Notes: generated by a model not told the origin, from the letters alone. A DNA stretch of 64,000 bases from an uncultured delta proteobacterium (GCA_963823335.1 CAWGLD010000001.1:1856001-1920000), one strand, 5' to 3'; counted from the stretch's first letter, positions 1 through 64,000 are shown. A program made the numbers and translations.

Positions 1-629
1 AGATCGATATTGGCGACCCGGACCCGTTTCAGGGCGGTAACACGATTGCCTGTTTTTTTGACCATGCGGCGAATCTGTCTGTTCCGGCCTTCTTTGAGCT
101 GGATCAGAAAACGATTGCCGGAAAGCCGTTTGACCATGGCGGGTCGGGTCTTGCTTCCCAGGATGGTGACACCTGTTTCCAGCTTTTTCAGGACACTGTC
201 GGATATCGGGGCCGCAACAGTCACGATGTATTCTTTTTCGTGATCAAAGGAGGGGTGCAGCAGATGGTGGTGGAGATTTCCATCATTGGTCATGAGCAGG
301 AGTCCGGTGGAGTCCTTGTCAAGACGCCCCACCGGAAAAATACGCTCTGGAATGTCCACCAGGTCCACGACGATCTTTTCGTTTTTCTGGTTGCAGGTGG
401 TGACATACGATCTAGGTTTGTTTAGGGCAATGTATATCGGGGTCTGTCTTGCGGTCAGCAGCTGTCCACTGACATCGATCCTGTCTTTTTCAGGATCGAT
501 CTTGGTGCCGAGCTCGGTTATGACCTGCCCGTTGACGCGCACCTTTCCTTCCTGGATATATACTTCCCCCTGTCTGCGCGAACAGTATCCAGCCGAAGAT
601 AGAAACTTTTGAAGTCTGACAAGGGGCAT
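1..629 (-). CDS. RsuA/RluB/RluF-family pseudouridine synthase (3' end runs off the window)
   Basis: Manual translation from ATG at 629 gives MPLVRLQKFLSSAGYCSRRQGE (S4 domain), LNKP, the catalytic motif PVGRLDKDSTGLLLMTNDG and LKEGRNRQIRRM. Not in the ORF track because it is truncated. Confidence 0.9.
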   Translation of the reverse strand, partial: MPLVRLQKFLSSAGYCSRRQGEVYIQEGKVRVNGQVITELGTKIDPEKDRIDVSGQLLTARQTPIYIALNKPRSYVTTCNQKNEKIVVDLVDIPERIFPVGRLDKDSTGLLLMTNDGNLHHHLLHPSFDHEKEYIVTVAAPISDSVLKKLETGVTILGSKTRPAMVKRLSGNRFLIQLKEGRNRQIRRMVKKTGNRVTALKRVRVANID

Positions 630-938
630 CTTAGGATTCGGATCCTTTTTTTCTTAGTATGCTATTAATTGAGTCCTCGATATAAATTCCTATCAATAGT
701 GGGAATAGGGTTCGAGGGTCCATGGATTCAAGGGTGGCTAAAAGCTGTAAGCGTTTAGCCTTAAGCCACTTATTGCTTACAGAATACAGCTCATCATTCG
801 GGTTTCTCCATAAGATAGAGCGAAATGGGATTATTCATTTTGCATTTTCTGAATCCCGAAAGTTGAGTTACAGCTTACTGCTGAAATCCACACCCAATAC
901 CAAACACTAAATACAAAACACGTCCAAGGTTTTTACAA

Positions 939-977
939 CTCCTGAGACAGCATCGCAAAGGGATGCTATCTCAGGAG
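939..977 (-). terminator. 16-bp inverted repeat overlapping the argJ stop; probable terminator or stabiliser hairpin
   Basis: CTCCTGAGACAGCATC-7nt-GATGCTATCTCAGGAG (one G-U type mismatch). Confidence 0.5.
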
Positions 978-2155
978 CGATAGTCTGCGTTGATCTTTAT
1001 GTAGTCAAGGGAAAAATCACATGTGAGAACGGAAGCCGACCCCGCACCCATGTTCAAATCGACGACAATGGTGAACTCGGGTTTTTTTAGCACCTGGGTT
1101 GCCAGATTTTCCGCCTCCGGACCACAGCTCATGCTGTTGCGGGTCATTTGCACCTGGTTGAAATAGATATCGATACTGTCCGGGTCGATGGGGACCTGGG
1201 CCCTTCCGGCAGCGGCGATGAGTCGGCCCCAGTTGGCATCTTCCCCGAAAAGGGCTGTCTTGACCAGGGGCGAGGTGGAGATCGTATGGGCTATGGCACG
1301 GGCATCCTGGTGAGACATGGCCCCTTTGACGAGGATGTCCACACATTTGGTTACGCCTTCACCATCTTTGACGAGACTTTTGGCCAGACTGTTGAGAATC
1401 TGTTCCAGCAGGTGCTGAAAGTCGCCGGTCTGGTCCATGGTGTCCATGGACACATTGGATTGCCCATTGGCCAGTATCAACGCCATGTCGTTGGTGCTGG
1501 TGTCGCCATCGATGCAAATCCTGTTGAGAGTTTTGTCAACAGCCCCTGTGAGTAATTCTTTCAACAAGTGATGCGGTATGAATACGTCGGTACAGATAAA
1601 ACAGAGCATGGTGGCCATATCGGGCGCAATCATGCCCGAGCCCTTGGCCATACCAACCAGGTTGTATGCCCGGTCGCCAACGTGACCCTGGCAATGCTCC
1701 AGCTTCGGGATGGTATCGGTTGTCATGATGGCCCTGGCAAAATCCATGAAACCATCCGGTTTTAAGGCCGCGATGAGACTTGGCACAGCGTTTTCTATTT
1801 TTTTCAGGGGCAGGCGTTTGCCGATGACGCCTGTGGATGCCACCAGGACATCATTTTCCATCAACCCCAGCCCCCTGGCAGCTGCGCCGGCCATGTCCAG
1901 GGCGTCTTGAAAACCGGCCTTGCCATTGCAGCAATTGGCATTGCCGCTATTGACGATGATGGCGTTCGATAGACCTGACTGGGTTCGTTTTTGAGTAATA
2001 AGCACCGGCGCCGCCCTGATCCTGTTTTGAGTAAAGACGCCGGCCGAGCTAGCCGGTGATTCCGAATAAATGAGTCCCAGGTCCCTGTTTCCGTTTTGTT
2101 TCAGCCCGGAATGGACACCTGCCGCCTGAAACCCCTTACATCTGATTGTCGTCAT
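971..2155 (-). CDS. argJ: bifunctional ornithine acetyltransferase / N-acetylglutamate synthase
   Basis: Motifs KGSGMIAPDMATML (autocleavage Thr), DGDTSTND, LVKDGEG, GEDANWGR and C-terminal INADYRS. Confidence 0.97.
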   Translation of the reverse strand: MTTIRCKGFQAAGVHSGLKQNGNRDLGLIYSESPASSAGVFTQNRIRAAPVLITQKRTQSGLSNAIIVNSGNANCCNGKAGFQDALDMAGAAARGLGLMENDVLVASTGVIGKRLPLKKIENAVPSLIAALKPDGFMDFARAIMTTDTIPKLEHCQGHVGDRAYNLVGMAKGSGMIAPDMATMLCFICTDVFIPHHLLKELLTGAVDKTLNRICIDGDTSTNDMALILANGQSNVSMDTMDQTGDFQHLLEQILNSLAKSLVKDGEGVTKCVDILVKGAMSHQDARAIAHTISTSPLVKTALFGEDANWGRLIAAAGRAQVPIDPDSIDIYFNQVQMTRNSMSCGPEAENLATQVLKKPEFTIVVDLNMGAGSASVLTCDFSLDYIKINADYRS

Positions 2156-2505
2156 GGGATACTTCTTTCTAATTAATAATTATTGGCATTGCGAGATAAT
2201 CGGTTAAATATTTATTTTGACATTATCATGTCTGAAAATCAATAACCGAAACAGAGCATGACTACTTTCAGGAATGACCGGCAGGCTGCCGAAGCAGACC
2301 GCCGGCACGGGCCGAGATATTTTCAAGCGCTGGTTCGATTTGACAGAACCCCTATTATGACCTATAAGTCAAGCTTCAATCGGGTTTGTTGGGTTTTAGC
2401 TTTAAGCGGTAAGCTATAAGCAGTAGGCTGCTAATAGTCTACAGCCTATGGCCTGTCCCTTTGGACCCTGTTTTTTAGGTTCCGACCCGAAGAAAGTGGT
2501 GAAAT

Positions 2506-2688
2506 ATGCGCGAACTAAATAGTGTATGTCCGGATTGTGGTGTGCGGCTCGACATTTTCAAGACATGACGTCAGATTCGTTTGCGCTGCAGGTCCTGCGG
2601 CAAGCTTTACCCGGTTGAACGGTATCTTGGAGGCAGCGACGATGCCCTGGATGAGCTGTTGGCTGATGTCCGCTGTGACAGGTTATAA
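2506..2688 (+). CDS. small dual-CXXC selenoprotein (60 aa, Sec at UGA 2566-2568)
   Basis: Reads MRELNSVCPDCGVRLDIFKT-U-RQIRLRCRSCGKLYPVERYLGGSDDALDELLADVRCDRL*. Has CxxC..U..CxxC..CDRL, a SECIS-like hairpin just downstream of the UGA, and ends 3 nt before the next ATG. Confidence 0.85.
2585..2601 (+). promoter_or_regulatory. putative bacterial SECIS element
   Basis: GCTGCAG-GTC-CTGCGGC hairpin with its loop about 23 nt after the UGA; resembles the E. coli fdhF SECIS apex UGCAGGUCUGCA. Confidence 0.75.
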
Positions 2689-2691
2689 GCC

Positions 2692-3609
2692 ATGACCTTG
2701 GTACTTTCGAGCCTGTTCCCCGTTTTTTTCCTTCTTTTGATCGGCAGTTTGCTGAAGCGGCTGAAACTGACCAACGAGATGTTTTTGAAACTCTCTGACA
2801 GGCTGGTTTATTTTATTTTTTTCCCGGTACTGCTTTTCTGGAAAATCGGGGGTGCGGAAGTCGGTCGTTTTGTGAACTGGAAATTGTGCCTCGCCGCCAT
2901 CGTATCGATTGCCATAACCTATGTCATCAGCGCCCTGGCGTTGAAAATTTTCAACATACCTGATCACAAGGCCGGCTCTTTTTCTCAAAGCTGTTACCGG
3001 TTCAATACCTATATCGGTATGGCGATTGTTTTTTATGCCTTCGGCGAAGAGGGTATCAAGCATTTTGGTCTTCTGATCGGGTTTGCCATTCCCTTTATCA
3101 ATATATTGGCCGTGTCCACGCTGATCTGGTATTCTGGAAAGACCACCTCCTCAGGACATCGCCTGGGGATCTTTTTCAAGGAGATATGCACGAATCCCCT
3201 GGTACTTTCCTGTGCAGCAGGTTTGGCATATTCCAGGATGATCGGTTCTTTTCCGGCTTTTATCGACAACACCTTTCGTCTCATGTCGGCAGCCGCCCTG
3301 CCACTCGCTCTCATCTCCATCGGAGGAGCACTGACCATGAAGGGATTGCGGGGCAATCTCGGTATTTCAACTATTGGGTCGATTATTAAATTATTGTTCC
3401 TGCCCCTGGTGGGTTTTTTTGTCTTGAGGGAGCTTCAGGTCATTGGGCTGCCGTTTAAGGTGGGAATGATATTTTTCATGTTGCCGACGTCTGCATCGAT
3501 TTATGTCCTCTCCTCCCAGCTCAACAGTGACACGGAGCTGGCATCAGCCGCCATTGTTCTTTCGACGATACTCTCCTTTTTTTCTCTTTCCGTAGGACTG
3601 ATGCTTTGA
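2692..3609 (+). CDS. AEC (auxin efflux carrier / membrane transport) family permease
   Basis: About 10 TM segments; RLVYFIFFPVLLF, RFNTYIG, ALPLALISIG and PTSASIYVL match the AEC duplicated-helix pattern. Confidence 0.85.
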   Translation: MTLVLSSLFPVFFLLLIGSLLKRLKLTNEMFLKLSDRLVYFIFFPVLLFWKIGGAEVGRFVNWKLCLAAIVSIAITYVISALALKIFNIPDHKAGSFSQSCYRFNTYIGMAIVFYAFGEEGIKHFGLLIGFAIPFINILAVSTLIWYSGKTTSSGHRLGIFFKEICTNPLVLSCAAGLAYSRMIGSFPAFIDNTFRLMSAAALPLALISIGGALTMKGLRGNLGISTIGSIIKLLFLPLVGFFVLRELQVIGLPFKVGMIFFMLPTSASIYVLSSQLNSDTELASAAIVLSTILSFFSLSVGLML

Positions 3610-3626
3610 AGTTGAAGGAAAGCAGC

Positions 3627-4364
3627 ATGCAAACATTCAAGTTGATTTTGGAATATGACGGCACCGCGTATCATGGCTGGCAGCGTCAGAAGGCGGATCG
3701 GACCATTCAGGAAGAGATCGAAAAAGCGCTGGCGACCATGACGGGAAAAGTCATCTGTCTGGCAGGATCCGGGAGAACGGATGCCGGTGTGCATGCCATT
3801 GGTCAGACGGCCAGTTTCAGCAGTGATGCCGGTCTTAGCCCGGACATATACCTCAAGGGTCTCAACAGTCTGCTCCCGAACGATATTCTCGTCAAGGTCT
3901 GTGAATTGATGGACCCGGAATTTCATGCCAGGTACAATGCCCGGAGTAAGATGTATCAATACCGCATATTGAATCGTGACATGCCATTCGTCATGGAAAG
4001 ATATTATGTCTGGCACATCCGGCAACACCTGAACGTGGAGGCCATGCGGGAAGCCACATCATTTTTTGTGGGCGAACATGATTTCAAGGCCTTCGAAGGG
4101 ACCGGAAGTCCCCGTACCAGCACGGTTCGACATGTCATTCAGGCCGGGATAAGGGCAACAGGGGGTGGTAAAATCCTGTTCGATATCGAGGCGGACGGTT
4201 TTCTGCGATATATGGTTCGCAATATCCTTGGCACACTGGTTGATGTGGGCAAGGGTCGCATCTCCGGGGAAGATGTGAAGAGAATTCTCCTTTCCAGAGA
4301 CAGGAGCCAGGCAGGTGCCACGGCGCCCCCCAGGGGGTTGTTTCTGATGCAGGTGAATTATTAG
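3627..4364 (+). CDS. truA: tRNA pseudouridine(38-40) synthase
   Basis: EYDGTAYHGWQRQ, GSGRTDAGVHA, FHARY, GFLRYMVRNI, TAPPRGLFL; start taken at ATG 3627. Confidence 0.97.
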   Translation: MQTFKLILEYDGTAYHGWQRQKADRTIQEEIEKALATMTGKVICLAGSGRTDAGVHAIGQTASFSSDAGLSPDIYLKGLNSLLPNDILVKVCELMDPEFHARYNARSKMYQYRILNRDMPFVMERYYVWHIRQHLNVEAMREATSFFVGEHDFKAFEGTGSPRTSTVRHVIQAGIRATGGGKILFDIEADGFLRYMVRNILGTLVDVGKGRISGEDVKRILLSRDRSQAGATAPPRGLFLMQVNY

Positions 4365-4452
4365 GCTTCGAGGAATTCTTTGCTTTAAAAAAAAGCTTTG
4401 CTGTCATTTACTTCGTGTCATTCATTGTGGCTGTCAGCTTTGAGCAACAATT

Positions 4453-4560
4453 AATGACGCGCGTAGCGCAAATATCGTCCGAAGGACTAATAACGCACGA
4501 CGTGCGAATGACAGCCGAAGGCAGAATGTCGCGCGTAGCGCAAATGTCGTCCAAAGGACA
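4453..4560. repeat. six-unit tandem array with an 18-nt period, each unit AATRWC plus a triloop mini-hairpin
   Basis: Units: aatgacGCGCgtaGCGCa, aatatcGTCCgaaGGACt, aataacGCACgacGTGCg, aatgacaGCCgaaGGCag, aatgtcGCGCgtaGCGCa, aatgtcGTCCaaaGGACa. Confidence 0.9.
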
Positions 4561-4568
4561 AATGATCA

Positions 4569-5885
4569 TCAATCACCTTCCTCAAGATCATGCACGCCCT
4601 GGAGAACAATATCGAAAAGCTCCTGGATATCGGTTTCTTCCAGGCATGAAAAGGCCACTCTCAGGTTATCCTCGCCGATGGAGATCAGACCTACACCGTA
4701 GGTTTCCAGCAGGTGGACCCGCAGTTTCTCCGCATTGACAGATTTGAGCCGGATACACATGAAATATCCTGAATTGAATGGATAGACATCCCAGGCATCC
4801 TGGTATTTGGGGTCGGAAAGTACCTTCTTGACCGTGTTGGCTCTTTTCTTCAAGATAATGAATTTGTCCTGCTTTTCGGTGCTGAAGTTTTCATTCCGGA
4901 TCGATTTCAGTACAATGGACTGCCCCAGATGAGATGCGTTGGAGATATTCCCTCGGATACATCCTGCGGTTTTTTTCTCCAGGGCATCATAGACGGCGGC
5001 AGGATCGGTTTTTGCCTGAAGACCATAGGTAACGAACCCGACCCTGAGACCCCAGGCAAAGTTTTCCTTGGTACACCCGTCCAGTTTGACGGCCAGTAAA
5101 CGCGGATCCTGGCCGCAAAGTCTGGCAAAGAGGGATTCCTTGAGTGTTTCAGGCTCGTAGAACAGCCCGAAGTAGGCATCATCCATGACAGCCAGAACAT
5201 GATTGCCGGACCTGGCAATATCGGTCAGGATGGTGACAATCTGATCCCCTTCCTGTTGTGTGGCGGTGTATCCGGTTGGATTGTGAGGAAAATTCAAAAG
5301 GACGGTTATTTTTTTATTTTTTCGGGCCTCATCCTTGACGGCTTCTTCAAAAGCCTTGACGTTAAAAGACCCCGACGAAGTAAAAATTGGGTACGAACGA
5401 ATCCTGGCTGATTTTCTCAGGCCCAGGATCATGTTGTAATTCCCCCACAGCATGTCCGGCAGGATGACCACATCACCGGGATCGATCCATACATCCGCAA
5501 ACACACTGATGCCATGGGTAATGCCGCATGAAACCACCGGAAGGCTGATGGCTTTGCCTGCCAGGGATTGGTTTTTCTCAAACAGGGATGCCTGCCAGGC
5601 CTTGCGCAGGGCTGGTATGCCAAAAGAGGGCGCATAGGTCAGAGATGCTCTGGGCGGGATATCCTTGATGGACTCTTTGACGGACTCAAAACACATGATG
5701 TCACCGGCTTCCGTTGCAATGCCGATGGTGGCATTCAGCTTGTGGGCTTTTTCTCTGGCTTCGGCACTTTGACTCAGAATACCCTTCGGGAAAAAGAGCT
5801 GCCTGCCCATGGCTGACAGCATTTCCATCAGATGGGGATTTTGGCTCTGGATGACCTGATTCAACTCCTGGGCAATGGGATTCAT
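4569..5885 (-). CDS. PLP-dependent aminotransferase class I/II
   Basis: NFPHNPTG, DDAY, DGCTKENFAWGLRVGF (PLP lysine) and LRVAFS. Confidence 0.9.
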   Translation of the reverse strand: MNPIAQELNQVIQSQNPHLMEMLSAMGRQLFFPKGILSQSAEAREKAHKLNATIGIATEAGDIMCFESVKESIKDIPPRASLTYAPSFGIPALRKAWQASLFEKNQSLAGKAISLPVVSCGITHGISVFADVWIDPGDVVILPDMLWGNYNMILGLRKSARIRSYPIFTSSGSFNVKAFEEAVKDEARKNKKITVLLNFPHNPTGYTATQQEGDQIVTILTDIARSGNHVLAVMDDAYFGLFYEPETLKESLFARLCGQDPRLLAVKLDGCTKENFAWGLRVGFVTYGLQAKTDPAAVYDALEKKTAGCIRGNISNASHLGQSIVLKSIRNENFSTEKQDKFIILKKRANTVKKVLSDPKYQDAWDVYPFNSGYFMCIRLKSVNAEKLRVHLLETYGVGLISIGEDNLRVAFSCLEETDIQELFDIVLQGVHDLEEGD

Positions 5886-5962
5886 TGGACAACCTCCGTA
5901 TTCTCAAATCAGTTCTTTTTGGATGTTCATACAAGTTGGTCTGGAAGCATGTCAAGAGAGAT

Positions 5963-5997
5963 AAAAAAAACCCCGCTGTGAAAACAGAGCGGGGTTT
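5963..5997 (-). terminator. Rho-independent terminator after the Cys-rich small gene
   Basis: AAACCCCGCT...AGCGGGGTTT stem followed on the minus strand by a U8 run. Confidence 0.8.
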
Positions 5998-6018
5998 GCA
6001 ATAAAATCGTGGGCGAGA

Positions 6019-6297
6019 TTACTTTCTGGCTCTTTTGGAAGCTTTGAGCGGATTGATTTTCTGTTTGGTGCCTGCTTTTTCCATGGTGATATGAGAGGCC
6101 AGATTACAGTTACCATTTTTCCATTTCAGCGACGGCTCGGGGCATGCCGTGCAATACCAGCCGTCTGAAAATTCTTGTACGCGATTACATCCATTGCAGG
6201 TCTCAACGGTTTCATGGCAAAGCCCACCGTTGTAAGAACAGCCTTTTGCGGTCATAAATGTGCACTCGGCACCGTTTCTAATTGTTGTACAAATCAT
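6019..6297 (-). CDS. small cysteine-rich protein (PxxKW-type, deltaproteobacterial)
   Basis: 92 aa with 9 Cys, PSLKW motif and C-terminal KINPLKASKR; SD GGGGGAG upstream of ATG 6297. Confidence 0.8.
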   Translation of the reverse strand: MICTTIRNGAECTFMTAKGCSYNGGLCHETVETCNGCNRVQEFSDGWYCTACPEPSLKWKNGNCNLASHITMEKAGTKQKINPLKASKRARK

Positions 6298-6632
6298 TGG
6301 AATAACTCCCCCTTTTAGTTGGATTATCAAGTAGTTAGTGTTTTTTATTTCGTTTGGAATAGATGCGGATATACCTAGCTGTTAGACTCCAAAACACTCT
6401 CGTAAAAAGTAGCTTTTCTGGCTTTTTGCGAGACCATCAATAAAAAAGGCCCGAGAAAAGATACCCCGGCCCGATTAAGGTCCTAAAGAAAATTAGGGCT
6501 GAACATAGTCAGGGAAAAAGGGTTTGTCAAATGATTTCTTGATTTTTTGAGCTAAAAAATGCATTTTGCAGTTGCATGATATCCTTGGGAAAAGCAACTA
6601 TCGGTTTGATATCGAAAAAGGAGTGGACATCC

Positions 6633-7958
6633 GTGAAATACGAGGACATAAACAACCGAATCCCGACACTTGGACGCGCAAGTATTCCATCTCCGGTCAA
6701 GAGAGATCCGGACATCGGTGGCAGCGAAGGTTTTGTGACAGACAAGCAGGGAGTGATGATCGATGTCACCTTGAGCGGTTTCATGAATGCATTGAAAACC
6801 GGTACGCCCGGCGCCCATTTCGAGCTGGCAGGCCCCAGGGAGAACATTTATTTCGACCCCAGCAAATTACGCTGTGGTATCGTTACCTGCGGCGGACTCT
6901 GTCCCGGTCTCAACGACATCATTCGGGCGGTGGTGCTGGAACTCTATTTTGGTTACGGTGTCACCAATATCTACGGATTTCGTTACGGGCTGCAGGGATT
7001 TATCCCGAAATACGGTCATGAGATCATCGAACTCACCCCGAAGTTTGTGGTCAACATTCTCGAGATGGGCGGTTCCGTTCTTGGTTCATCAAGAGGACCC
7101 CAGGATATTGAAGAAATCGTCGACAGTCTGGAAAGATCGAATATCGGTATTCTATTCATGGTCGGGGGGGACGGCACCCTCCGGGCGGCCACCCGTATTG
7201 GCGATACAGTTCTTTCTCGCGGGCTGAAGATCAGCATCGTGGGCATCCCCAAGACAATCGACAACGACATCCACATGGTGGCCCGGTCATTTGGATTCGA
7301 TACTGCTGTGGATGTGGCCTCAAAGGCCGTAAAAAGCGCCCACAGCGAGGCCCTGGGCTATCCGGATGGTATCGGCCTGATCAAGCTCATGGGGCGCTAT
7401 TCAGGCTTCATTGCTGCAACCGCCGTTCTGGCACAGCAGGATGTCAATTTCGTGTTGATACCCGAGGTTGATTTTGATCTTGACGGACCAAAAGGACTGC
7501 TGGCAAGCGTTGAAAAGCGTCTCAAGGAGAGGCGGCACGCCGTGATTGTGGTGGCTGAAGGGGCGGGTCAAAAATATTTTCAAGCAAATCCGAATGAACA
7601 GGATGAATCCGGAAATGTGCGCCTGAAGGATATCGGTATTTATCTGAAAGAAGCCCTGACAACCTATTTTGGACAAAAAAATATCGATATTTCTCTGAAA
7701 TATATCGATCCCAGTTACACCATCCGAAGTCTCCCGGCCAATGCCAATGACCATGTTTTCTGTTCTTTCCTGGGAAGGGATGCCGTGCATGCGGGCATGG
7801 CCGGTAAAACAAAGGTGCTTATCGGGTATTGGAACTACACCTTTGTACACATTCCCATGGAAGCCTCTTCGGTGAAACGGAAACAAGTGGACCCCAACGG
7901 AAAGCTCTGGCGCAGTGTCCTGGATGCGACGGGGCAGGGCTCCTTAAAAAACCCCTGA
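6633..7958 (+). CDS. pfkA: ATP-dependent 6-phosphofructokinase (long / group X type)
   Basis: TCGGLCPGLN, GGDGT (ATP-type), PKTIDND, KLMGR, KYIDPSY; GTG start at 6633 after AAGGAG. Confidence 0.9.
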   Translation: MKYEDINNRIPTLGRASIPSPVKRDPDIGGSEGFVTDKQGVMIDVTLSGFMNALKTGTPGAHFELAGPRENIYFDPSKLRCGIVTCGGLCPGLNDIIRAVVLELYFGYGVTNIYGFRYGLQGFIPKYGHEIIELTPKFVVNILEMGGSVLGSSRGPQDIEEIVDSLERSNIGILFMVGGDGTLRAATRIGDTVLSRGLKISIVGIPKTIDNDIHMVARSFGFDTAVDVASKAVKSAHSEALGYPDGIGLIKLMGRYSGFIAATAVLAQQDVNFVLIPEVDFDLDGPKGLLASVEKRLKERRHAVIVVAEGAGQKYFQANPNEQDESGNVRLKDIGIYLKEALTTYFGQKNIDISLKYIDPSYTIRSLPANANDHVFCSFLGRDAVHAGMAGKTKVLIGYWNYTFVHIPMEASSVKRKQVDPNGKLWRSVLDATGQGSLKNP

Positions 7959-8153
7959 AATACCAGAATTGGAATGTTCAAAACAAACACGTATAACCTT
8001 CAAGCCCATGGACACTGTTTGGGTCATTTGAGTATTTGATGGTTGGATTTGTTTGGTATTTCGATATTCGAATTTAGAATTTATTACAACCGGATATGAT
8101 CCAAGAAACCCTTTCAGGGTTTAATCCGTTCCGGACCCTTTGGACTCGGGTAT

Positions 8154-8669
8154 CTATGTTTTAGAGGATTTGCAGTCGTCCGGCTCTTTGCGGCATTTTT
8201 TTTCCTTGGATTTTTCTGCCAGCCGGACCTTTCTTCTATCCCCAGCTTCCCTGTTGCGCCGCTTTTCTTCCTCGGTGACCAGTATCAGCGGAGGGATCCG
8301 GGTAGGTTTGTTGTTCTGGTCCAGGGCCACGAAGGTGAGGTAGGCCGAGGCGGTGTGACGGGTATTTCCGGTGACGATATCCTCAGCCTCGACCCGGACG
8401 CCGATTTCCATGGACGTCCTTCCCACCATGTTGATGCTGGCCTTGATGGTGAGGAGGTTGCCGATATATGCGGGGTGGTGAAAATCCATGCGGTCGATGG
8501 AGGCCGTGACCGCGGCGCAGCCCGAGTGCTTCACCGCCACAACACTGGCGGCATCGTCAATATTTTTCATGACCACTCCGCCATGGGTAATACCGGCAAG
8601 GTTTGCATCCTGGGGTTGCAAGATGTGTCTCAGAATGACACTGCTGTTATTGACTGTTTTTCCGTCCAT
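8154..8669 (-). CDS. acyl-CoA thioesterase (hot-dog fold, YciA-like)
   Basis: PQDANLAGITHGG, VTASID, VGRTSMEIGVRV, AYLTFVALD. Confidence 0.92.
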   Translation of the reverse strand: MDGKTVNNSSVILRHILQPQDANLAGITHGGVVMKNIDDAASVVAVKHSGCAAVTASIDRMDFHHPAYIGNLLTIKASINMVGRTSMEIGVRVEAEDIVTGNTRHTASAYLTFVALDQNNKPTRIPPLILVTEEEKRRNREAGDRRKVRLAEKSKEKKCRKEPDDCKSSKT

Positions 8670-8671
8670 AA

Positions 8672-8713
8672 ATAAATTCGTTCCACGAATTTATAGAACG
8701 CGACGTTGTCACT
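8672..8713 (-). repeat. 42-nt double-hairpin REP-like element, copy 1 (reverse orientation)
   Basis: ATAAATTCG-N5-CGAATTTAT plus a GC hairpin; same layout as the copies at 8834, 17939, 23859, 26704, 30076, 34086 and 35723. Confidence 0.8.
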
Positions 8714-8833
8714 TCTATTGTTTCCACCCAGACAATTCAGGAGAATCAGAAAAAATTCGACGGGCTCCCTTCGGTCTGAGTTCAGGGTTGAAGGCAGTTG
8801 CGTTCATAGTGAGATATAACCAAGTATCAAAAA

Positions 8834-8875
8834 AGCGGCGAAGCCGCGTCATATAAATTCGCCATGCGAATTTAT
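8834..8875 (+). repeat. 42-nt double-hairpin REP-like element, copy 2
   Basis: AGCGGCGAAGCCGC-gtcat-ATAAATTCG-ccatg-CGAATTTAT; contains the trxB stop codon. Confidence 0.85.
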
Positions 8876-10467
8876 TTCCAGTACGGATTGATCAGATCCT
8901 CGAAGATCACGATGGCGGCCTCGGAACCATGACCTGCTGCGGTGACGATCTGTTTGTACCCGCCGGCCACATCACCGGCCGTGTAGATGCCGGGGATGTT
9001 GGTGTGATAATTGTCGTGTTTGATAAAGCCTTCTTCGGTCACTTCGACACCGAATTTTTGAGCCAGTTGATTGGTGGGGTCGTATCCGATGGCCATGAAG
9101 ACACCATCGACAGCCAGTTCGGATGTCTCATCCTTGGCGTTGTCATACAGCACCACCTTTTCCACATAGTGCCGTCCCTGTATCTCCTTGACTTCCGTAT
9201 TGAACAATATGGGTATGTTGTTCTGGATGAGGTTCTGGATGAGAATATCCTGGGCCTTGAGGGTGTCGCGCCGGTGTACGATGGTCACATCCACACCGAC
9301 ATTTTTTAGATAGAGGGCCTCTGTGGCGGCACTGTTGCCACCGCCCACGATAATGACCTTGCGGCCTTTGAAGAGAGCTCCGTCACAGGTGGCACAGTAG
9401 CTGACACCGTGGCCGCCGAGTCGTTTTTCGCCCGGGACGCCCAGTTGTCGATGGGAGGCACCGGTGGCCAGAAGGACCGTGCGGGTATGAAACTTGCGCC
9501 GGCTGGTCTGGACCGTAATTTTTTCACCCGGCTGGATGTCCACGACTTCTTCTCCGGGAAATATCTGCACATATTCAAGGGCATGGGTTACCATGATGTC
9601 AACCAGGGTTTTTCCGCCAACCTGTTTTAACCCGGGATAATTTTCAACCACCGGGGTAAGGGCCACCTGTCCGCCCAAAACACCTTTTTCCACCACCACC
9701 GTCTTGAGACCGCTCCTGGCTGCATAGATCCCTGCGCTCAAACCTGCCGGGCCTCCACCGATAATGACCAGATCCGTTTCAATCTCTTTTTCTTGACTGT
9801 CGGGGATGAAGACGGTCTGCTGTTCCATCTTGTCCAGCGACGATATGAAAAGCTCTTCGGTTTGAGCGCCCTGGGCGATGAGAACATCATTGGCATAGGT
9901 CTGGGGAACGGACTGGGCGGCATATTTTTCTGCGAGTTCGGGATTGGCCTGAATGTCGATGATTTCCAGGGAAACCAGATCGGGTCTTTCGATGGCGGCC
10001 TTGAGTGCATTCTGTGCCTGCTGGGGGCAGTAGGGACACGAGGCACTGACAAACACCTTGACTTCACGTGGCGAGTCCAGGCGCTCGATAACCTGACGCG
10101 ATGGTGCCGTGAGACGGCTTTGGCGGGTTCCGATCAGAAGAAGTGCCTCGAGAAATATGCGGCCCTCTTCTCCCAGTGGTGCTCCGAGCCACTTTATTTG
10201 ATACGTGTCCGGTGCCAGCACCATGGTGGGTGAGCTGTGAACCTGCCATTTCTGGGCCTGTTCATGGCTCAGGTCATATTCCTTGAGGGTGATTTTATCC
10301 GTCAGTTGTCGAAAAAACCGCAATCCCTGCCGGGCGGCATCGCTGAACACGTCGTTGATGCCGGGCTGGGCAAACAGAAATACAGGGATATCGTTCTGGA
10401 TATTTTTAAAAAGTTTCTCAATTTCCCTCTGGGCCTGTTCGACCTGCACATCCTGCTCATTGGACAT
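8872..10467 (-). CDS. trxB: thioredoxin-disulfide reductase with an N-terminal AhpF-NTD-like double thioredoxin fold
   Basis: CPYC in the Trx domain, GGGPAG, SYCATCDG, GGGNSA, AGD. Start at ATG 10467 after GGAGG; the longer ORF-track extension reads through a repeat. Confidence 0.88.
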   Translation of the reverse strand: MSNEQDVQVEQAQREIEKLFKNIQNDIPVFLFAQPGINDVFSDAARQGLRFFRQLTDKITLKEYDLSHEQAQKWQVHSSPTMVLAPDTYQIKWLGAPLGEEGRIFLEALLLIGTRQSRLTAPSRQVIERLDSPREVKVFVSASCPYCPQQAQNALKAAIERPDLVSLEIIDIQANPELAEKYAAQSVPQTYANDVLIAQGAQTEELFISSLDKMEQQTVFIPDSQEKEIETDLVIIGGGPAGLSAGIYAARSGLKTVVVEKGVLGGQVALTPVVENYPGLKQVGGKTLVDIMVTHALEYVQIFPGEEVVDIQPGEKITVQTSRRKFHTRTVLLATGASHRQLGVPGEKRLGGHGVSYCATCDGALFKGRKVIIVGGGNSAATEALYLKNVGVDVTIVHRRDTLKAQDILIQNLIQNNIPILFNTEVKEIQGRHYVEKVVLYDNAKDETSELAVDGVFMAIGYDPTNQLAQKFGVEVTEEGFIKHDNYHTNIPGIYTAGDVAGGYKQIVTAAGHGSEAAIVIFEDLINPYWK

Positions 10468-10533
10468 ATTTAAAATACCTCCTGAAAAGTGATCTATTCG
10501 TGTTCGCTGAACCCCGAACGTTGAGATTTCATT

Positions 10534-10677
10534 AGAAGCCATCTCAAAAAAAGGGTTTTGGCTCAAGCTCAAGGCGGGCCCGAACTTCAACCCGCAGGCA
10601 TACTCAAGTATTCCGAGGAGTTGAAGCAAGGGACCAACACAGAAATTGGGCTAAAAAACTTTTTTGAGATAGCTTCT
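10534..10677 (-). repeat. long-hairpin (REPIN/MITE-like) element H1
   Basis: Terminal IRs AGAAGCCATCTCAAAAAA / TTTTTTGAGATAGCTTCT; on the minus strand TCTGTGTTG...ATACTTGAGTAT...CGCCTTGA. Confidence 0.8.
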
Positions 10678-10779
10678 GGTTAAAATAAGTGTTGTGAGCC
10701 GGATGGCAAGTTTTTTTCCTGAACCGCGTTCGCGAACCAATCGAATTGATCAGAATTTCCTTCAATCGCTGCAAAGTTA

Positions 10780-10855
10780 TTGAAGAACCTCGCAGCATGC
10801 GAAGCACTGCCGAACGGCAGAACCTACGGGGAATGCGCTCGCTGTTGCGGTTCAA
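10780..10855 (+). repeat. TTGAA...TTCAA modular palindromic repeat, copy A
   Basis: TTGAAGAACCTCGCAGC...CTGCCGAACGGCAG...GCTGTTGCGGTTCAA; relatives at 12584, 13114, 22548, 29986 and 31921. Confidence 0.8.
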
Positions 10856-10867
10856 TAGATATGCATA

Positions 10868-12043
10868 TTAGCGCCGGTCACGGGGAACAAACGCACACTC
10901 GTCGGGTCCACAGTATTCGCCTACATAATCGGATTCCGGCCGGTACAGGGCCGGCTTTGCAGCACCGGCGAACTGCTCTTCCAGAATGTGTGCCACCCAG
11001 CCGCTCACCCTGGCAATGGCAAAGACGGGCGAGAACAGGTCCACCGCGATACCCATGTAATAGTAAAGGGAGGCACTGTAAAAATCGACGTTTACGTAGA
11101 TATCACTGCCTTTTTTCTTCTTAAAGGCTTCTTTGCCCTTCTGCTCCAACATCTTGGACATTTCATACCATTTGGGCTCTCCCAGACGTTCTCCCATGGC
11201 TTTTGACATGGGGGCCAGGATATGGGCCCGTGGATCATCGGTCTGGTATACAGCATGCCCCAAACCCATGATGACGCCCCCGGTCTCCAGGATATTGCGT
11301 ACATAGTCTTCAATTTTGTCAGGAGATCCGATATCCAGAAGCATCTGCATCACACGTGTATTGGCGCCACCATGCAGGGCGCCGGACAACGAACCCACAC
11401 CGGCACCAACAGCGGCGTACATATGGGCGCGGGTCGACGCCACCTCTCTTGCTGCAAAAGTGGACGCGTTAAAGGAATGTTCGGCATGCAGTACCAGACA
11501 GACATCGAAATAGTGCGTCAAGTCGTCATCGGGGATTTCTCCGTTTAACATATAGAGGAAATTTGCCGCGTGATTCAGGTCCGGATTTGGTGCAATGACA
11601 GGCTTGTCATTGCGGATGCGATCCCAATAGGCGACGATGGTCGGAAATTTGGCAATCAGGCGAATCGCCATTTTGTCGGCACCCTCGCGGGTGGTGTTTT
11701 TTATATCCGGGTCGTACTGGGCCAAAATCGACACCGCTGACTGCAGAATATCCATGGGCAATGCATCTTTGGGGCTGTTCTGCATCGTCGATACCAGCTG
11801 CGGTGGGAGGTCTCTTTCCTGGGAGAGTGCCGAAACAAAACGTTTCAGTTCTTCTTCATCCGGCAGTTTTTCATACAGAAGCAGATAGACAACCTCTTCG
11901 AATGACACCTTTCCGGCAAGATCCTTGGCAAGATATCCTCTGTAGACGAGTTTTCCTGCCTTGCCGTCTACATGGCTTATTTTAGTGCTGGCGACAATTA
12001 CGCCTCTCAAACCTGTGTTCATGAAATCTTTTTTTTCTTCCAT
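10868..12043 (-). CDS. gltA: citrate synthase (Si-type, citrate/2-methylcitrate synthase family)
   Basis: GLRGV, LHAEHSFNASTF, LSGALHGGAN, GLGHAVY..DPRA, NVDFYS; start at 12043 or 12055. Confidence 0.9.
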   Translation of the reverse strand: MEEKKDFMNTGLRGVIVASTKISHVDGKAGKLVYRGYLAKDLAGKVSFEEVVYLLLYEKLPDEEELKRFVSALSQERDLPPQLVSTMQNSPKDALPMDILQSAVSILAQYDPDIKNTTREGADKMAIRLIAKFPTIVAYWDRIRNDKPVIAPNPDLNHAANFLYMLNGEIPDDDLTHYFDVCLVLHAEHSFNASTFAAREVASTRAHMYAAVGAGVGSLSGALHGGANTRVMQMLLDIGSPDKIEDYVRNILETGGVIMGLGHAVYQTDDPRAHILAPMSKAMGERLGEPKWYEMSKMLEQKGKEAFKKKKGSDIYVNVDFYSASLYYYMGIAVDLFSPVFAIARVSGWVAHILEEQFAGAAKPALYRPESDYVGEYCGPDECAFVPRDRR

Positions 12044-12044
12044 C

Positions 12045-12461
12045 TTATGCCTCATGTGTTTCTTGATCTTTTTGGGTGCAATCAGGACATAAACCGGTAA
12101 ATTCTAGATTGTGACCGATAATTTCGAAAACAGTTGCCTGATACAGGTCGTCTTCAATCTGGTTCAACGGTGCAATCGGCGCATTGTCGACCCGATCACA
12201 GCTGACGCACCGGATGTGATAGTGCTTGTTCGGATTGCAGTCATACCGCTTCAATGATCCGCTGAGTTTGAGCTCCTGTATCTCACCCAGTTGTGTAAGA
12301 ATTTCTAGATTTCTATACACCGTACCCAGGCTGATCCTTGGGAGCCGCTTTTTCACTCGGCTGAAAATCTCATCCGCGCTGGGATGGTCTTTTCTGCTCC
12401 TCAACTCCTCCAGGATGATTGTTCGTTGCTGGGTGGTTCTTAAATTTCTTAGTTTTTGCAA
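12045..12461 (-). CDS. perR: Fur-family regulator, PerR-like
   Basis: HPSADEIF, ISLGTVYRNL, RYD...HYHIRCxxC and C-terminal GLCPDC; neighbouring thiol-redox genes. Confidence 0.72.
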   Translation of the reverse strand: MQKLRNLRTTQQRTIILEELRSRKDHPSADEIFSRVKKRLPRISLGTVYRNLEILTQLGEIQELKLSGSLKRYDCNPNKHYHIRCVSCDRVDNAPIAPLNQIEDDLYQATVFEIIGHNLEFTGLCPDCTQKDQETHEA

Positions 12462-12583
12462 AGGGTTCTCTTCTGTGAATCGCTCATTTTAGGATGTTCT
12501 GAGTCAAGCATTTCAACCCTGATGTCGAAACATTAGGGCTTTTCCAATCCCTAAGACAATGCGGATCTTCTGTCAAGAGGTGA

Positions 12584-12698
12584 TTGAAGAACCGCACAGC
12601 AGGACTTCGGCGAGTTCAGCCGCTTGCAAACCCTTGCGGCATGCGAAGCACTGCCGCAGGCAGAACCCACGGGGAACGTGTTCGCTGTTGCGGTTCAA
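12584..12698 (+). repeat. TTGAA...TTCAA modular palindromic repeat, copy B (with an extra module)
   Basis: Shares GCATGCGAAGCACTGCC..GGCAGAACC..GCTGTTGCGGTTCAA with copy A. Confidence 0.8.
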
Positions 12699-12716
12699 AT
12701 GATAGACGTATCAAAA

Positions 12717-12935
12717 TTATTCGATGTCGATCCACATGTCGGCTTCATTGCCACAATGGCTGCAGGTGGCGGATCCCTTGACCCGTTGTGAATGTTCCGG
12801 GTTCTTGGCATCGGAGGGGACCGGGCCGGCATCTGCGTCCAAATCGGTCAATGTGCAGGTTACCAGCATTTCCGCTTCATTGCCGCAATTCTTGCATTCA
12901 CATACCTTCTTGATTTTTTTTGTCTTCCGGGTCAT
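12717..12935 (-). CDS. small zinc-ribbon-like protein with a duplicated CxxCGNEA(E/D)M motif
   Basis: CKNCGNEAEM and CSHCGNEADM; strong SD AAGGAGG. Confidence 0.75.
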   Translation of the reverse strand: MTRKTKKIKKVCECKNCGNEAEMLVTCTLTDLDADAGPVPSDAKNPEHSQRVKGSATCSHCGNEADMWIDIE

Positions 12936-13113
12936 GTATTCCTCCTTTGAAAATAGGTAATTATTGTTTCTGCGGTGTGGGTTTCAAGATATCAAAATAA
13001 ACCACATTTGAAAATAAATGATCGACAGAAACCCTTTAAAAGGTTATGAATGACGTTCAAGTGTCTGATAGGAACGTCACCGAGGGATGCCCGTTCCCCC
13101 ATCCAGGATGGTA

Positions 13114-13195
13114 TTGAAGAACCTCGCAGCAAGCTACGAGGAATGTTCTGCCTTACGGCAGAACCTACGGGCAATACGGTCGCTGTTGTGGTTCA
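13114..13195 (+). repeat. TTGAA...TTCA modular palindromic repeat, copy C
   Basis: TTGAAGAACCTCGCAGCAAGCTACGAGG..TTCTGCCTTACGGCAGAA..GCTGTTGTGGTTCA, ending 20 nt before the nqrA ATG. Confidence 0.75.
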
Positions 13196-13215
13196 TCAAT
13201 ATACACCAGAACTCT

Positions 13216-14556
13216 ATGAAATCCATACGAATACATAAAGGATATGATCTGCCGATATCGGGAGAACCTTCCAGGGAGTTGGTTCGCATGGCAACACCCG
13301 AACATGTGGCATCGCTGCCGCAGCGAATACCCTTTGTGAAACCCCGATTGGCCGTAAAAGAGGGCGATGCGGTTAAAGTTGGATCCGTTCTTTTCGAAGA
13401 CAAGCGTAACCCCGACGTAAAATTTCTTTCTCCGGGTGGCGGCAGCATTCAGCGGATCAATTTCGGCAAAAGGCGTGTCATCAAAGAGATTGTCATCAAA
13501 CTGGATGGGGAAGAAGAACGGGAAGCATTTGACGTTTACACTGACGCAGACATCGACGGTATCAAACGGCCGGAGCTTGTCCGCGCAATTATGAGGGGTG
13601 GCTGCTGGGGGCTGTTCCGGGTGTTGCCATTCGGTGATATCCCGGACCCGGAGACAGAACCCCCTTCCATTATCGTGAACATCGATTCCAAAGAGCCTTT
13701 TCAACCCTGCCCGGAGGTGTATCTCGGTGGGGCCATGGACCTGTTTCGATTTGGCGTCGGCATCCTGAAAAAACTGTCGGAAAAGGTCTGTTTGACGATC
13801 ACCGAACTGCATGCTGCCAAGACACAGTTAAATGGTATGCCGACCCATGTCATGAGGGGACCCTACCCTGCCGGGGAACCGGGTGTACTGCTTTACCATA
13901 CCAAGCAACATCCAAAGGAAAACCGCGCCTGGACCATCACCGGACAGAACCTGCTTCTTCTTGCGGGCCTGTTGAAACAGGGACAGTATGCCATCGAACG
14001 GACCATGGTTGTTGCCGGGGGCCGGGCTTGCAATCAACGGCATCTGGCGACGCGGATCGGTGTCCCATTGCGTCTCGTTGCGGGAGAATCATCGGATGAA
14101 CCGGGGCGGTCACGGTTTATTACCGGCGGCATTTTCAGTGGCTATCCATCGGAGAAGGATTCCTATCTGGGGCTCTTTGAAACGGCCTTGATTGTTCTGC
14201 CGGAAGGTGACGAGAAGGAACTGTTTGGATTTGCACGACCGGGTTTACATAAACCGAGTTATTCCAGGGCGTTTTTATCCGCTTTAAACAGGGATCCTCT
14301 TTTATTGGATTGCGGCATGCACGGAGAGGTGCGGGCATGTATCAATTGTGGATACTGTTCTGAGATTTGTGCTGTGGATATCCTGCCGCAGTTTACGCTA
14401 AAGAGCATCCTGGCAGGAGAGGTGGAAGAGGCTCTGGCACACGGACTGCTTGACTGCGTGTCATGCGGACTGTGCACCTATGTGTGCCCTTCCAAAATAA
14501 ACCTGTGTGAAAACCTGCGACAGGCCAGAGATGCTTATTACAAGGAAATATCGTAA
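13216..14556 (+). CDS. nqrA: Na+-translocating NADH:quinone reductase subunit A (retains two ferredoxin-type Cys motifs)
   Basis: IRIHKGYDLPISGEP, KPRLAVKEGD, SPGGG, GPYPAG and position before nqrB; C-terminal CINCGYCSEIC and CVSCGLCTYVCP. Confidence 0.9.
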   Translation: MKSIRIHKGYDLPISGEPSRELVRMATPEHVASLPQRIPFVKPRLAVKEGDAVKVGSVLFEDKRNPDVKFLSPGGGSIQRINFGKRRVIKEIVIKLDGEEEREAFDVYTDADIDGIKRPELVRAIMRGGCWGLFRVLPFGDIPDPETEPPSIIVNIDSKEPFQPCPEVYLGGAMDLFRFGVGILKKLSEKVCLTITELHAAKTQLNGMPTHVMRGPYPAGEPGVLLYHTKQHPKENRAWTITGQNLLLLAGLLKQGQYAIERTMVVAGGRACNQRHLATRIGVPLRLVAGESSDEPGRSRFITGGIFSGYPSEKDSYLGLFETALIVLPEGDEKELFGFARPGLHKPSYSRAFLSALNRDPLLLDCGMHGEVRACINCGYCSEICAVDILPQFTLKSILAGEVEEALAHGLLDCVSCGLCTYVCPSKINLCENLRQARDAYYKEIS

Positions 14557-14691
14557 CTTAAAGGGTCCATGGGTTCAAGGGGGATACAAGGGTCCGAGGG
14601 TGGCTGAGAGTTACAAGCGCAAAGCAGCATCCCAGGTTCCAGGCATCCCCGCTTTCCAGCATATAGAGATCATGGAAGTATTTTTGACGTC

Positions 14692-15876
14692 ATGAAATTT
14701 ATTCAGACCATATTCGACAAGAGTCGCAAGTACTTTGAAAAAGGTGCTAAGCTGTCATTTTTATTTCCTTTTTATGATGCGACCGAGACATTTTTCTTCA
14801 TTCCGGGGCATTCTACCCAGGCGGATTCTCATGTTCGTGACAGCCTCGACCTGAAACGATACATGAGCTTTGTCCTGCTGGCACTTATGCCGCCATTTTT
14901 GTTCGGTATCTACAATGCGGGTTACCAGTCGCATCTATTTTCAGGCAAAAGCCTTGATTTTATATCTGTTTTTTTAAGCGGTCTCGGTCTGGTGCTTCCC
15001 ATTGTGCTGGTCTCTTATCTGGTCGGATTTTTCTGGGAAACAACGTTTGCTTCCATACGAAATCATCCCATCAGTGAAGGCTTTCTCGTTACCGGTCTGT
15101 TGTTTCCGCTGACGTTACCACCGACCATTCCCCTCTGGCAGGTAGCCATAGGCATTTCTTTTGGTGTTGTTATCGGGAAAGAGATTTTTGGGGGAACCGG
15201 CCGCAATATACTGAATCCGGCCCTGACCGGGAGAGCTTTCCTGTTTTTTGCCTATCCCGGAAACATGTCGGGGGATCCTGTATGGGTAGCGGTCAGCAGG
15301 GCCAAAGAAGCCGTTGTCGATACGGTCAGCAGTGCCACGCCCCTGGCCGTTTCCAAACTGGTGGAATCCGGTGACCGGATTGAATCGGTCCTTTCAAGTG
15401 TGGATTACACTTTTTTAACACTGCTTACCGGACGCTATCCAGGAAGTATCGGTGCCACTTCTACACTGCTCTGTTTCATGGGCGCCGGGTTGCTGATCCT
15501 TGTGGGCATTGCAAGCTTCAGGATTGTCCTCGGCGGTATCGTGGGTGTCCTGTCCATGGGTCTGTTCCTGAACCTGCTGGCCGGGGAATCCACTGCGGCA
15601 TGGTTTTCATTGAACCCCCTCTATCATCTGGTTATGGGGGGCGTTGCTTTCGGAATTGCTTACATGGCCACAGACCCGGTTTCCGCTCCCGGTATGAACG
15701 CCGCCAGATGGATCTATGGCTTTTGCATCGGTGTCCTGACTGTGTTGATCCGTGTTTTCAATCCAGCATTCCCGGAAGGTGTCATGCTGGCAATACTGTT
15801 CATGAATCTGTTTTCCCCGCTGCTTGACTATTTCATCATCAAGATCAGGCTCAAGAAAAGGATTGTCAATGTCTAG
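14692..15876 (+). CDS. nqrB: Na+-NQR subunit B
   Basis: HVRDSLDLKR, KEIFGGTGRNILNPAL, FFAYP, SSATPL (FMN-Thr), MATDPVS, PEGVMLAIL. Confidence 0.95.
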   Translation: MKFIQTIFDKSRKYFEKGAKLSFLFPFYDATETFFFIPGHSTQADSHVRDSLDLKRYMSFVLLALMPPFLFGIYNAGYQSHLFSGKSLDFISVFLSGLGLVLPIVLVSYLVGFFWETTFASIRNHPISEGFLVTGLLFPLTLPPTIPLWQVAIGISFGVVIGKEIFGGTGRNILNPALTGRAFLFFAYPGNMSGDPVWVAVSRAKEAVVDTVSSATPLAVSKLVESGDRIESVLSSVDYTFLTLLTGRYPGSIGATSTLLCFMGAGLLILVGIASFRIVLGGIVGVLSMGLFLNLLAGESTAAWFSLNPLYHLVMGGVAFGIAYMATDPVSAPGMNAARWIYGFCIGVLTVLIRVFNPAFPEGVMLAILFMNLFSPLLDYFIIKIRLKKRIVNV

Positions 15877-16582
15877 CTATGTCAAATCCCTGCTTTTCGC
15901 TTTCACAACCGCTGTTGTCTGCAGTTTTCTGCTGACGGCGGCCTCAGCGGGGCTGAAAGGGTTTCAGGTGGAGAACATTGACGTGGACAAGAAAAAAAAT
16001 ATCTTGATGGCGGTGGGCCTGGTGGATAGCGCGAAGACGTATCCAAGAGCAGATATTCTGGACACTTACGCAGAGAACATTCAGGGTTTGCGGGTGTCGC
16101 CGGAAGGTGAGGTAATGGACCAGGACCAGGCGCCTGAGACGTCATTACCCATCTATCTCTACCTGAAAGACAGAAAGATCGCTTCCTACATCATACCGGT
16201 CAATACCACGGGATTATGGGGGAAGATTTTCGGCTATCTGGCACTGAACCGTGACGGGTCCACCGTCACGGGATTTACGGTGTATAAACATTCCGAGACA
16301 CCCGGTCTGGGTGGAGAAATCGAAAAAAGATGGTTCCAGAAAAATTTCGAAGGCAAAAAAATATTGGACACGGCAGGCGGTTTCGTTTCCATATCGATTG
16401 CCAAGGGCTTTCTGCCGGAATCATTTCCGCAGGACAAGCTGCCCAATTATGTTGACGGTATCAGCGGTGCCACATTGACCGGCAAGTACCTGACCGCCGG
16501 TCTGAAAAATATTCTACAGGCCTATGAGCCGGTATCCATAAAATTCAGGACGCGACAACCCATACAGATCAGGGAAAAATGA
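15869..16582 (+). CDS. nqrC: Na+-NQR subunit C
   Basis: N-terminal TM helix, [24 protein letters not shown] (FMN-Thr). Confidence 0.93.
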
Positions 16583-17199
16583 AGCTGACAAAAACAAAGC
16601 ATTACCAGGCGTTTTCAGTACCACTGCTGCAGGAGAATCCCATTTCCAGACAGATGCTCGGTATCTGTTCTGCCCTGGCGGTAACGGTCCAAATGAAAAC
16701 CGCGATTGTCATGGGGCTCTCTCTGACGTTTGTGTTGTCATTTTCGAATCTGAGCATTTCGCTGATGCGCAATATTATACCCCGGAATATACGAATGATC
16801 GTGGAGTTGAGTGTCATCGCATCTCTGGTGATTGTGGCCGACGAGATATTGCGGGCGTTTTTATACGATATCAGCAAACAGTTGTCCGTTTTCGTGGGAC
16901 TGATCATCACCAATTGTATTGTGATGGGACGGGCCGAAACATACGCCCTGGGGCATTCACCCGGTCTTTCTTTTATGGACGGTCTCGGGAATGGTGCGGG
17001 ATACAGCTCGGTTTTGATTTCCGTAGCCTTCATTCGGGAGCTGCTCGGTTCCGGAAAGCTCCTGGGATATCAGGTCATTCCCGCCACGGTCTATGACCTG
17101 GGTTATGAAAACATGGGATTCATGTTGCTGGCGCCGGCTGCCTTCATTATCATCGGGCTCCTGGTATGGCTTCAGAACTGGCTTACGCGCGACAGGTGA
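16579..17199 (+). CDS. nqrD: Na+-NQR subunit D
   Basis: [35 protein letters not shown]. Confidence 0.95.
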
Positions 17200-17201
17200 T
17201 C

Positions 17202-17810
17202 ATGGAAAATTTGGTCAGCATATTTTTAACTTCCGTTTTCGTCGGCAATATTCTGCTGGCCTACTTCCTGGGCATGTGCTCCTTTGTGGCCATATCCAAG
17301 AACATGGAGACATCCATCGGGCTGGGATTCGCCGTTGTTTTTGTGCTTTCCATCACCACACCCATGAACTGGCTGATCTATACCTATCTCTTGTCACCCG
17401 GCGCTCTTGCCTGGGTGGGGCTGCCAGATGTCGATCTCAGTTATTTGAAATTTATTACTTTCATCGCGGTTATCGCCGCCATGGTGCAGGCGGTTGAAAT
17501 GGTCATCGACAGGTTTTCGCCCGCCCTCTACCATGCACTGGGAGTCTTTCTTCCTTTGATAACGGTCAATTGTGCCATACTGGGGACGTCTCTCTTTATG
17601 GTGGAACGTGATTACACGTTTATGGAGTCGCTGGTATTTGGTATCGGATCTGGTACGGGGTGGCTTCTGGCCATCGTCTCCATGGCGGCAATCCGGATAA
17701 AACTGAGATATGCCGATGTTCCAGAAGGTCTCCAGGGGTTTGGTATCACGATGATCGTCACAGGACTGATGGCCATGGGATTTATGTTGTTTTCGGGAAT
17801 AACACTATAG
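17202..17810 (+). CDS. nqrE: Na+-NQR subunit E
   Basis: [32 protein letters not shown]. Confidence 0.95.
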
Positions 17811-17891
17811 GGTCCAAGGGTCTGAGGGTGATACAAGGGTTCGAGGGGAGAAACAAATCGTTTTACGTTTTAGGCAGTCCGGGCTAAGAGC

Positions 17892-17938
17892 AACTCAAAA
17901 AAACCCAACGAACTCAATGAACCCAAGCAACTCAAGAA
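17892..17938 (+). repeat. degenerate 9-10-nt tandem repeat (AACYCAA units)
   Basis: aactcaa, aacccaa, aactcaa, aacccaa, aactcaa between nqrE and nqrF. Confidence 0.6.
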
Positions 17939-17980
17939 AGCGGCGCAGCCGCGTTTTATAAAATCGTGGAACGATTTTAT
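17939..17980 (+). repeat. 42-nt double-hairpin REP-like element, copy 3
   Basis: AGCGGCGCAGCCGC-gtttt-ATAAAATCG-tggaa-CGATTTTAT, ending 2 nt before the nqrF ATG. Confidence 0.85.
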
Positions 17981-17982
17981 TT

Positions 17983-19209
17983 ATGATCTACCTCATCGGT
18001 ACAATTGTATTTTCAGCGATCATTATGCTGATGGTCGGCTTGCTTTTGCTGGTTGAAGCCAAGGTCGTCCTGAAAGGGGACCGGTCTGTCATGATTAATG
18101 ACGACGCGGACAAAGTCCTTAAGGTCGATACCGGTACCAGTCTTTTAAAGGCATTGTCCAACAACAATATCTTTATTCCCTCCGCTTGCGGCGGTGGTGG
18201 ATCCTGCGGTATGTGCAAATGCAGAATCGAAGAAGGTGTTCAGAGCTTTCTTCCCACCGAACTGGCTCATATCAGCCGCAAAGAAAAGAAGCAGAATATC
18301 CACCTGGCGTGCCAACTCAAGGTGAAGGAGGATCTGAAGATACGGATTCCTGAAGATATTCTGGAGGTAAAAAAATATCATGCAACGGTGGTGTCCAACG
18401 ACAACGTGGCCACCTTCATCAAGGATCTTATTCTCGAGTTGGCGCCGGAGGAGGCCCTCGATTTCGACGCCGGTGCTTATGTCCAGATCGATGTTCCGGA
18501 ATATGAACTCTCTTTTTCCGAATTTAGAAAACGGGTGGGGAAACGGTTTCAACCTGCCTGGGACCGATTCAATCTCTGGGGACTTCGTTCCAAGTCGGAT
18601 GAGGCCATTTTCCGGGCCTACTCCCTGGCAAACCCACCTTCCGAAAACAGGCGCCTACGGTTTACCATCCGAATTGCAACACCACCACCCGGAAAGCAAG
18701 AGGCACCCCCGGGTAAGGGTTCGTCCTTTATTTTCAATTTGAATCCCGGGGACAAACTAACGTTAAGTGGCCCTTACGGCGATTTTTTTGTGAAAAAAAC
18801 GGACAGAGAAATGTGTTTCGTGGGGGGCGGGGCAGGTATGGCACCCTTGAGAAGTCAGGTTTTGCATCATCTGGAGACCCTCAAAACCAAAAGAACCCTG
18901 TCTTTCTGGTATGGGGCACGATCCAAACAGGAATTGTTTTTTGATACGGAGTTCCGAGCGCTCGAGCAAGCGCATGATAATTTTACCTTCAATGTGGCCC
19001 TGTCAGAGCCGCAGCCGGAAGATGAATGGGGTGGCATGACAGGCTATATTCATCAAAACCTAAAGGAGCACTATCTGGCGCAACACGAAGATCCCACTGA
19101 AATCGAATATTATCTCTGTGGGCCACCCATGATGATCGAGGCCATCGAGCAGATGCTGGATGACCTGGGAGTGGATCCGGAGATGATCGCCTTTGACAAA
19201 TTCAGCTAG
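17983..19209 (+). CDS. nqrF: Na+-NQR subunit F
   Basis: SACGGGGSCGMC (2Fe-2S), LACQ, RAYSLAN, GGGAGMAP, YLCGPPMM, FDKF. Confidence 0.96.
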   Translation: MIYLIGTIVFSAIIMLMVGLLLLVEAKVVLKGDRSVMINDDADKVLKVDTGTSLLKALSNNNIFIPSACGGGGSCGMCKCRIEEGVQSFLPTELAHISRKEKKQNIHLACQLKVKEDLKIRIPEDILEVKKYHATVVSNDNVATFIKDLILELAPEEALDFDAGAYVQIDVPEYELSFSEFRKRVGKRFQPAWDRFNLWGLRSKSDEAIFRAYSLANPPSENRRLRFTIRIATPPPGKQEAPPGKGSSFIFNLNPGDKLTLSGPYGDFFVKKTDREMCFVGGGAGMAPLRSQVLHHLETLKTKRTLSFWYGARSKQELFFDTEFRALEQAHDNFTFNVALSEPQPEDEWGGMTGYIHQNLKEHYLAQHEDPTEIEYYLCGPPMMIEAIEQMLDDLGVDPEMIAFDKFS

Positions 19210-19319
19210 TCTCACGAAGCGATCTTGCCGCATCTGCGGTGTTGCGGACCATTCGCAGTAGCAAACTACGGCTTCATGGTCCGGCGCCTTGCACCTGCGG
19301 CAAGCTCACTTCGTGAAAC
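19209..19319 (+). repeat. long-hairpin (REPIN/MITE-like) element H2
   Basis: GTCTCACGAAG / CTTCGTGAAAC termini, inner CTTGCCGCA / TGCGGCAAG, core GTGTTG...GTAGCAAACTAC...CGCCTTG. Confidence 0.8.
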
Positions 19320-19356
19320 AATTGGATTTACCTGGAAATGTCATAAAACTTAATGG

Positions 19357-19689
19357 CTAAAAGCCCATTTTTTCGGGGGGTCTGCGCTCGGGGATATAAT
19401 CTATTTCCACCTTACCTTCGTTCCATGCCTTTGAACCATAGAGACCACAATAGCAGCTGCCATATTCCTTGACGTCAGGTTCTCTGTAAACACAGGGACA
19501 GAAGATATCCTTATCGGCGTCCCTGTTCCCCGATGCCAGTCTGCAGGGGCATACCATATACCCGTAGCGGTCCTTGTTCTGGATGAGGGCGGACAACAGT
19601 TCCAGGACAAATGCCCGGTCTTTGTTGAAGTAGTACCCTTTAGGTTCCTGTACCTTCCGGAGATTTTCGAAAAGTTTTTCAACATCCAT
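19357..19689 (-). CDS. ferredoxin:thioredoxin reductase catalytic subunit
   Basis: CPCR, CPCVY and CYCGL motifs of the FTR catalytic beta chain. Confidence 0.92.
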   Translation of the reverse strand: MDVEKLFENLRKVQEPKGYYFNKDRAFVLELLSALIQNKDRYGYMVCPCRLASGNRDADKDIFCPCVYREPDVKEYGSCYCGLYGSKAWNEGKVEIDYIPERRPPEKMGF

Positions 19690-19943
19690 CAGAGCCCTAG
19701 CGCCTCCTTTATTTTCTCTTCCTTAAACCCTACAATAACCTGATCGCCGATGATCAGTGTAGGAAATGAACATCGAGGGTTCAATTTTTTAATGTCTTCT
19801 AGGATGGCTTTTCGTTCCTCGCCCTCAAGCCGATCTACCTCTATAAATTCATATTGAACGGTGCACTCATTCAAGAATTTTTTTGTTGATTTGCAATGAC
19901 TACAGGTGCTTAGCGTGTAAAGCTTTATCGGTTTGTCGGTCAT
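19689..19943 (-). CDS. glutaredoxin / NrdH-redoxin
   Basis: YTLSTCSHC and SFPT cis-Pro; stop/start overlap with the FTR gene; start at ATG 19943. Confidence 0.9.
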   Translation of the reverse strand: MTDKPIKLYTLSTCSHCKSTKKFLNECTVQYEFIEVDRLEGEERKAILEDIKKLNPRCSFPTLIIGDQVIVGFKEEKIKEALGL

Positions 19944-20059
19944 GTTCCATTCCTTTCCAACGTTGAGAGTTGCTTGAATCCCGCTATTTTCAGAGCGGGT
20001 ATCAATCAAATACACGATTTTATTATCCCTTGACAAGGGTTTTATTTTCATTTAATACT

Positions 20060-20078
20060 ATCAGTAATCATTATTAAT
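20060..20078. promoter_or_regulatory. putative PerR/Fur-type operator between grx-FTR and cooS
   Basis: ATCAGTAATCATTATTAAT, an imperfect 19-bp palindrome resembling the AGTAA-n3-TTACT core described for deltaproteobacterial PerR. Confidence 0.5.
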
Positions 20079-20133
20079 AGTAAGTAAACCCTCATCTACC
20101 CACAAAAGCAAGGATTCTAAGAAGGGAGAAAAA

Positions 20134-22107
20134 ATGGAAAAGAAAATAACGGCGTCCAAGGAAAAGGAGCTCAACATCAGTGAGGCCACCCTATGCGAGG
20201 CTACGGCCCAGATGCTGAGAAAAGCCAAGCGGGATGGTGTTGAAACAGCGTTTGACCGTGCAATGAACATGAAGGCCTGCCCAATAGGCGCCGAATCTGC
20301 CTGTTGCAAACACTGCTCCATGGGGCCCTGTCGACTCAATTCAAAAAATCCATATGGCAAGGTGGGCGTCTGTGGTGCAACCATCGATACGATCCAGGCC
20401 CGCAATTTTGCCCGTATGGTAGCTTCGGGCAGTGCCGCCCATACCGACCACGGCATGGCTATGGTCGATCTGTTCCGCGAGGTGGTCAATGGCCATATCA
20501 AGGAGTACCAGATCAAAGACGTGGGAAAACTGGAGATGGTGGCCCAATCCATAGGTATTGAAACCGAGGGTCGCAGCGTTAAAGAGATTGCCACGGACCT
20601 CTACACGGAACTGGAGCGGACATACACCCAGGTCGAAGGCGAAATACCCTTTGCCAAGCGTGTCCCGGCAAAAACCCTGGAAACCTGGCGCAAGCTGGGT
20701 ATTGTACCCCGGGGGGCCATGCGTGAAATCATGGAACTGATGCATCGTACCCACATGGGTGTGGATCAGCATTATGAAAACATTACCAAACAGAGCAGTC
20801 GTGCGGCCCTGGCGGACGGATGGGGTGGCTCCATGGTGGCCACTGAAATTTCCGACATTCTTTTTGGTACCCCTTCACCTGTGGCCGTGGAGGTGAACAT
20901 GGGTGTTCTCAAGGAAGATCATGTCAACATCATCGTACATGGGCACGAGCCCAACATGTTCGAATCCATGCTGGTTTCGGTCAACGAACCCACACTGGTT
21001 CAGGCCGCCAAAGAGGCCGGTGCTGAAGGCATCAACCTGGTGGGTATGTGTTGCTCCGGTGCTGAAATGATGTCCCGGCATGGTGTCCCCCACGCCGGTA
21101 ACTTCATGTCCACGGAAGCCATTCTGGTCACCAATGCCGTAGACGCCATGTGTGTGGATATTCAGTGTATCAAACAGGGACTGGTGGCGGTTGCGGATTG
21201 TTACAAGACCCCCCTGATTACCACCAATCCGAGAGCCCATATCGAAGGCGCTACACATATCGAGTTCAACGACCATGATCCCCAGGCGTGTACCGACGAT
21301 GTGGTGATCAAGGCCATCAGTCGATTTAAACATCGCACCGGGGACATAGAAATCCCCAACATCCGCAACACCGGTGTTCACGGATTTTCTTATGAATACA
21401 TCAACTACATGCTGGGGGGTTCCTTCAGAGGCTCCTATACCCCGCTGAACGACAACATTATCAACGGCCGTATTCGCGGTGTGGCCGGTGTTGTGGGCTG
21501 CACCAATCCGAGGGTCAAGCAGGACTGGGTGCATGTGGAACTGGTCAAAGAACTGATTAAAAACGATGTGCTCGTGTTGCAGACCGGTTGCTCACAGGTT
21601 GCGCTGGCCAAAGAAGGCTTATACACGCCCGAAGCCGCTTATCTAGCCGGTCCCGGGCTGCGGGAGGTCTGTGAGACCGTGGGAATGCCCCCCTGTCTTG
21701 GAATCGGATCCTGCGTGGACAACAGCCGAATTCTGATTGCCGCTTCTGAAATGGTGCGCGTCGGCGGTCTCGGGGACAGCATTGCCGATCTGCCGGCTGC
21801 AGGCGCCGCACCGGAGTGGATGAGTGAAAAGGCCATCAGCATCGGTCAGTACTTTGTGGCGTCCGGCGTGTTTACGGTCTTTGGCGTGACCTTCCCCATC
21901 GTTAAGGAAACCAAGTTCCACAAGCACCTCTTCCAGGGACTGGAAGAACAGGGTCTGGGAAAATGGGGGTTTAGTGCCGATCCTTATGAAATGGCACGCA
22001 TGATGATCGCCCACATCGACAAGAAACGACAGGCGCTGGGCCTCGACAAGGGCAAAGAGCGGGTTCTGGTGGACATGGCAGATCGTCGCGCTCTTGACGC
22101 TGCCTAA
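20134..22107 (+). CDS. cooS: anaerobic Ni-Fe carbon monoxide dehydrogenase catalytic subunit
   Basis: D/B-cluster CPIG...CCKHCSMGPC...GVCGA; C-cluster ligands HGHEP, GMCC, DIQC, VGCTN, TGC, GSCVD; WMSEKA. Confidence 0.96.
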   Translation: MEKKITASKEKELNISEATLCEATAQMLRKAKRDGVETAFDRAMNMKACPIGAESACCKHCSMGPCRLNSKNPYGKVGVCGATIDTIQARNFARMVASGSAAHTDHGMAMVDLFREVVNGHIKEYQIKDVGKLEMVAQSIGIETEGRSVKEIATDLYTELERTYTQVEGEIPFAKRVPAKTLETWRKLGIVPRGAMREIMELMHRTHMGVDQHYENITKQSSRAALADGWGGSMVATEISDILFGTPSPVAVEVNMGVLKEDHVNIIVHGHEPNMFESMLVSVNEPTLVQAAKEAGAEGINLVGMCCSGAEMMSRHGVPHAGNFMSTEAILVTNAVDAMCVDIQCIKQGLVAVADCYKTPLITTNPRAHIEGATHIEFNDHDPQACTDDVVIKAISRFKHRTGDIEIPNIRNTGVHGFSYEYINYMLGGSFRGSYTPLNDNIINGRIRGVAGVVGCTNPRVKQDWVHVELVKELIKNDVLVLQTGCSQVALAKEGLYTPEAAYLAGPGLREVCETVGMPPCLGIGSCVDNSRILIAASEMVRVGGLGDSIADLPAAGAAPEWMSEKAISIGQYFVASGVFTVFGVTFPIVKETKFHKHLFQGLEEQGLGKWGFSADPYEMARMMIAHIDKKRQALGLDKGKERVLVDMADRRALDAA

Positions 22108-22175
22108 CAAGAGAATATCGTGAAGCATTCGGGCTGACTGCCCGGATAAAATCAACCTTCCTTCCTTCTTTCCAA

Positions 22176-22206
22176 AGCAAAGGGCTCCGTCTTGGAGCCC
22201 TTTGCT
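22176..22206 (+). terminator. terminator hairpin after cooS
   Basis: AGCAAAGGGCTCC-gtctt-GGAGCCCTTTGCT. Confidence 0.75.
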
Positions 22207-22221
22207 GTCTGCCGTCACCCG

Positions 22222-22269
22222 CCGAAGCGTTAGCCGAAAGTCAAACGGAATATACTTATGACAACGGCC
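22222..22269 (+). repeat. 48-bp dispersed repeat (second copy at 34015-34062)
   Basis: CCGAAGCGTTAGCCGAAAG(T/C)CAAACGGAA(T/C)ATACTTATGA(C/G)AACGGCC, 45/48 identical. Confidence 0.85.
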
Positions 22270-22321
22270 TAAGCGTCACCCGGAAGCGTTTCCTAAAGCG
22301 TGAGCGTGGCCAAGGCCCAAC

Positions 22322-22472
22322 CAATCAAAGCGCTCCGGTGGTTTGATTGTTCTACAAACCGCGTGCTTGGCACGCGGTTCCGAACCTGAACTTACGGAGA
22401 CGTGCCGTCTCCTTTGTTTTTCCCCCATTTTGGGGGAAATCCAAGCCACCCGTTTCACGGGTGGTAGTTGAC
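22322..22472 (+). mobile_element. multi-hairpin non-coding segment ending in an IS200/IS605-like terminal hairpin; probable non-autonomous remnant
   Basis: Five consecutive hairpins, the last AAGCCACCCGT-TTC-ACGGGTGGTAGTTGAC; no transposase ORF. Confidence 0.45.
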
Positions 22473-22547
22473 TTAGGCTTTGAAAACGCGTGTCAATTAT
22501 GTATTGAATAAAGACATAAAATTTATGTATAGGTTATATGTGCATCC

Positions 22548-22622
22548 TTGAACCGAAAAAACGAGCACATTCCTCGTGGGTTCTGCCTGCGGCAGTGCTT
22601 CGTATGCTGCGAGGTTCTTCAA
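22548..22622 (-). repeat. TTGAA...TTCAA modular palindromic repeat, copy D
   Basis: Reverse complement aligns with copy A over its full length. Confidence 0.8.
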
Positions 22623-22640
22623 TCTGTATGAGGTAGAAAA

Positions 22641-23123
22641 ATGGGAAAAGATGTGGTGACATTTACCTGCCCTCGCTGTAGTCAGACTGCAGCGGTTAAA
22701 CTTCCGGAAAATTTCCATCAGAATAACTCCCTGGAAATTGAATGCCTGTGTGAATGCGGTTACAGATTTAAAAGTGAAGTGGAAAGACGTCAACACAATC
22801 GAAAGGCCGTCAAATTTTCAGGCTGGTATAACTACGGCAACGAAATTCAACTGGAACCGGGTGTTGTGGCAGGAACGCTCGTTGGTAAAGGAAAGATGAC
22901 CGTGGTAAATCTGTCGGTCAGTGGTTTCAGGATAAAATTGAAAAAAAAGGAAGACCTGAAGATCAACGACCGGCTCAAGGTGGCCTTTCATCTAAAGGAC
23001 TGCAAACGCACATTGATCAGCGAAACCGCCACGATTAAAAACATTCACCAAAAGTTCGTCGGCGGAGCCTTTCTACCCACCGGGTCAAAGAACCGGGAAC
23101 TGGGGTTCTATCTGCTGTATTAG
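22641..23123 (+). CDS. zinc-ribbon + PilZ domain protein
   Basis: CPRC...CLCECG, then ERRQHNRK (RxxxR) and NLSVSG (D/NxSxxG). Confidence 0.8.
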   Translation: MGKDVVTFTCPRCSQTAAVKLPENFHQNNSLEIECLCECGYRFKSEVERRQHNRKAVKFSGWYNYGNEIQLEPGVVAGTLVGKGKMTVVNLSVSGFRIKLKKKEDLKINDRLKVAFHLKDCKRTLISETATIKNIHQKFVGGAFLPTGSKNRELGFYLLY

Positions 23124-23186
23124 GCCGGTCCCTTTATTTGAGATGGCTATCTCAATAAAATATGACGATAACCTTGACCAACTTGG

Positions 23187-23843
23187 TTATTTGCAAGACC
23201 ACCCTTCCTGGCTGCAAAGCCACTGTCTAAACTGATCCTGCGCTTTATATGCTTCGACTTCCATGGGGATGTTCTCGTAACTGAAAAAGGCGCTCACATA
23301 TCCCTGGGTGTATTTCCTGCCGAATTCAGCAATGGAGCCGAGTTCTTGATACTGTTTGATATGATAGGCTTCATGACTTAGCAATATCAGCAGGTTACCA
23401 TCTTTGCTTCCTTGGGGCTGTCGCAGGTAGATGGTGTTGCCGAAGGTCTGACCGGCCAATTGGTCCATAATGGGGATGGGCCATCTATCCAGGATCTTGT
23501 GGTTGTTCAAGAGCACCGCCTCGTAGACAATCTGTATGTCATTGGGGTCGATTCCCCATTTTTGCAGCCACGGGGTAAGCCACTTTTTTTGATAGGGACT
23601 CAACGGATAGGGCTGCTTCTTGTTTTCATGGATGTTGTTTTGCCAGATTTCTTTAGCCAGGAGGGGAAATGTTTTGGCTCCCCACGCACCGGCATCCACG
23701 ATGGTTCCTGTTTGGATCTCTTTTCGAAGGGCACTGTTTTCATCTGAAAGATCCAGATCGCGCCACTCAATACCGGCGGCGGAACCAGACAGCAGATATA
23801 CCAGCATGAACCCGATGGGTATAAACTGCACTATGTTTTTCAT
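23187..23843 (-). CDS. secreted DUF4157-like protein with an HExxH motif
   Basis: Signal-peptide-like N-terminus, AGQTFGNTIY, LLSHEAYHIKQY, YENIPMEVEAY. Confidence 0.7.
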   Translation of the reverse strand: MKNIVQFIPIGFMLVYLLSGSAAGIEWRDLDLSDENSALRKEIQTGTIVDAGAWGAKTFPLLAKEIWQNNIHENKKQPYPLSPYQKKWLTPWLQKWGIDPNDIQIVYEAVLLNNHKILDRWPIPIMDQLAGQTFGNTIYLRQPQGSKDGNLLILLSHEAYHIKQYQELGSIAEFGRKYTQGYVSAFFSYENIPMEVEAYKAQDQFRQWLCSQEGWSCK

Positions 23844-23858
23844 GAGGCAATTCCAAAT

Positions 23859-23900
23859 AGCAACAACATTGCGTTTTATAAAATCGTTATACGAGTTTAT
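23859..23900 (+). repeat. 42-nt double-hairpin REP-like element, copy 4 (degenerate)
   Basis: ATAAAATCG-ttata-CGAGTTTAT preceded by a decayed GC hairpin; the regulator stop lies inside it. Confidence 0.6.
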
Positions 23901-25734
23901 TGTTGGGATATTTTCCAATGAAACGATACAGGGTCGCACGTCCGACACCTAACAGTTTGGCGGCTTTAACCTTGTTTCCGCCTGTCTTGACGAGTGCTTC
24001 TCTAACGGCTATTTGATCGAGTTTTCGGGAGGGGCCGCGGTTCGGCTTTTTCGGCGTAAACTGCTTTAATTCAAGGGGAAGATCCATGGGGCGAATGATA
24101 CCACCTTTACATCGCACGATAGAAAACTGTATGCAGTTTTGAAGTTCGCGGACATTTCCGGGCCATCGATAGTCCATCATCATGGAAAGGGCTTCATCGC
24201 TGATCTTGAACTCTTGCTGGTTTTTATGACCGGGAAACTGTTTCAGGAAATGCTCCACCAGGAGAGGTATGTCTGTTTTGCGTTCACGCAGAGGCGGAAC
24301 CATGATCGGTATCACATTCAGGCGATAAAAAAGGTCTTCGCGAAAATTACCATTCTGAACTTCCTCTTTTAAATTCTTGTTCGTGGCACTGATGACCCTT
24401 GTATCAACGGATATGGTTTTTTCTCCCCCGACTTTTTCAAAGGTTTCTTCCTGTAAAAAGCGCAGAAGCTTCACCTGCATGAGTTTGGGGAGTTCCGATA
24501 CTTCGTCCAGAAAGACCGTACCACTGTCAGCCAGTTCAAACCGGCCTTTCTTTTCCCTTATGGCACCGGAAAAGGCTCCTTTGACGTGACCGAAGAGTTC
24601 GCTTTCGATAAGACCTTCCGGCAGCGCGCCGCAGTTGATGGGAACGAATGGTGCGCCACCCCGGTGGCTTTCATTGTGGATGGCATGGGCAACGAGTTCC
24701 TTGCCGGTGCCTGTCTCTCCCGAGATATGGACGGGAAAATCATAGTCTGTCACATCTCGAATCTGTTTAAAAACCGAGATCATCTTTTTATTGCGGCCGA
24801 TAATGTTCGAGAAGCTGAAAATCTTTTCGGCATCCATCTGCAACTCGATCAGTTCTGTCAGGTCCGTGATGGTGGCCAGGGCGCCGATGTCCTGGTGGTT
24901 GTCGTCTTTCATCAGGATAATCGACATGCCGATCATCCTTTTGAGACCGTTTTTGGTGGTGATATGGAGGGTCTGATCCTTTTTGTCTTCCAGGGTCGGG
25001 TCGGCGGTGCAAAAGGAGCATCGATTGCCACACAAGGACTCGCTAAAAGCTTCGTGGCAGTCCTTTCCCAGAACCTCTTCCCGGTTAAATCCCAGGATTT
25101 TTTCGGCGCCATCACTATAAAAGAGGATTCGTCGATCCAGGTCGTGGGCAATGATACCCTCCTTGAGATTGTTCAAAATGTATTCAAGGCTTTTGCGGTC
25201 GGCCACGTTTTTGAAAAGCATGGCCAGTTGCGTTTCGGCAAGTTCCTTGAATTTGCATATCAGGTTTTCAAAACGTGGCGTATAGGTATGTTCTTTGGAA
25301 TCGAGCAGACTCATGGTGCCGAAGATTTCATTGTCCGGCCAAAGAAGGGGAACGCCCATGTAGGAAACCATTCCCAGGTCGGTGTCCTTGTTTTCTTGGC
25401 CCGTTCTTTTTAAAATATTCGGAACGAGTACCGGTTTCTTTTGCTGAACCACAAGGGCACAATAAAGATCTTTCAACAAGGCTCTGTGGCCTTTTTGATA
25501 CGGGTTGTTCCCAACGGTACTTGTGCTGATGACCTCCATGTGGTCACCCTGGAGCCTTCGAATCAAAACAGCCGGCACGTCGCAGAATTCCGCCAGGGTG
25601 TTGACGATACCCCCCCAGCTTTCCAGAACACTGGCATTGACTTGAATTGTCAATTTAGGAATGGCGGGACCGAGCTGTTGCAGAAATCCGGTCTGCTCAA
25701 CATCCGTTTTAATATATTGCTTTTTCTCTTGCAT
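23887..25734 (-). CDS. sigma-54-dependent activator (GAF-PAS-AAA+-HTH)
   Basis: [38 protein letters not shown], Fis-type HTH; N-terminal GAF and PAS. Confidence 0.93.
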   Translation of the reverse strand: MQEKKQYIKTDVEQTGFLQQLGPAIPKLTIQVNASVLESWGGIVNTLAEFCDVPAVLIRRLQGDHMEVISTSTVGNNPYQKGHRALLKDLYCALVVQQKKPVLVPNILKRTGQENKDTDLGMVSYMGVPLLWPDNEIFGTMSLLDSKEHTYTPRFENLICKFKELAETQLAMLFKNVADRKSLEYILNNLKEGIIAHDLDRRILFYSDGAEKILGFNREEVLGKDCHEAFSESLCGNRCSFCTADPTLEDKKDQTLHITTKNGLKRMIGMSIILMKDDNHQDIGALATITDLTELIELQMDAEKIFSFSNIIGRNKKMISVFKQIRDVTDYDFPVHISGETGTGKELVAHAIHNESHRGGAPFVPINCGALPEGLIESELFGHVKGAFSGAIREKKGRFELADSGTVFLDEVSELPKLMQVKLLRFLQEETFEKVGGEKTISVDTRVISATNKNLKEEVQNGNFREDLFYRLNVIPIMVPPLRERKTDIPLLVEHFLKQFPGHKNQQEFKISDEALSMMMDYRWPGNVRELQNCIQFSIVRCKGGIIRPMDLPLELKQFTPKKPNRGPSRKLDQIAVREALVKTGGNKVKAAKLLGVGRATLYRFIGKYPNNKLV

Positions 25735-25849
25735 CTATTTGCCAATCAGCCTGAGTCCTTGCCCTTTGCAGCATATATATTATCCCGGGACGTATGTCAA
25801 AGATTGCCTTGTCGGGAGTTGTAAAAATGTATATGTTAAACCTGATTAT

Positions 25850-26587
25850 ATGGATACAGAAAAGATAAAACGGAAAGAATTTCGAGGACTGGTCTGGCCG
25901 GAACTGATACCGGGCAGACTGATCAAACGCTACAAGCGATTCCTGGCTGATGTTGAACTGGAAGACGGCATGGTTGTAACCGCCCACTGCCCCAACTCGG
26001 GGAGCATGACCGCCTGCTCGGAACCTGGCCGGCCGGTTTATCTGTCCCGGCATGATAACCCGAGACGAAAACTGAAATACACCTGGGAAATCATCCATAT
26101 GCCTGACTCGCTGGTGGGTGTCAACACTCTCGTACCGAACAGACTCGTCAAAACATCGATAGAACACAATCTGGTGCCGGAACTGCTCGATTACCAAGAT
26201 ATTCGTCCCGAGGTTCAAACGTCCAAAGGATCACGCCTGGATCTTCTCTTGACGAAATCTCATGGGGCCAAATGTTTTGTAGAAATAAAAAACTGTACCC
26301 TGGTAAACCAGGGTGTTGCCTGTTTTCCGGACGCGGTTACGCAAAGGGGACGCAAACACCTCGATGAGCTCCAACGGCTGGTTGCCGAGGGAAATCGGTG
26401 TGTCATGTTTTTTTGTGTTCAACGGATGGATGCTGAATGCTTTCGGCCTGCAGATCAGATTGACTCCGCATACGCAGAGGCATTGCGGCGGGCACATCTG
26501 CAAGGAGGCGTGGAAGTTCTGGTATATGACGTGTGGATGGATTTGGAGCGGATCGTTTTGAATCGGAAGATATCCTTTAAGTTATGA
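25850..26587 (+). CDS. sfsA: SfsA DNA/RNA nuclease-like protein
   Basis: RYKRFLADV, AHCPNSGSM, SRLD, FVEIKNCT, FPDAVTQRGRKHL. Confidence 0.95.
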   Translation: MDTEKIKRKEFRGLVWPELIPGRLIKRYKRFLADVELEDGMVVTAHCPNSGSMTACSEPGRPVYLSRHDNPRRKLKYTWEIIHMPDSLVGVNTLVPNRLVKTSIEHNLVPELLDYQDIRPEVQTSKGSRLDLLLTKSHGAKCFVEIKNCTLVNQGVACFPDAVTQRGRKHLDELQRLVAEGNRCVMFFCVQRMDAECFRPADQIDSAYAEALRRAHLQGGVEVLVYDVWMDLERIVLNRKISFKL

Positions 26588-26703
26588 CCCTCCCAATATT
26601 TACGTGAGGGAAATTCGAATGTCGAATATCTAAACAATATCAAATGGCCCAAATTCAAATTTACCAAACCGGTTGGACCGAAAATGGTATTTGGGTGAAA
26701 AAA

Positions 26704-26745
26704 AGCGGCGCAGCCGCGTCGGATAAGATCTTGAAACGATTTTAT
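26704..26745 (+). repeat. 42-nt double-hairpin REP-like element, copy 5
   Basis: AGCGGCGCAGCCGC-gtcgg-ATAAGATCT-tgaaa-CGATTTTAT, upstream of purF. Confidence 0.75.
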
Positions 26746-26766
26746 TTTATATAAGGAGTCGGATCA

Positions 26767-28170
26767 ATGGGTGGTTTTTTTGGAGAAGTCTCGAAGGTTG
26801 ACTGTGTTTTGGATGTTTATTATGGAACGGACTATCATTCACATCTTGGAACCAAGCGTGGAGGGTTGTGCGTCAAAAACAACACGGGATATTCACGCGC
26901 CATCCACAACATCGAGAATGATTACTTTCGTTCCAAGTTCGAGCCGGACCTCCCGAAATTCACCGGCCACCAGGGGATCGGGGTCATCAGTGACACCGAT
27001 GCGCAACCCCTGATTATCGGATCCCATCTGGGGACCTTCGGTATCGTCACGGTGGGAAAAATAAACAATCTCGAGGATCTCGGGAAGCAGGCCTACGGCA
27101 AACGGCTGCATTTTTCAGAAATGAGTGGCGGAGAAATGCATCCCACAGAGCTCGTAGCCATGCTGATCTGTGAGGGAGAAAGTTTCGTCGATGGTATTCG
27201 CAAAGCACAGGCGGCCATCCAAGGATCTTGTTCGCTGTTGCTTCTGACTGAAAACGGGATCTATGCAGCCCGAGACAGGCTGGGCAGAACGCCGGTCGTT
27301 ATCGGGAAAAAGGCCGGTGCCTATGCAGCGTCATCCGAATCATGTTCGTTTCCCAACCTGGGTTTCGAGATCGATCGATATCTGGGGCCGGGGGAAATTG
27401 TTTACCTGACACCGGAAGGATGTGAGCAGTGCCAGGCGCCGGGAGAAGATCTTCAAGTCTGCAGCTTTTTGTGGGTCTATTATGGTTATCCGGCATCGAG
27501 CTATGAAGGGATAAATGTAGAGAAAGTGCGCAACCAGTGTGGTGCTGCTCTGGCCCGAAACGATGACGTCGCCATCGACTTTGTGGCCGGTATTCCGGAC
27601 TCGGGAATCGGACACGCCATCGGGTATGCCAATGAAAAGCGGGTGCCCTATATACGGCCTTTTGTCAAGTACACACCCACCTGGCCGCGAAGCTTCATGC
27701 CGCAGAATCAGGAGCAGCGGGATCTTGTGGCCAGAATGAAGCTTATTCCGGTTCGGGAATTAATCGAGGGTAAGCGGCTCCTTTTTTGTGAAGACTCCAT
27801 CGTCCGCGGGACCCAGCTCAAAGACAACATTCAAAAGCTTTTTGAATACGGCGCCCAAGAAGTTCACATGCGACCTGCGTGTCCGACCCTTATTTATCCG
27901 TGTGAATTCCTGAATTTTTCCACCTCGAGATCGACCCTCGATCTTGCGGGGCGGCAGGTTATCTATAAACTGGAGGGAAACGAGACCAGCTTTCTAGCGG
28001 AGTATGCGTCTGCAGACTCGGACAGGAATCTCGAAATGATCGAAGGCATCCGTCAAAAACTCGGTCTGACATCCCTGGTTTATCAGAAACTGCTGGATCT
28101 CGTCGACGCCATCGGTATGCCCAAGAATAAGGTCTGCACGCATTGCTGGGATGAGTCGAGTTATTTTTGA
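26767..28170 (+). CDS. purF: amidophosphoribosyltransferase (variant with an MGGFFG N-terminus)
   Basis: Ntn domain with ARDRLGRTP, GIPDSG, PRPP loop FCEDSIVRGTQ and Fe-S cysteines (CSF, CP..YPC, CTHC). Confidence 0.9.
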   Translation: MGGFFGEVSKVDCVLDVYYGTDYHSHLGTKRGGLCVKNNTGYSRAIHNIENDYFRSKFEPDLPKFTGHQGIGVISDTDAQPLIIGSHLGTFGIVTVGKINNLEDLGKQAYGKRLHFSEMSGGEMHPTELVAMLICEGESFVDGIRKAQAAIQGSCSLLLLTENGIYAARDRLGRTPVVIGKKAGAYAASSESCSFPNLGFEIDRYLGPGEIVYLTPEGCEQCQAPGEDLQVCSFLWVYYGYPASSYEGINVEKVRNQCGAALARNDDVAIDFVAGIPDSGIGHAIGYANEKRVPYIRPFVKYTPTWPRSFMPQNQEQRDLVARMKLIPVRELIEGKRLLFCEDSIVRGTQLKDNIQKLFEYGAQEVHMRPACPTLIYPCEFLNFSTSRSTLDLAGRQVIYKLEGNETSFLAEYASADSDRNLEMIEGIRQKLGLTSLVYQKLLDLVDAIGMPKNKVCTHCWDESSYF

Positions 28171-28293
28171 CGGTCTCGTAAAAAGTCCAACTTCTGTGTT
28201 GTGCTGCATTTCGCAATCATTCAACGTACGATAAGTACCCCTCATGATTACAAAACTTGCACGCCTTGAATTTGAACTTTTTACGAAACCGTC
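28169..28293 (+). repeat. long-hairpin (REPIN/MITE-like) element H3
   Basis: GACGGTCTCGTAAAAAGT / ACTTTTTACGAAACCGTC termini; core TCTGTGTTG...GTACGATAAGTAC...CGCCTTGA; overlaps the purF stop. Confidence 0.85.
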
Positions 28294-28397
28294 TAGTTCT
28301 GACTTTTTACGCGTTCACCTTTTTTAATATGCAGGCTGTAGACGATTAGACTGTAGGCTGCTAATGGCCTAAAAGTGTATAGCCTACAGACTAAAGT

Positions 28398-29144
28398 TTA
28401 AGCTACCCGCTGCTCCAGTATTTCTCCCCGGGTGCTGATGACGACCGTTTCCATTGGAACGGTTTTGCCTGACTTTTCCATGCCCTTCTTGACGATGTAG
28501 GGGAGGCCGGAGCAACAGGGAACTTCCATAACCGCGGTGGTGACGCTTGCAATATCCGATGCGCTGAAAATTGCGGCAAATCTGTCGATATAGTCCTGCA
28601 CATCGTCAAATTTTGGACATCCCATCAATACGACCTTACCTTTCAAGAGCCGGGTATGAAAATCCGGATAGGCCATGGGTGTGCAGTCTGCCGCTACGAG
28701 AAGATTGGCATTTTTCAGAAATGGCGCGTTGGGCGGCACCAGGCGAATCTGAACCGGCCAATGCGAAAGTGCTGAAGCGCTTCCTTCCTGGACGGTGGGT
28801 TGATTTGCCTTCTGACAGGCTGTGGGTGCGAAGGACTGCAATTTTGTCGACGGGCACCCGGTGAATGGGGCGGGTGTTTCGTGGGTCTGTTCTTTTCCCA
28901 TCTGAGACAGGTGTTCTTCCACCGCGATTTCGTCAAATTCGTCGGTTTCTTTTTCCACAATGGTCAAGGCATCGTTTGGGCACTCACCGAGACAGGCGCC
29001 CAATCCATCACAGAATTTGTCTGCCACAACTTTTGCCTTCCCGTCAATGACCTTGAGTGCGCCCTCGGCACAACCGATGATGCACAGACCACAACCGTCA
29101 CATTTTTCTTCATCGATTTCAATTATTTTACGACGTACTTTCAT
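28398..29144 (-). CDS. 2x[4Fe-4S] ferredoxin-domain protein (Hcp-associated type)
   Basis: CDGCGLCIIGC, CDGLGACLGECP, then WPVQ, AADC, GCPKFD, MEVPCC. Confidence 0.88.
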   Translation of the reverse strand: MKVRRKIIEIDEEKCDGCGLCIIGCAEGALKVIDGKAKVVADKFCDGLGACLGECPNDALTIVEKETDEFDEIAVEEHLSQMGKEQTHETPAPFTGCPSTKLQSFAPTACQKANQPTVQEGSASALSHWPVQIRLVPPNAPFLKNANLLVAADCTPMAYPDFHTRLLKGKVVLMGCPKFDDVQDYIDRFAAIFSASDIASVTTAVMEVPCCSGLPYIVKKGMEKSGKTVPMETVVISTRGEILEQRVA

Positions 29145-29158
29145 ATTCTGTTTTTCCT

Positions 29159-29890
29159 TTACGAGATCGAAAACACCTTTTCGGCCTCTTCCTTTCCGCC
29201 TTCCGTCAGCAGAGATGTCTGTATAAAATTTTCCACACGACCGGAATCCATGGGTTTTTCCTTGTGGCGTTCTTCCATGTTGGTGATCATGTCGGCATCA
29301 TACAGGACCTTGAAGTTAATGGTGTCATCGGCTCGGGGATGGTGGTGGTGCCCGATGATGTCACATACCTCATCGATTAACGCATCTTTTGCACCCAGTT
29401 TTTCGAGAAGCTCACGCGCTATGGGCGGGCCTTCCTGTTCCTGGTACTTCGGGGCCGTGCTCTGGTGCTTGCGCTCTGACTCCTGAATACCGATGTCATG
29501 CAGATAGGCGGCGCATAATATGACCGCCATATTTCCAAACTCTTTTTTTGCAATCCTTTCTGCATACCTGGCCACCCGCGTGGCATGACCGATACGCTTG
29601 AAATCTGTTTTGAAATATCGTTTCATTTCAATGGCGACCCGGTCTTTGAGCAGATCTTCTTTGCCTGCCAGGAGTTCGGGCGGCAGGCCGCCGATGCACT
29701 GTTCGGCAAATTCGCAATAGGAGGCACAGCCGAAATCCAATTTTGGATTGACAAACCGGTGGTCGCAGTGATGGCATTTCCGGGTGGTGTCATCTTTGAA
29801 GAATTCCACGGAATGACCACACTTGGGACAGGATTCCTCAAAAATGGCCCCGGGTTTCCAATAGCGGCTGTCTTGACCTGGACATTTCAT
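29159..29890 (-). CDS. HD-domain phosphohydrolase with a Cys-rich N-terminal zinc-ribbon region
   Basis: MKCPGQD..CPKC..CHHC..CASYCEFAEQC; RIGHA, YLHDIG, HHH, YDAD. Confidence 0.85.
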   Translation of the reverse strand: MKCPGQDSRYWKPGAIFEESCPKCGHSVEFFKDDTTRKCHHCDHRFVNPKLDFGCASYCEFAEQCIGGLPPELLAGKEDLLKDRVAIEMKRYFKTDFKRIGHATRVARYAERIAKKEFGNMAVILCAAYLHDIGIQESERKHQSTAPKYQEQEGPPIARELLEKLGAKDALIDEVCDIIGHHHHPRADDTINFKVLYDADMITNMEERHKEKPMDSGRVENFIQTSLLTEGGKEEAEKVFSIS

Positions 29891-29985
29891 AATAGATCCT
29901 CATTATGTTGCTAAATTTTTCTGGCAGGAAGAACAGGTTCCACATCAAACAATTCGTGTGGAATCCTGATCCTCCGTTAATTTGG

Positions 29986-30065
29986 TTGAAGAGTCCTCGC
30001 AGCTTGCTGCGAGGACTCTTCGGCCGTAAGGAATTTTATCCATTTGAGATTCGCTCGCTAACCCC
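29986..30065 (+). repeat. TTGAA modular palindromic repeat, copy E
   Basis: GAAGAGTCCTCGCAGC-TT-GCTGCGAGGACTCTTC perfect hairpin plus a CGTAAGGAATT...GATTCGCTCGCTAAC module shared with copy F. Confidence 0.75.
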
Positions 30066-30075
30066 AAAGGTAATA

Positions 30076-30117
30076 AGCGGCGAAGCCGCGTCATATAAAT
30101 TCGTGCAACGAATTTAT
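30076..30117 (+). repeat. 42-nt double-hairpin REP-like element, copy 6
   Basis: AGCGGCGAAGCCGC-gtcat-ATAAATTCG-tgcaa-CGAATTTAT; contains the hcp stop codon. Confidence 0.85.
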
Positions 30118-31742
30118 CCTAATATCGCTTTCAGGTCTTCATCCGGTGTCGAAATAGGCATCAGATTGAAGTTTTTGACCAATACATCCAGGACATTGGG
30201 TGTGATGAACGCCGGCAGACTCGGTCCCAGACGAATGTCCTTGATACCTAGGTGGAGAAGCGTCAGCAGTATGACACAGGCTTTCTGCTCATACCATGAC
30301 AGGATCATTGATAGCGGCAGATCGTTGACACCGCAATCAAATGCATTTGCCAGGGCTACAGCAATCTGTACTGCGGAATAGGCATCGTTGCACTGACCGA
30401 TATCAAGTAGTCTCGGGATTCCGCCGATATCCCCAAGATCCTTATCAAAAAATCTGAATTTGCCGCAAGCCAGTGTCAGGACAACGCTGTCGCTGGGAAC
30501 CTTTTCCACAAATTCGGTGTAGTAGTTTCGACCCGGCTTGGCACCGTCACAACCGGCGACAAGAAAAAAATGTCGAATGGCTTTGCTTTTCACGGCCTCG
30601 ACAATCTTGCCGGCAACCGACAGGACTGCGTTTCTGGCAAACCCTACCATGACGGACTTGCCTTTCGTATCTTCCGGGAACCCCGGCAGTTCAAGCGCTT
30701 TTTCGATAACGGCTGAAAAATCCTTGCCGGCAATATGCTTTACACCGGGCCAACCCACAAGACCTGTGGTAAATATGTTTTCCTGATAGGTGTCTTTGGG
30801 TTTCTGGATGCAATTGGTGGTCATCAGAATTGCACCGGGAAATTCGGCGAACTCTTTTTTCTGATTCTGCCAGGCAGTGCCATAATGCCCATAAAGATGT
30901 GCATATTTTTTCAATTCGGGATACCCGTGGCAGGGCAGCATCTCACCGTGGGTGTAGATTTGGATGCCTTTGCCCTCGGTCTGTTTAAGCAATTCATACA
31001 GATCCTTGAGATCGTGCCCGGATACGAGAATCGCTTTTCCTTTTTTTACGTCCATAGGTACGCTCGTGGGGACAGGGTGGCCATAAGTACCGGTGTTTGC
31101 AGCATCCAGCAGCTCCATGGCCCTGAGATTGACCTCACCACACTTCAAGACCAGCCCCACCAGAGCATCCAGACCCAATTCATCGTCGAGTGTTGCAGCC
31201 AGGGCCTGGTAGATAAAATCATACACCATGTCATCGTGCTGTCCGAGTATCCGGGCATGATCTGCATATGCTGCAAGGCCTTTGAGACCGTAAACCAGCA
31301 ATTCTCGAAGGGAGAGGATATCCGGGTCGACATCCGGGTTTGATTTCACGCCCACCAGTTCTCCTTGAGCGACGAGTTTTTCAAGGTCGGAGGCGGGGTA
31401 AAATGTTGCAGGTCCTTCGGGGAACTGGGCGTCACCTTCCACGGCTTGGATGCGTTTTTTCAAAGCATCTCTACGTGTGACGGTTTCCTGAATTAAAACG
31501 ACAAACCGTTCCGAATCAAAATTTACATTGGTCAGCGTCGAAAAAACCGCCTCACAGGTAAAATGATCCAGGTCCGTATCTCTTACGCCGAGGCTGTGGC
31601 CTTTTAAAGCGACAAGCGAAAGCCCCTTGAGTGTGTAAATCAACAAATCCTGCAGTGCTGCGGTATCGGGCTGCTTTCCACAGACACCGACATTGGTACA
31701 TCCTTGACCTTTTGCGGTCTGTTCACATTGAAAACAAAACAT
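30114..31742 (-). CDS. hcp: hybrid cluster protein (hydroxylamine / NO reductase)
   Basis: MFCFQCEQTAKGQGCTNVGVCGK, SGHDL, THGEM, TTNC, GCDG, GQCNDAY, SWYEQKA. Confidence 0.98.
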   Translation of the reverse strand: MFCFQCEQTAKGQGCTNVGVCGKQPDTAALQDLLIYTLKGLSLVALKGHSLGVRDTDLDHFTCEAVFSTLTNVNFDSERFVVLIQETVTRRDALKKRIQAVEGDAQFPEGPATFYPASDLEKLVAQGELVGVKSNPDVDPDILSLRELLVYGLKGLAAYADHARILGQHDDMVYDFIYQALAATLDDELGLDALVGLVLKCGEVNLRAMELLDAANTGTYGHPVPTSVPMDVKKGKAILVSGHDLKDLYELLKQTEGKGIQIYTHGEMLPCHGYPELKKYAHLYGHYGTAWQNQKKEFAEFPGAILMTTNCIQKPKDTYQENIFTTGLVGWPGVKHIAGKDFSAVIEKALELPGFPEDTKGKSVMVGFARNAVLSVAGKIVEAVKSKAIRHFFLVAGCDGAKPGRNYYTEFVEKVPSDSVVLTLACGKFRFFDKDLGDIGGIPRLLDIGQCNDAYSAVQIAVALANAFDCGVNDLPLSMILSWYEQKACVILLTLLHLGIKDIRLGPSLPAFITPNVLDVLVKNFNLMPISTPDEDLKAILG

Positions 31743-31832
31743 ATTGGTTTTTCCTTTCCTGTTCGATTTGAACCAAACAACGTGGTTCGTTAATGGTTTA
31801 ACTGACTTTATGGGACAACACAGATGGTTTCA

Positions 31833-31846
31833 TTGACATAAGTCAA
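31833..31846. promoter_or_regulatory. HcpR (Crp/Fnr-type) operator upstream of hcp
   Basis: Perfect TTGAC-ATAA-GTCAA palindrome about 90 nt upstream of the hcp ATG, next to the divergent Crp/Fnr gene. Confidence 0.8.
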
Positions 31847-31920
31847 AAAGACTTGTTTTAAGTTTTAGGTGTTAGGGTAATTTAATTAGCATTTGATTAA
31901 TTTCTGATGCTTGTTATAAT

Positions 31921-32063
31921 TTGAACCGAAATAGCGAGCGCTAACCCCGTGGGTTCTGCCGTTCGGCAGTGCTACGCATGCCGCGGAGTTAGCAAGCGAA
32001 TCCAAACTAGACAGAATTCCTTACGGTCGAAGATTCCTCGCAGCTTGCTGCGAGGTTCTTCAA
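31921..32063 (-). repeat. TTGAA...TTCAA modular palindromic repeat, copy F (composite)
   Basis: Contains both the copy-A modules and the copy-E modules in reverse orientation. Confidence 0.8.
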
Positions 32064-32121
32064 AATCTATGCCAAGCAGAATAATCACCAACCGGTCCTT
32101 TATTTGTGGAGCAATGTCGTC

Positions 32122-32805
32122 ATGGATAAAATACTGAAAATTATCTCCCAGATACCGCTTTTCCAGAATGTTCAGGAGCAAGATCTGAAAAAAATCCGGG
32201 CCATCGCCGTGGATAAATTCTACAATAAAGGACGGACCGTATTTTCAGAGGGCGACAAGGGTATCGGTTTCTACGTGGTTGCAGATGGGAAGGTTAAGAT
32301 CTACAAGGTTTCCATGGACGGCAAGGAGCAGATCCTGCATATCTATGGGCCTGGAAGTCCTTTTGGCGAAGTGGCTGTCTTTGCAGGAAAAAATTTCCCG
32401 GCAAATGCCGAAACCTTGCTAAAAAGCCATCTTCTTTTTTTTCCGAGAGCCGCTTTTGTCGAACTGATCTCCAAAAATCCATCCCTCTGCCTGAATATGT
32501 TGGCCATGCTTTCCATGCGGCTACGTCAGTTTACCCTTCAGGTGGAAAATCTGTCTTTGAAAGAGGTTCCCGGTCGTCTTGCCTCCTACCTGATCTATCT
32601 TGCCCGTGAGCAGGGCGCCGAAGAAATGGTGACCCTGCCGGTTTCAAAGGGGCAGCTTGCAAGCCTGTTGGGTACCATCCCCGAAACATTGTCCCGTATT
32701 CTCGGCAAAATGAGCATGAGTGGACTCATCTCTGTGGATGGGCACGAAATCAAGCTGCTCGATTCGACAGGCCTGGCAGATCTGGCGGAAAATGGAAAGC
32801 TGTGA
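32122..32805 (+). CDS. hcpR: Crp/Fnr-family regulator HcpR
   Basis: cNMP-fold FGEVAVF..FPANA and HTH LGTIPETLSR; divergent from hcp. Confidence 0.85.
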   Translation: MDKILKIISQIPLFQNVQEQDLKKIRAIAVDKFYNKGRTVFSEGDKGIGFYVVADGKVKIYKVSMDGKEQILHIYGPGSPFGEVAVFAGKNFPANAETLLKSHLLFFPRAAFVELISKNPSLCLNMLAMLSMRLRQFTLQVENLSLKEVPGRLASYLIYLAREQGAEEMVTLPVSKGQLASLLGTIPETLSRILGKMSMSGLISVDGHEIKLLDSTGLADLAENGKL

Positions 32806-32940
32806 TTGTTTCTATTTTTTTGCCACAAAATACACAAATTTTGCAGTTAAAGGGCTAAAAGGCTAACTATGTTTCGAGGGAAATAGCCGTAAGCTTTAAA
32901 CCATTAGCTGTTAGCAGCATCACAGTCTCCCAGCATAAAA

Positions 32941-33144
32941 TCACGTTGCAGGGTAGTTGATTTCCTTGAGCTGAGCCTTGATAATCTCCAGCGTCGCAGG
33001 TGCTTCCCATGCCACTGTCATGGATTTCATTTCTGGATCGCCATCCACCGTACGGACACCTTCCAACTCACTCAGTTCGTTTTTAATACTCATCACACAG
33101 TGTCCACAGGATATATTCGGTATGGTAAAGGTTGTTTTTTCCAT
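32941..33144 (-). CDS. CopZ-like heavy-metal-binding protein (probably also translated from its own start)
   Basis: Internal SD AGGAG before ATG 33144; ISCGHC motif; 67 aa. Confidence 0.65.
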   Translation of the reverse strand: MEKTTFTIPNISCGHCVMSIKNELSELEGVRTVDGDPEMKSMTVAWEAPATLEIIKAQLKEINYPAT

Positions 33145-33948
33145 GGTATCTTCTCCTAATGTATTTACCAAGAAGTCAAAATCAGATTTCTTGAAAATTT
33201 GTGCGAAACGTTCGCCGTGTCGACTGTTTCGTTTGTAGAAAGTAATGCAGTATTGGATAATATCAAGAACCTTTTTCTCCGTGTACACCCCCGGCAGTTC
33301 CATTGCCAATCGAGGATGCCTCCCTAACTTTCCACCGAGCAGAACCCTGAATCCGCTTTTCCGTTCCTGAATGGTTTGGGTGGGGCACACCCGTATGCAT
33401 TTCCCACAGGACATACATCGTTGCATGTCGATGTCTGGTTTTTCAGGGGTGCTGTGAAGATGGATGCAGTTGTCCGGACAGGCCTCAACACAAGCCTCGC
33501 AAGCGGTGCAGACTTCATCTGTAACATCGGGAATCTGGGCAGCGATGATACCGATGTCCTTGATCTGGGGTTGAGAGCATGCATTGGGGCATTCTGCAAT
33601 GGTGATTCTGAACTCATGGTGGTATTTGAGATCTCCCTGGACATGATGTTTCAAGAAAGAGAGAAGATCTTCTGTTATCATCATTTTCTCTATCCGTTCG
33701 AGAAGTTTTTCCGAAGGAATCGTCCGGTTGGGACAGCCGCTCGACCCAAAACAGGTATCGAGCTGATAGCCCTTGATTTCCTCACTCATCATTTGCAGAT
33801 GCCGTTTCTGGGCTGTTTTGACATCCGCCAGGGTAACGGTTTTCTTTCCTGTCTCCGCCACCTGTGCTTCGATGCGTGCCCGAACTTTTTTTCTGACAAA
33901 AAATGGTACTTTTTTTACTGCGTTTTCAGCTTCTTTTGTCCACTCCAA
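32941..33948 (-). CDS. sulfite/nitrite-reductase-like Fe-S protein (PCP_red-like N-terminus, Fer4) read in frame into a C-terminal HMA/CopZ domain
   Basis: WTKEAENAVKKVPFFVR, TCFGSSGCPN, ECPNACSQPQIKDIG, two CxxCxxCxxxCP, GGKLGRHP, then MEKTTFTIPNISCGHC; TTG start at 33948 after AGGGGG. Confidence 0.75.
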   Translation of the reverse strand: MEWTKEAENAVKKVPFFVRKKVRARIEAQVAETGKKTVTLADVKTAQKRHLQMMSEEIKGYQLDTCFGSSGCPNRTIPSEKLLERIEKMMITEDLLSFLKHHVQGDLKYHHEFRITIAECPNACSQPQIKDIGIIAAQIPDVTDEVCTACEACVEACPDNCIHLHSTPEKPDIDMQRCMSCGKCIRVCPTQTIQERKSGFRVLLGGKLGRHPRLAMELPGVYTEKKVLDIIQYCITFYKRNSRHGERFAQIFKKSDFDFLVNTLGEDTMEKTTFTIPNISCGHCVMSIKNELSELEGVRTVDGDPEMKSMTVAWEAPATLEIIKAQLKEINYPAT

Positions 33949-34014
33949 GGCATTGCCCCCTATGACAACCACACGGTTGCCGGTATCAGTTATACTGTTT
34001 GTCAGAATAACGTT

Positions 34015-34062
34015 CCGAAGCGTTAGCCGAAAGCCAAACGGAACATACTTATGAGAACGGCC
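34015..34062 (+). repeat. 48-bp dispersed repeat (first copy at 22222-22269)
   Basis: 45/48 identity with 22222-22269. Confidence 0.85.
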
Positions 34063-34085
34063 ATATCTATATTGTATGCCAAAAT

Positions 34086-34127
34086 AGCGACAATGTCGCG
34101 TCATATAAAATCGTATAACGATATTAT
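34086..34127 (+). repeat. 42-nt double-hairpin REP-like element, copy 7
   Basis: AGCGAC-AAT-GTCGC-gtcat-ATAAAATCG-tataa-CGATATTAT. Confidence 0.8.
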
Positions 34128-34150
34128 TATCACAACGTGGTATGCAGGCA

Positions 34151-34164
34151 TTGATTTAAGTCAA
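34151..34164. promoter_or_regulatory. second HcpR/Fnr-type operator
   Basis: TTGAT-TTAA-GTCAA in the divergent region between the Fe-S/HMA gene and resB; a weaker TTGAC-ATAA-TTAAA site at 34221-34234. Confidence 0.6.
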
Positions 34165-34297
34165 AAATATGATATACGTGATTTCTGTGGCATCGTATGC
34201 GGTCCTCCGGCGATTTAATTTTGACATAATTAAAGACGATACCTATTTTAGCGGGTACGTTTTACGAACTCCACTGGAAAGGTGATTCAGACAATCC

Positions 34298-35713
34298 ATG
34301 GCAGACAAGAACCCCATATGGAAATTTTTTGTGTCGATTCGACTGACCGTTGTGTTGCTGCTGTCTCTGGCGGCTACATCTGTCATTGGTACCCTTGTGC
34401 CACAGAATGCGAATCCTGAGAGCTATTTTCATCAATACGGCGCGTTTTTCTATCGTTTATTCGACATCCTCAATGTTTTTGACATGTATCACTCCTGGTG
34501 GTTTCAGCTATTGTTGTTGTTGCTCATCTGCAACATTATTGCCTGTTCCATCGATCGGATCGGCAGTACCTGGAAAATAGTGTTCCCCAAAGAAATCACA
34601 TTCAAACTCAGCCTGTTTCAAAAACTGAAACAAAAAGAGAGTTTCACTGACCCACGGCTGCCGCAAGAACTGGAAAATGACTTTACCGCCGTTTTTACCA
34701 AGGCGTTTGGCCCCCCCAGAGTTGAAAAAACAGACCAGGGTTTTTCCTTGTTTGCGGAAAAAGGACGCTGGACCCGATTAGGTGTCTATATCGTGCATTC
34801 GAGTATTCTTTTTCTCATCGTCGGCGCCATGATCGGATCGATGTTTGGGTTTGAGGGCTATGTGAACATTCCGGAAGGTGAGCGTGTCGACCATGTGCAA
34901 CTCAGGAATACAGACCGGAGTCAGCATCTTGGTTTTGAAATTCAATGCAACAAATTCAGTTTGACTACCTATAAGAATGGTGCGCCAAAAGAATACCGCT
35001 CCAGTCTGACGATTCTGGAAAACGGAGAACCCGTTTTTACGAAAGACATTATTGTCAATGATCCCCTGCAGTACAAGGGGATTAGCATCTTCCAGTCGAG
35101 TTACGGAGAAATGTCACCCCAACGAACCGAGACGCCGGTGTTTTCTCCTGACGATATCCAGCTTGCCTTTTTCGTGAATGCATCGGGGATGGTTTACAAA
35201 CGAACAGTCGAGCTTGGAAAACCCCTGGAAATCCCGGAGGGAATGGGCAAGTTCGTTGTCATGGATTTCATGGAATCGGCTTCATTTATGGGGCAGAATA
35301 TCGGAGCGGCCTTGATAGGAATCCTGACGCCAGTGGGCGGTGAACCCACAGAGGTTACCTTGCCGATCGAATTCCCCAATTTCGATAAAATGAGAAAAGG
35401 GGATGTGATTATTTCGGTTGTCCATCAACATGAAAAGCAGCCGCTTGAAAAGAACCCTGGAAACAGGCAATATTATACCGGGCTGCAAGTGGTCAAAGAC
35501 CCCGGTGTGTGGGTCGTTTATTCAGGATTTATTGTCATGATCGTCGGTATTATCATTACTTTTTTTATGTCTCACCAGCGTCTTTGCGTTGACGTCAGCC
35601 GCAAAGGAAGTAAAAGCTGGATAATGGTCGCGGGGACAGCCAACAAGAATAAATTGGGAATGGGGATAAAGACAGAAAAGCTGGCACGACTTCTGGGCAA
35701 ACCCGATAAATGA
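34298..35713 (+). CDS. resB: cytochrome c biogenesis protein ResB/Ccs1 (system II)
   Basis: IGTLVPQ, DMYHSWWF, YIVHSSIL, VNDPL, TGLQVVKDPG. Confidence 0.93.
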   Translation: MADKNPIWKFFVSIRLTVVLLLSLAATSVIGTLVPQNANPESYFHQYGAFFYRLFDILNVFDMYHSWWFQLLLLLLICNIIACSIDRIGSTWKIVFPKEITFKLSLFQKLKQKESFTDPRLPQELENDFTAVFTKAFGPPRVEKTDQGFSLFAEKGRWTRLGVYIVHSSILFLIVGAMIGSMFGFEGYVNIPEGERVDHVQLRNTDRSQHLGFEIQCNKFSLTTYKNGAPKEYRSSLTILENGEPVFTKDIIVNDPLQYKGISIFQSSYGEMSPQRTETPVFSPDDIQLAFFVNASGMVYKRTVELGKPLEIPEGMGKFVVMDFMESASFMGQNIGAALIGILTPVGGEPTEVTLPIEFPNFDKMRKGDVIISVVHQHEKQPLEKNPGNRQYYTGLQVVKDPGVWVVYSGFIVMIVGIIITFFMSHQRLCVDVSRKGSKSWIMVAGTANKNKLGMGIKTEKLARLLGKPDK

Positions 35714-35722
35714 ACCGCATAG

Positions 35723-35764
35723 AGCGACGCTGTCGCGCTCGATAAAATCGTTGCACGATTATAT
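35723..35764 (+). repeat. 42-nt double-hairpin REP-like element, copy 8
   Basis: AGCGAC-GCT-GTCGC-gctcg-ATAAAATCG-ttgca-CGATTATAT between resB and ccsA. Confidence 0.8.
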
Positions 35765-35777
35765 TCTGAGGTTGGAT

Positions 35778-36617
35778 ATGAACAGTTCTGAATTATTGTC
35801 TGTCGTAACATTTGGTTATGGGATAGCAGCGACGCTGTATCTGGTTTCGTGGATATTTCAAAAACCATTCCCCAGCCAGCTTGCCAAAGGGGCTGCCATT
35901 TTGACGGTCATCGCTAATCTGGCTGGATTTTTCATGCGTTGGGCAGAGTCGTATGAACTTGGCATTGGCCATGCTCCCTTGTCGAACATGTATGAATCGC
36001 TGGTTTTTTTCGCTCTGACCATCGGTGTTATCTACCTGTTCATCGAAATCCGTTATCGAAACCCCGTGATCGGGGTTTTTGCGACACCGATTGCGTGTCT
36101 GGCTATGGCTTATGCGTCCATGTCTCCCAATGTCAGCGATCGCATCCAGCCACTGGTTCCGGCCTTGAAGAGCAACTGGCTCATTGCGCACGTTTTTACC
36201 TGCTTCTTTGGTTATGCCGCCTTTACAATCGCGTTTGGTGTCAGCATCATGTATTTGTTAAAGCAACAGGAGCGCACGGATGGAACGGGACTGCTGGTAA
36301 GGCTTCCGCACTTGAATATACTGGATGACCTGACCCACCGCATGGTTTTGTTCGGGTTTCTGTTCCTTTCCGTCGGTATCATTACCGGGGCTGTATGGGC
36401 CAACTCGGCCTGGGGGAGTTATTGGTCCTGGGACCCCAAGGAAACCTGGTCTCTCATTACCTGGTTTGTCTATGCAACGCTTCTGCATGCCAGGCTGGTA
36501 CGGGGGTGGCACGGCAGAAAGATTGCCTACCTTTCGATTGTCGGGTTCATGGCCATGCTGTTTACCTACTTTGGTGTGAACTACCTGCCGGGGCTGCACA
36601 GTTACGGTTCCTTCTAA
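35778..36617 (+). CDS. ccsA: cytochrome c biogenesis protein CcsA/ResC
   Basis: HAPLSNMYES, PALKSNWLIAH, WWD motif WANSAWGSYWSWDPKETW, GLHSYG. Confidence 0.96.
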   Translation: MNSSELLSVVTFGYGIAATLYLVSWIFQKPFPSQLAKGAAILTVIANLAGFFMRWAESYELGIGHAPLSNMYESLVFFALTIGVIYLFIEIRYRNPVIGVFATPIACLAMAYASMSPNVSDRIQPLVPALKSNWLIAHVFTCFFGYAAFTIAFGVSIMYLLKQQERTDGTGLLVRLPHLNILDDLTHRMVLFGFLFLSVGIITGAVWANSAWGSYWSWDPKETWSLITWFVYATLLHARLVRGWHGRKIAYLSIVGFMAMLFTYFGVNYLPGLHSYGSF

Positions 36618-36642
36618 AAGGTATTTTACACTTGGAGGGATA

Positions 36643-36960
36643 ATGATTGAAATTCATCTGTATGGCAAATTACGTGAGGTGCTGGGCGATGACATTCTTT
36701 CAGAAAGCAACGTTCTGAGGCTTTCTCCCGAACCCGGTGAAACTATGGCATCTGTTTTGGTGCGTATCGGCATATCGTCGGGAGATGTCTACAGTCTTTT
36801 TCTGAACGCCAGACTGCTGGCTGCCCGAAGCAATATGGCGCGCTGGCTCGGATACCAGCAGGCTGGGGTTGATCCCTTGTCCTGGGATCTGAATGTTCCG
36901 GTTTCTTCAGGTGATCGAATCGGTGTTTTCGGGCGCGACATGGCTGCCCTGGTGGTATAG
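36643..36960 (+). CDS. MoaD/ThiS-like beta-grasp protein lacking a C-terminal GG
   Basis: IEIHLYGKLRE, LFLN, GDRIGVFG; SD GGAGG; ends GRDMAALVV. Confidence 0.65.
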   Translation: MIEIHLYGKLREVLGDDILSESNVLRLSPEPGETMASVLVRIGISSGDVYSLFLNARLLAARSNMARWLGYQQAGVDPLSWDLNVPVSSGDRIGVFGRDMAALVV

Positions 36961-37071
36961 AGGTGAGCGATATGCCTGGTGACACCATCTTTAAAAGGCT
37001 TGGATGGAATGATGTTTGATCAGGTACTTGCGTTGACGCTTCTGCCTGAAGGTCAATCCTTCAAAAAGGAA

Positions 37072-40032
37072 TTATCTGGTGCTGTGCGGGGACAGGGGTG
37101 AGAAATCGAACAGCAGGATTTCCTTCTCGAGAATAAGGTTGTCGCGATTGATCTGCAAGGGATAGCTGCGCCCCGGATCCGCGGTGAAAAGCCCGTATCT
37201 CAAATCGGCCAGGGAGTGTATGACAATATGGTTGAAGCGGGTAATGATGTCATCTTTTTCCAGACCGGACCTTTGGGCGGGGCTGTTATCTGCCACGCTC
37301 TTAACCAGAAGCCCCGTTTCTGTATTTTCCACGGCAACGCCCAGTTTTGACGATCGGGCCCCTTCGATTTTGTTGGTCTGCAGCACATAGTCCGCGATAC
37401 CGTTTTCCAGGGTTTCGTCCTGCAGTATAATGACGGAAGAGGTCATGATACGACGGTGGAGCCGCTTGGGAATCCCATAACCATGCCGCAGATGGCCATT
37501 GCCTGCCAGAACAATCAGTTTTCGTTGGGGGAATTTCTGGAGAAACCGATACGCCGTCTCGGCCATTGTTTCATCCCACAAGACCTGTGCCTGATAGAAA
37601 TAATTGAAGGTTTGGAGAGCTTCCTGGTCCTTGTGAAGGGTAAAGACTTCTCTCAGATCATAGGCATAACGATTATCAGAAAAATCAAGATCTTCAGGTA
37701 TGAGATCTTGATCTGCAGGGTCAAGCCCGTCAATTCCGGATCGAGATACCTGCCGGGTGATTTTCTCGGGCAAATTGAGCGCGACCAGAGGGATGTGATT
37801 TGTTTTGATGAAATCGATGATGGGTTTGTAAAGATGAAAGTCGTAGCCCCATTCTTCAAAATAGTGGGTCTGATTGAGAAATGCCTGCTCATCGATATCA
37901 TCAGAGAGATAGGCATCGATAATACTCTGAAAGGGTTTCTTGAACATTTCCATACCGACACCGAAATCAGCGCCGGCTTCGTGGAACTTCTGGATGATCT
38001 GAAGTTGGTTGATATGGTGTTCGAACCGATTATGTTGCTCCCCGACAAAGATGACCCGTTTGTCCATAAGCTCCGGGATAATCTTGTCGAGGGTTGGCAT
38101 TTGGCCCGGCAAGACGGCCGTGGTGGGTGTTGGTTCGAAAATGACGATGCCATTTTGGGTCTCGGCAAGCTCTTTGTGGATATTGTGGCCCTGGTTGAAT
38201 GCCAGATCCGAATACTGACCGTAATGGCGCAGCTTTTGCCGGATGGCTTCTGCTTCAGCCTTGTTGGTAACATCGGCCAGCAGAATCCGTTGGGCCGCAT
38301 GGAAGGGGTTTTTGAAAATTCTCAGACGAACACCCGCCCCGGGCGGGTCCAATTTCCCGAACAGCCTTTTTGCGAGCTCGCTGTTGGAATCGGCGATGAG
38401 AAGATTCTGTTCATTCAGGCCGGTGATTTGTATTTTGTCGGATGTCATGTAGATGATGTCCGGAATAGCGAGTGCCTCCATAAGGGGTTGGAAGCTGTCT
38501 CTTTTTTCGGGCGGAACAACTGCCACGATCTCAGGGTTCCCCAATAGGGCGGCCAGCACCGGCGGTGTTTCGGCCTCGGTAAGGTGGCGCATGACATGAT
38601 AGTGCTCATCCAGAACTACGCTGGAGGGGAGTGCCTCCAGGGGCAGGTCGATGTTTCCGGAGGTTATCTTGTCGATCAACCTCACAGATACTGTATCATC
38701 GGTGTAAATCGATATGGGTAGTGTCAATGGCGGTGGGTCTGGTTCACGGTTTAGATCGAATGCCAGGTGTAGTTTTCCTTTGTTCACGGAAAGGTGGGCA
38801 TTTTCGATGTCAAGCACGGGTATGTCGTTTGAGCTCAGCCAGGCAGCAAAGGTTTCTTCCAGGGGTACTCCCGCAATCGTTTCAAACGATGTCTGTACAT
38901 CCTGCCACGATGCCCTGCGAAAGAGATGTTGTTGGAAAAAATCCCTCAGGGCAAGACGGAATCGATCCGGGCCGAGACGATTTTGAAGCTCATGAAAAAA
39001 CATGGCGGCTTTGCCATAGCCGATCACCCCCTCGGAACGGTTTCTGCGATATTGGAAAGCGCTCAAAGGGATGACGGTCTCCGGCCGGATATAGGCCTTG
39101 TAATCCACCATGATCTGTTTTCGATAGGCAGTGTCCCGGCCATCTTCGGCGGCAGTGTCATGGTCTGACAGATAGGTGGTGAGTCCTTCTGCCCAGTTAC
39201 CATATGTGCTGTCGATATAAACAGCATTTCCGAACCATTGATGAAGTATCTCGTGTCCCAATGAGGTCTTGACGATGAAGGGCAGGCGGACGACATCTCT
39301 GCCCAGCAGGGTAAAGGTTGGCAGGGATATGCCTGTGGGGAGGATGTTTTCCACAATGGCAAAGCGGCGGTAGGGGTAAAAAGTCAGCAGTTCCTGATAT
39401 TTCTGCAAGAATGCAATAGCATGGCGGATGTAAATTTCAGCCAGACCGGCATCTTCCTCAAAAAAACAGGCTTCTATTTCGATGCCTTGGTAATAGTCTC
39501 TTTGAACCGTAAATCGGCTCGAAGCCACTAGATGAACCGCATCCACAGGATGCTGAAAATCAAACGTATAGGTGGCCATACTGCCCGATCGTTCTCGATG
39601 GATGGTGTCGGCTTCCGATACAGCGACGAATTCGTGGGGAATCTTCAGGGTCAGTCGATATTCGGCCAGAGACGAAGGCAGGGGATACCAATGATTGGTC
39701 AGGAAAACATGTTCCGTATCCAGGAAAGACTCTGTCATATCCGTCGATAAGACCTGAAATGAGAGGTGTGTTTCCACACCTTTGGTCACTTTCATTACCA
39801 TGGTGTTTTCAGATTGTGTTATGACGCTGCCCGTGTGAACAATGAGATTGTCAAGGTTCGTTATGCCGAGGGTTACTTGCCTGTCATGTTGTGACGATAT
39901 GTGTGCCGTGCCGGAAATTATTTTTCGAGAGGGGTCGATATGGACATCCAGGGCATAGCGCAGATCTGCACACAGACCGGTTGCAGGTATTGTGAGCAGA
40001 CAAGCGATTATCAGTCTTTGTATGATCCGCAT
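37072..40032 (-). CDS. secreted M1-family aminopeptidase - ChaN-like - PDZ fusion protein
   Basis: Signal peptide; HEILHQWFGN...NWAEGL and YGKAAM (M1); FVGEQH..GMEMF..QVLWDETMA..GNGH (ChaN/EreA-like); SPAQRSGLEKDDII (PDZ). Confidence 0.85.
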   Translation of the reverse strand: MRIIQRLIIACLLTIPATGLCADLRYALDVHIDPSRKIISGTAHISSQHDRQVTLGITNLDNLIVHTGSVITQSENTMVMKVTKGVETHLSFQVLSTDMTESFLDTEHVFLTNHWYPLPSSLAEYRLTLKIPHEFVAVSEADTIHRERSGSMATYTFDFQHPVDAVHLVASSRFTVQRDYYQGIEIEACFFEEDAGLAEIYIRHAIAFLQKYQELLTFYPYRRFAIVENILPTGISLPTFTLLGRDVVRLPFIVKTSLGHEILHQWFGNAVYIDSTYGNWAEGLTTYLSDHDTAAEDGRDTAYRKQIMVDYKAYIRPETVIPLSAFQYRRNRSEGVIGYGKAAMFFHELQNRLGPDRFRLALRDFFQQHLFRRASWQDVQTSFETIAGVPLEETFAAWLSSNDIPVLDIENAHLSVNKGKLHLAFDLNREPDPPPLTLPISIYTDDTVSVRLIDKITSGNIDLPLEALPSSVVLDEHYHVMRHLTEAETPPVLAALLGNPEIVAVVPPEKRDSFQPLMEALAIPDIIYMTSDKIQITGLNEQNLLIADSNSELAKRLFGKLDPPGAGVRLRIFKNPFHAAQRILLADVTNKAEAEAIRQKLRHYGQYSDLAFNQGHNIHKELAETQNGIVIFEPTPTTAVLPGQMPTLDKIIPELMDKRVIFVGEQHNRFEHHINQLQIIQKFHEAGADFGVGMEMFKKPFQSIIDAYLSDDIDEQAFLNQTHYFEEWGYDFHLYKPIIDFIKTNHIPLVALNLPEKITRQVSRSGIDGLDPADQDLIPEDLDFSDNRYAYDLREVFTLHKDQEALQTFNYFYQAQVLWDETMAETAYRFLQKFPQRKLIVLAGNGHLRHGYGIPKRLHRRIMTSSVIILQDETLENGIADYVLQTNKIEGARSSKLGVAVENTETGLLVKSVADNSPAQRSGLEKDDIITRFNHIVIHSLADLRYGLFTADPGRSYPLQINRDNLILEKEILLFDFSPLSPHSTR

Positions 40033-40042
40033 GGATTTGTTC

Positions 40043-40498
40043 TTACGATTTTATTTCCTGAAGTGTTTCAATGTGCTGGTATTCTTCGGCAATAATCTGG
40101 TCGAGGATTTTAAGAACCTTCCGGTCTTTGATAAAGGTTCGCAGCATCTCATAGAACAGGATGCCGTCTTTTTCGAACTCGATAAAAATGTTTAGGAGCT
40201 TGCGCATGTCGCCCACTTCAGTGAAATCGATGTCCTGCAGCGTAAAACTCTGTTTGCCGATGATATCGTGCAGTATATCACTGTTCATATCATTCACGGT
40301 AATGCTGTTTTTATGGGTGTCAGGATCGGATTGCAATTTCATGAACCATTCTGCGTGACGGGCTTCCTCGTCCGCCATCCAGGTCAAGCGTTTGGCCATG
40401 TCCGGGTTCATTAAATCCTGAACAGCCCGGCGATAGACGGCTTCACCGTTTTGTTCTAGCTTGAGTGCCATGTCCAATATTTCTTTGGAGGTAAACAT
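40043..40498 (-). CDS. ferritin-like (rubrerythrin-type diiron) protein
   Basis: ALKLEQNGEAVY..EEARH and FEKDGILFY..EEYQH repeats. Confidence 0.85.
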   Translation of the reverse strand: MFTSKEILDMALKLEQNGEAVYRRAVQDLMNPDMAKRLTWMADEEARHAEWFMKLQSDPDTHKNSITVNDMNSDILHDIIGKQSFTLQDIDFTEVGDMRKLLNIFIEFEKDGILFYEMLRTFIKDRKVLKILDQIIAEEYQHIETLQEIKS

Positions 40499-40623
40499 AG
40501 ATTTCCATCCTTGGTCAAAAATCTGCTTGATATTCAAGATCGAAGGCTTAGAGTGATAGAATAAATACTTGATTTTGAACGAAATGGCAAAAGAAACTTT
40601 ATAATGAACAAAGGGACCATGGG

Positions 40624-41757
40624 ATGCGAAAACTCATCTTTGGCATATTGCTTCTGACGGTTGTTGGAATCGGTCTGCTACACATAGTTACACCTGGTGA
40701 GCTTGTTTTCTATCATGATACCTATCGGCGTCTGAGCTATTTCCCCATAGCGGTAGGGGCGATTCTCTTTGGTGTCACGGGTGGTCTGACACTGGCTATC
40801 CTGACGTCCCTGGCATTTATTCCCCATATTCTTCTATTTATAGGTGCAGGGGCTGACGCATATCTCAGTGAATTGACCGAGATTCTGCTCTACCTTGCCG
40901 TGGCTGTGGTTATCGGGTTTATCGCATCCAGAGAGCGGCGCTTGCGGGAAGAGTATGAGCGCTTGTCCGCAAAGCTGAAACGCTCTTATGCCACTCTTCA
41001 CAGTGAGACCGAACTTCTGTTGGAAGTGGAAGAACAGCTGAAAGCCAGTCAAAAGCTGTCGATTCTTGGCAATCTATCAGCCTCTCTGGCTCATGAGATA
41101 AAAAATCCCCTGGGCTCCATAAAGGGAACCGCCGAGATTCTTCTGGATGATTTTCCAGAGGGTCATCCCAAGCATGAGTTTGTCAAAATCCTGATACAGG
41201 AGGTGGACAGACTCAATCTGTCTGTGGATGAGGTTCTCAGATTTTCCAGGCCGCCCCAGAAAGTCGAACGCAAAAGAGACTGGGAACCCCTGCCAAACGT
41301 CATCAAACGTGTTTTCGATCTGACAAAGAACAGAATAGACAAAAAAAATCTTGTATTCGGGCTGACAAAAATTGATGACTGCGAGGAGTGCCTCGTGGAT
41401 GGCCATCACTATTCACAGGTGTTGTTGAATATCGTGTTAAATGCCGTCGATGCCGTGGAAAACGACGGTCGTGTGGAGATCGGATGTCAACGGGTGGCGG
41501 GGTCGTGGGCTGTGGTTTCCATTTCAGACGATGGCCCGGGTGTTGCTGACGCTGATCTGGAAAGGGTGTTTGAGCCGTTTTATTCCAGAAAAGAGACCGG
41601 AACGGGTCTTGGCCTGTCCATCAGTAAGAAGATCGTCGAGAGCTATGGAGGCAAATTGGATATCCAAGCTTCCAGATGGGGCGGGGCCTGCTTCAAGGTG
41701 TGGGTGCCGCTGTCCTCACCAACCACCTATTTGCCGGACCAGGGGTCTGACGTGTAA
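40624..41757 (+). CDS. membrane-bound sensor histidine kinase
   Basis: N-terminal TM helices, LAHEIKNPL, NAVDA, DDGPG, GTGLGL. Confidence 0.93.
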   Translation: MRKLIFGILLLTVVGIGLLHIVTPGELVFYHDTYRRLSYFPIAVGAILFGVTGGLTLAILTSLAFIPHILLFIGAGADAYLSELTEILLYLAVAVVIGFIASRERRLREEYERLSAKLKRSYATLHSETELLLEVEEQLKASQKLSILGNLSASLAHEIKNPLGSIKGTAEILLDDFPEGHPKHEFVKILIQEVDRLNLSVDEVLRFSRPPQKVERKRDWEPLPNVIKRVFDLTKNRIDKKNLVFGLTKIDDCEECLVDGHHYSQVLLNIVLNAVDAVENDGRVEIGCQRVAGSWAVVSISDDGPGVADADLERVFEPFYSRKETGTGLGLSISKKIVESYGGKLDIQASRWGGACFKVWVPLSSPTTYLPDQGSDV

Positions 41758-41803
41758 GACATACGCATGGTTTCTCAAAAAATCATGTCAGAGAGGTATT
41801 GCA

Positions 41804-43144
41804 ATGCCTGCCAAAATATTGATTATCGATGACGATAAAAGCCTGCTGCGGGTGACGGAATACAATTTAAGCGATGTCGGTTTTATGGTGGACACGGCAG
41901 CTTCAGGTATCGCTGGTTTGGAAAAATTCAGGAAGAACCTGCCGGACCTGGTTATCACGGATGTCAAACTGGGCGACATGACCGGTCTGGAGGTTTTAGA
42001 ATCCATCAAACGGGAATCACCTGATACCCCGGTAATTGTCTTCACGGCCTTTGGATCCATCGATCTGGCTGTAAGGGCCATGCAAAAAGGGGCTTTCCAT
42101 TTTATCACCAAACCCTTTGATCGGGAGACCTTGAGGCAGTCCTGCTGGAAAGCGCTGGAACTGCGGACACTCAAAGAACAGAATCGATTTCTTTCGGCGG
42201 AGGTTGACCGCCTTACCGGCACAACCGGGATCGAAACCGCTAGTGCCACCATGCGTGACCTTCTGGATACCGCCATCAAGGTTGCAAACAGCGAAGCGAC
42301 CGTGCTGATCACGGGGGAGTCCGGTACTGGAAAAGAGGTTCTGGCCCGTTTGATCCACATGAGCAGTCATCGCGGGGGTCATCCCATGGTCACTGTCAAT
42401 TGTGCGGCCATTCCGGAAAATTTGATTGAAAGTGAGTTGTTTGGCCATGTAAAGGGGGCCTTCACAGGTGCCATCGCTGATAGAAAAGGACGATTTCAGG
42501 CAGCATCCACTGGAACACTCTTTCTGGACGAAATTGCAGAGCTCAAACTCGACATGCAGGCCAAACTGCTGCGGGTGATTCAGGAGCGGGAAGTGGAACC
42601 CGTGGGATCTGAAAAGCGTGAAACAGTTGACATCAGAATCGTTGCCGCCACCAACAAGGACCTGGTGCATCTGGTTCAGAAAGGAATGTTTCGTGAAGAT
42701 CTTTTCTATCGTCTCAGTGTGATCCCCCTCCACATTCCACCACTGCGGGAGCGTACGGAAGATATCGAACAACTGCTATCTCATTTTCTGAAACAGTTTA
42801 ATGCACCCCCTGGCGTGCATTTCAGCCAGTCAGCCCTGACTGAGATGAAGATGTATGACTGGCCCGGAAATATCCGTGAGCTGCAGAATATGGTGGAGCG
42901 GTGTGTGATCCTGAGACAAGACCTCGCCATCGGGGTATCCGATCTGAAACTCAAGCCCATGGATACCTGCAAAGAAACAGAGATTCCCGAGATTCCCGCC
43001 GGCGGTCTTTCGCTCGAATCCATGGAAAAAGGACTTGTCCTTAAAGCACTTCAAAAGAGTGGTGGAAACCGGTCGGAAGCTGCCAGGCTTCTGCATATCC
43101 CCAGGCATGTGCTGATATACCGTATCGAAAAATATGGGTTATAG
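41804..43144 (+). CDS. sigma-54-dependent response regulator (NtrC family)
   Basis: REC (IIDDD, TDVKL, KPFD), GESGTGKE, GAFTGA, WPGNIRELQN, HTH. Confidence 0.95.
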   Translation: MPAKILIIDDDKSLLRVTEYNLSDVGFMVDTAASGIAGLEKFRKNLPDLVITDVKLGDMTGLEVLESIKRESPDTPVIVFTAFGSIDLAVRAMQKGAFHFITKPFDRETLRQSCWKALELRTLKEQNRFLSAEVDRLTGTTGIETASATMRDLLDTAIKVANSEATVLITGESGTGKEVLARLIHMSSHRGGHPMVTVNCAAIPENLIESELFGHVKGAFTGAIADRKGRFQAASTGTLFLDEIAELKLDMQAKLLRVIQEREVEPVGSEKRETVDIRIVAATNKDLVHLVQKGMFREDLFYRLSVIPLHIPPLRERTEDIEQLLSHFLKQFNAPPGVHFSQSALTEMKMYDWPGNIRELQNMVERCVILRQDLAIGVSDLKLKPMDTCKETEIPEIPAGGLSLESMEKGLVLKALQKSGGNRSEAARLLHIPRHVLIYRIEKYGL

Positions 43145-43263
43145 CCCAGCAATGTACCATAGCCGCTCAAGCAATTTCGGAACCAAAGGATTTGCATCAA
43201 ATGACTTGATATGATATTTGGTTCTTCTCCAAAAAGACAGTGCAACCCAGAAAGGATATCCGT

Positions 43264-44184
43264 ATGGGCAAGGTCATCCTAACAGCAGCGATTACCGGAG
43301 GGATTCATACGCCAAGCATGTCTCCCCATCTTCCGATTACACCCCAGCAGATCGTTGACGATGCGGTGGGTGCCTGGCAAGCTGGCGCCGCCATTGTCCA
43401 CATCCACGCCCGTGACCCGGAAACCGGCAAACCGTCATCCGATACAAGGCTGTTTGGAGAAATTATTTCCCAAATCAAGACCCGATCCGATCTCGTGGTT
43501 TGTATTACCACTGGCGGTGGGTTGGGTCAGACAACTGAGGAGCGGGTTGCCGCGGTCAAGGCATACAGCCCGGAACTTGCATCACTCAATGCGGGATCTC
43601 TCAACTTTGCCCTTTTTCATGCCCTGGATGCTTACAAAGAATTCAAACATGATTGGGAAAACACATATCTGAATATGACGGAAGATTATATTTTCCCAAA
43701 CACGTTCAGGACATTGCGAGAATTTAATCAGCACTTCAGCAAGGAAGGCACAAAACCCGAGTTTGAGGTCTATGATGTCGGGATGATAAACAACCTGGCA
43801 TTTCTTATTGAAAAGGGTCATGTTAAAAAACCGGTATATATCCAGTTTGTGATGGGGATTCTGGGTGGTATTCCGGCTACGATGAATAATCTGCAATTTC
43901 TGTACAATACCGCCAGGGATGCCATCGGGGATTTTCAGTGGTCGGTGTGTGCTGCCGGAAAACACCAGTTCAGAATGTGTACCGGTGCCCTGCTTATGGG
44001 AGGCAATGCAAGGGTGGGGCTCGAGGACAATCTTTTCCTGGAGAAGGGTGTGAAGGCCAAAAGCAGTGCCGAACAAGTGGCGAAGATCGTTCGAATCGCC
44101 AGGGAACTGGGTGTCGAGCCGGCAACACCTGACGAGGCGCGTCAACTGTTGCATCTCAAAGGACTGGATAAGGTCCGGTTCTAG
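43264..44184 (+). CDS. beta-keto acid cleavage enzyme (BKACE / DUF849, Kce family)
   Basis: TAAITG, LPITP, AGAAIVHIHARD, PELASLN, KPEFEVYD, RVGLEDN. Confidence 0.93.
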   Translation: MGKVILTAAITGGIHTPSMSPHLPITPQQIVDDAVGAWQAGAAIVHIHARDPETGKPSSDTRLFGEIISQIKTRSDLVVCITTGGGLGQTTEERVAAVKAYSPELASLNAGSLNFALFHALDAYKEFKHDWENTYLNMTEDYIFPNTFRTLREFNQHFSKEGTKPEFEVYDVGMINNLAFLIEKGHVKKPVYIQFVMGILGGIPATMNNLQFLYNTARDAIGDFQWSVCAAGKHQFRMCTGALLMGGNARVGLEDNLFLEKGVKAKSSAEQVAKIVRIARELGVEPATPDEARQLLHLKGLDKVRF

Positions 44185-44222
44185 GCCGTGCTAGGTATAG
44201 ATAAATATTGAAAGGAGTGATC

Positions 44223-46178
<1,956 letters not shown>

Positions 46179-46199
46179 AACCTATCTTTAAAGTATCTT

Positions 46200-47145
46200 T
46201 TGCCCAATCGTTCTCCTGTATCTGCGAATAATCTTGTGGGTATTCGTCCAAGCATTGGACTCGTAAGTCGTAATGGAATCATCCCCTATTCCTTTACCCA
46301 GGACACGGCAGGACCCATCTGCAGGACGGTTGAGGATGCTGTGCGCGTGTTGGATGTGATTGCGGGGTATGATCAAGCAGATGACGAAACAGCCTGGTCC
46401 ATCAATCGAAAACCAATATCTTATATGGGGTGTTTGAAAGAGGATGGACTTAAAGAGAAACGCATTGGTGTCCTGGAAAGTTTCTTTGGTATGGATGCTA
46501 TTCATAAAGATACGAACAAGGCTGTGAAAAGCAGTATTGAGACCATGCAAAAACAAGGTGCCGAGATGGTATCTTTAAACGGCAGAGATTGATTCCGACC
46601 ATCTTGTCAATGACGTCAGTGTTCACCTGCACGATCTTAAAGATCATCTGAACGTTTACCTGGGAGATCTTCCAGAGCAGGCTTGCGTCCATTCGGTTGA
46701 AGAAATTCTGGTGTCAGGTAAATACCATGCAGGTATCGAAGAAAACTTGAAGAAGGCAATGGTTTTAAGTACCGGGACAGCGGAGTACAATAAACGACTT
46801 GTCGAAAGAAATAAGCTTCAAACCCGGGTTATGAAACTGATTGCCGATTACCAGTTGGATGCACTGGTTTATCCACATCAAAAGCAGTTGGTATGCAAGG
46901 TTGGTGGAAGCCAAAATGAGCGCAATGGGGTTTTAGGCTCTGTAACGGGATTTCCGTCAATCTGTGTTCAGGCCGGCTTTTCAACCCCTTCGGAAACAGC
47001 ACCCATTGGTGTACCCATCGGCATGGAAATTTTAGGGCGACCTTTCAGTGAAGCAACGCTCATCGAAATCGCCTATGGTTTTGAACAGGCAACACACCAC
47101 CGTAAGCCACCATTAAGTGTGCCACCACTTGGCGGCAAAACTTGA
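46200..47145 (+). pseudogene. amidase-signature family remnant (5'-truncated, frameshifted near 46580)
   Basis: SANNLVGIRPSIGLVSRNGIIP..QDTAGP.. continues in the +1 frame (EIDSDHLV...GFPSI..GVPIGMEILGRPFSEATL). The N-terminal catalytic Lys and GGSS region are absent. Confidence 0.8.
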
Positions 47146-47158
47146 TCATAAAGGAACA

Positions 47159-48769
47159 ATGATGAATTCAATTCGCGATAATCACAACGCAAACAAGGTT
47201 GTTGTGCCGCAGGATGCAAAAAAACTGCTCCTGTCGGTTATTCGGTCCGGTGACCGGGTCGTTCTGGAGGGAAACAATCAGAAACAGGCCTTGTTTCTTT
47301 CAAAACAGCTGGTGGATTTGTCCGCATCGGATATCAAGGATCTGCATATCCTGATGTCGTCGGTAACCCTGGACGAGCACCTGGATCTTTTCCGAAAGGG
47401 GATTGCTTCCAGACTCGACTTTGCCTTTTCAGGACAGCAGGCGGTGCCCCTGGCAAAGCTTGTTCAGGACGGAAGGGTTGTTATCGGGTCGATTCATACC
47501 TATTCCGAGCTGTTTAGCCGCTATTTTACGGATCTGACACCCAATGTCGCATTGGTTTGCGCGGAAACGGCAGATGCCCAAGGCAATTTATACACCGCTG
47601 GCAATTCAGAGGAGACACCGGTTTTGTGCGAAGCGACTCATTTTGGTAAGGGGATCGTCATTGCCCAGGTCACAAAAATAGTGGAAAAGGTGCCGCGTGT
47701 GGATATTCCCGGAGATCAGATCGACTTCGTGATCCCCACGGGTGAGCCCAACCAGATTCAGGCTCTCTTTACCAGGGATCCCGCCCATCTCACCACGACC
47801 CATGTGCTCATGGCACTGATGGTAATAAAAGGTATCTACGCCGAGTACGGGGTCCAGTGTCTGAATCATGGCATCGGCTATGCAACGGCAGCCATTGAAC
47901 TCCTTTTACCGACCTTTGCCATGGACCTCGGTCTTAAGAGAAAGATCTGCTCCCACTGGGCCCTCAACCCCCACCCCACGTTAATTCCCGCCATCGAGTC
48001 CGGTATGGTGAAATCCATCTATTCTTTTGGAAGCGAGCCGGGAATGGACGACTACATTGCAGCAAGAAAAGACATTTTTTTTACTTCCCCGGACGGTGTG
48101 CTCAAGTCGAGCCGCTGCCTGGCTCAGCTTGTCGGATATTACGATTGCGAGTGTTTTGTCGGCGCAACGCTCCAGATCGATCCCGACGGTAACAGCTCGA
48201 CAGCCATAAGCGGACGCATCAGCGGGTTCGGGGGAGCGCCCAACCTGGGGTCGAACGCAACCGGCCGCCGTCACGTTACGCCTGCCTGGTTAAAAGTGGG
48301 CCAGGAAATTTCTGCTGCCGGTGGTAGTGGAAAGATTAAACGTGGCCACAAGCTGATCGTGCAGCTCACGCCGACTGTCAGTGCCAAAAAGGACATTCCG
48401 GTCTTTGTAAAATACCTGGATGCCACCCTGATGGCCGATCAGGGCTTGTTCGAGCTTCCTCCGGTGATGATTTATGGAGATGACATCACCCATATCGTCA
48501 CGGAGAAAGGAATTGCCTACCTGTGCCGGTGCGGTAGTCTCGAAGAACGCCGCGCCGCTATTCGTGCCATAGCCGGCCGGACGCCTGTGGGAGAAGAAGA
48601 GGTTGCTTCAGAAACGGAGGCACTCCGGAAAAAAAGAGCCGTGGCCTACCCCGAGGACCTGAACATTCAAGCTGAAATGGTGTCGAGGGACATGCTTGCG
48701 GCAAAGAACATGCAGGACCTTGTGGATATCTCGGGAGAGCTTTACCGACCACCCCGGAAGTTTCTATGA
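47159..48769 (+). CDS. mdcA: malonate decarboxylase alpha subunit-like ACP/CoA transferase (orphan)
   Basis: GDRVVLEGNNQKQA, IHTYSEL, LNHGIG, LNPHPTLIPAIESG, GFGGAPN, PVMIYGDDITHIVTEKG. Confidence 0.88.
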   Translation: MMNSIRDNHNANKVVVPQDAKKLLLSVIRSGDRVVLEGNNQKQALFLSKQLVDLSASDIKDLHILMSSVTLDEHLDLFRKGIASRLDFAFSGQQAVPLAKLVQDGRVVIGSIHTYSELFSRYFTDLTPNVALVCAETADAQGNLYTAGNSEETPVLCEATHFGKGIVIAQVTKIVEKVPRVDIPGDQIDFVIPTGEPNQIQALFTRDPAHLTTTHVLMALMVIKGIYAEYGVQCLNHGIGYATAAIELLLPTFAMDLGLKRKICSHWALNPHPTLIPAIESGMVKSIYSFGSEPGMDDYIAARKDIFFTSPDGVLKSSRCLAQLVGYYDCECFVGATLQIDPDGNSSTAISGRISGFGGAPNLGSNATGRRHVTPAWLKVGQEISAAGGSGKIKRGHKLIVQLTPTVSAKKDIPVFVKYLDATLMADQGLFELPPVMIYGDDITHIVTEKGIAYLCRCGSLEERRAAIRAIAGRTPVGEEEVASETEALRKKRAVAYPEDLNIQAEMVSRDMLAAKNMQDLVDISGELYRPPRKFL

Positions 48770-49123
48770 GTAGCGAATAGCCATCCGTACAACGATGTAT
48801 GTATATTTATCTTGACATACCATCTCCGATTATATATTATCCGCCGTCCAAAATGAGTGATGCCGTTGTAACCTTGAGCTCTTTTTATTAATTTGCCAAT
48901 TATATTAAACTGTTATGTTTTTTCTGGCGTGGCGAATGACCGGTTCCGAAGTTGCCGGTTTCTTAAAAGGAACTTGGGGTTTGTTGGTTTTGGGATAAAT
49001 TGCCAGTATATATAATTAAAACAGAATGTTAAATTAAAACAGTCGCTATGCTATCAATTTGCAGAAAAAATCAACGCCGTTGGTTTGTGGACGGGCAGGA
49101 AACTGGTCGAGCAGGGAGGTTAT

Positions 49124-49471
49124 ATGAGAAAGGGGCATAAAACTGACACCATCATCGGTTATGTGGGCGAGACGGAAGATGACGATAGTATCAGACTGAC
49201 GATATTTGCGGAAGAAGAGGACTATCTGGTCGAGATGAACAAGCAGGGAAAGAAACTGCTGCAAGTGTTGGATTCCGAAGTCAAGGCTACCGGGGAAATT
49301 GAGCAGGACAGCGATGGCAGAAACGTGATTTGCATCACGAAATTCGAGATAATCGATGACGATTATACCGATGAAAATTTTGACGATGAAAATTACGATG
49401 ATGACGATGACGATTTCGATGACGGTGATGCCGATGATTACAACGACCATGGGGACGATTGGATCGAATGA
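49124..49471 (+). CDS. small protein with a beta-rich (OB-like) core and an extremely acidic C-terminal tail
   Basis: SD GGGAGG; 115 aa; 23 of the last 38 residues are Asp or Glu. Confidence 0.8.
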   Translation: MRKGHKTDTIIGYVGETEDDDSIRLTIFAEEEDYLVEMNKQGKKLLQVLDSEVKATGEIEQDSDGRNVICITKFEIIDDDYTDENFDDENYDDDDDDFDDGDADDYNDHGDDWIE

Positions 49472-49710
49472 CGGTTTCCCGCAAAAATCCTGTGATAACG
49501 GGTAGATACTCATGGATAAATATCTTGGCAAACCGTCTCGATTGCAGAAATTAAAAAAATGTTTTGTTGTATTGAAAAAAAACCTTGTATTGTACCTTTG
49601 TATGATTACTCTTGCGCATTACACCCTTGCTTGAAAGATCTTGCCGATTTGTTTTCGAAGCAAGGTATAACGTTGTTCAACAAGGAATTTATTCCGAAAG
49701 AGGTTGAAAA

Positions 49711-51024
49711 ATGATACAGCAAATTACGGTCAGACCAAAAGAACGTCATACCGTTCCAAGTCAAGTTCCTCTTGCGGATGTTGAAGAGGAACCTCCAAGC
49801 CAGTGCCTTCCTTCTTTCTCCGCTCCAACCACTTTCCAACAATTATATCAAGATATTGAAACAAATAAAATCTTGTCTTTCCCCCAGTTCAAAACCGGTT
49901 TTTCCCCTGGGCGAACGCAGTTCAGACGAAAGTTCTTTCCTGGAATATCGACCAAGCAGTGGAACGACTGGCACTGGCAGGTGAGCCATCGAATCCGCAC
50001 CGAAGCCCAACTCAAAGAAATGCTGATCCTGTCTGAGGACGAGGCGCTTGCCCTAACACAGAGGCAGGCTAAATTACCTTTGGGTATTACGCCTTACTAC
50101 ATGAGCCTGGTAGCCCGGGACAATCCCATGCAAGCATTGCGGCGAACCGTCATTCCGACCTGGCAGGAAAATCTGCAGATGCCGGGGGAGGCGGACGACC
50201 CCCTTGGTGAGGAATCCCAGAGCCCGGTTCCCGGTCTGATTCACCGTTATCCGGACCGTGTGCTGCTGCTGCTGTCCGATTTTTGTTCTACCTACTGCCG
50301 GTATTGTACCCGCTCGCGCATGGTGGGGCATGGGGGAGTGACCCCCAGCCGGTCCCGCTTGGAGCGTGCTTTCGACTATATTCGGTCTAAACCTTTGGTT
50401 CGGGACGTACTCCTGTCCGGGGGTGATCCCTTACTGCTCAGTGACGAGCGACTGGCCTGGATCCTTTCACGTCTGCGCCAGATTCCGCATGTGGAGATCG
50501 TGAGGATCGGGACTAAAGTTCCGGCGGTACTGCCCCAGCGGATCACACCTCAACTGGTGCGCATACTGCGACGCTATCATCCTTTGTGGATGAGCCTGCA
50601 TTTTACCCATCCCGATGAATGCACGGCAGAGTCTTACAGGGCGTGCACACAGCTTGCCGACGGCGGTATTCCTCTGGGCTCCCAAACGGTACTTCTCAAA
50701 GGGATCAATGATGACGTGCAGATCATGACCCAGCTGGTGCATCATTTGATGAAAATGCGCGTGCGTCCCTATTATCTCTATCAGTGCGACCCCATCACAG
50801 GCTCGTCTCATTTCCGGACACCGTTGGAAAAAGGGATTGAGATTATCCGTGGAATGCGTGGTTTTACGACCGGCTATGCGATTCCAACATTTGTGGTGGA
50901 TGCTCCCGGCGGTGGCGGCAAGATTCCGCTGATGCCTGATTACATGAGTGGCCGGGATGATGACGGGTTTATTTTGAAGAACTACGAAAACAGGCTGTAT
51001 CATTATCCGGACTGCTCTGCATAA
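49711..51024 (+). CDS. KamA-family radical SAM/PLP 2,3-aminomutase (lysine-type active-site residues)
   Basis: WNDWHWQ, DPLGE, HRYPDR, CSTYCRYCTR, LSGGDP, YLYQCD, FVVDAPGGGGK. Confidence 0.93.
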   Translation: MIQQITVRPKERHTVPSQVPLADVEEEPPSQCLPSFSAPTTFQQLYQDIETNKILSFPQFKTGFSPGRTQFRRKFFPGISTKQWNDWHWQVSHRIRTEAQLKEMLILSEDEALALTQRQAKLPLGITPYYMSLVARDNPMQALRRTVIPTWQENLQMPGEADDPLGEESQSPVPGLIHRYPDRVLLLLSDFCSTYCRYCTRSRMVGHGGVTPSRSRLERAFDYIRSKPLVRDVLLSGGDPLLLSDERLAWILSRLRQIPHVEIVRIGTKVPAVLPQRITPQLVRILRRYHPLWMSLHFTHPDECTAESYRACTQLADGGIPLGSQTVLLKGINDDVQIMTQLVHHLMKMRVRPYYLYQCDPITGSSHFRTPLEKGIEIIRGMRGFTTGYAIPTFVVDAPGGGGKIPLMPDYMSGRDDDGFILKNYENRLYHYPDCSA

Positions 51025-51102
51025 GGAAAGTGACGCTGATTTTCACCCGGCTGTCTGTAGGGTTGGATTGTTTTGGCATTTTGACTGAGGAGAAATTGTT
51101 CG

Positions 51103-52101
51103 ATGGGTATGACAATTGGATTGACCTACGATTTGCGGTCCGAGTATCTGGCCATGGGTTTCAGTGAGGATGAAACAGCCGAGTTCGATCGGGACGACAC
51201 CATTGAAGCGATCGAGTCGGCTCTCCAGACCCTGGGTCACCGGACAGAGAGGGTGGGAAACGCAAAGCAGCTGGCGGCGGCCCTGGTGGAGAAGCGGCGC
51301 TGGGACATGGTTTTCAACATTGCCGAAGGATTGCACGGTATAGGACGTGAGGCGCAGGTGCCGGCTTTGCTGGATCTTTACGAGATTCCCTATACCTTTT
51401 CAGACCCGCTTGTCATGTCTCTGTCCCTGCACAAGGGAATGACCAAACATGTTGTACGCGATGCCGGTGTGCCAACGTCCGATTTTATCGTGGTGGCGTC
51501 TGTTCAAGATGCCGGAGCCATTTCGTTTGATCCGCCTTATTTTGTAAAGCCCGTGGCCGAAGGCACCGGCAAAGGTGTGTCGCCAGAATCCATCGTCCAG
51601 GAGCGGGAGGATCTGCCGGAAGTGTGCAAACGGTTGATCACGGCTTACGGCCAGCCCGTTCTTGTGGAATCCTTTCTACCCGGACGGGAGTTTACCGTAG
51701 CCATCCTGGGTACCGGCCGCAAAGCGTCGTCCCTGGGAACCATGGAAGTTCATCTTTTATCCAAGGCAGAGCAGGGCATCTATTCCTATGTGAACAAGAA
51801 GCTTTGGGAAGATCGGGTTAAATATGAATTGGTGCTTCCTGATGCGGACTCTGTTGTGGCCGAAGCAGAAGATGTGGCCCTCGAGGCCTGGCGGGTCTTG
51901 GGATGCCGGGATGCCGGCCGCGTGGATATCCGATGTGACCAACAGGGTGCGGCCATGTTTATAGAAGTCAATCCTTTGGCCGGCATTCACCCCAACCACT
52001 CGGATCTTCCCATCATCTGCAACCTGCAGGGGATCCCCTATGTCAATCTAATCGAGCGTATTGTCGCCTCGGCGGCACACCGTATGCGGACGGTTTCCTG
52101 A
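51103..52101 (+). CDS. D-Ala-D-Ala-ligase-like ATP-grasp enzyme 1
   Basis: VFNIAEG..GREAQVP, PYTFSD, FVKPVAEGTGKG, GREFTV, RVDIR, IEVNPLAG. Confidence 0.88.
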   Translation: MGMTIGLTYDLRSEYLAMGFSEDETAEFDRDDTIEAIESALQTLGHRTERVGNAKQLAAALVEKRRWDMVFNIAEGLHGIGREAQVPALLDLYEIPYTFSDPLVMSLSLHKGMTKHVVRDAGVPTSDFIVVASVQDAGAISFDPPYFVKPVAEGTGKGVSPESIVQEREDLPEVCKRLITAYGQPVLVESFLPGREFTVAILGTGRKASSLGTMEVHLLSKAEQGIYSYVNKKLWEDRVKYELVLPDADSVVAEAEDVALEAWRVLGCRDAGRVDIRCDQQGAAMFIEVNPLAGIHPNHSDLPIICNLQGIPYVNLIERIVASAAHRMRTVS

Positions 52102-53111
52102 TGCAGGTTGCTGTGGTCCACAACGCCGTTGACGAATCTGACGGACCGGACGCAAAGGACGTGCTTACACAGGTGGAAACCGTTTGTGATGCCCTGGGGG
52201 TTCTGGGCCATGACACCGAAACCATTGCCTGTACTTTAGACCTTGACCGATTTCAACGGGTCCTCACGCTAATATCTCCGGATGTCGTCTTTAACCTGGT
52301 GGAATCCCTGGCTGGAACAGGACGTCTCATTCATCTGGCCCCATTTGCGATGGATGCCATGGGTCTGCCCTATACCGGATCGAGCGCCGAACAGATTTTC
52401 ATGACATCCAACAAGGTGATGGCCAAGCATCACATGCTCGTGCAAGGCCTACCCACCCCAGTCTGGCTGGGGCCGTATCCGGAGGGCTCCCTGGGAAAAT
52501 ACCCGGTGGAGGCCGACGGAATCTGCGAGGAGACCTGGATCATCAAATCCGTGTGGGAACATGCCTCCATCGGTCTCGATGAAACCAATATCGTGAAGGG
52601 AGAAGACAAAACCAAGCTATTGTCGCTTTTAAGGCTTCGGGCCGGGAGTTTAGGTGGTTCCTGTTTTGCCGAGCGATTCGTCGATGGACGTGAATTCAAT
52701 CTTTCGCTTCTTGGCGGCAGAGCCGAAAACCCCGTGGTGCTGCCGCCTGCTGAAATTGTTTTTGAGGATTACGGCCAGGAAAAACTCCGCATCGTGGACT
52801 ATCAGGCCAAGTGGGATGAGACGTCTTTCGCCTATCAACACACCCCCAGACGGTTTGACTTCGACCCTGACGATGACCACCTGTTAGAAACCCTCAAGGG
52901 CTTGGCAAAGAAATGCTGGATCGGTTTTGGATTGAGGGGATATGCCCGGGTTGACTTTCGTGTCGATCCAGCCGGGAATCCGTGGATATTAGAGATCAAT
53001 GCAAACCCATGCCTGTCGCCGGATGCAGGCTTTGCTGCAGCCCTGGCGCAAGGGGGGCTGGCATTTTCCGAGTCGATACGGTATATTTTAGAAGATGTCC
53101 CGATATATTAG
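52101..53111 (+). CDS. D-Ala-D-Ala-ligase-like ATP-grasp enzyme 2
   Basis: VFNLVES, PYTGS, IIKSVWEHASIG, GREFNL, YARVDFR, LEINANPCL; TGATG coupling to ligase 1. Confidence 0.88.
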   Translation: MQVAVVHNAVDESDGPDAKDVLTQVETVCDALGVLGHDTETIACTLDLDRFQRVLTLISPDVVFNLVESLAGTGRLIHLAPFAMDAMGLPYTGSSAEQIFMTSNKVMAKHHMLVQGLPTPVWLGPYPEGSLGKYPVEADGICEETWIIKSVWEHASIGLDETNIVKGEDKTKLLSLLRLRAGSLGGSCFAERFVDGREFNLSLLGGRAENPVVLPPAEIVFEDYGQEKLRIVDYQAKWDETSFAYQHTPRRFDFDPDDDHLLETLKGLAKKCWIGFGLRGYARVDFRVDPAGNPWILEINANPCLSPDAGFAAALAQGGLAFSESIRYILEDVPIY

Positions 53112-53348
53112 CCCCCATGATTGAAGAACCTGATCAACGCTGGCGCTATCATTTCAGCCTGAAGTCGCAGTTTCGCGGGTAGAGACTTATTGGGTCTCTT
53201 AACCAAAAGTTTATATATTTGGATCATCCCCTAAAGAGTTGAACCCTTTTTCCCAACTAATTGGGAGAGGGTTTATGCATTTTGTGATAAAAGATCTTTC
53301 TCCTTTCCGGTTTATCCGGGTTGGAAATTGCCAAGAGGTTTATAAACA

Positions 53349-55601
53349 ATGCTTCGAATTCGTCGTATCTATGATGATGCCCTGCCGATAAACAAGGAAA
53401 TTATCAGGAAGGTCCGTGAGATCCTGAAAAGCCGTTTTAAAGATGTTCCTGAAAATGAGATTGATAATCTGGGCGAAAATTTGCGCAATCCCTTTAAGAA
53501 GAGGTTTTGTACCAGTCTTTTCGTGGCGGAAACTCTGAAGGGAAAGGTACAAGGTTTTGCCACCCTTCTGCATGAACCGGAGATCGGGTTTGTCTTTCTG
53601 GACTGGATCGCCATGGCGAGCGGCAAGGGCGGCGGAGGGGTCGGAGGTGCTTTGTATGAACGGGTTCGTCAGGAAGCGGCGGCCCTACATGCAAGCGGAC
53701 TTTTTTTTGAATGCCTCCCTGATGAGCCTCAAGACTGCCCCCAGGACGACCTCCTGAAGCAAAACCGTTCCCGCCTGCGGTTCTATGAGCGTTATGGTGC
53801 ACGGCCCATTATCCGCACCGGTTACGAAACAGCGGTGAATCCAGACGACACATGCATGCCCTACCTGGTTTATGACGGTCTCGATCGGCAGCACCCCCTG
53901 AGGCGGGCTTTTGTCAGGAAAGTTGTGCGGGCCATTTTGGAACGGAAATATGCCGATCTTTGCCCACAGGCATATGTAAATCGGGTCGTCGCATCTTTCA
54001 AAGACGACCCAATCCAGATCCGGGATTTTCGTTATGTGAAACCGGAGGCGATCAAGACAACCGTGGAGAGCCATTCCCTGGAGCAGGTTGCCCTGGTGAT
54101 CAACGAGCAGCATGTCATTCATCATGTTCATGAGAGGGGTTATGTAGAATCTCCCGTGCGGGTTCGCAGTATCTTGAAAGAGCTGGCACTGGGGGGCTAT
54201 TGTGCGCAGATCAAACCGAGACATTTCGGGGACAAGTATATTTATGCCGTTCACGACACCGATTTTGTCAATTACCTTCGACGCGCCTGTGCCGAAATGG
54301 AAGAGGGTAAATCGCTATACCCCTATATTTTCCCCATACGGAACAAGACCCGGCCGCCAAAAGAACCTTCGGTGCTTTCCGGGTATTACTGCATCGACAC
54401 ATTTACACCCATCAACAAAAATGCCTATCCCGCAGCCAGGGGGGCGGTGGACTGCGCTCTGACGGCGACCAGGGAAATCCTGAGTGGCAGACGGATTGCT
54501 TACGCGTTGATACGACCGCCAGGGCATCATGCCGAGCGGCGGGCCTTTGGAGGTTTTTGTTATTTTAACAACAATGCCATTGCGGCCCAACACCTGAGCG
54601 CTTACGGCAAGGTCGCCATTTTGGATGTGGACTACCATCACGGGAATGGCCAACAGGAGATTTTCTACCGACGCTCCGATGTGCTGACCGCATCCATTCA
54701 CGGTCACCCGGCATTTGCCTATCCTTATTTCAGCGGCTTTGAAGATGAAAAGGGGGAAGGGGAGGGCGAAGGTTTCAACATGAACCTGCCCTTGTCTGAA
54801 AAGACCGGTGGTGTTCAATACCGAAAGGCCCTGGAAAAGGCCCTCAGACGAATCAGTGTGTTTGGTCCACAGTTCCTCGTTGTGGCCCTGGGTCTTGATA
54901 CGGCCAAGGGGGACCCCACAGGAACCTGGAGCCTTTCACCGAAGGACTTTGAGGAAAACGGTCGATTGATCGGCGGCATGGGTCTTCCCATCGTGGTCAT
55001 TCAGGAAGGGGGCTATCGCATTGCGACTTTAGGGAAAAATGCGCGGCGATTTTTTAAGGGCCTGGTAGAGGCCAGTGCCAGCTGGGATACCAGCAGCCCC
55101 GCGGCCAAGGCGGTACCACTCGGTGTCGAGTTTCGTAATGAGCTTAACACCGGTGACGCGAAACGGATCCATGATCTCGTTCAGGTCACCGGCTATTTTT
55201 CTGATGAAGAAGTGTCTGTGGCTGAGGAGCTGGTGACGGAACGCTTAGCCAAGGGACCGGAGAGTGGTTACAATTTCTTGCTGGCGGAACAGTACGGCCG
55301 ACTCATCGGCTACACCTGCTACGGCATGATTCCAGGTACCACAGGCAGTTATGATTTGTACTGGATCGCCGTGCATCCTGATTTTCACCGGCATGGGATC
55401 GGCCGACGTTTGATTGATAAAACCGAAAGCAGCATCAAGGAGACTGGCGGCACCCGAATTTATGTGGACACTTCTCAAAGGGTTCAGTATGCCAGCACCC
55501 GGGCCTTTTACGAAAGCTGCAGGTATCGGTTGGAATCTGTCCTGGCAGACTTTTATGCTCCCGGAGATGGAAAGGCTATATACTGCAAAGAGCTGGTCTA
55601 A
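53349..55601 (+). CDS. GNAT - histone-deacetylase/acetylpolyamine-amidohydrolase - GNAT fusion
   Basis: N-terminal GNAT (LDWIA..GGGVGGALY..RFYERYG); HDAC (RPPGHHA, GGFCYFNN, DVDYHHGNG, LGLD, QEGGY); C-terminal GNAT (LYWIAVHP..RHGIGRRL..RAFYESCRY). Confidence 0.9.
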   Translation: MLRIRRIYDDALPINKEIIRKVREILKSRFKDVPENEIDNLGENLRNPFKKRFCTSLFVAETLKGKVQGFATLLHEPEIGFVFLDWIAMASGKGGGGVGGALYERVRQEAAALHASGLFFECLPDEPQDCPQDDLLKQNRSRLRFYERYGARPIIRTGYETAVNPDDTCMPYLVYDGLDRQHPLRRAFVRKVVRAILERKYADLCPQAYVNRVVASFKDDPIQIRDFRYVKPEAIKTTVESHSLEQVALVINEQHVIHHVHERGYVESPVRVRSILKELALGGYCAQIKPRHFGDKYIYAVHDTDFVNYLRRACAEMEEGKSLYPYIFPIRNKTRPPKEPSVLSGYYCIDTFTPINKNAYPAARGAVDCALTATREILSGRRIAYALIRPPGHHAERRAFGGFCYFNNNAIAAQHLSAYGKVAILDVDYHHGNGQQEIFYRRSDVLTASIHGHPAFAYPYFSGFEDEKGEGEGEGFNMNLPLSEKTGGVQYRKALEKALRRISVFGPQFLVVALGLDTAKGDPTGTWSLSPKDFEENGRLIGGMGLPIVVIQEGGYRIATLGKNARRFFKGLVEASASWDTSSPAAKAVPLGVEFRNELNTGDAKRIHDLVQVTGYFSDEEVSVAEELVTERLAKGPESGYNFLLAEQYGRLIGYTCYGMIPGTTGSYDLYWIAVHPDFHRHGIGRRLIDKTESSIKETGGTRIYVDTSQRVQYASTRAFYESCRYRLESVLADFYAPGDGKAIYCKELV

Positions 55602-55775
55602 ACTTGATCCGGTCCTGTTGCCGATACCACATTATGAGACATAATCATCTTGACAACCCCTCAGCACCTTTCTATATCATATCCATATCATAACAAATCG
55701 ATCCAAAATGACGCCACCAGGGAAAATGCACAGAATCCTTGCCGGTCAGCCGGCGTGTGCCAAAGGGGGCAGTTT

Positions 55776-57329
55776 ATGGAAAGTGTTAGAGCCGACGAGC
55801 AATATTTACTGCTCAAAGTGGCTGTGGTCGCCAGAGGCTACCGCGCGCTGTCTGTGATGCGAATGCTCAGCGAAATCAAACCGGGCAGGCTGCGCTTGCA
55901 GCTGGTGGCGATTGCCACGGTCAATAAATCCATTGCCTGCTCCAAATTCGCCGGTGACGTGGGTGTAGCGGTTTATGACGATCCCATGGATCTGCTGGCT
56001 GTGGAGCACCTGGATTTGATTCTCGAGATGACCGGAGACGCACAGACACTGGCCCGCATAGTCACGAACAAGCCACCTTCCATCGGCATATTGGACCGTC
56101 AGGCGTCAATGCTCATTTTCGATATCGCCGGGTTGTACCAACAGGTATCAGCACGTGAATCAGAAATCAGCCTGGCTTCCTCCTTTGCTTCCGCGTTGTT
56201 GGAGGCTTCGCCGGACGGGGTTATGGTCCTTGACCGCGACTATCGGATTATCAATTGCAATGAATCACCCATCATCACCGGCGGAAAAGGACGAGAATTC
56301 GCCCTTGGAAGATCTTGCTTTGACCTGATCCATAATTTCAGAGACGTATGTAGTAACCAAGAGCTGAGATGTCCGATGGAGGAAGTGCTCAAGACCGGTC
56401 GACCAGCCCGGACAGTTCACGAGACCCAACCGGGCAGCCCGGATACCCGGGTCCACCAATCCACAGCCTACCCATTGACCAACTCCGTTGGTGAGATCGT
56501 ACAAATCGTGGTCTCTATCCGGGACATTACCCAGGAATTGACGGACAGGGTAGAACAACGCACCCAGGTCATCAAAAATGATCTTGTACAGTTTGTACGT
56601 GAAGATCGCCTGGCCTCTCTCGGTCGGCTTGTGGCTTCCGTATGCCATGAAATCAACAATCCCATTGCCAGTATCCTGACATTCAACAAGCTCATCTTAC
56701 GCTGTATTCAGGAAGACGAGTTGCCGGAGGAAGGTATGCAAGCCTTCAGCCACTATCTGGATATCTGTGTCCGGGAGGCCCTGCGCTGTGGTCAGATCGT
56801 CAAAAATCTGCTTACTTTTGCCAGACAAAAAAACATCGAACTCATTCAGATCGACCTGAAAGAAATGATTGATACCATACTGGTCCTCACGGGTCATCAA
56901 TTGGAAATGAACGGTATTGCCTATGATCTGAATCTGCCGGAAACATCCTTCATTGCAAAAGGAGATTATACCCAGATTCAACAGTGCCTGATGAATCTCA
57001 TTTTCAATGCCATGGAGTCTATGACGGACGGTGGAACATTGACCTTGGCGGGCGGACAGGACCGTAAAATGAAAACAGTCTGGGTGACCGTGGCCGACAC
57101 CGGCTACGGGATTGATCCGGAAGACCTGCCCCGTATTTTCGAGCCTTTCTATACCACCAAAAAAGAAGGTAAAGGTGTCGGGCTTGGACTGTCAATGGTA
57201 TATGGAATTATCCGCGAACACCAAGGGACCGTTGAAGTCCAAAGCGAACCAGGCCAGGGATCCCTGTTCAAACTCACCTTGCCCGCTGGTGTTGAAGCCC
57301 TTCAGGAAACCAAAGGAGAAGACACATGA
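55776..57329 (+). CDS. cytoplasmic histidine kinase with an N-terminal Rossmann-like domain and PAS
   Basis: KVAVVARG...LDLILEMTGD, PAS (SPDGVMVLD..CFDLIH..CP), VCHEINNP, NAMES, DTGYG, GVGLGL. Confidence 0.9.
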   Translation: MESVRADEQYLLLKVAVVARGYRALSVMRMLSEIKPGRLRLQLVAIATVNKSIACSKFAGDVGVAVYDDPMDLLAVEHLDLILEMTGDAQTLARIVTNKPPSIGILDRQASMLIFDIAGLYQQVSARESEISLASSFASALLEASPDGVMVLDRDYRIINCNESPIITGGKGREFALGRSCFDLIHNFRDVCSNQELRCPMEEVLKTGRPARTVHETQPGSPDTRVHQSTAYPLTNSVGEIVQIVVSIRDITQELTDRVEQRTQVIKNDLVQFVREDRLASLGRLVASVCHEINNPIASILTFNKLILRCIQEDELPEEGMQAFSHYLDICVREALRCGQIVKNLLTFARQKNIELIQIDLKEMIDTILVLTGHQLEMNGIAYDLNLPETSFIAKGDYTQIQQCLMNLIFNAMESMTDGGTLTLAGGQDRKMKTVWVTVADTGYGIDPEDLPRIFEPFYTTKKEGKGVGLGLSMVYGIIREHQGTVEVQSEPGQGSLFKLTLPAGVEALQETKGEDT

Positions 57330-58678
57330 TACAATCGATGCGGATACTCATTGTGGATGACGAGGAGCCGATTCGCGAGGCTTTGGGTGCCTGGCTTGTC
57401 AAAGATGGATATCAGGTCGACACAGCCGATTCAGGACAGACGGCCTTGGTGTGTATTGAAAAAGGCTTGTTTGATCTGTATCTGGTGGACATTAAGATGC
57501 CGGGGATGGGCGGGATCGAGCTCCTCGGGAGGATCAAGGAAATTCAAGCGGATGCCAACGTCATTATGATCACCGCTCACGGGTCTATCCAGACAGCTGT
57601 GGAAGCCATGAAACGCGGTGCCTGCGATTATATCTGCAAACCTTTTGATCCGGACGAACTGTCTTTGATGACTGAACGGGTGTCGGCCAACCAGGCTCTG
57701 AAAAATGAAAACCTGGTGTTGCGTGAACAGCTCATGGAGCAGCAGGAAACCTCTTTTGAGGGTATCGTGGTGGCCTCTGATGCGCTGCAGGAGGTGTTCA
57801 ACAGTCTGGTGGAGGTGGCACCGTCGTCGGCACCGGTGCTTATCACCGGCGAAACAGGTGTAGGCAAAGAGATGGTGGCCCGGGCAATTCACATGCAGAG
57901 CGGCAATGCCTATGGACCCTTTGTTGCCATCAACTGCGGTGCTCAATCTGAAACGCTTCTGGAGAGCGAGCTCTTCGGTCATGAACGTGGCGCGTTTACA
58001 GGCGCAGTCAAAGCCCGCCGGGGAAGATTGGAAATGGCCAACAACGGAACCCTGTTTCTGGACGAAATCGGGGAGATTTCACCAAAAATGCAGATCAGTC
58101 TGTTGCGTGTTCTGGAAGAAAAACGTTTTCAGCGGCTTGGGGGGAGTCAGGAGATCAGTTCGAGTTTCCGACTGATATGTGCGACACATCGCAATCTCCC
58201 TCAGCTGATCAAAGAGGATCAGTTCCGCGAGGACTTCTATTATCGCATCAATGTTATCTCCATCGACATTCCTCCCTTGCGTGAGCGACTGGCTGACGTC
58301 CCGGTGCTTGCTGATCACTTTCTTGTTCAATTTGTCCAGGAAACAGGCAAACGCCTGGAAGGGTGGACCCAACGGGCCATCGGGATGTTGATGGCTTATC
58401 ACTGGCCGGGAAATGTCCGTGAGTTGCGCAACGTGGTGGAAAGGGCTGTGGTGCTTGCCCGGGGTCGAATGATCGGTGCCGATGAGCTCTCGTTTCTTCA
58501 GCCCGGTAAAGATGATTGCCATTTCGGGACCATGACCCTCAAAGAAGTGGAGGTCAGTCATCTAAAGATCGCTCTGGACGCTACGGGCTGGAACATTTCA
58601 AGAGCTGCAGAGCAGTTGGACATCGACCGGGGCACGCTGGCCAGAAAAATAAAACGTTACCAACTGACCAGGACCTAA
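57326..58678 (+). CDS. sigma-54-dependent response regulator (NtrC/AtoC family)
   Basis: REC (VDDE, DIKMP, KPFD), [31 protein letters not shown] overlap with the kinase. Confidence 0.95.
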
Positions 58679-58679
58679 A

Positions 58680-58822
58680 TAGCCCATCCACAAAGGGCTC
58701 TTTGCGCGATTTCTGCGTTGAGCGTCATGATTAGAATCCTCAAAATAGCCAGCTATTCCTGCGGTTCAAATCTGACGCCCGCCTTAAACTCACGCAAAAT
58801 TTCTCATCCGTGGATGGCACTA
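58680..58822 (+). repeat. long-hairpin (REPIN/MITE-like) element H4
   Basis: CCATCCAC / GTGGATGG termini; core TTTCTGCGTTG...ATAGCCAGCTAT...CGCCTTAA. Confidence 0.75.
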
Positions 58823-58838
58823 ACTAAACTTATGCCGG

Positions 58839-59408
58839 GTGAATGATTTGGCCAGTGATCAAGCGAAATCCAAAACCAGGGCCCTCATCGATTTAATCCC
58901 GCTTGGACGTGTCGATCAGCTGGCAGTTTCCATCGTAGCGGCAAATCTGCAGGCCATCCTCGGTTTGAACAGCAATGTTTCAGAGCCCAGGCAGGATCCG
59001 GAATACGCATTGCTGCCACAAAGGAAGCAGTTCGATGCTCTGAAAATTATTAAAGAACTTTCCAGAGAAACACACGGGGCTCCGTTCAAACTGGGTGTAA
59101 CGGCCCTCGACATCTGTACGCCTATCCTTACGTTTGTCTACGGTGAATCGCAGCTTGGAGGGAACATCGCGCTGATTTCCCTGAATCGGCTTGAGGGGGA
59201 TCGTGCTGAGTTGGCATATGAACGGGTGGTAAAAATCGGTGTTCATGAAGTCGGACATATACTGGGACTGGAGCACTGCTGGGAAGTCCGGTGTCTGATG
59301 CATTTCAGCCGCAATCTCGAGCAGCTCGATTCCCTGCCGCTGCAATTCTGTTCTGCCTGTGAATTTGAAACCACCCGGCGCATCAAGTCTTTGAACGGCA
59401 GGTGCTAA
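58839..59408 (+). CDS. archaemetzincin (M54) zinc metalloprotease
   Basis: RKQFDA, FVYGE, HEVGHILGLEHC..CLM..FCSAC (HExxHxxGxxH plus a Cys4 zinc finger). Confidence 0.9.
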   Translation: MNDLASDQAKSKTRALIDLIPLGRVDQLAVSIVAANLQAILGLNSNVSEPRQDPEYALLPQRKQFDALKIIKELSRETHGAPFKLGVTALDICTPILTFVYGESQLGGNIALISLNRLEGDRAELAYERVVKIGVHEVGHILGLEHCWEVRCLMHFSRNLEQLDSLPLQFCSACEFETTRRIKSLNGRC

Positions 59409-59466
59409 CCCCGAAGGTTGCAGCGGAGTTAGCGAGTGAATCTGATTATAAAATCGTTCTGTGATT

Positions 59467-60378
59467 TTATTTGAGGAACGTTTTTACCAGACGATCCCAG
59501 CCGATTTCGGGCACCGCTCCATAGATATCGTCGATTGCCTCACCACCGGTTGCTGCCATCCGGTAGTCTCCCCCCTCGTCCAGCAGGGTGGTCAGTCGTG
59601 ATGCTTCGTCATCGGTCCACGCCAGGCTTTCAACGCCGAACAAGAGGTTCTTGAGACTCTTACGAAGATTGTTCGGCTGAACAACCATGAGCCACCCTTC
59701 AGCGTAGGGAGACGTATTGACGTCTTTGGAATTGCCGCTAATTCTCGGGTTAACCGCAACCACCGTACCATCCAGAGGACTCAGTGTTTCAGCTTCGTTG
59801 TTTCCTCTGACCATTGTGGCTTGGGGTCTGTTTTGTTCCATGGATGCTCCGAGCCGCGGAAGCTTGATTTCATCCTGGGGGCCGAGCAATCTCAGAGCAA
59901 AATCGTCGATTCCCACCCGGACCCGACCACCATATTCAACGCGCGCCCAGGTATGACCGTAATGGTAGTAGTGATCCCTGGCGACAGAAAAGCCGGATAC
60001 GTGATCACAGACCGGTGGTGTCAGAGCAGGCATCACGGCTCCGTCTTCTATCATCTGGTCGTAAGGGCATTTTACACAATTGTAATTGTGGGCACACATT
60101 TTATAATCCACCCGACCGCTCAACATGTGCCGGCATTTTCCCTGGTTTTCCAGCAAACCCATTCGAGGCGTGCGGAAGTCAGCCCTTGAACGTCCGGCCG
60201 CATTTTCCCTGGCCTGGAAATCCGCCTGAACTTTCTGATCGAAGGCACAGCCGAGGCAATCAAAAGCATTGATGCACATCAAGGACTTCACCACACCTGC
60301 TTTAGCCCAGACACACTGATTGTTTGAGAGACCGAAAACATTTGGGCGTCCGGCTTTTTTTCTAGTGTTCTCAACCAT
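59467..60378 (-). CDS. GcvH-like protein with two N-terminal Cys4 repeats and no lipoyl-lysine
   Basis: YHYGHTWARVE..VRVGIDDFA..SPLDGTVVAVN..NTSPYAEGW; the ESVK site is replaced by VRGNN; 2x C-x12-C-x5-C-x2-C; SD AGGAGG. Confidence 0.85.
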   Translation of the reverse strand: MVENTRKKAGRPNVFGLSNNQCVWAKAGVVKSLMCINAFDCLGCAFDQKVQADFQARENAAGRSRADFRTPRMGLLENQGKCRHMLSGRVDYKMCAHNYNCVKCPYDQMIEDGAVMPALTPPVCDHVSGFSVARDHYYHYGHTWARVEYGGRVRVGIDDFALRLLGPQDEIKLPRLGASMEQNRPQATMVRGNNEAETLSPLDGTVVAVNPRISGNSKDVNTSPYAEGWLMVVQPNNLRKSLKNLLFGVESLAWTDDEASRLTTLLDEGGDYRMAATGGEAIDDIYGAVPEIGWDRLVKTFLK

Positions 60379-60452
60379 GACTTCCTCCTTTTGTTGATGA
60401 TATTTGAGATGTATATTTGCGTTGTCTGTTTACCTATTTGCCTATCACTAAG

Positions 60453-60469
60453 AGCATAAACCAGGCCAA
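60453..60469 (-). promoter_or_regulatory. putative sigma-54 (-24/-12) promoter of the GcvH-like gene
   Basis: Minus strand TTGGCCTGGTTTATGCT = GG-N10-GC, about 75 nt upstream of the ATG, preceded by AT-rich DNA. Confidence 0.65.
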
Positions 60470-60718
60470 ACCATCCAACCCAGCGTGGATTATTTTTAAT
60501 TGTCTTAAATTACAGTGAATAATTATTTAAACCAGGATTGGTTGAAAACATACAGGATGGCGGATAAAAGCGGCGAAATGCAGCACCAAAAACTATTATA
60601 ATTAAAAATAGGATAAAAAATCGGTTAGTTATGTCTGTGGGGCAAAATGTCTGGGTATGCGGCATGTTGCAGCAGCTGCATTCTGCCGCACAGTCCTATA
60701 CTGCATGCTTGCTATACA

Positions 60719-61240
60719 TCAACGATGTTTCGACGTTCTTGTTTTCGCCGGTTTTGTTTTCACAGCAGTGGCGGGGTTGTTCTGGGGGCTTTGCAGCCGG
60801 ATGCCGTCTTTCTCGAGGGTGATCAGTCTTCTCTTGTACAGATTACCGATACTTTTCTTGAAGGTTTTTTTGCTGACACCGAAAAGATCAGCGATTACCT
60901 TGGGTCGGCTTTTATCGGTGACGGCAATAAACCCATCCTGCTGAAGCCTGCTCATAATTTTCTTGGACAGCATATCGATGGTTTTGTAGCCGGATTTTTG
61001 CAGGCTGAGATCCAATTTTTGATCGTCACGTATTTTTTTGATAAACCCGTCAATTTCCTGACCGATTTTCAAGGGCTGAAACACTTCATTCTTGTACAGG
61101 ATTCCCTTGTGAGTGCCATTGACCACGGCGACATAACCCATCTCGGTTCGCGTGGATATGAGCAGCGCTACTTTCTGGCCTTCCCGAAAACCGGTCGGCT
61201 CTTTTTGGGGGGTATCTTTTGCATGTTCACGCATTTCCAT
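60719..61240 (-). CDS. short CvfB-like protein (S1 domains + winged helix); start uncertain
   Basis: GILYKNEVF, GFIKKIRDDQKLDLSL, DKSRP..FGVSKKTFKKSIGNLYK. Confidence 0.8.
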   Translation of the reverse strand: MEMREHAKDTPQKEPTGFREGQKVALLISTRTEMGYVAVVNGTHKGILYKNEVFQPLKIGQEIDGFIKKIRDDQKLDLSLQKSGYKTIDMLSKKIMSRLQQDGFIAVTDKSRPKVIADLFGVSKKTFKKSIGNLYKRRLITLEKDGIRLQSPQNNPATAVKTKPAKTRTSKHR

Positions 61241-61283
61241 TGCCTGCTGGGGCAATGGGCGCCGGTGGTCCGGCTTAGCGGTC

Positions 61284-61427
61284 TTACGTTGAAGGGGTCG
61301 GGTCGTTTTCGGTTTCATCGGTTTCAACCATCTTGTTTTCCAGCTTACGCTGTTTTTTTTCTTCTTTCTTCATTTTTTTGTCCAATTCTTTCTGACGCTT
61401 TTTGAACTGGTAATAGGATTTTGCCAT
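61284..61427 (-). CDS. small basic hypothetical protein
   Basis: MAKSYYQFKKRQKELDKKMKKEEKKQRK, Lys/Glu-rich and helix-like; SD-like AGGGA upstream. Confidence 0.6.
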   Translation of the reverse strand: MAKSYYQFKKRQKELDKKMKKEEKKQRKLENKMVETDETENDPTPST

Positions 61428-61526
61428 GTCGTATGTTCCCTGTTTGGTTGCCGTCTCGACACATTTACTGATTGCAGTCAATAGGATATGGAACGGTAAA
61501 GTTGTGGTTTGAGACCATGGAACATT

Positions 61527-61561
61527 AAAAAAGGCATCCCCGTTTCACAGGAGATGCCTTT
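61527..61561 (-). terminator. Rho-independent terminator of the csp on the minus strand
   Basis: AAAGGCATC..GATGCCTTT stem with a minus-strand U run. Confidence 0.75.
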
Positions 61562-61578
61562 CATTGTCTCAAAACAGG

Positions 61579-61779
61579 TTAGACAACACTCACATTGGCA
61601 GCAGCCGGGCCTTTATTCCCTTGCTCAATGTCAAACGTCACGCTCGCACCTTCATCGAGAGATTTAAAACCGGTTGCATTGATTGCGCTATGATGCACAA
61701 ATACATCCGGTCCGTCTTCCTGCTCTATGAATCCAAAACCCTTGCGGTCATTAAACCACTTAACAATTCCATTTGTCAT
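61579..61779 (-). CDS. cold-shock protein (CspA family)
   Basis: GIVKWFN, KGFGFI (RNP1), DVFVHHS (RNP2), KGPAAANV. Confidence 0.97.
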
Positions 61780-62177
61780 AATATCATCCTCCTTTCAAAA
61801 TATTTCAACGTTGCAGACTGAAGGATGATAGCGTTTACAAAACGGATAGTTCCTGCAGAAAGAAACATTCCCTCCAATTTACTGTGGGATTTGATTGATA
61901 GGATCATACTAAGCACCTTTTAAGACAATAGCAAGGCCATTAACGTAAATATCCGTTTCAGGGTAGGAATCGGGCGCCATCCGACACCGGAGAAAAAGAA
62001 TCCTAAAAAAAATAAATAGCTTGCATTCGCAATAAAACGTGTTAATATAACTGGATTCAACATGGCTCCGCTTTTAGTTATGGCGGGGCGGTTTTTTTCT
62101 GAAGGAACAAATCATCTTTTGGCGTTTCATCCTCCAGTTTAAAATTTTGAGCATTTCATTGAAAGGAGGATGACACC

Positions 62178-62378
62178 ATGGCCAACGGAACAGTTAAATG
62201 GTTTAACGACCAAAAAGGATTCGGCTTTATTGAACAGGAAGATGGACCGGATGTATTTGTGCATCATAGCGCAATCAATGCAACCGGTTTTAAAAGCCTC
62301 AGTGAAGGCGATCGGGTTTCTTTTGACATTGAGCAGGGAAATAAAGGCCCTGCTGCGGCAAATGTTACCGTCGTCTAG
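62178..62378 (+). CDS. cold-shock protein (CspA family)
   Basis: GTVKWFN, KGFGFI, DVFVHHS; close paralog of 61579-61779. Confidence 0.97.
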
Positions 62379-62394
62379 AGTTCAACATCTGTAG

Positions 62395-62424
62395 AAAAAG
62401 GGCATGCCTTCAGGGGTGCCCTTT
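62395..62424 (+). terminator. terminator hairpin after the csp on the plus strand
   Basis: AAAGGGCATGCC-TTCA-GGGGTGCCCTTT. Confidence 0.65.
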
Positions 62425-62633
62425 ATCATTTTTGAGTGATTTCCGGGGAAGAAGACCACACGCCCGCTCTCGCCTTTAACGTTGCTTCGGACATCTCACT
62501 CTTTTAAATCATCTCAAAAATAGAATTTTGTCCAAATCCTGTGTGCGAACCACAACGTGCCCTTTGATGATGGGTACTGCTTGCTTTTCCAGTGAAAAAT
62601 AAGCAAAAAAATGAAAGGCAAAAGGTATGTTGC

Positions 62634-62918
62634 ATGAATATCTATATCGGAAATTTATCTTTTAACACCACCGAAGAGACCTTGAAGTCTTTGTTCGTAG
62701 CCTTCGGCGATGTCGAAAATGTCAAAGTGATCAAGGACAGGTTTTCCGGCAGATCAAAGGGATTCGGTTTTCTTGAAATGCCCAGCAACTCCGAAGCGGA
62801 CCAGGCAATCAAGGCCTTGAATGGAAATCGCATTGACGGCAACAACATAAAAGTAAAGCCCGCAGATTCGGGCGGGAAAAAAAAGAACAAACGCTCCTTT
62901 CGAAAAAGGAATTATTAA
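62634..62918 (+). CDS. RRM-domain RNA-binding protein
   Basis: NIYIGNL (RNP2), RSKGFGFLEM (RNP1), AIKALNG. Confidence 0.95.
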   Translation: MNIYIGNLSFNTTEETLKSLFVAFGDVENVKVIKDRFSGRSKGFGFLEMPSNSEADQAIKALNGNRIDGNNIKVKPADSGGKKKNKRSFRKRNY

Positions 62919-62956
62919 AACAGTAACGGTTTTATTTACATAAGGAACATAATCAT

Positions 62957-64000
62957 TTGAATTTTAAAAAATTTTTGTTTCATCCCCCCATTGCGGCAGG
63001 TATTGAAGCCGCCGGTTATTCCACACCAACCCCCATTCAAACCCAAGCCATTCCCAAGGTTATGCAAGGCCGTGACTTGATGGGACTGGCCCAGACCGGC
63101 ACAGGAAAAACAGCTGTCTTTGTGTTACCGATTTTACATCGATTGTTGCACGGCAAGCGTGGACGGGTCCGCGCTTTGATCGTTGCTCCCACCCGTGAAC
63201 TGGCCGAACAGATTCATGAGGCCATTGAAGTTCTGGGATCTAAAACCGGTTTGCGAAGCGTTACGGTTTATGGCGGTGTTGGCATTCAGCGGCAGATTCA
63301 GTTACTGAAACATGCCGATATCGTTGTTGCCTGCCCCGGGCGACTTCTGGACCATATTGGACGGCAGACCGTCGATCTTTCACACGTGGAAGTGCTGGTG
63401 CTCGACGAAGCCGACCAGATGTTCGATATGGGATTTTTACCGGACATTCGCCGGATTTTAGGCCACCTGCCAAAATCGGATCGCCAGACCTTATTGTTTT
63501 CGGCTACCATGCCCAGTCAAATACGTTGTCTGGCAGATGAGGTTTTAAAAAATCAGGTCAGAGTGCAGGTCGGGCATGATGCGCCTGCAGAAACGGTCAG
63601 TCATGCCTTTTATCCTGTGGCTCAGCATTTGAAGACGGCACTTCTGCTCAAGCTGCTTGGCAACACGAGTACCGACGCTGTCCTGGTTTTCACGCGTACC
63701 AAACATCGCGCCAAGCAGTTGGGAGGAAAACTGGCCAAGGCCGGTTATCGTTCGACCTCATTGCAGGGGAACCTGTCCCAGTCGCGGCGCCAGGACGCCA
63801 TGAACGGTTTCAAATCAGGTAAATATCAGGTGCTGGTGGCAACCGACATTGCAGCCCGCGGTATCGACGTATCCAATATTTCCCACGTCATTAACTATGA
63901 TATGCCCTCTACCCCCGACACCTACATCCACCGTATAGGGAGAACCGGCCGGGCCGAAAACAGCGGTCAGGCATATACCCTGATAACCGATGAAGACAGA
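62957..64000 (+). CDS. DEAD-box RNA helicase (RhlE-like), runs off the window
   Basis: TTG start after TAAGGA; PTPIQ, AQTGTGKT, PTRELA, LDEADQ, FSAT, ATDIAARGID, YIHRIGRTGRA. Confidence 0.95.
   Translation, partial: MNFKKFLFHPPIAAGIEAAGYSTPTPIQTQAIPKVMQGRDLMGLAQTGTGKTAVFVLPILHRLLHGKRGRVRALIVAPTRELAEQIHEAIEVLGSKTGLRSVTVYGGVGIQRQIQLLKHADIVVACPGRLLDHIGRQTVDLSHVEVLVLDEADQMFDMGFLPDIRRILGHLPKSDRQTLLFSATMPSQIRCLADEVLKNQVRVQVGHDAPAETVSHAFYPVAQHLKTALLLKLLGNTSTDAVLVFTRTKHRAKQLGGKLAKAGYRSTSLQGNLSQSRRQDAMNGFKSGKYQVLVATDIAARGIDVSNISHVINYDMPSTPDTYIHRIGRTGRAENSGQAYTLITDEDR

Follow-up and report, generated by a model that had tools for sequence, protein, structure and literature searches.

What would a bacterium make with an enzyme of the lysine 2,3-aminomutase family, two ligases related to D-Ala-D-Ala ligases and a protein joining acetyltransferase and deacetylase domains, all encoded side by side? 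The question is raised by five co-oriented genes at 49124..55601 of the window, the whole 64,000-nucleotide stretch of DNA from an uncultured delta proteobacterium that was analyzed (GCA_963823335.1, CAWGLD010000001.1:1856001-1920000). An ORF check on the sequence reads all five on the + strand, at the positions given in a preliminary description that proposed a beta-amino-acid ligation system. As a whole, that interpretation is partly supported: its enzyme assignments stood, whereas the acidic protein as a constant member, and the deacetylase and first acetyltransferase domain as fixed parts, did not. Its view that the product is uncharacterised is matched by our literature search, in which no described product was found for this gene set. 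Regarding transcription, a candidate sigma-70-type promoter (TTGACA-17-TATTAT, 48812..48840, + strand; 11/12 in a consensus scan, a pattern match only) lies upstream of the gene for the acidic protein. Also, contigs from four RNA libraries, which may contain DNA, span the operon genes and bridge the gene junctions, giving a hint of expression.

The aminomutase and the two Ddl-like ligases

KamA (49711..51024, + strand; 437 aa, including an N-terminal extension of ~70 aa) belongs to the radical SAM/PLP lysine 2,3-aminomutase family, with 344.8 bits against the cut-off of 199.2 for TIGR00238. Its translation carries CSTYCRYC (CxxxCxxC) and DAPGGGGK, and in the alignment with clostridial lysine 2,3-aminomutase (PDB code: 2A5H, E 2.7e-139) the first of these falls on the radical SAM cluster motif, whereas the Asp of YQCD, the Asp of VVDAP and the Lys of GGGGK correspond to residues 293, 330 and 337 of chain 2a5h_A. 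We take D293 and D330 of the clostridial enzyme to hold the epsilon-amino group of lysine, and K337 to bind PLP. The alignment bears out the earlier reading of an intact cluster motif, a PLP lysine and both acidic residues, and because both lysine-binding Asp residues and the PLP Lys are kept in so close a match to the clostridial enzyme, L-lysine would be the substrate. At the level of equivalogs, KamA scores highest with AblA (TIGR03820), being under the cut-off for this model (480.5 versus 525.4 bits) as well as for the glutamate (421.2 versus 650), arginine (381.5 versus 600) and EpmB (TIGR03821, 241.4 versus 369.3) models. The EpmA/EpmB/EF-P system resembles the present one in that the beta-lysine of an amide bond comes from an enzyme of the KamA family; however, besides the missed EpmB cut-off, no EpmA or efp gene adjoins the operon, EpmA being encoded 770 kb away in the genome.

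Downstream of KamA, AG1 (51103..52101, + strand, 332 aa) and AG2 (52101..53111, + strand, 336 aa) are two Ddl-like ligases whose genes overlap in TGATG, the AG1 stop with the AG2 start, and whose products have ~27% identity. Both are above the cut-off of PF07478 (92.6 bits for AG1 and 59.3 bits for AG2), and the nearest PDB matches are Ddl structures (6u1c for AG1, E 1.3e-21; 5d8d for AG2, E 1.2e-12). In alignments with the genome's own Ddl, the columns K99, K103, K141, E177, R257, D259, E271 and N273 (own-Ddl numbering) are invariant across Ddl, AG1 and AG2, so that, as judged from their sequences, both proteins keep the conserved ATP/Mg and acyl-phosphate residues of the ATP-grasp superfamily. 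The N-terminal GGxSxE motif (GGISSERE in the own Ddl) is absent from both, although the N-terminal parts still have invariant acidic residues close to where the motif would be, and the specificity loops differ from those of Ddl despite the common catalytic columns. Thus, the initial account of two coupled, strongly different ATP-grasp genes without the Ddl N-terminal motif holds.

A cell-wall role has to be weighed here, since the nearest solved relatives of AG1 and AG2 are D-Ala-D-Ala ligases, and the fold and the ATP-grasp catalytic residues are likewise those of the Ddl/Van family. However, the scores with the Ddl subfamily model NF002378 (164.4 for AG1 and 83.8 for AG2, naming cut-off 243) are between one third and two thirds of the required value, the GGxSxE and specificity-loop residues are replaced, and there are two different paralogues in a fixed order that are often fused together. 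Moreover, a true Ddl is encoded elsewhere in the genome (349 bits versus the cut-off of 243), which agrees with the proposal that the ligases are distinct from the housekeeping enzyme, and mur and van genes are not among their conserved neighbors. Synthesis of D-Ala-D-Ala, or of a variant cell-wall dipeptide, is therefore extremely unlikely.

Gene order, natural fusions and the acetylation domains

Conservation was counted over 80 loci from other species, with the judgeable subsets as denominators. AG1 adjoins AG2 in 71/75 loci, KamA lies upstream of the ligases in 64/66, and 59/63 have a GNAT downstream, of which 44 are of a long form with the deacetylase and 15 of a short form without it. 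In a set of 14 relatives' loci, a full AG1 stands beside AG2 in 11 and KamA is present in 11. AG1 orthologues keep 54-84% identity across 16 aligned species, and an AG2 orthologue is found in 164/401 genomes of the order, the operon being patchy inside the genus (3/10 genomes). Also, natural fusions are frequent: among the 120 best longer AG1 relatives there are 75 AG1-AG2, 13 KamA-AG1 and 2 AG1-AG2-GNAT proteins, and 9 of the 120 AG2 relatives listed are AG2-GNAT fusions. These fusions indicate that the parts belong to one pathway and, together with gene order, KamA, AG1, AG2 and GNAT appear as a strongly conserved four-gene module. Co-occurrence in other genomes, on which the preliminary description had staked its proposal, is thus found for these four genes, with or without the deacetylase. 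For the ligases, at least 75 natural AG1-AG2 fusions and a predicted AG1-AG2 complex that is a weak pass make it plausible that they work as a pair, in agreement with the heterodimer first suggested.

A CxxCxxCC gene recurs beside the operon in 16/80 loci, but besides this gene, the core genes and shadow ORFs, no family, transporters included, is found in more than 9/81 loci, and a search for a conserved small ORF (20-75 aa) beside the operon found none. The lack of a recurrent transporter or small-ORF neighbor fits an intracellular small molecule.

The last gene (53349..55601, + strand) encodes a protein that had been described as a two-domain acetylase/deacetylase fusion and that comprises three domains. 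The N-terminal domain (53349..54068, + strand, residues 1-240) has only a sub-threshold Pfam match (PF13508, 20.7 bits, below 27). Nevertheless, its AF2 model (mean pLDDT 87.7) finds GCN5/PCAF acetyltransferase domains as the top Foldseek matches (E 3.6e-8, TM to target 0.74-0.76), and a GNAT fold is predicted on this basis. The central domain (54144..55061, + strand, residues 266-571) matches PF00850 with 259.8 bits against a cut-off of 27.9, its best PDB matches being acetylpolyamine amidohydrolase (APAH) structures (9gkz, 6phr and 3q9b, E 4e-73 to 7e-66). PPGHHA, DVDYHHGNG, GLDT..GDP and EGGY are identical in this domain and in 9gkz; these are presumably the His-His dyad, the Asp/His/Asp zinc ligands and the catalytic Tyr of the HDAC class. 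This points to a putative APAH-type zinc deacetylase of the HDAC class with its catalytic motifs intact, which differs from known APAH enzymes in having a GNAT domain on either side and in belonging to a beta-lysine operon. The C-terminal domain (55095..55592, + strand, residues 583-748) is a GNAT (PF00583, 62.1 bits) with a Desulfovibrio GNAT, DDE_3044, as the best PDB match (2r7h, E 1.7e-36). In other species it lies directly 3' of AG2 or is fused to it, being the GNAT that is kept with the ligases in all operon forms. The deacetylase and the first GNAT, taken before as a fixed part of the system, are instead an optional add-on, present in 44/63 loci.

A lysine 2,3-aminomutase succeeded by a GNAT for acetylation of the beta-lysine unit also describes AblA/AblB of methanogens and some bacteria. 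The locus could then be this known route to N-epsilon-acetyl-beta-lysine, with ligases serving an unrelated function, as suggested by AblA being the best equivalog for KamA and by a GNAT accompanying most operons. However, the AblA cut-off is missed, no match to the AblB model (TIGR03827) at E <= 0.01 is found in the fusion protein, and a true AblB is encoded on contig 4 of the genome (316 bits versus 205.1). Moreover, the two ATP-grasp ligases are obligatory here, a deacetylase is often present, and the fusion of ligases to KamA and GNAT in many species is not expected for unrelated genes. This explanation is consequently very unlikely. The presence of a separate AblB and of an own true Ddl argues that the module serves neither the known N-acetyl-beta-lysine pathway nor D-Ala-D-Ala synthesis.

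The small acidic protein

The first gene (49124..49471, + strand) encodes a protein of 115 aa with no Pfam or NCBIfam match. In its AF2 model (mean pLDDT 72.9), a barrel of residues 7-76 reaches ~85-90 and the tail stays below 50. The top Foldseek matches of the model are OB folds (the Rim1 SSB with E 6.5e-4, CST, and the N-domains of Lys/Asp/AsnRS), all borderline at TM 0.39-0.48, so that an OB-fold barrel is tentatively predicted. The tail is Asp-rich, predicted to be disordered, and ends in DDWIE; E, D or R follows DDWI in close relatives, and distant members of the family have other endings.

The preliminary description had counted this protein among the constant members of the system, which the distribution contradicts. 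The family is found in 95/401 genomes of the order, being detectable in 62/164 operon-bearing genomes versus 33/237 of the others (related genomes are not independent) and undetected in 102/164 of the former. The gene lies within 8 kb of the operon in 5/81 loci, and among the 27 best loci from outside the genus it adjoins the operon in 10, the other 17 being elsewhere in unrelated contexts. Nonetheless, at least five families have it beside the operon, in three different arrangements. In one genome (G186) the acidic gene still has an SH3-domain protein next to it with no operon nearby, and at an operon-adjacent locus (L117) an SH3-like ORF, read by eye, follows it; the shared neighbor suggests that simple synteny may account for part of the adjacency. 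The protein is a facultative, recurrent neighbor of the module and not a core member.

The combination of a small, neighboring acidic-tailed protein with ATP-grasp ligases and with protecting chemistry of the acetyl type recalls LysW/LysX. However, a LysW-type carrier identity was rejected owing to the predicted OB-fold core in place of a zinc ribbon, the lack of a conserved C-terminal Glu and the Ddl-type rather than LysX/RimK-type ligases adjoining, and most operons lack the protein. In a broader version, AG1 and AG2 would place beta-lysine on carboxylates of an acidic tail, of the OB-fold protein or of another target, as LysX/LysW, RimK/S6 and tubulin-type ligases do. The recurrence beside the operon and the enrichment in operon-bearing genomes favor such a modification; the few loci with the gene nearby, the many copies elsewhere, the variable tail end, the ligase type and the SH3 neighbors speak against it, and we consider it quite unlikely. 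The same low likelihood applies to its most specific form, in which beta-lysine, protected and deprotected by GNAT-APAH-GNAT, is ligated onto the acidic tail of the small OB-fold protein as carrier or acceptor. If true, acidic-tailed proteins would have been convergently recruited into a new amino-group-carrier or tail-modification chemistry.

Alternatively, the ligases may build a beta-lysine oligomer or polymer, or an alternating co-oligomer. The product would be a polycation, with GNAT-APAH-GNAT masking and unmasking its charge and the acidic protein serving as counter-ion or chaperone. Precedents are the beta-lysine chains of streptothricins with their N-acetylation, and cyanophycin synthetase with its two-site logic. 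In favor of this reading, two ligases are accompanied by a single dedicated precursor enzyme, a terminal aliphatic N-acetyl amine would suit an APAH-type domain, and the Asp-rich protein recurs nearby. However, ligases of the Ddl type usually form a dipeptide in a single turnover, neither an exporter nor an immunity gene is conserved in the vicinity, the short-form operons have no deacetylase, and most operon-bearing genomes have no detectable acidic protein. A polymer is thus unlikely.

A proposed pathway to a beta-lysine amide

The reading we prefer, to which we give an even chance of being right, is a self-contained cytoplasmic pathway to a small amide or peptide of beta-lysine that is reversibly acetylated. 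Its first step, the conversion of L-lysine to beta-lysine by KamA, is well supported. AG1 and AG2, non-redundant and probably paired, would then each form one amide bond via an acyl-phosphate, joining the carboxyl and/or one amino group of beta-lysine to common metabolites or to another beta-lysine. The conserved C-terminal GNAT may acetyl-cap a free amino group. In the long form, to which the present locus belongs, the APAH domain would deacetylate a terminal aliphatic amine, most plausibly the N-epsilon of the beta-lysine unit, and the extra N-terminal GNAT would add an acetyl. Acetylation could either give transient protection while ligation proceeds or switch the charge of the product, the acidic OB-fold protein being an optional accessory. 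Against this proposal, acetylation and deacetylation by one fused protein would amount to a futile cycle if they were not regulated and addressed the same position. The patchy occurrence inside the genus also counts against it, as does the acidic-tailed neighbor in several families, which would suit a protein acceptor.

ATP-grasp routes to small N-acetylated peptides are represented by the GNAT/ATP-grasp enzyme Ngg in NAGGN synthesis and by NAAG synthetase, and carnosine synthase ligates a beta-amino acid. Carnosine synthase is described as an ATP-grasp protein (PMC3407494). Likened by their descriptions, these three systems share with the module an acetyl cap and ATP-grasp amide bonds leading to a small cytoplasmic solute, but their ligases come from different ATP-grasp branches, RimK-like among others, and none of the three is known to use beta-lysine or a radical SAM step.

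Among the outcomes that we infer as conceivable (a solute, a cell-wall variant or a protein modification), the cell-wall one is the weakest. The module is conserved among sulfate-reducing bacteria of sediments, and its product would most likely be a compatible solute or a nitrogen-rich metabolite kept in the cell.

A conserved core module, with AG2 relatives in other phyla

The operon consists of five co-oriented ORFs on the forward strand, encoding an acidic protein (49124-49471, 115 aa), a KamA-family enzyme of the lysine 2,3-aminomutase type (49711-51024, 437 aa), the Ddl-like ATP-grasp ligases AG1 (51103-52101, 332 aa) and AG2 (52101-53111, 336 aa), and a fusion protein (53349-55601, 750 aa) in which an acetylpolyamine amidohydrolase (APAH)-type deacetylase is flanked by two GNAT acetyltransferase domains. 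In gene order, the spacers correspond to 239 nt, 78 nt, a one-base overlap (TGATG) between AG1 and AG2, and 237 nt.

A profile of AG2 recovered at least 591 confirmed relatives from species-representative genomes, and the matches listed extend into other phyla (Krumholzibacteria, Kiritimatiellia, Lentisphaerae, Verrucomicrobia, and Acidobacteria). The operon is also carried by cultured species, being these Desulfosarcina variabilis, Desulfosarcina cetonica, Desulfatitalea alkaliphila, and Desulfamplus magnetovallimortis. For the best 80 of the at least 591 relatives, the gene immediately before AG2 is AG1 in 71 of the 75 loci whose sequence extends far enough, and KamA is found upstream in 64 of 66. 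Downstream of AG2, tblastn comparison of the 63 loci with 2.8 kb of sequence detects the full GNAT-APAH-GNAT protein in 44 and a C-terminal-type GNAT alone in 15, the remainder having the N-terminal GNAT part alone (1) or none (3). For the 14 loci from relatives of the window's genome, a full AG1 is found beside AG2 in 11 and KamA in 11. At one locus (L009, genome G005) the KamA match is distributed over two frames, possibly through a frameshift or an assembly error, and at another (L016, genome G037) just the first ~69 residues of AG1 are found ahead of an AG2-GNAT fusion.

Within the order of sulfate reducers, 164 of the 401 sampled genomes, from 85 of 174 genera, encode an AG2 orthologue (E <= 1e-30). 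In the window's genus it is found in only 3 of 10 genomes, in all three of which KamA adjoins AG2. These proportions indicate a module that is common but has been gained and lost.

The gene fusions connect the same activities. Among the best 120 of the 1032 longer relatives of AG1 (E <= 1e-40), single chains correspond to AG1-AG2 in 75 cases, KamA-AG1 in 13, and AG1-AG2-GNAT in 2, the rest being more distant double ATP-grasp proteins (29) and something else (1); a C-terminal GNAT is present on 9 of the 120 AG2 relatives among those listed. The fusions therefore link all four core activities and argue for AG1 and AG2 acting side by side. The 29 double ATP-grasp chains (P0350-P0392 group, ~680-750 aa), some of them carrying the source label Polyangiales or Bdellovibrionota, consist of two halves that are each 33-43% identical to AG1 and may represent a sister system.

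Beyond the core genes (with their shadow ORFs) and a gene for a CxxCxxCC protein (PF03692), no family is found beside the operon in more than 9 of 81 loci. In 16 of 80 loci (173 aa at locus L024:6504-7025, plus 15 more) and in two of the 14 relatives' loci (L012 and L013), the CxxCxxCC gene separates KamA from AG1; its product may be an Fe-S or electron-donor accessory of the radical SAM enzyme. No conserved ORF of 20-75 aa that could encode a RiPP-like precursor peptide was found beside the operon, and the largest cluster of small ORFs (12 loci), considered as such a precursor, consists of shadows of the CxxCxxCC gene.

Enzyme families and their candidate activities

The window's KamA reaches 344.8 bits against the KamA subfamily model, exceeding the cut-off of 199.2, and stays below every equivalog cut-off (score/cut-off: AblA 480.5/525.4, glutamate 421.2/650, arginine 381.5/600, EpmB 241.4/369.3). 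Its sole solved relative is the clostridial lysine 2,3-aminomutase (PDB code: 2A5H), with residues 72-432 aligned (E 2.7e-139). This alignment shows that the CxxxCxxC motif, the aspartates at 293 (YQCD) and 330 (VVDAP), and the lysine at 337 (GGGGK) are kept; in the clostridial enzyme, residues 293, 330, and 337 bind the lysine side chain and PLP. Their retention makes lysine the likely substrate here, with beta-lysine as the product. The chain has an N-terminal extension of ~70 residues and stops five residues beyond the aligned region; it has no counterpart to the C-terminal ~50 residues of the clostridial enzyme.

No other full-length KamA-family gene was found in the 94%-complete assembly, in which no EpmB-type KamA is recognisable and EpmA, the EF-P beta-lysine ligase, is encoded elsewhere (L107:1444-2382, forward strand, 316.7 bits vs 286.9). 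An AblB-type acetyltransferase (316 bits vs 205) is also encoded elsewhere, on contig 4 of the genome (L109:4828-8270, reverse strand), directly upstream of a gene whose 827-aa product consists of two KamA-like radical SAM halves in tandem and, at 164.6 bits, falls short of the family cut-off. Seven other genomes of the genus have frames of 823-861 aa that likewise give a two-part KamA-like match, and this locus may be an unusual second one for beta-amino acids.

For the ligases, the Ddl C-terminal ATP-grasp domain is matched by AG1 with 92.6 bits and by AG2 with 59.3 bits, and among solved structures both are closest to D-Ala-D-Ala ligases (E 1.3e-21 and 1.2e-12, respectively). Nonetheless, against a Ddl naming cut-off of 243 bits AG1 attains only 164.4 and AG2 only 83.8, and the two share ~27% identity. 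The genome's real Ddl (349 bits) is encoded 270 kb away. In an alignment of this Ddl with AG1 and AG2, the catalytic columns K99, K103, K141, E177, R257, D259, E271, and N273 (own-Ddl numbering) are invariant, and the GGISSERE motif, the omega-loop, and the C-terminal substrate loop of Ddl give way to family-specific, internally conserved sequences (HSDLP and YSYVNK in AG1, SPDAGF and DYxAKW in AG2).

The preliminary description had proposed a possibly heterodimeric ligase, and structure prediction gives weak support to an AG1-AG2 complex (score 0.48, with 0.00 for the best of three controls). In a calibration set of 157 solved complexes and 215 mismatched pairs, that mark was attained by 116 of the former and 2 of the latter and, at scores up to 0.60, by only 18 of those 157 complexes together with both passing mismatches. 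Between runs at least 87% of the contacts agree, with a partner pLDDT of at least 82. Homodimers of Ddl have solved structures, so the predicted pairing may reflect likeness to them instead of a specific heterodimer.

The fusion protein has a GNAT-APAH-GNAT architecture, as follows from the sequence and structure matches of its three parts. Residues 266-571 form an HDAC-family domain (259.8 bits), which among solved structures is closest to acetylpolyamine amidohydrolases (E 4.3e-73), the catalytic motifs being identical in the alignment. The C-terminal GNAT (residues 583-748, 62.1 bits) is closest to PDB code 2r7h, the GNAT DDE_3044 of a Desulfovibrio (E 1.7e-36). Residues 1-240 give sub-threshold GNAT matches by sequence, and their predicted structure (pLDDT 87.7) matches the acetyltransferase domains of GCN5/PCAF (E 3.6e-8, TM 0.74-0.76). 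A literature search for the locus tags around DDE_3044 found no publication, and the one paper found to cite PDB 2R7H is about an unrelated toxin.

The acidic protein, neighboring genes, and expression

The acidic protein has no match in Pfam or NCBIfam. In its model, residues 7-76 form a barrel of five strands with a single helix, the Asp-rich tail is disordered, and the best structural matches are OB folds with borderline scores. In close relatives the C-terminus is DDWI followed by E, D, or R, and distant relatives have other acidic endings. A LysW-like identity was rejected on account of the predicted fold and this non-conserved C-terminus. At window position 49380, an RNA-library contig from a close strain carries six additional bases, corresponding to two more acidic residues in the tail.

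A profile of this protein recovers 679 representative clusters, almost all stand-alone and of 75-165 aa, and the family is present in 95 of the 401 genomes of the order, often in multiple copies. Its gene lies within 8 kb of the operon in only 5 of 81 loci. Among the best 27 copies outside the genus, nine are within 1.5 kb of KamA (mostly divergent), one is just downstream of the fusion gene, and the remaining 17 lie away from the operon; around 15 of these 17 loci, 29 flanking ORFs were scanned, 17 of which have Pfam matches that are mutually unrelated. Operon-adjacent copies span five families of the order. Moreover, the family occurs in 62 of 164 operon-bearing genomes vs 33 of the 237 remaining genomes (odds ratio 3.8), an association that is overstated because related genomes are not independent. 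We read the acidic protein as a facultative accessory or a favoured neighbor of the operon, not a core part.

A histidine kinase gene starts 48 nt past the fusion gene and is followed by that of an NtrC-type regulator; the region 3' of the operon (55650-59408) encodes this PAS histidine kinase, the NtrC-type sigma-54 activator, and an archaemetzincin-like protein (131.5 bits, below the cut-off of 145). All three were discarded as operon partners, since the arrangement recurs within the genus only. At 46711-48769, a 144-aa ORF whose match is limited to the C-terminal part of amidases overlaps the start of an MdcA-like gene (760 bits, slightly below the cut-off of 789), which is stand-alone, with no other malonate decarboxylase subunits nearby.

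A sigma-70-like site is present upstream of the acidic gene. The sigma-54 site TGGCAC-N5-TTGC, allowing one mismatch, is absent from 48769-49711, where the best GG-N10-GC site reaches 7/10; in other species, a sigma-54 site of at least 9/10 is found upstream of KamA in 16 of 65 loci vs 1 of 65 control stretches. A search of 46000-60000 for a riboswitch or leader with Rfam gave nothing at E <= 1.

Parts of the stretch are present in six estuary RNA libraries (six study codes, all from 2018, which may be one campaign), and contigs of the four that were aligned match the window at 95-99%. These bridge the acidic gene and KamA (49096-49986), KamA and AG1 (50900-51795), AG1 and AG2 (51673-53033), and the fusion gene and the kinase gene (54222-55918), although such contigs are no proof of a single transcript and RNA libraries may contain DNA. 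The spacer between AG2 and the fusion gene contains a short inverted repeat, and at 53212, inside this spacer, contigs from two runs diverge from the window.

The probable product and its significance

The data establish the enzyme families with their intact catalytic motifs, the constant gene order, and the fusions. Beta-lysine as the building block is a strong inference. AG1 and AG2 would make two distinct amide bonds, the conserved GNAT would provide an acetyl cap, and the APAH domain would take an N-acetyl group off a terminal aliphatic amine. The operon lacks conserved transport, immunity, precursor-peptide, or cell-wall genes, which favours a small cytoplasmic compound. The two ligases might instead build a polymer, an outcome that we consider improbable; that they join their substrate to a protein acceptor appears slightly less probable still.

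A full-text literature search, the coverage of which did not extend to Iyer et al. 2009 (PMC3268129), found no published account of the gene set; that work on ATP-grasp amidoligases is most likely where a prior comparative-genomics mention would be found.

A pathway so common without a known product points to a gap in what is understood of sediment-anaerobe metabolism, and the small product favoured here may represent a new class of solute or peptide based on beta-lysine. Moreover, AG1 and AG2 would bring two new specificities to the Ddl branch of the ATP-grasp ligases, of use in beta-peptide biocatalysis, and the GNAT-deacetylase-GNAT enzyme would be a further addition that could serve as a built-in acetyl switch. 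Finally, the existence of cultured carriers makes the operon directly testable.
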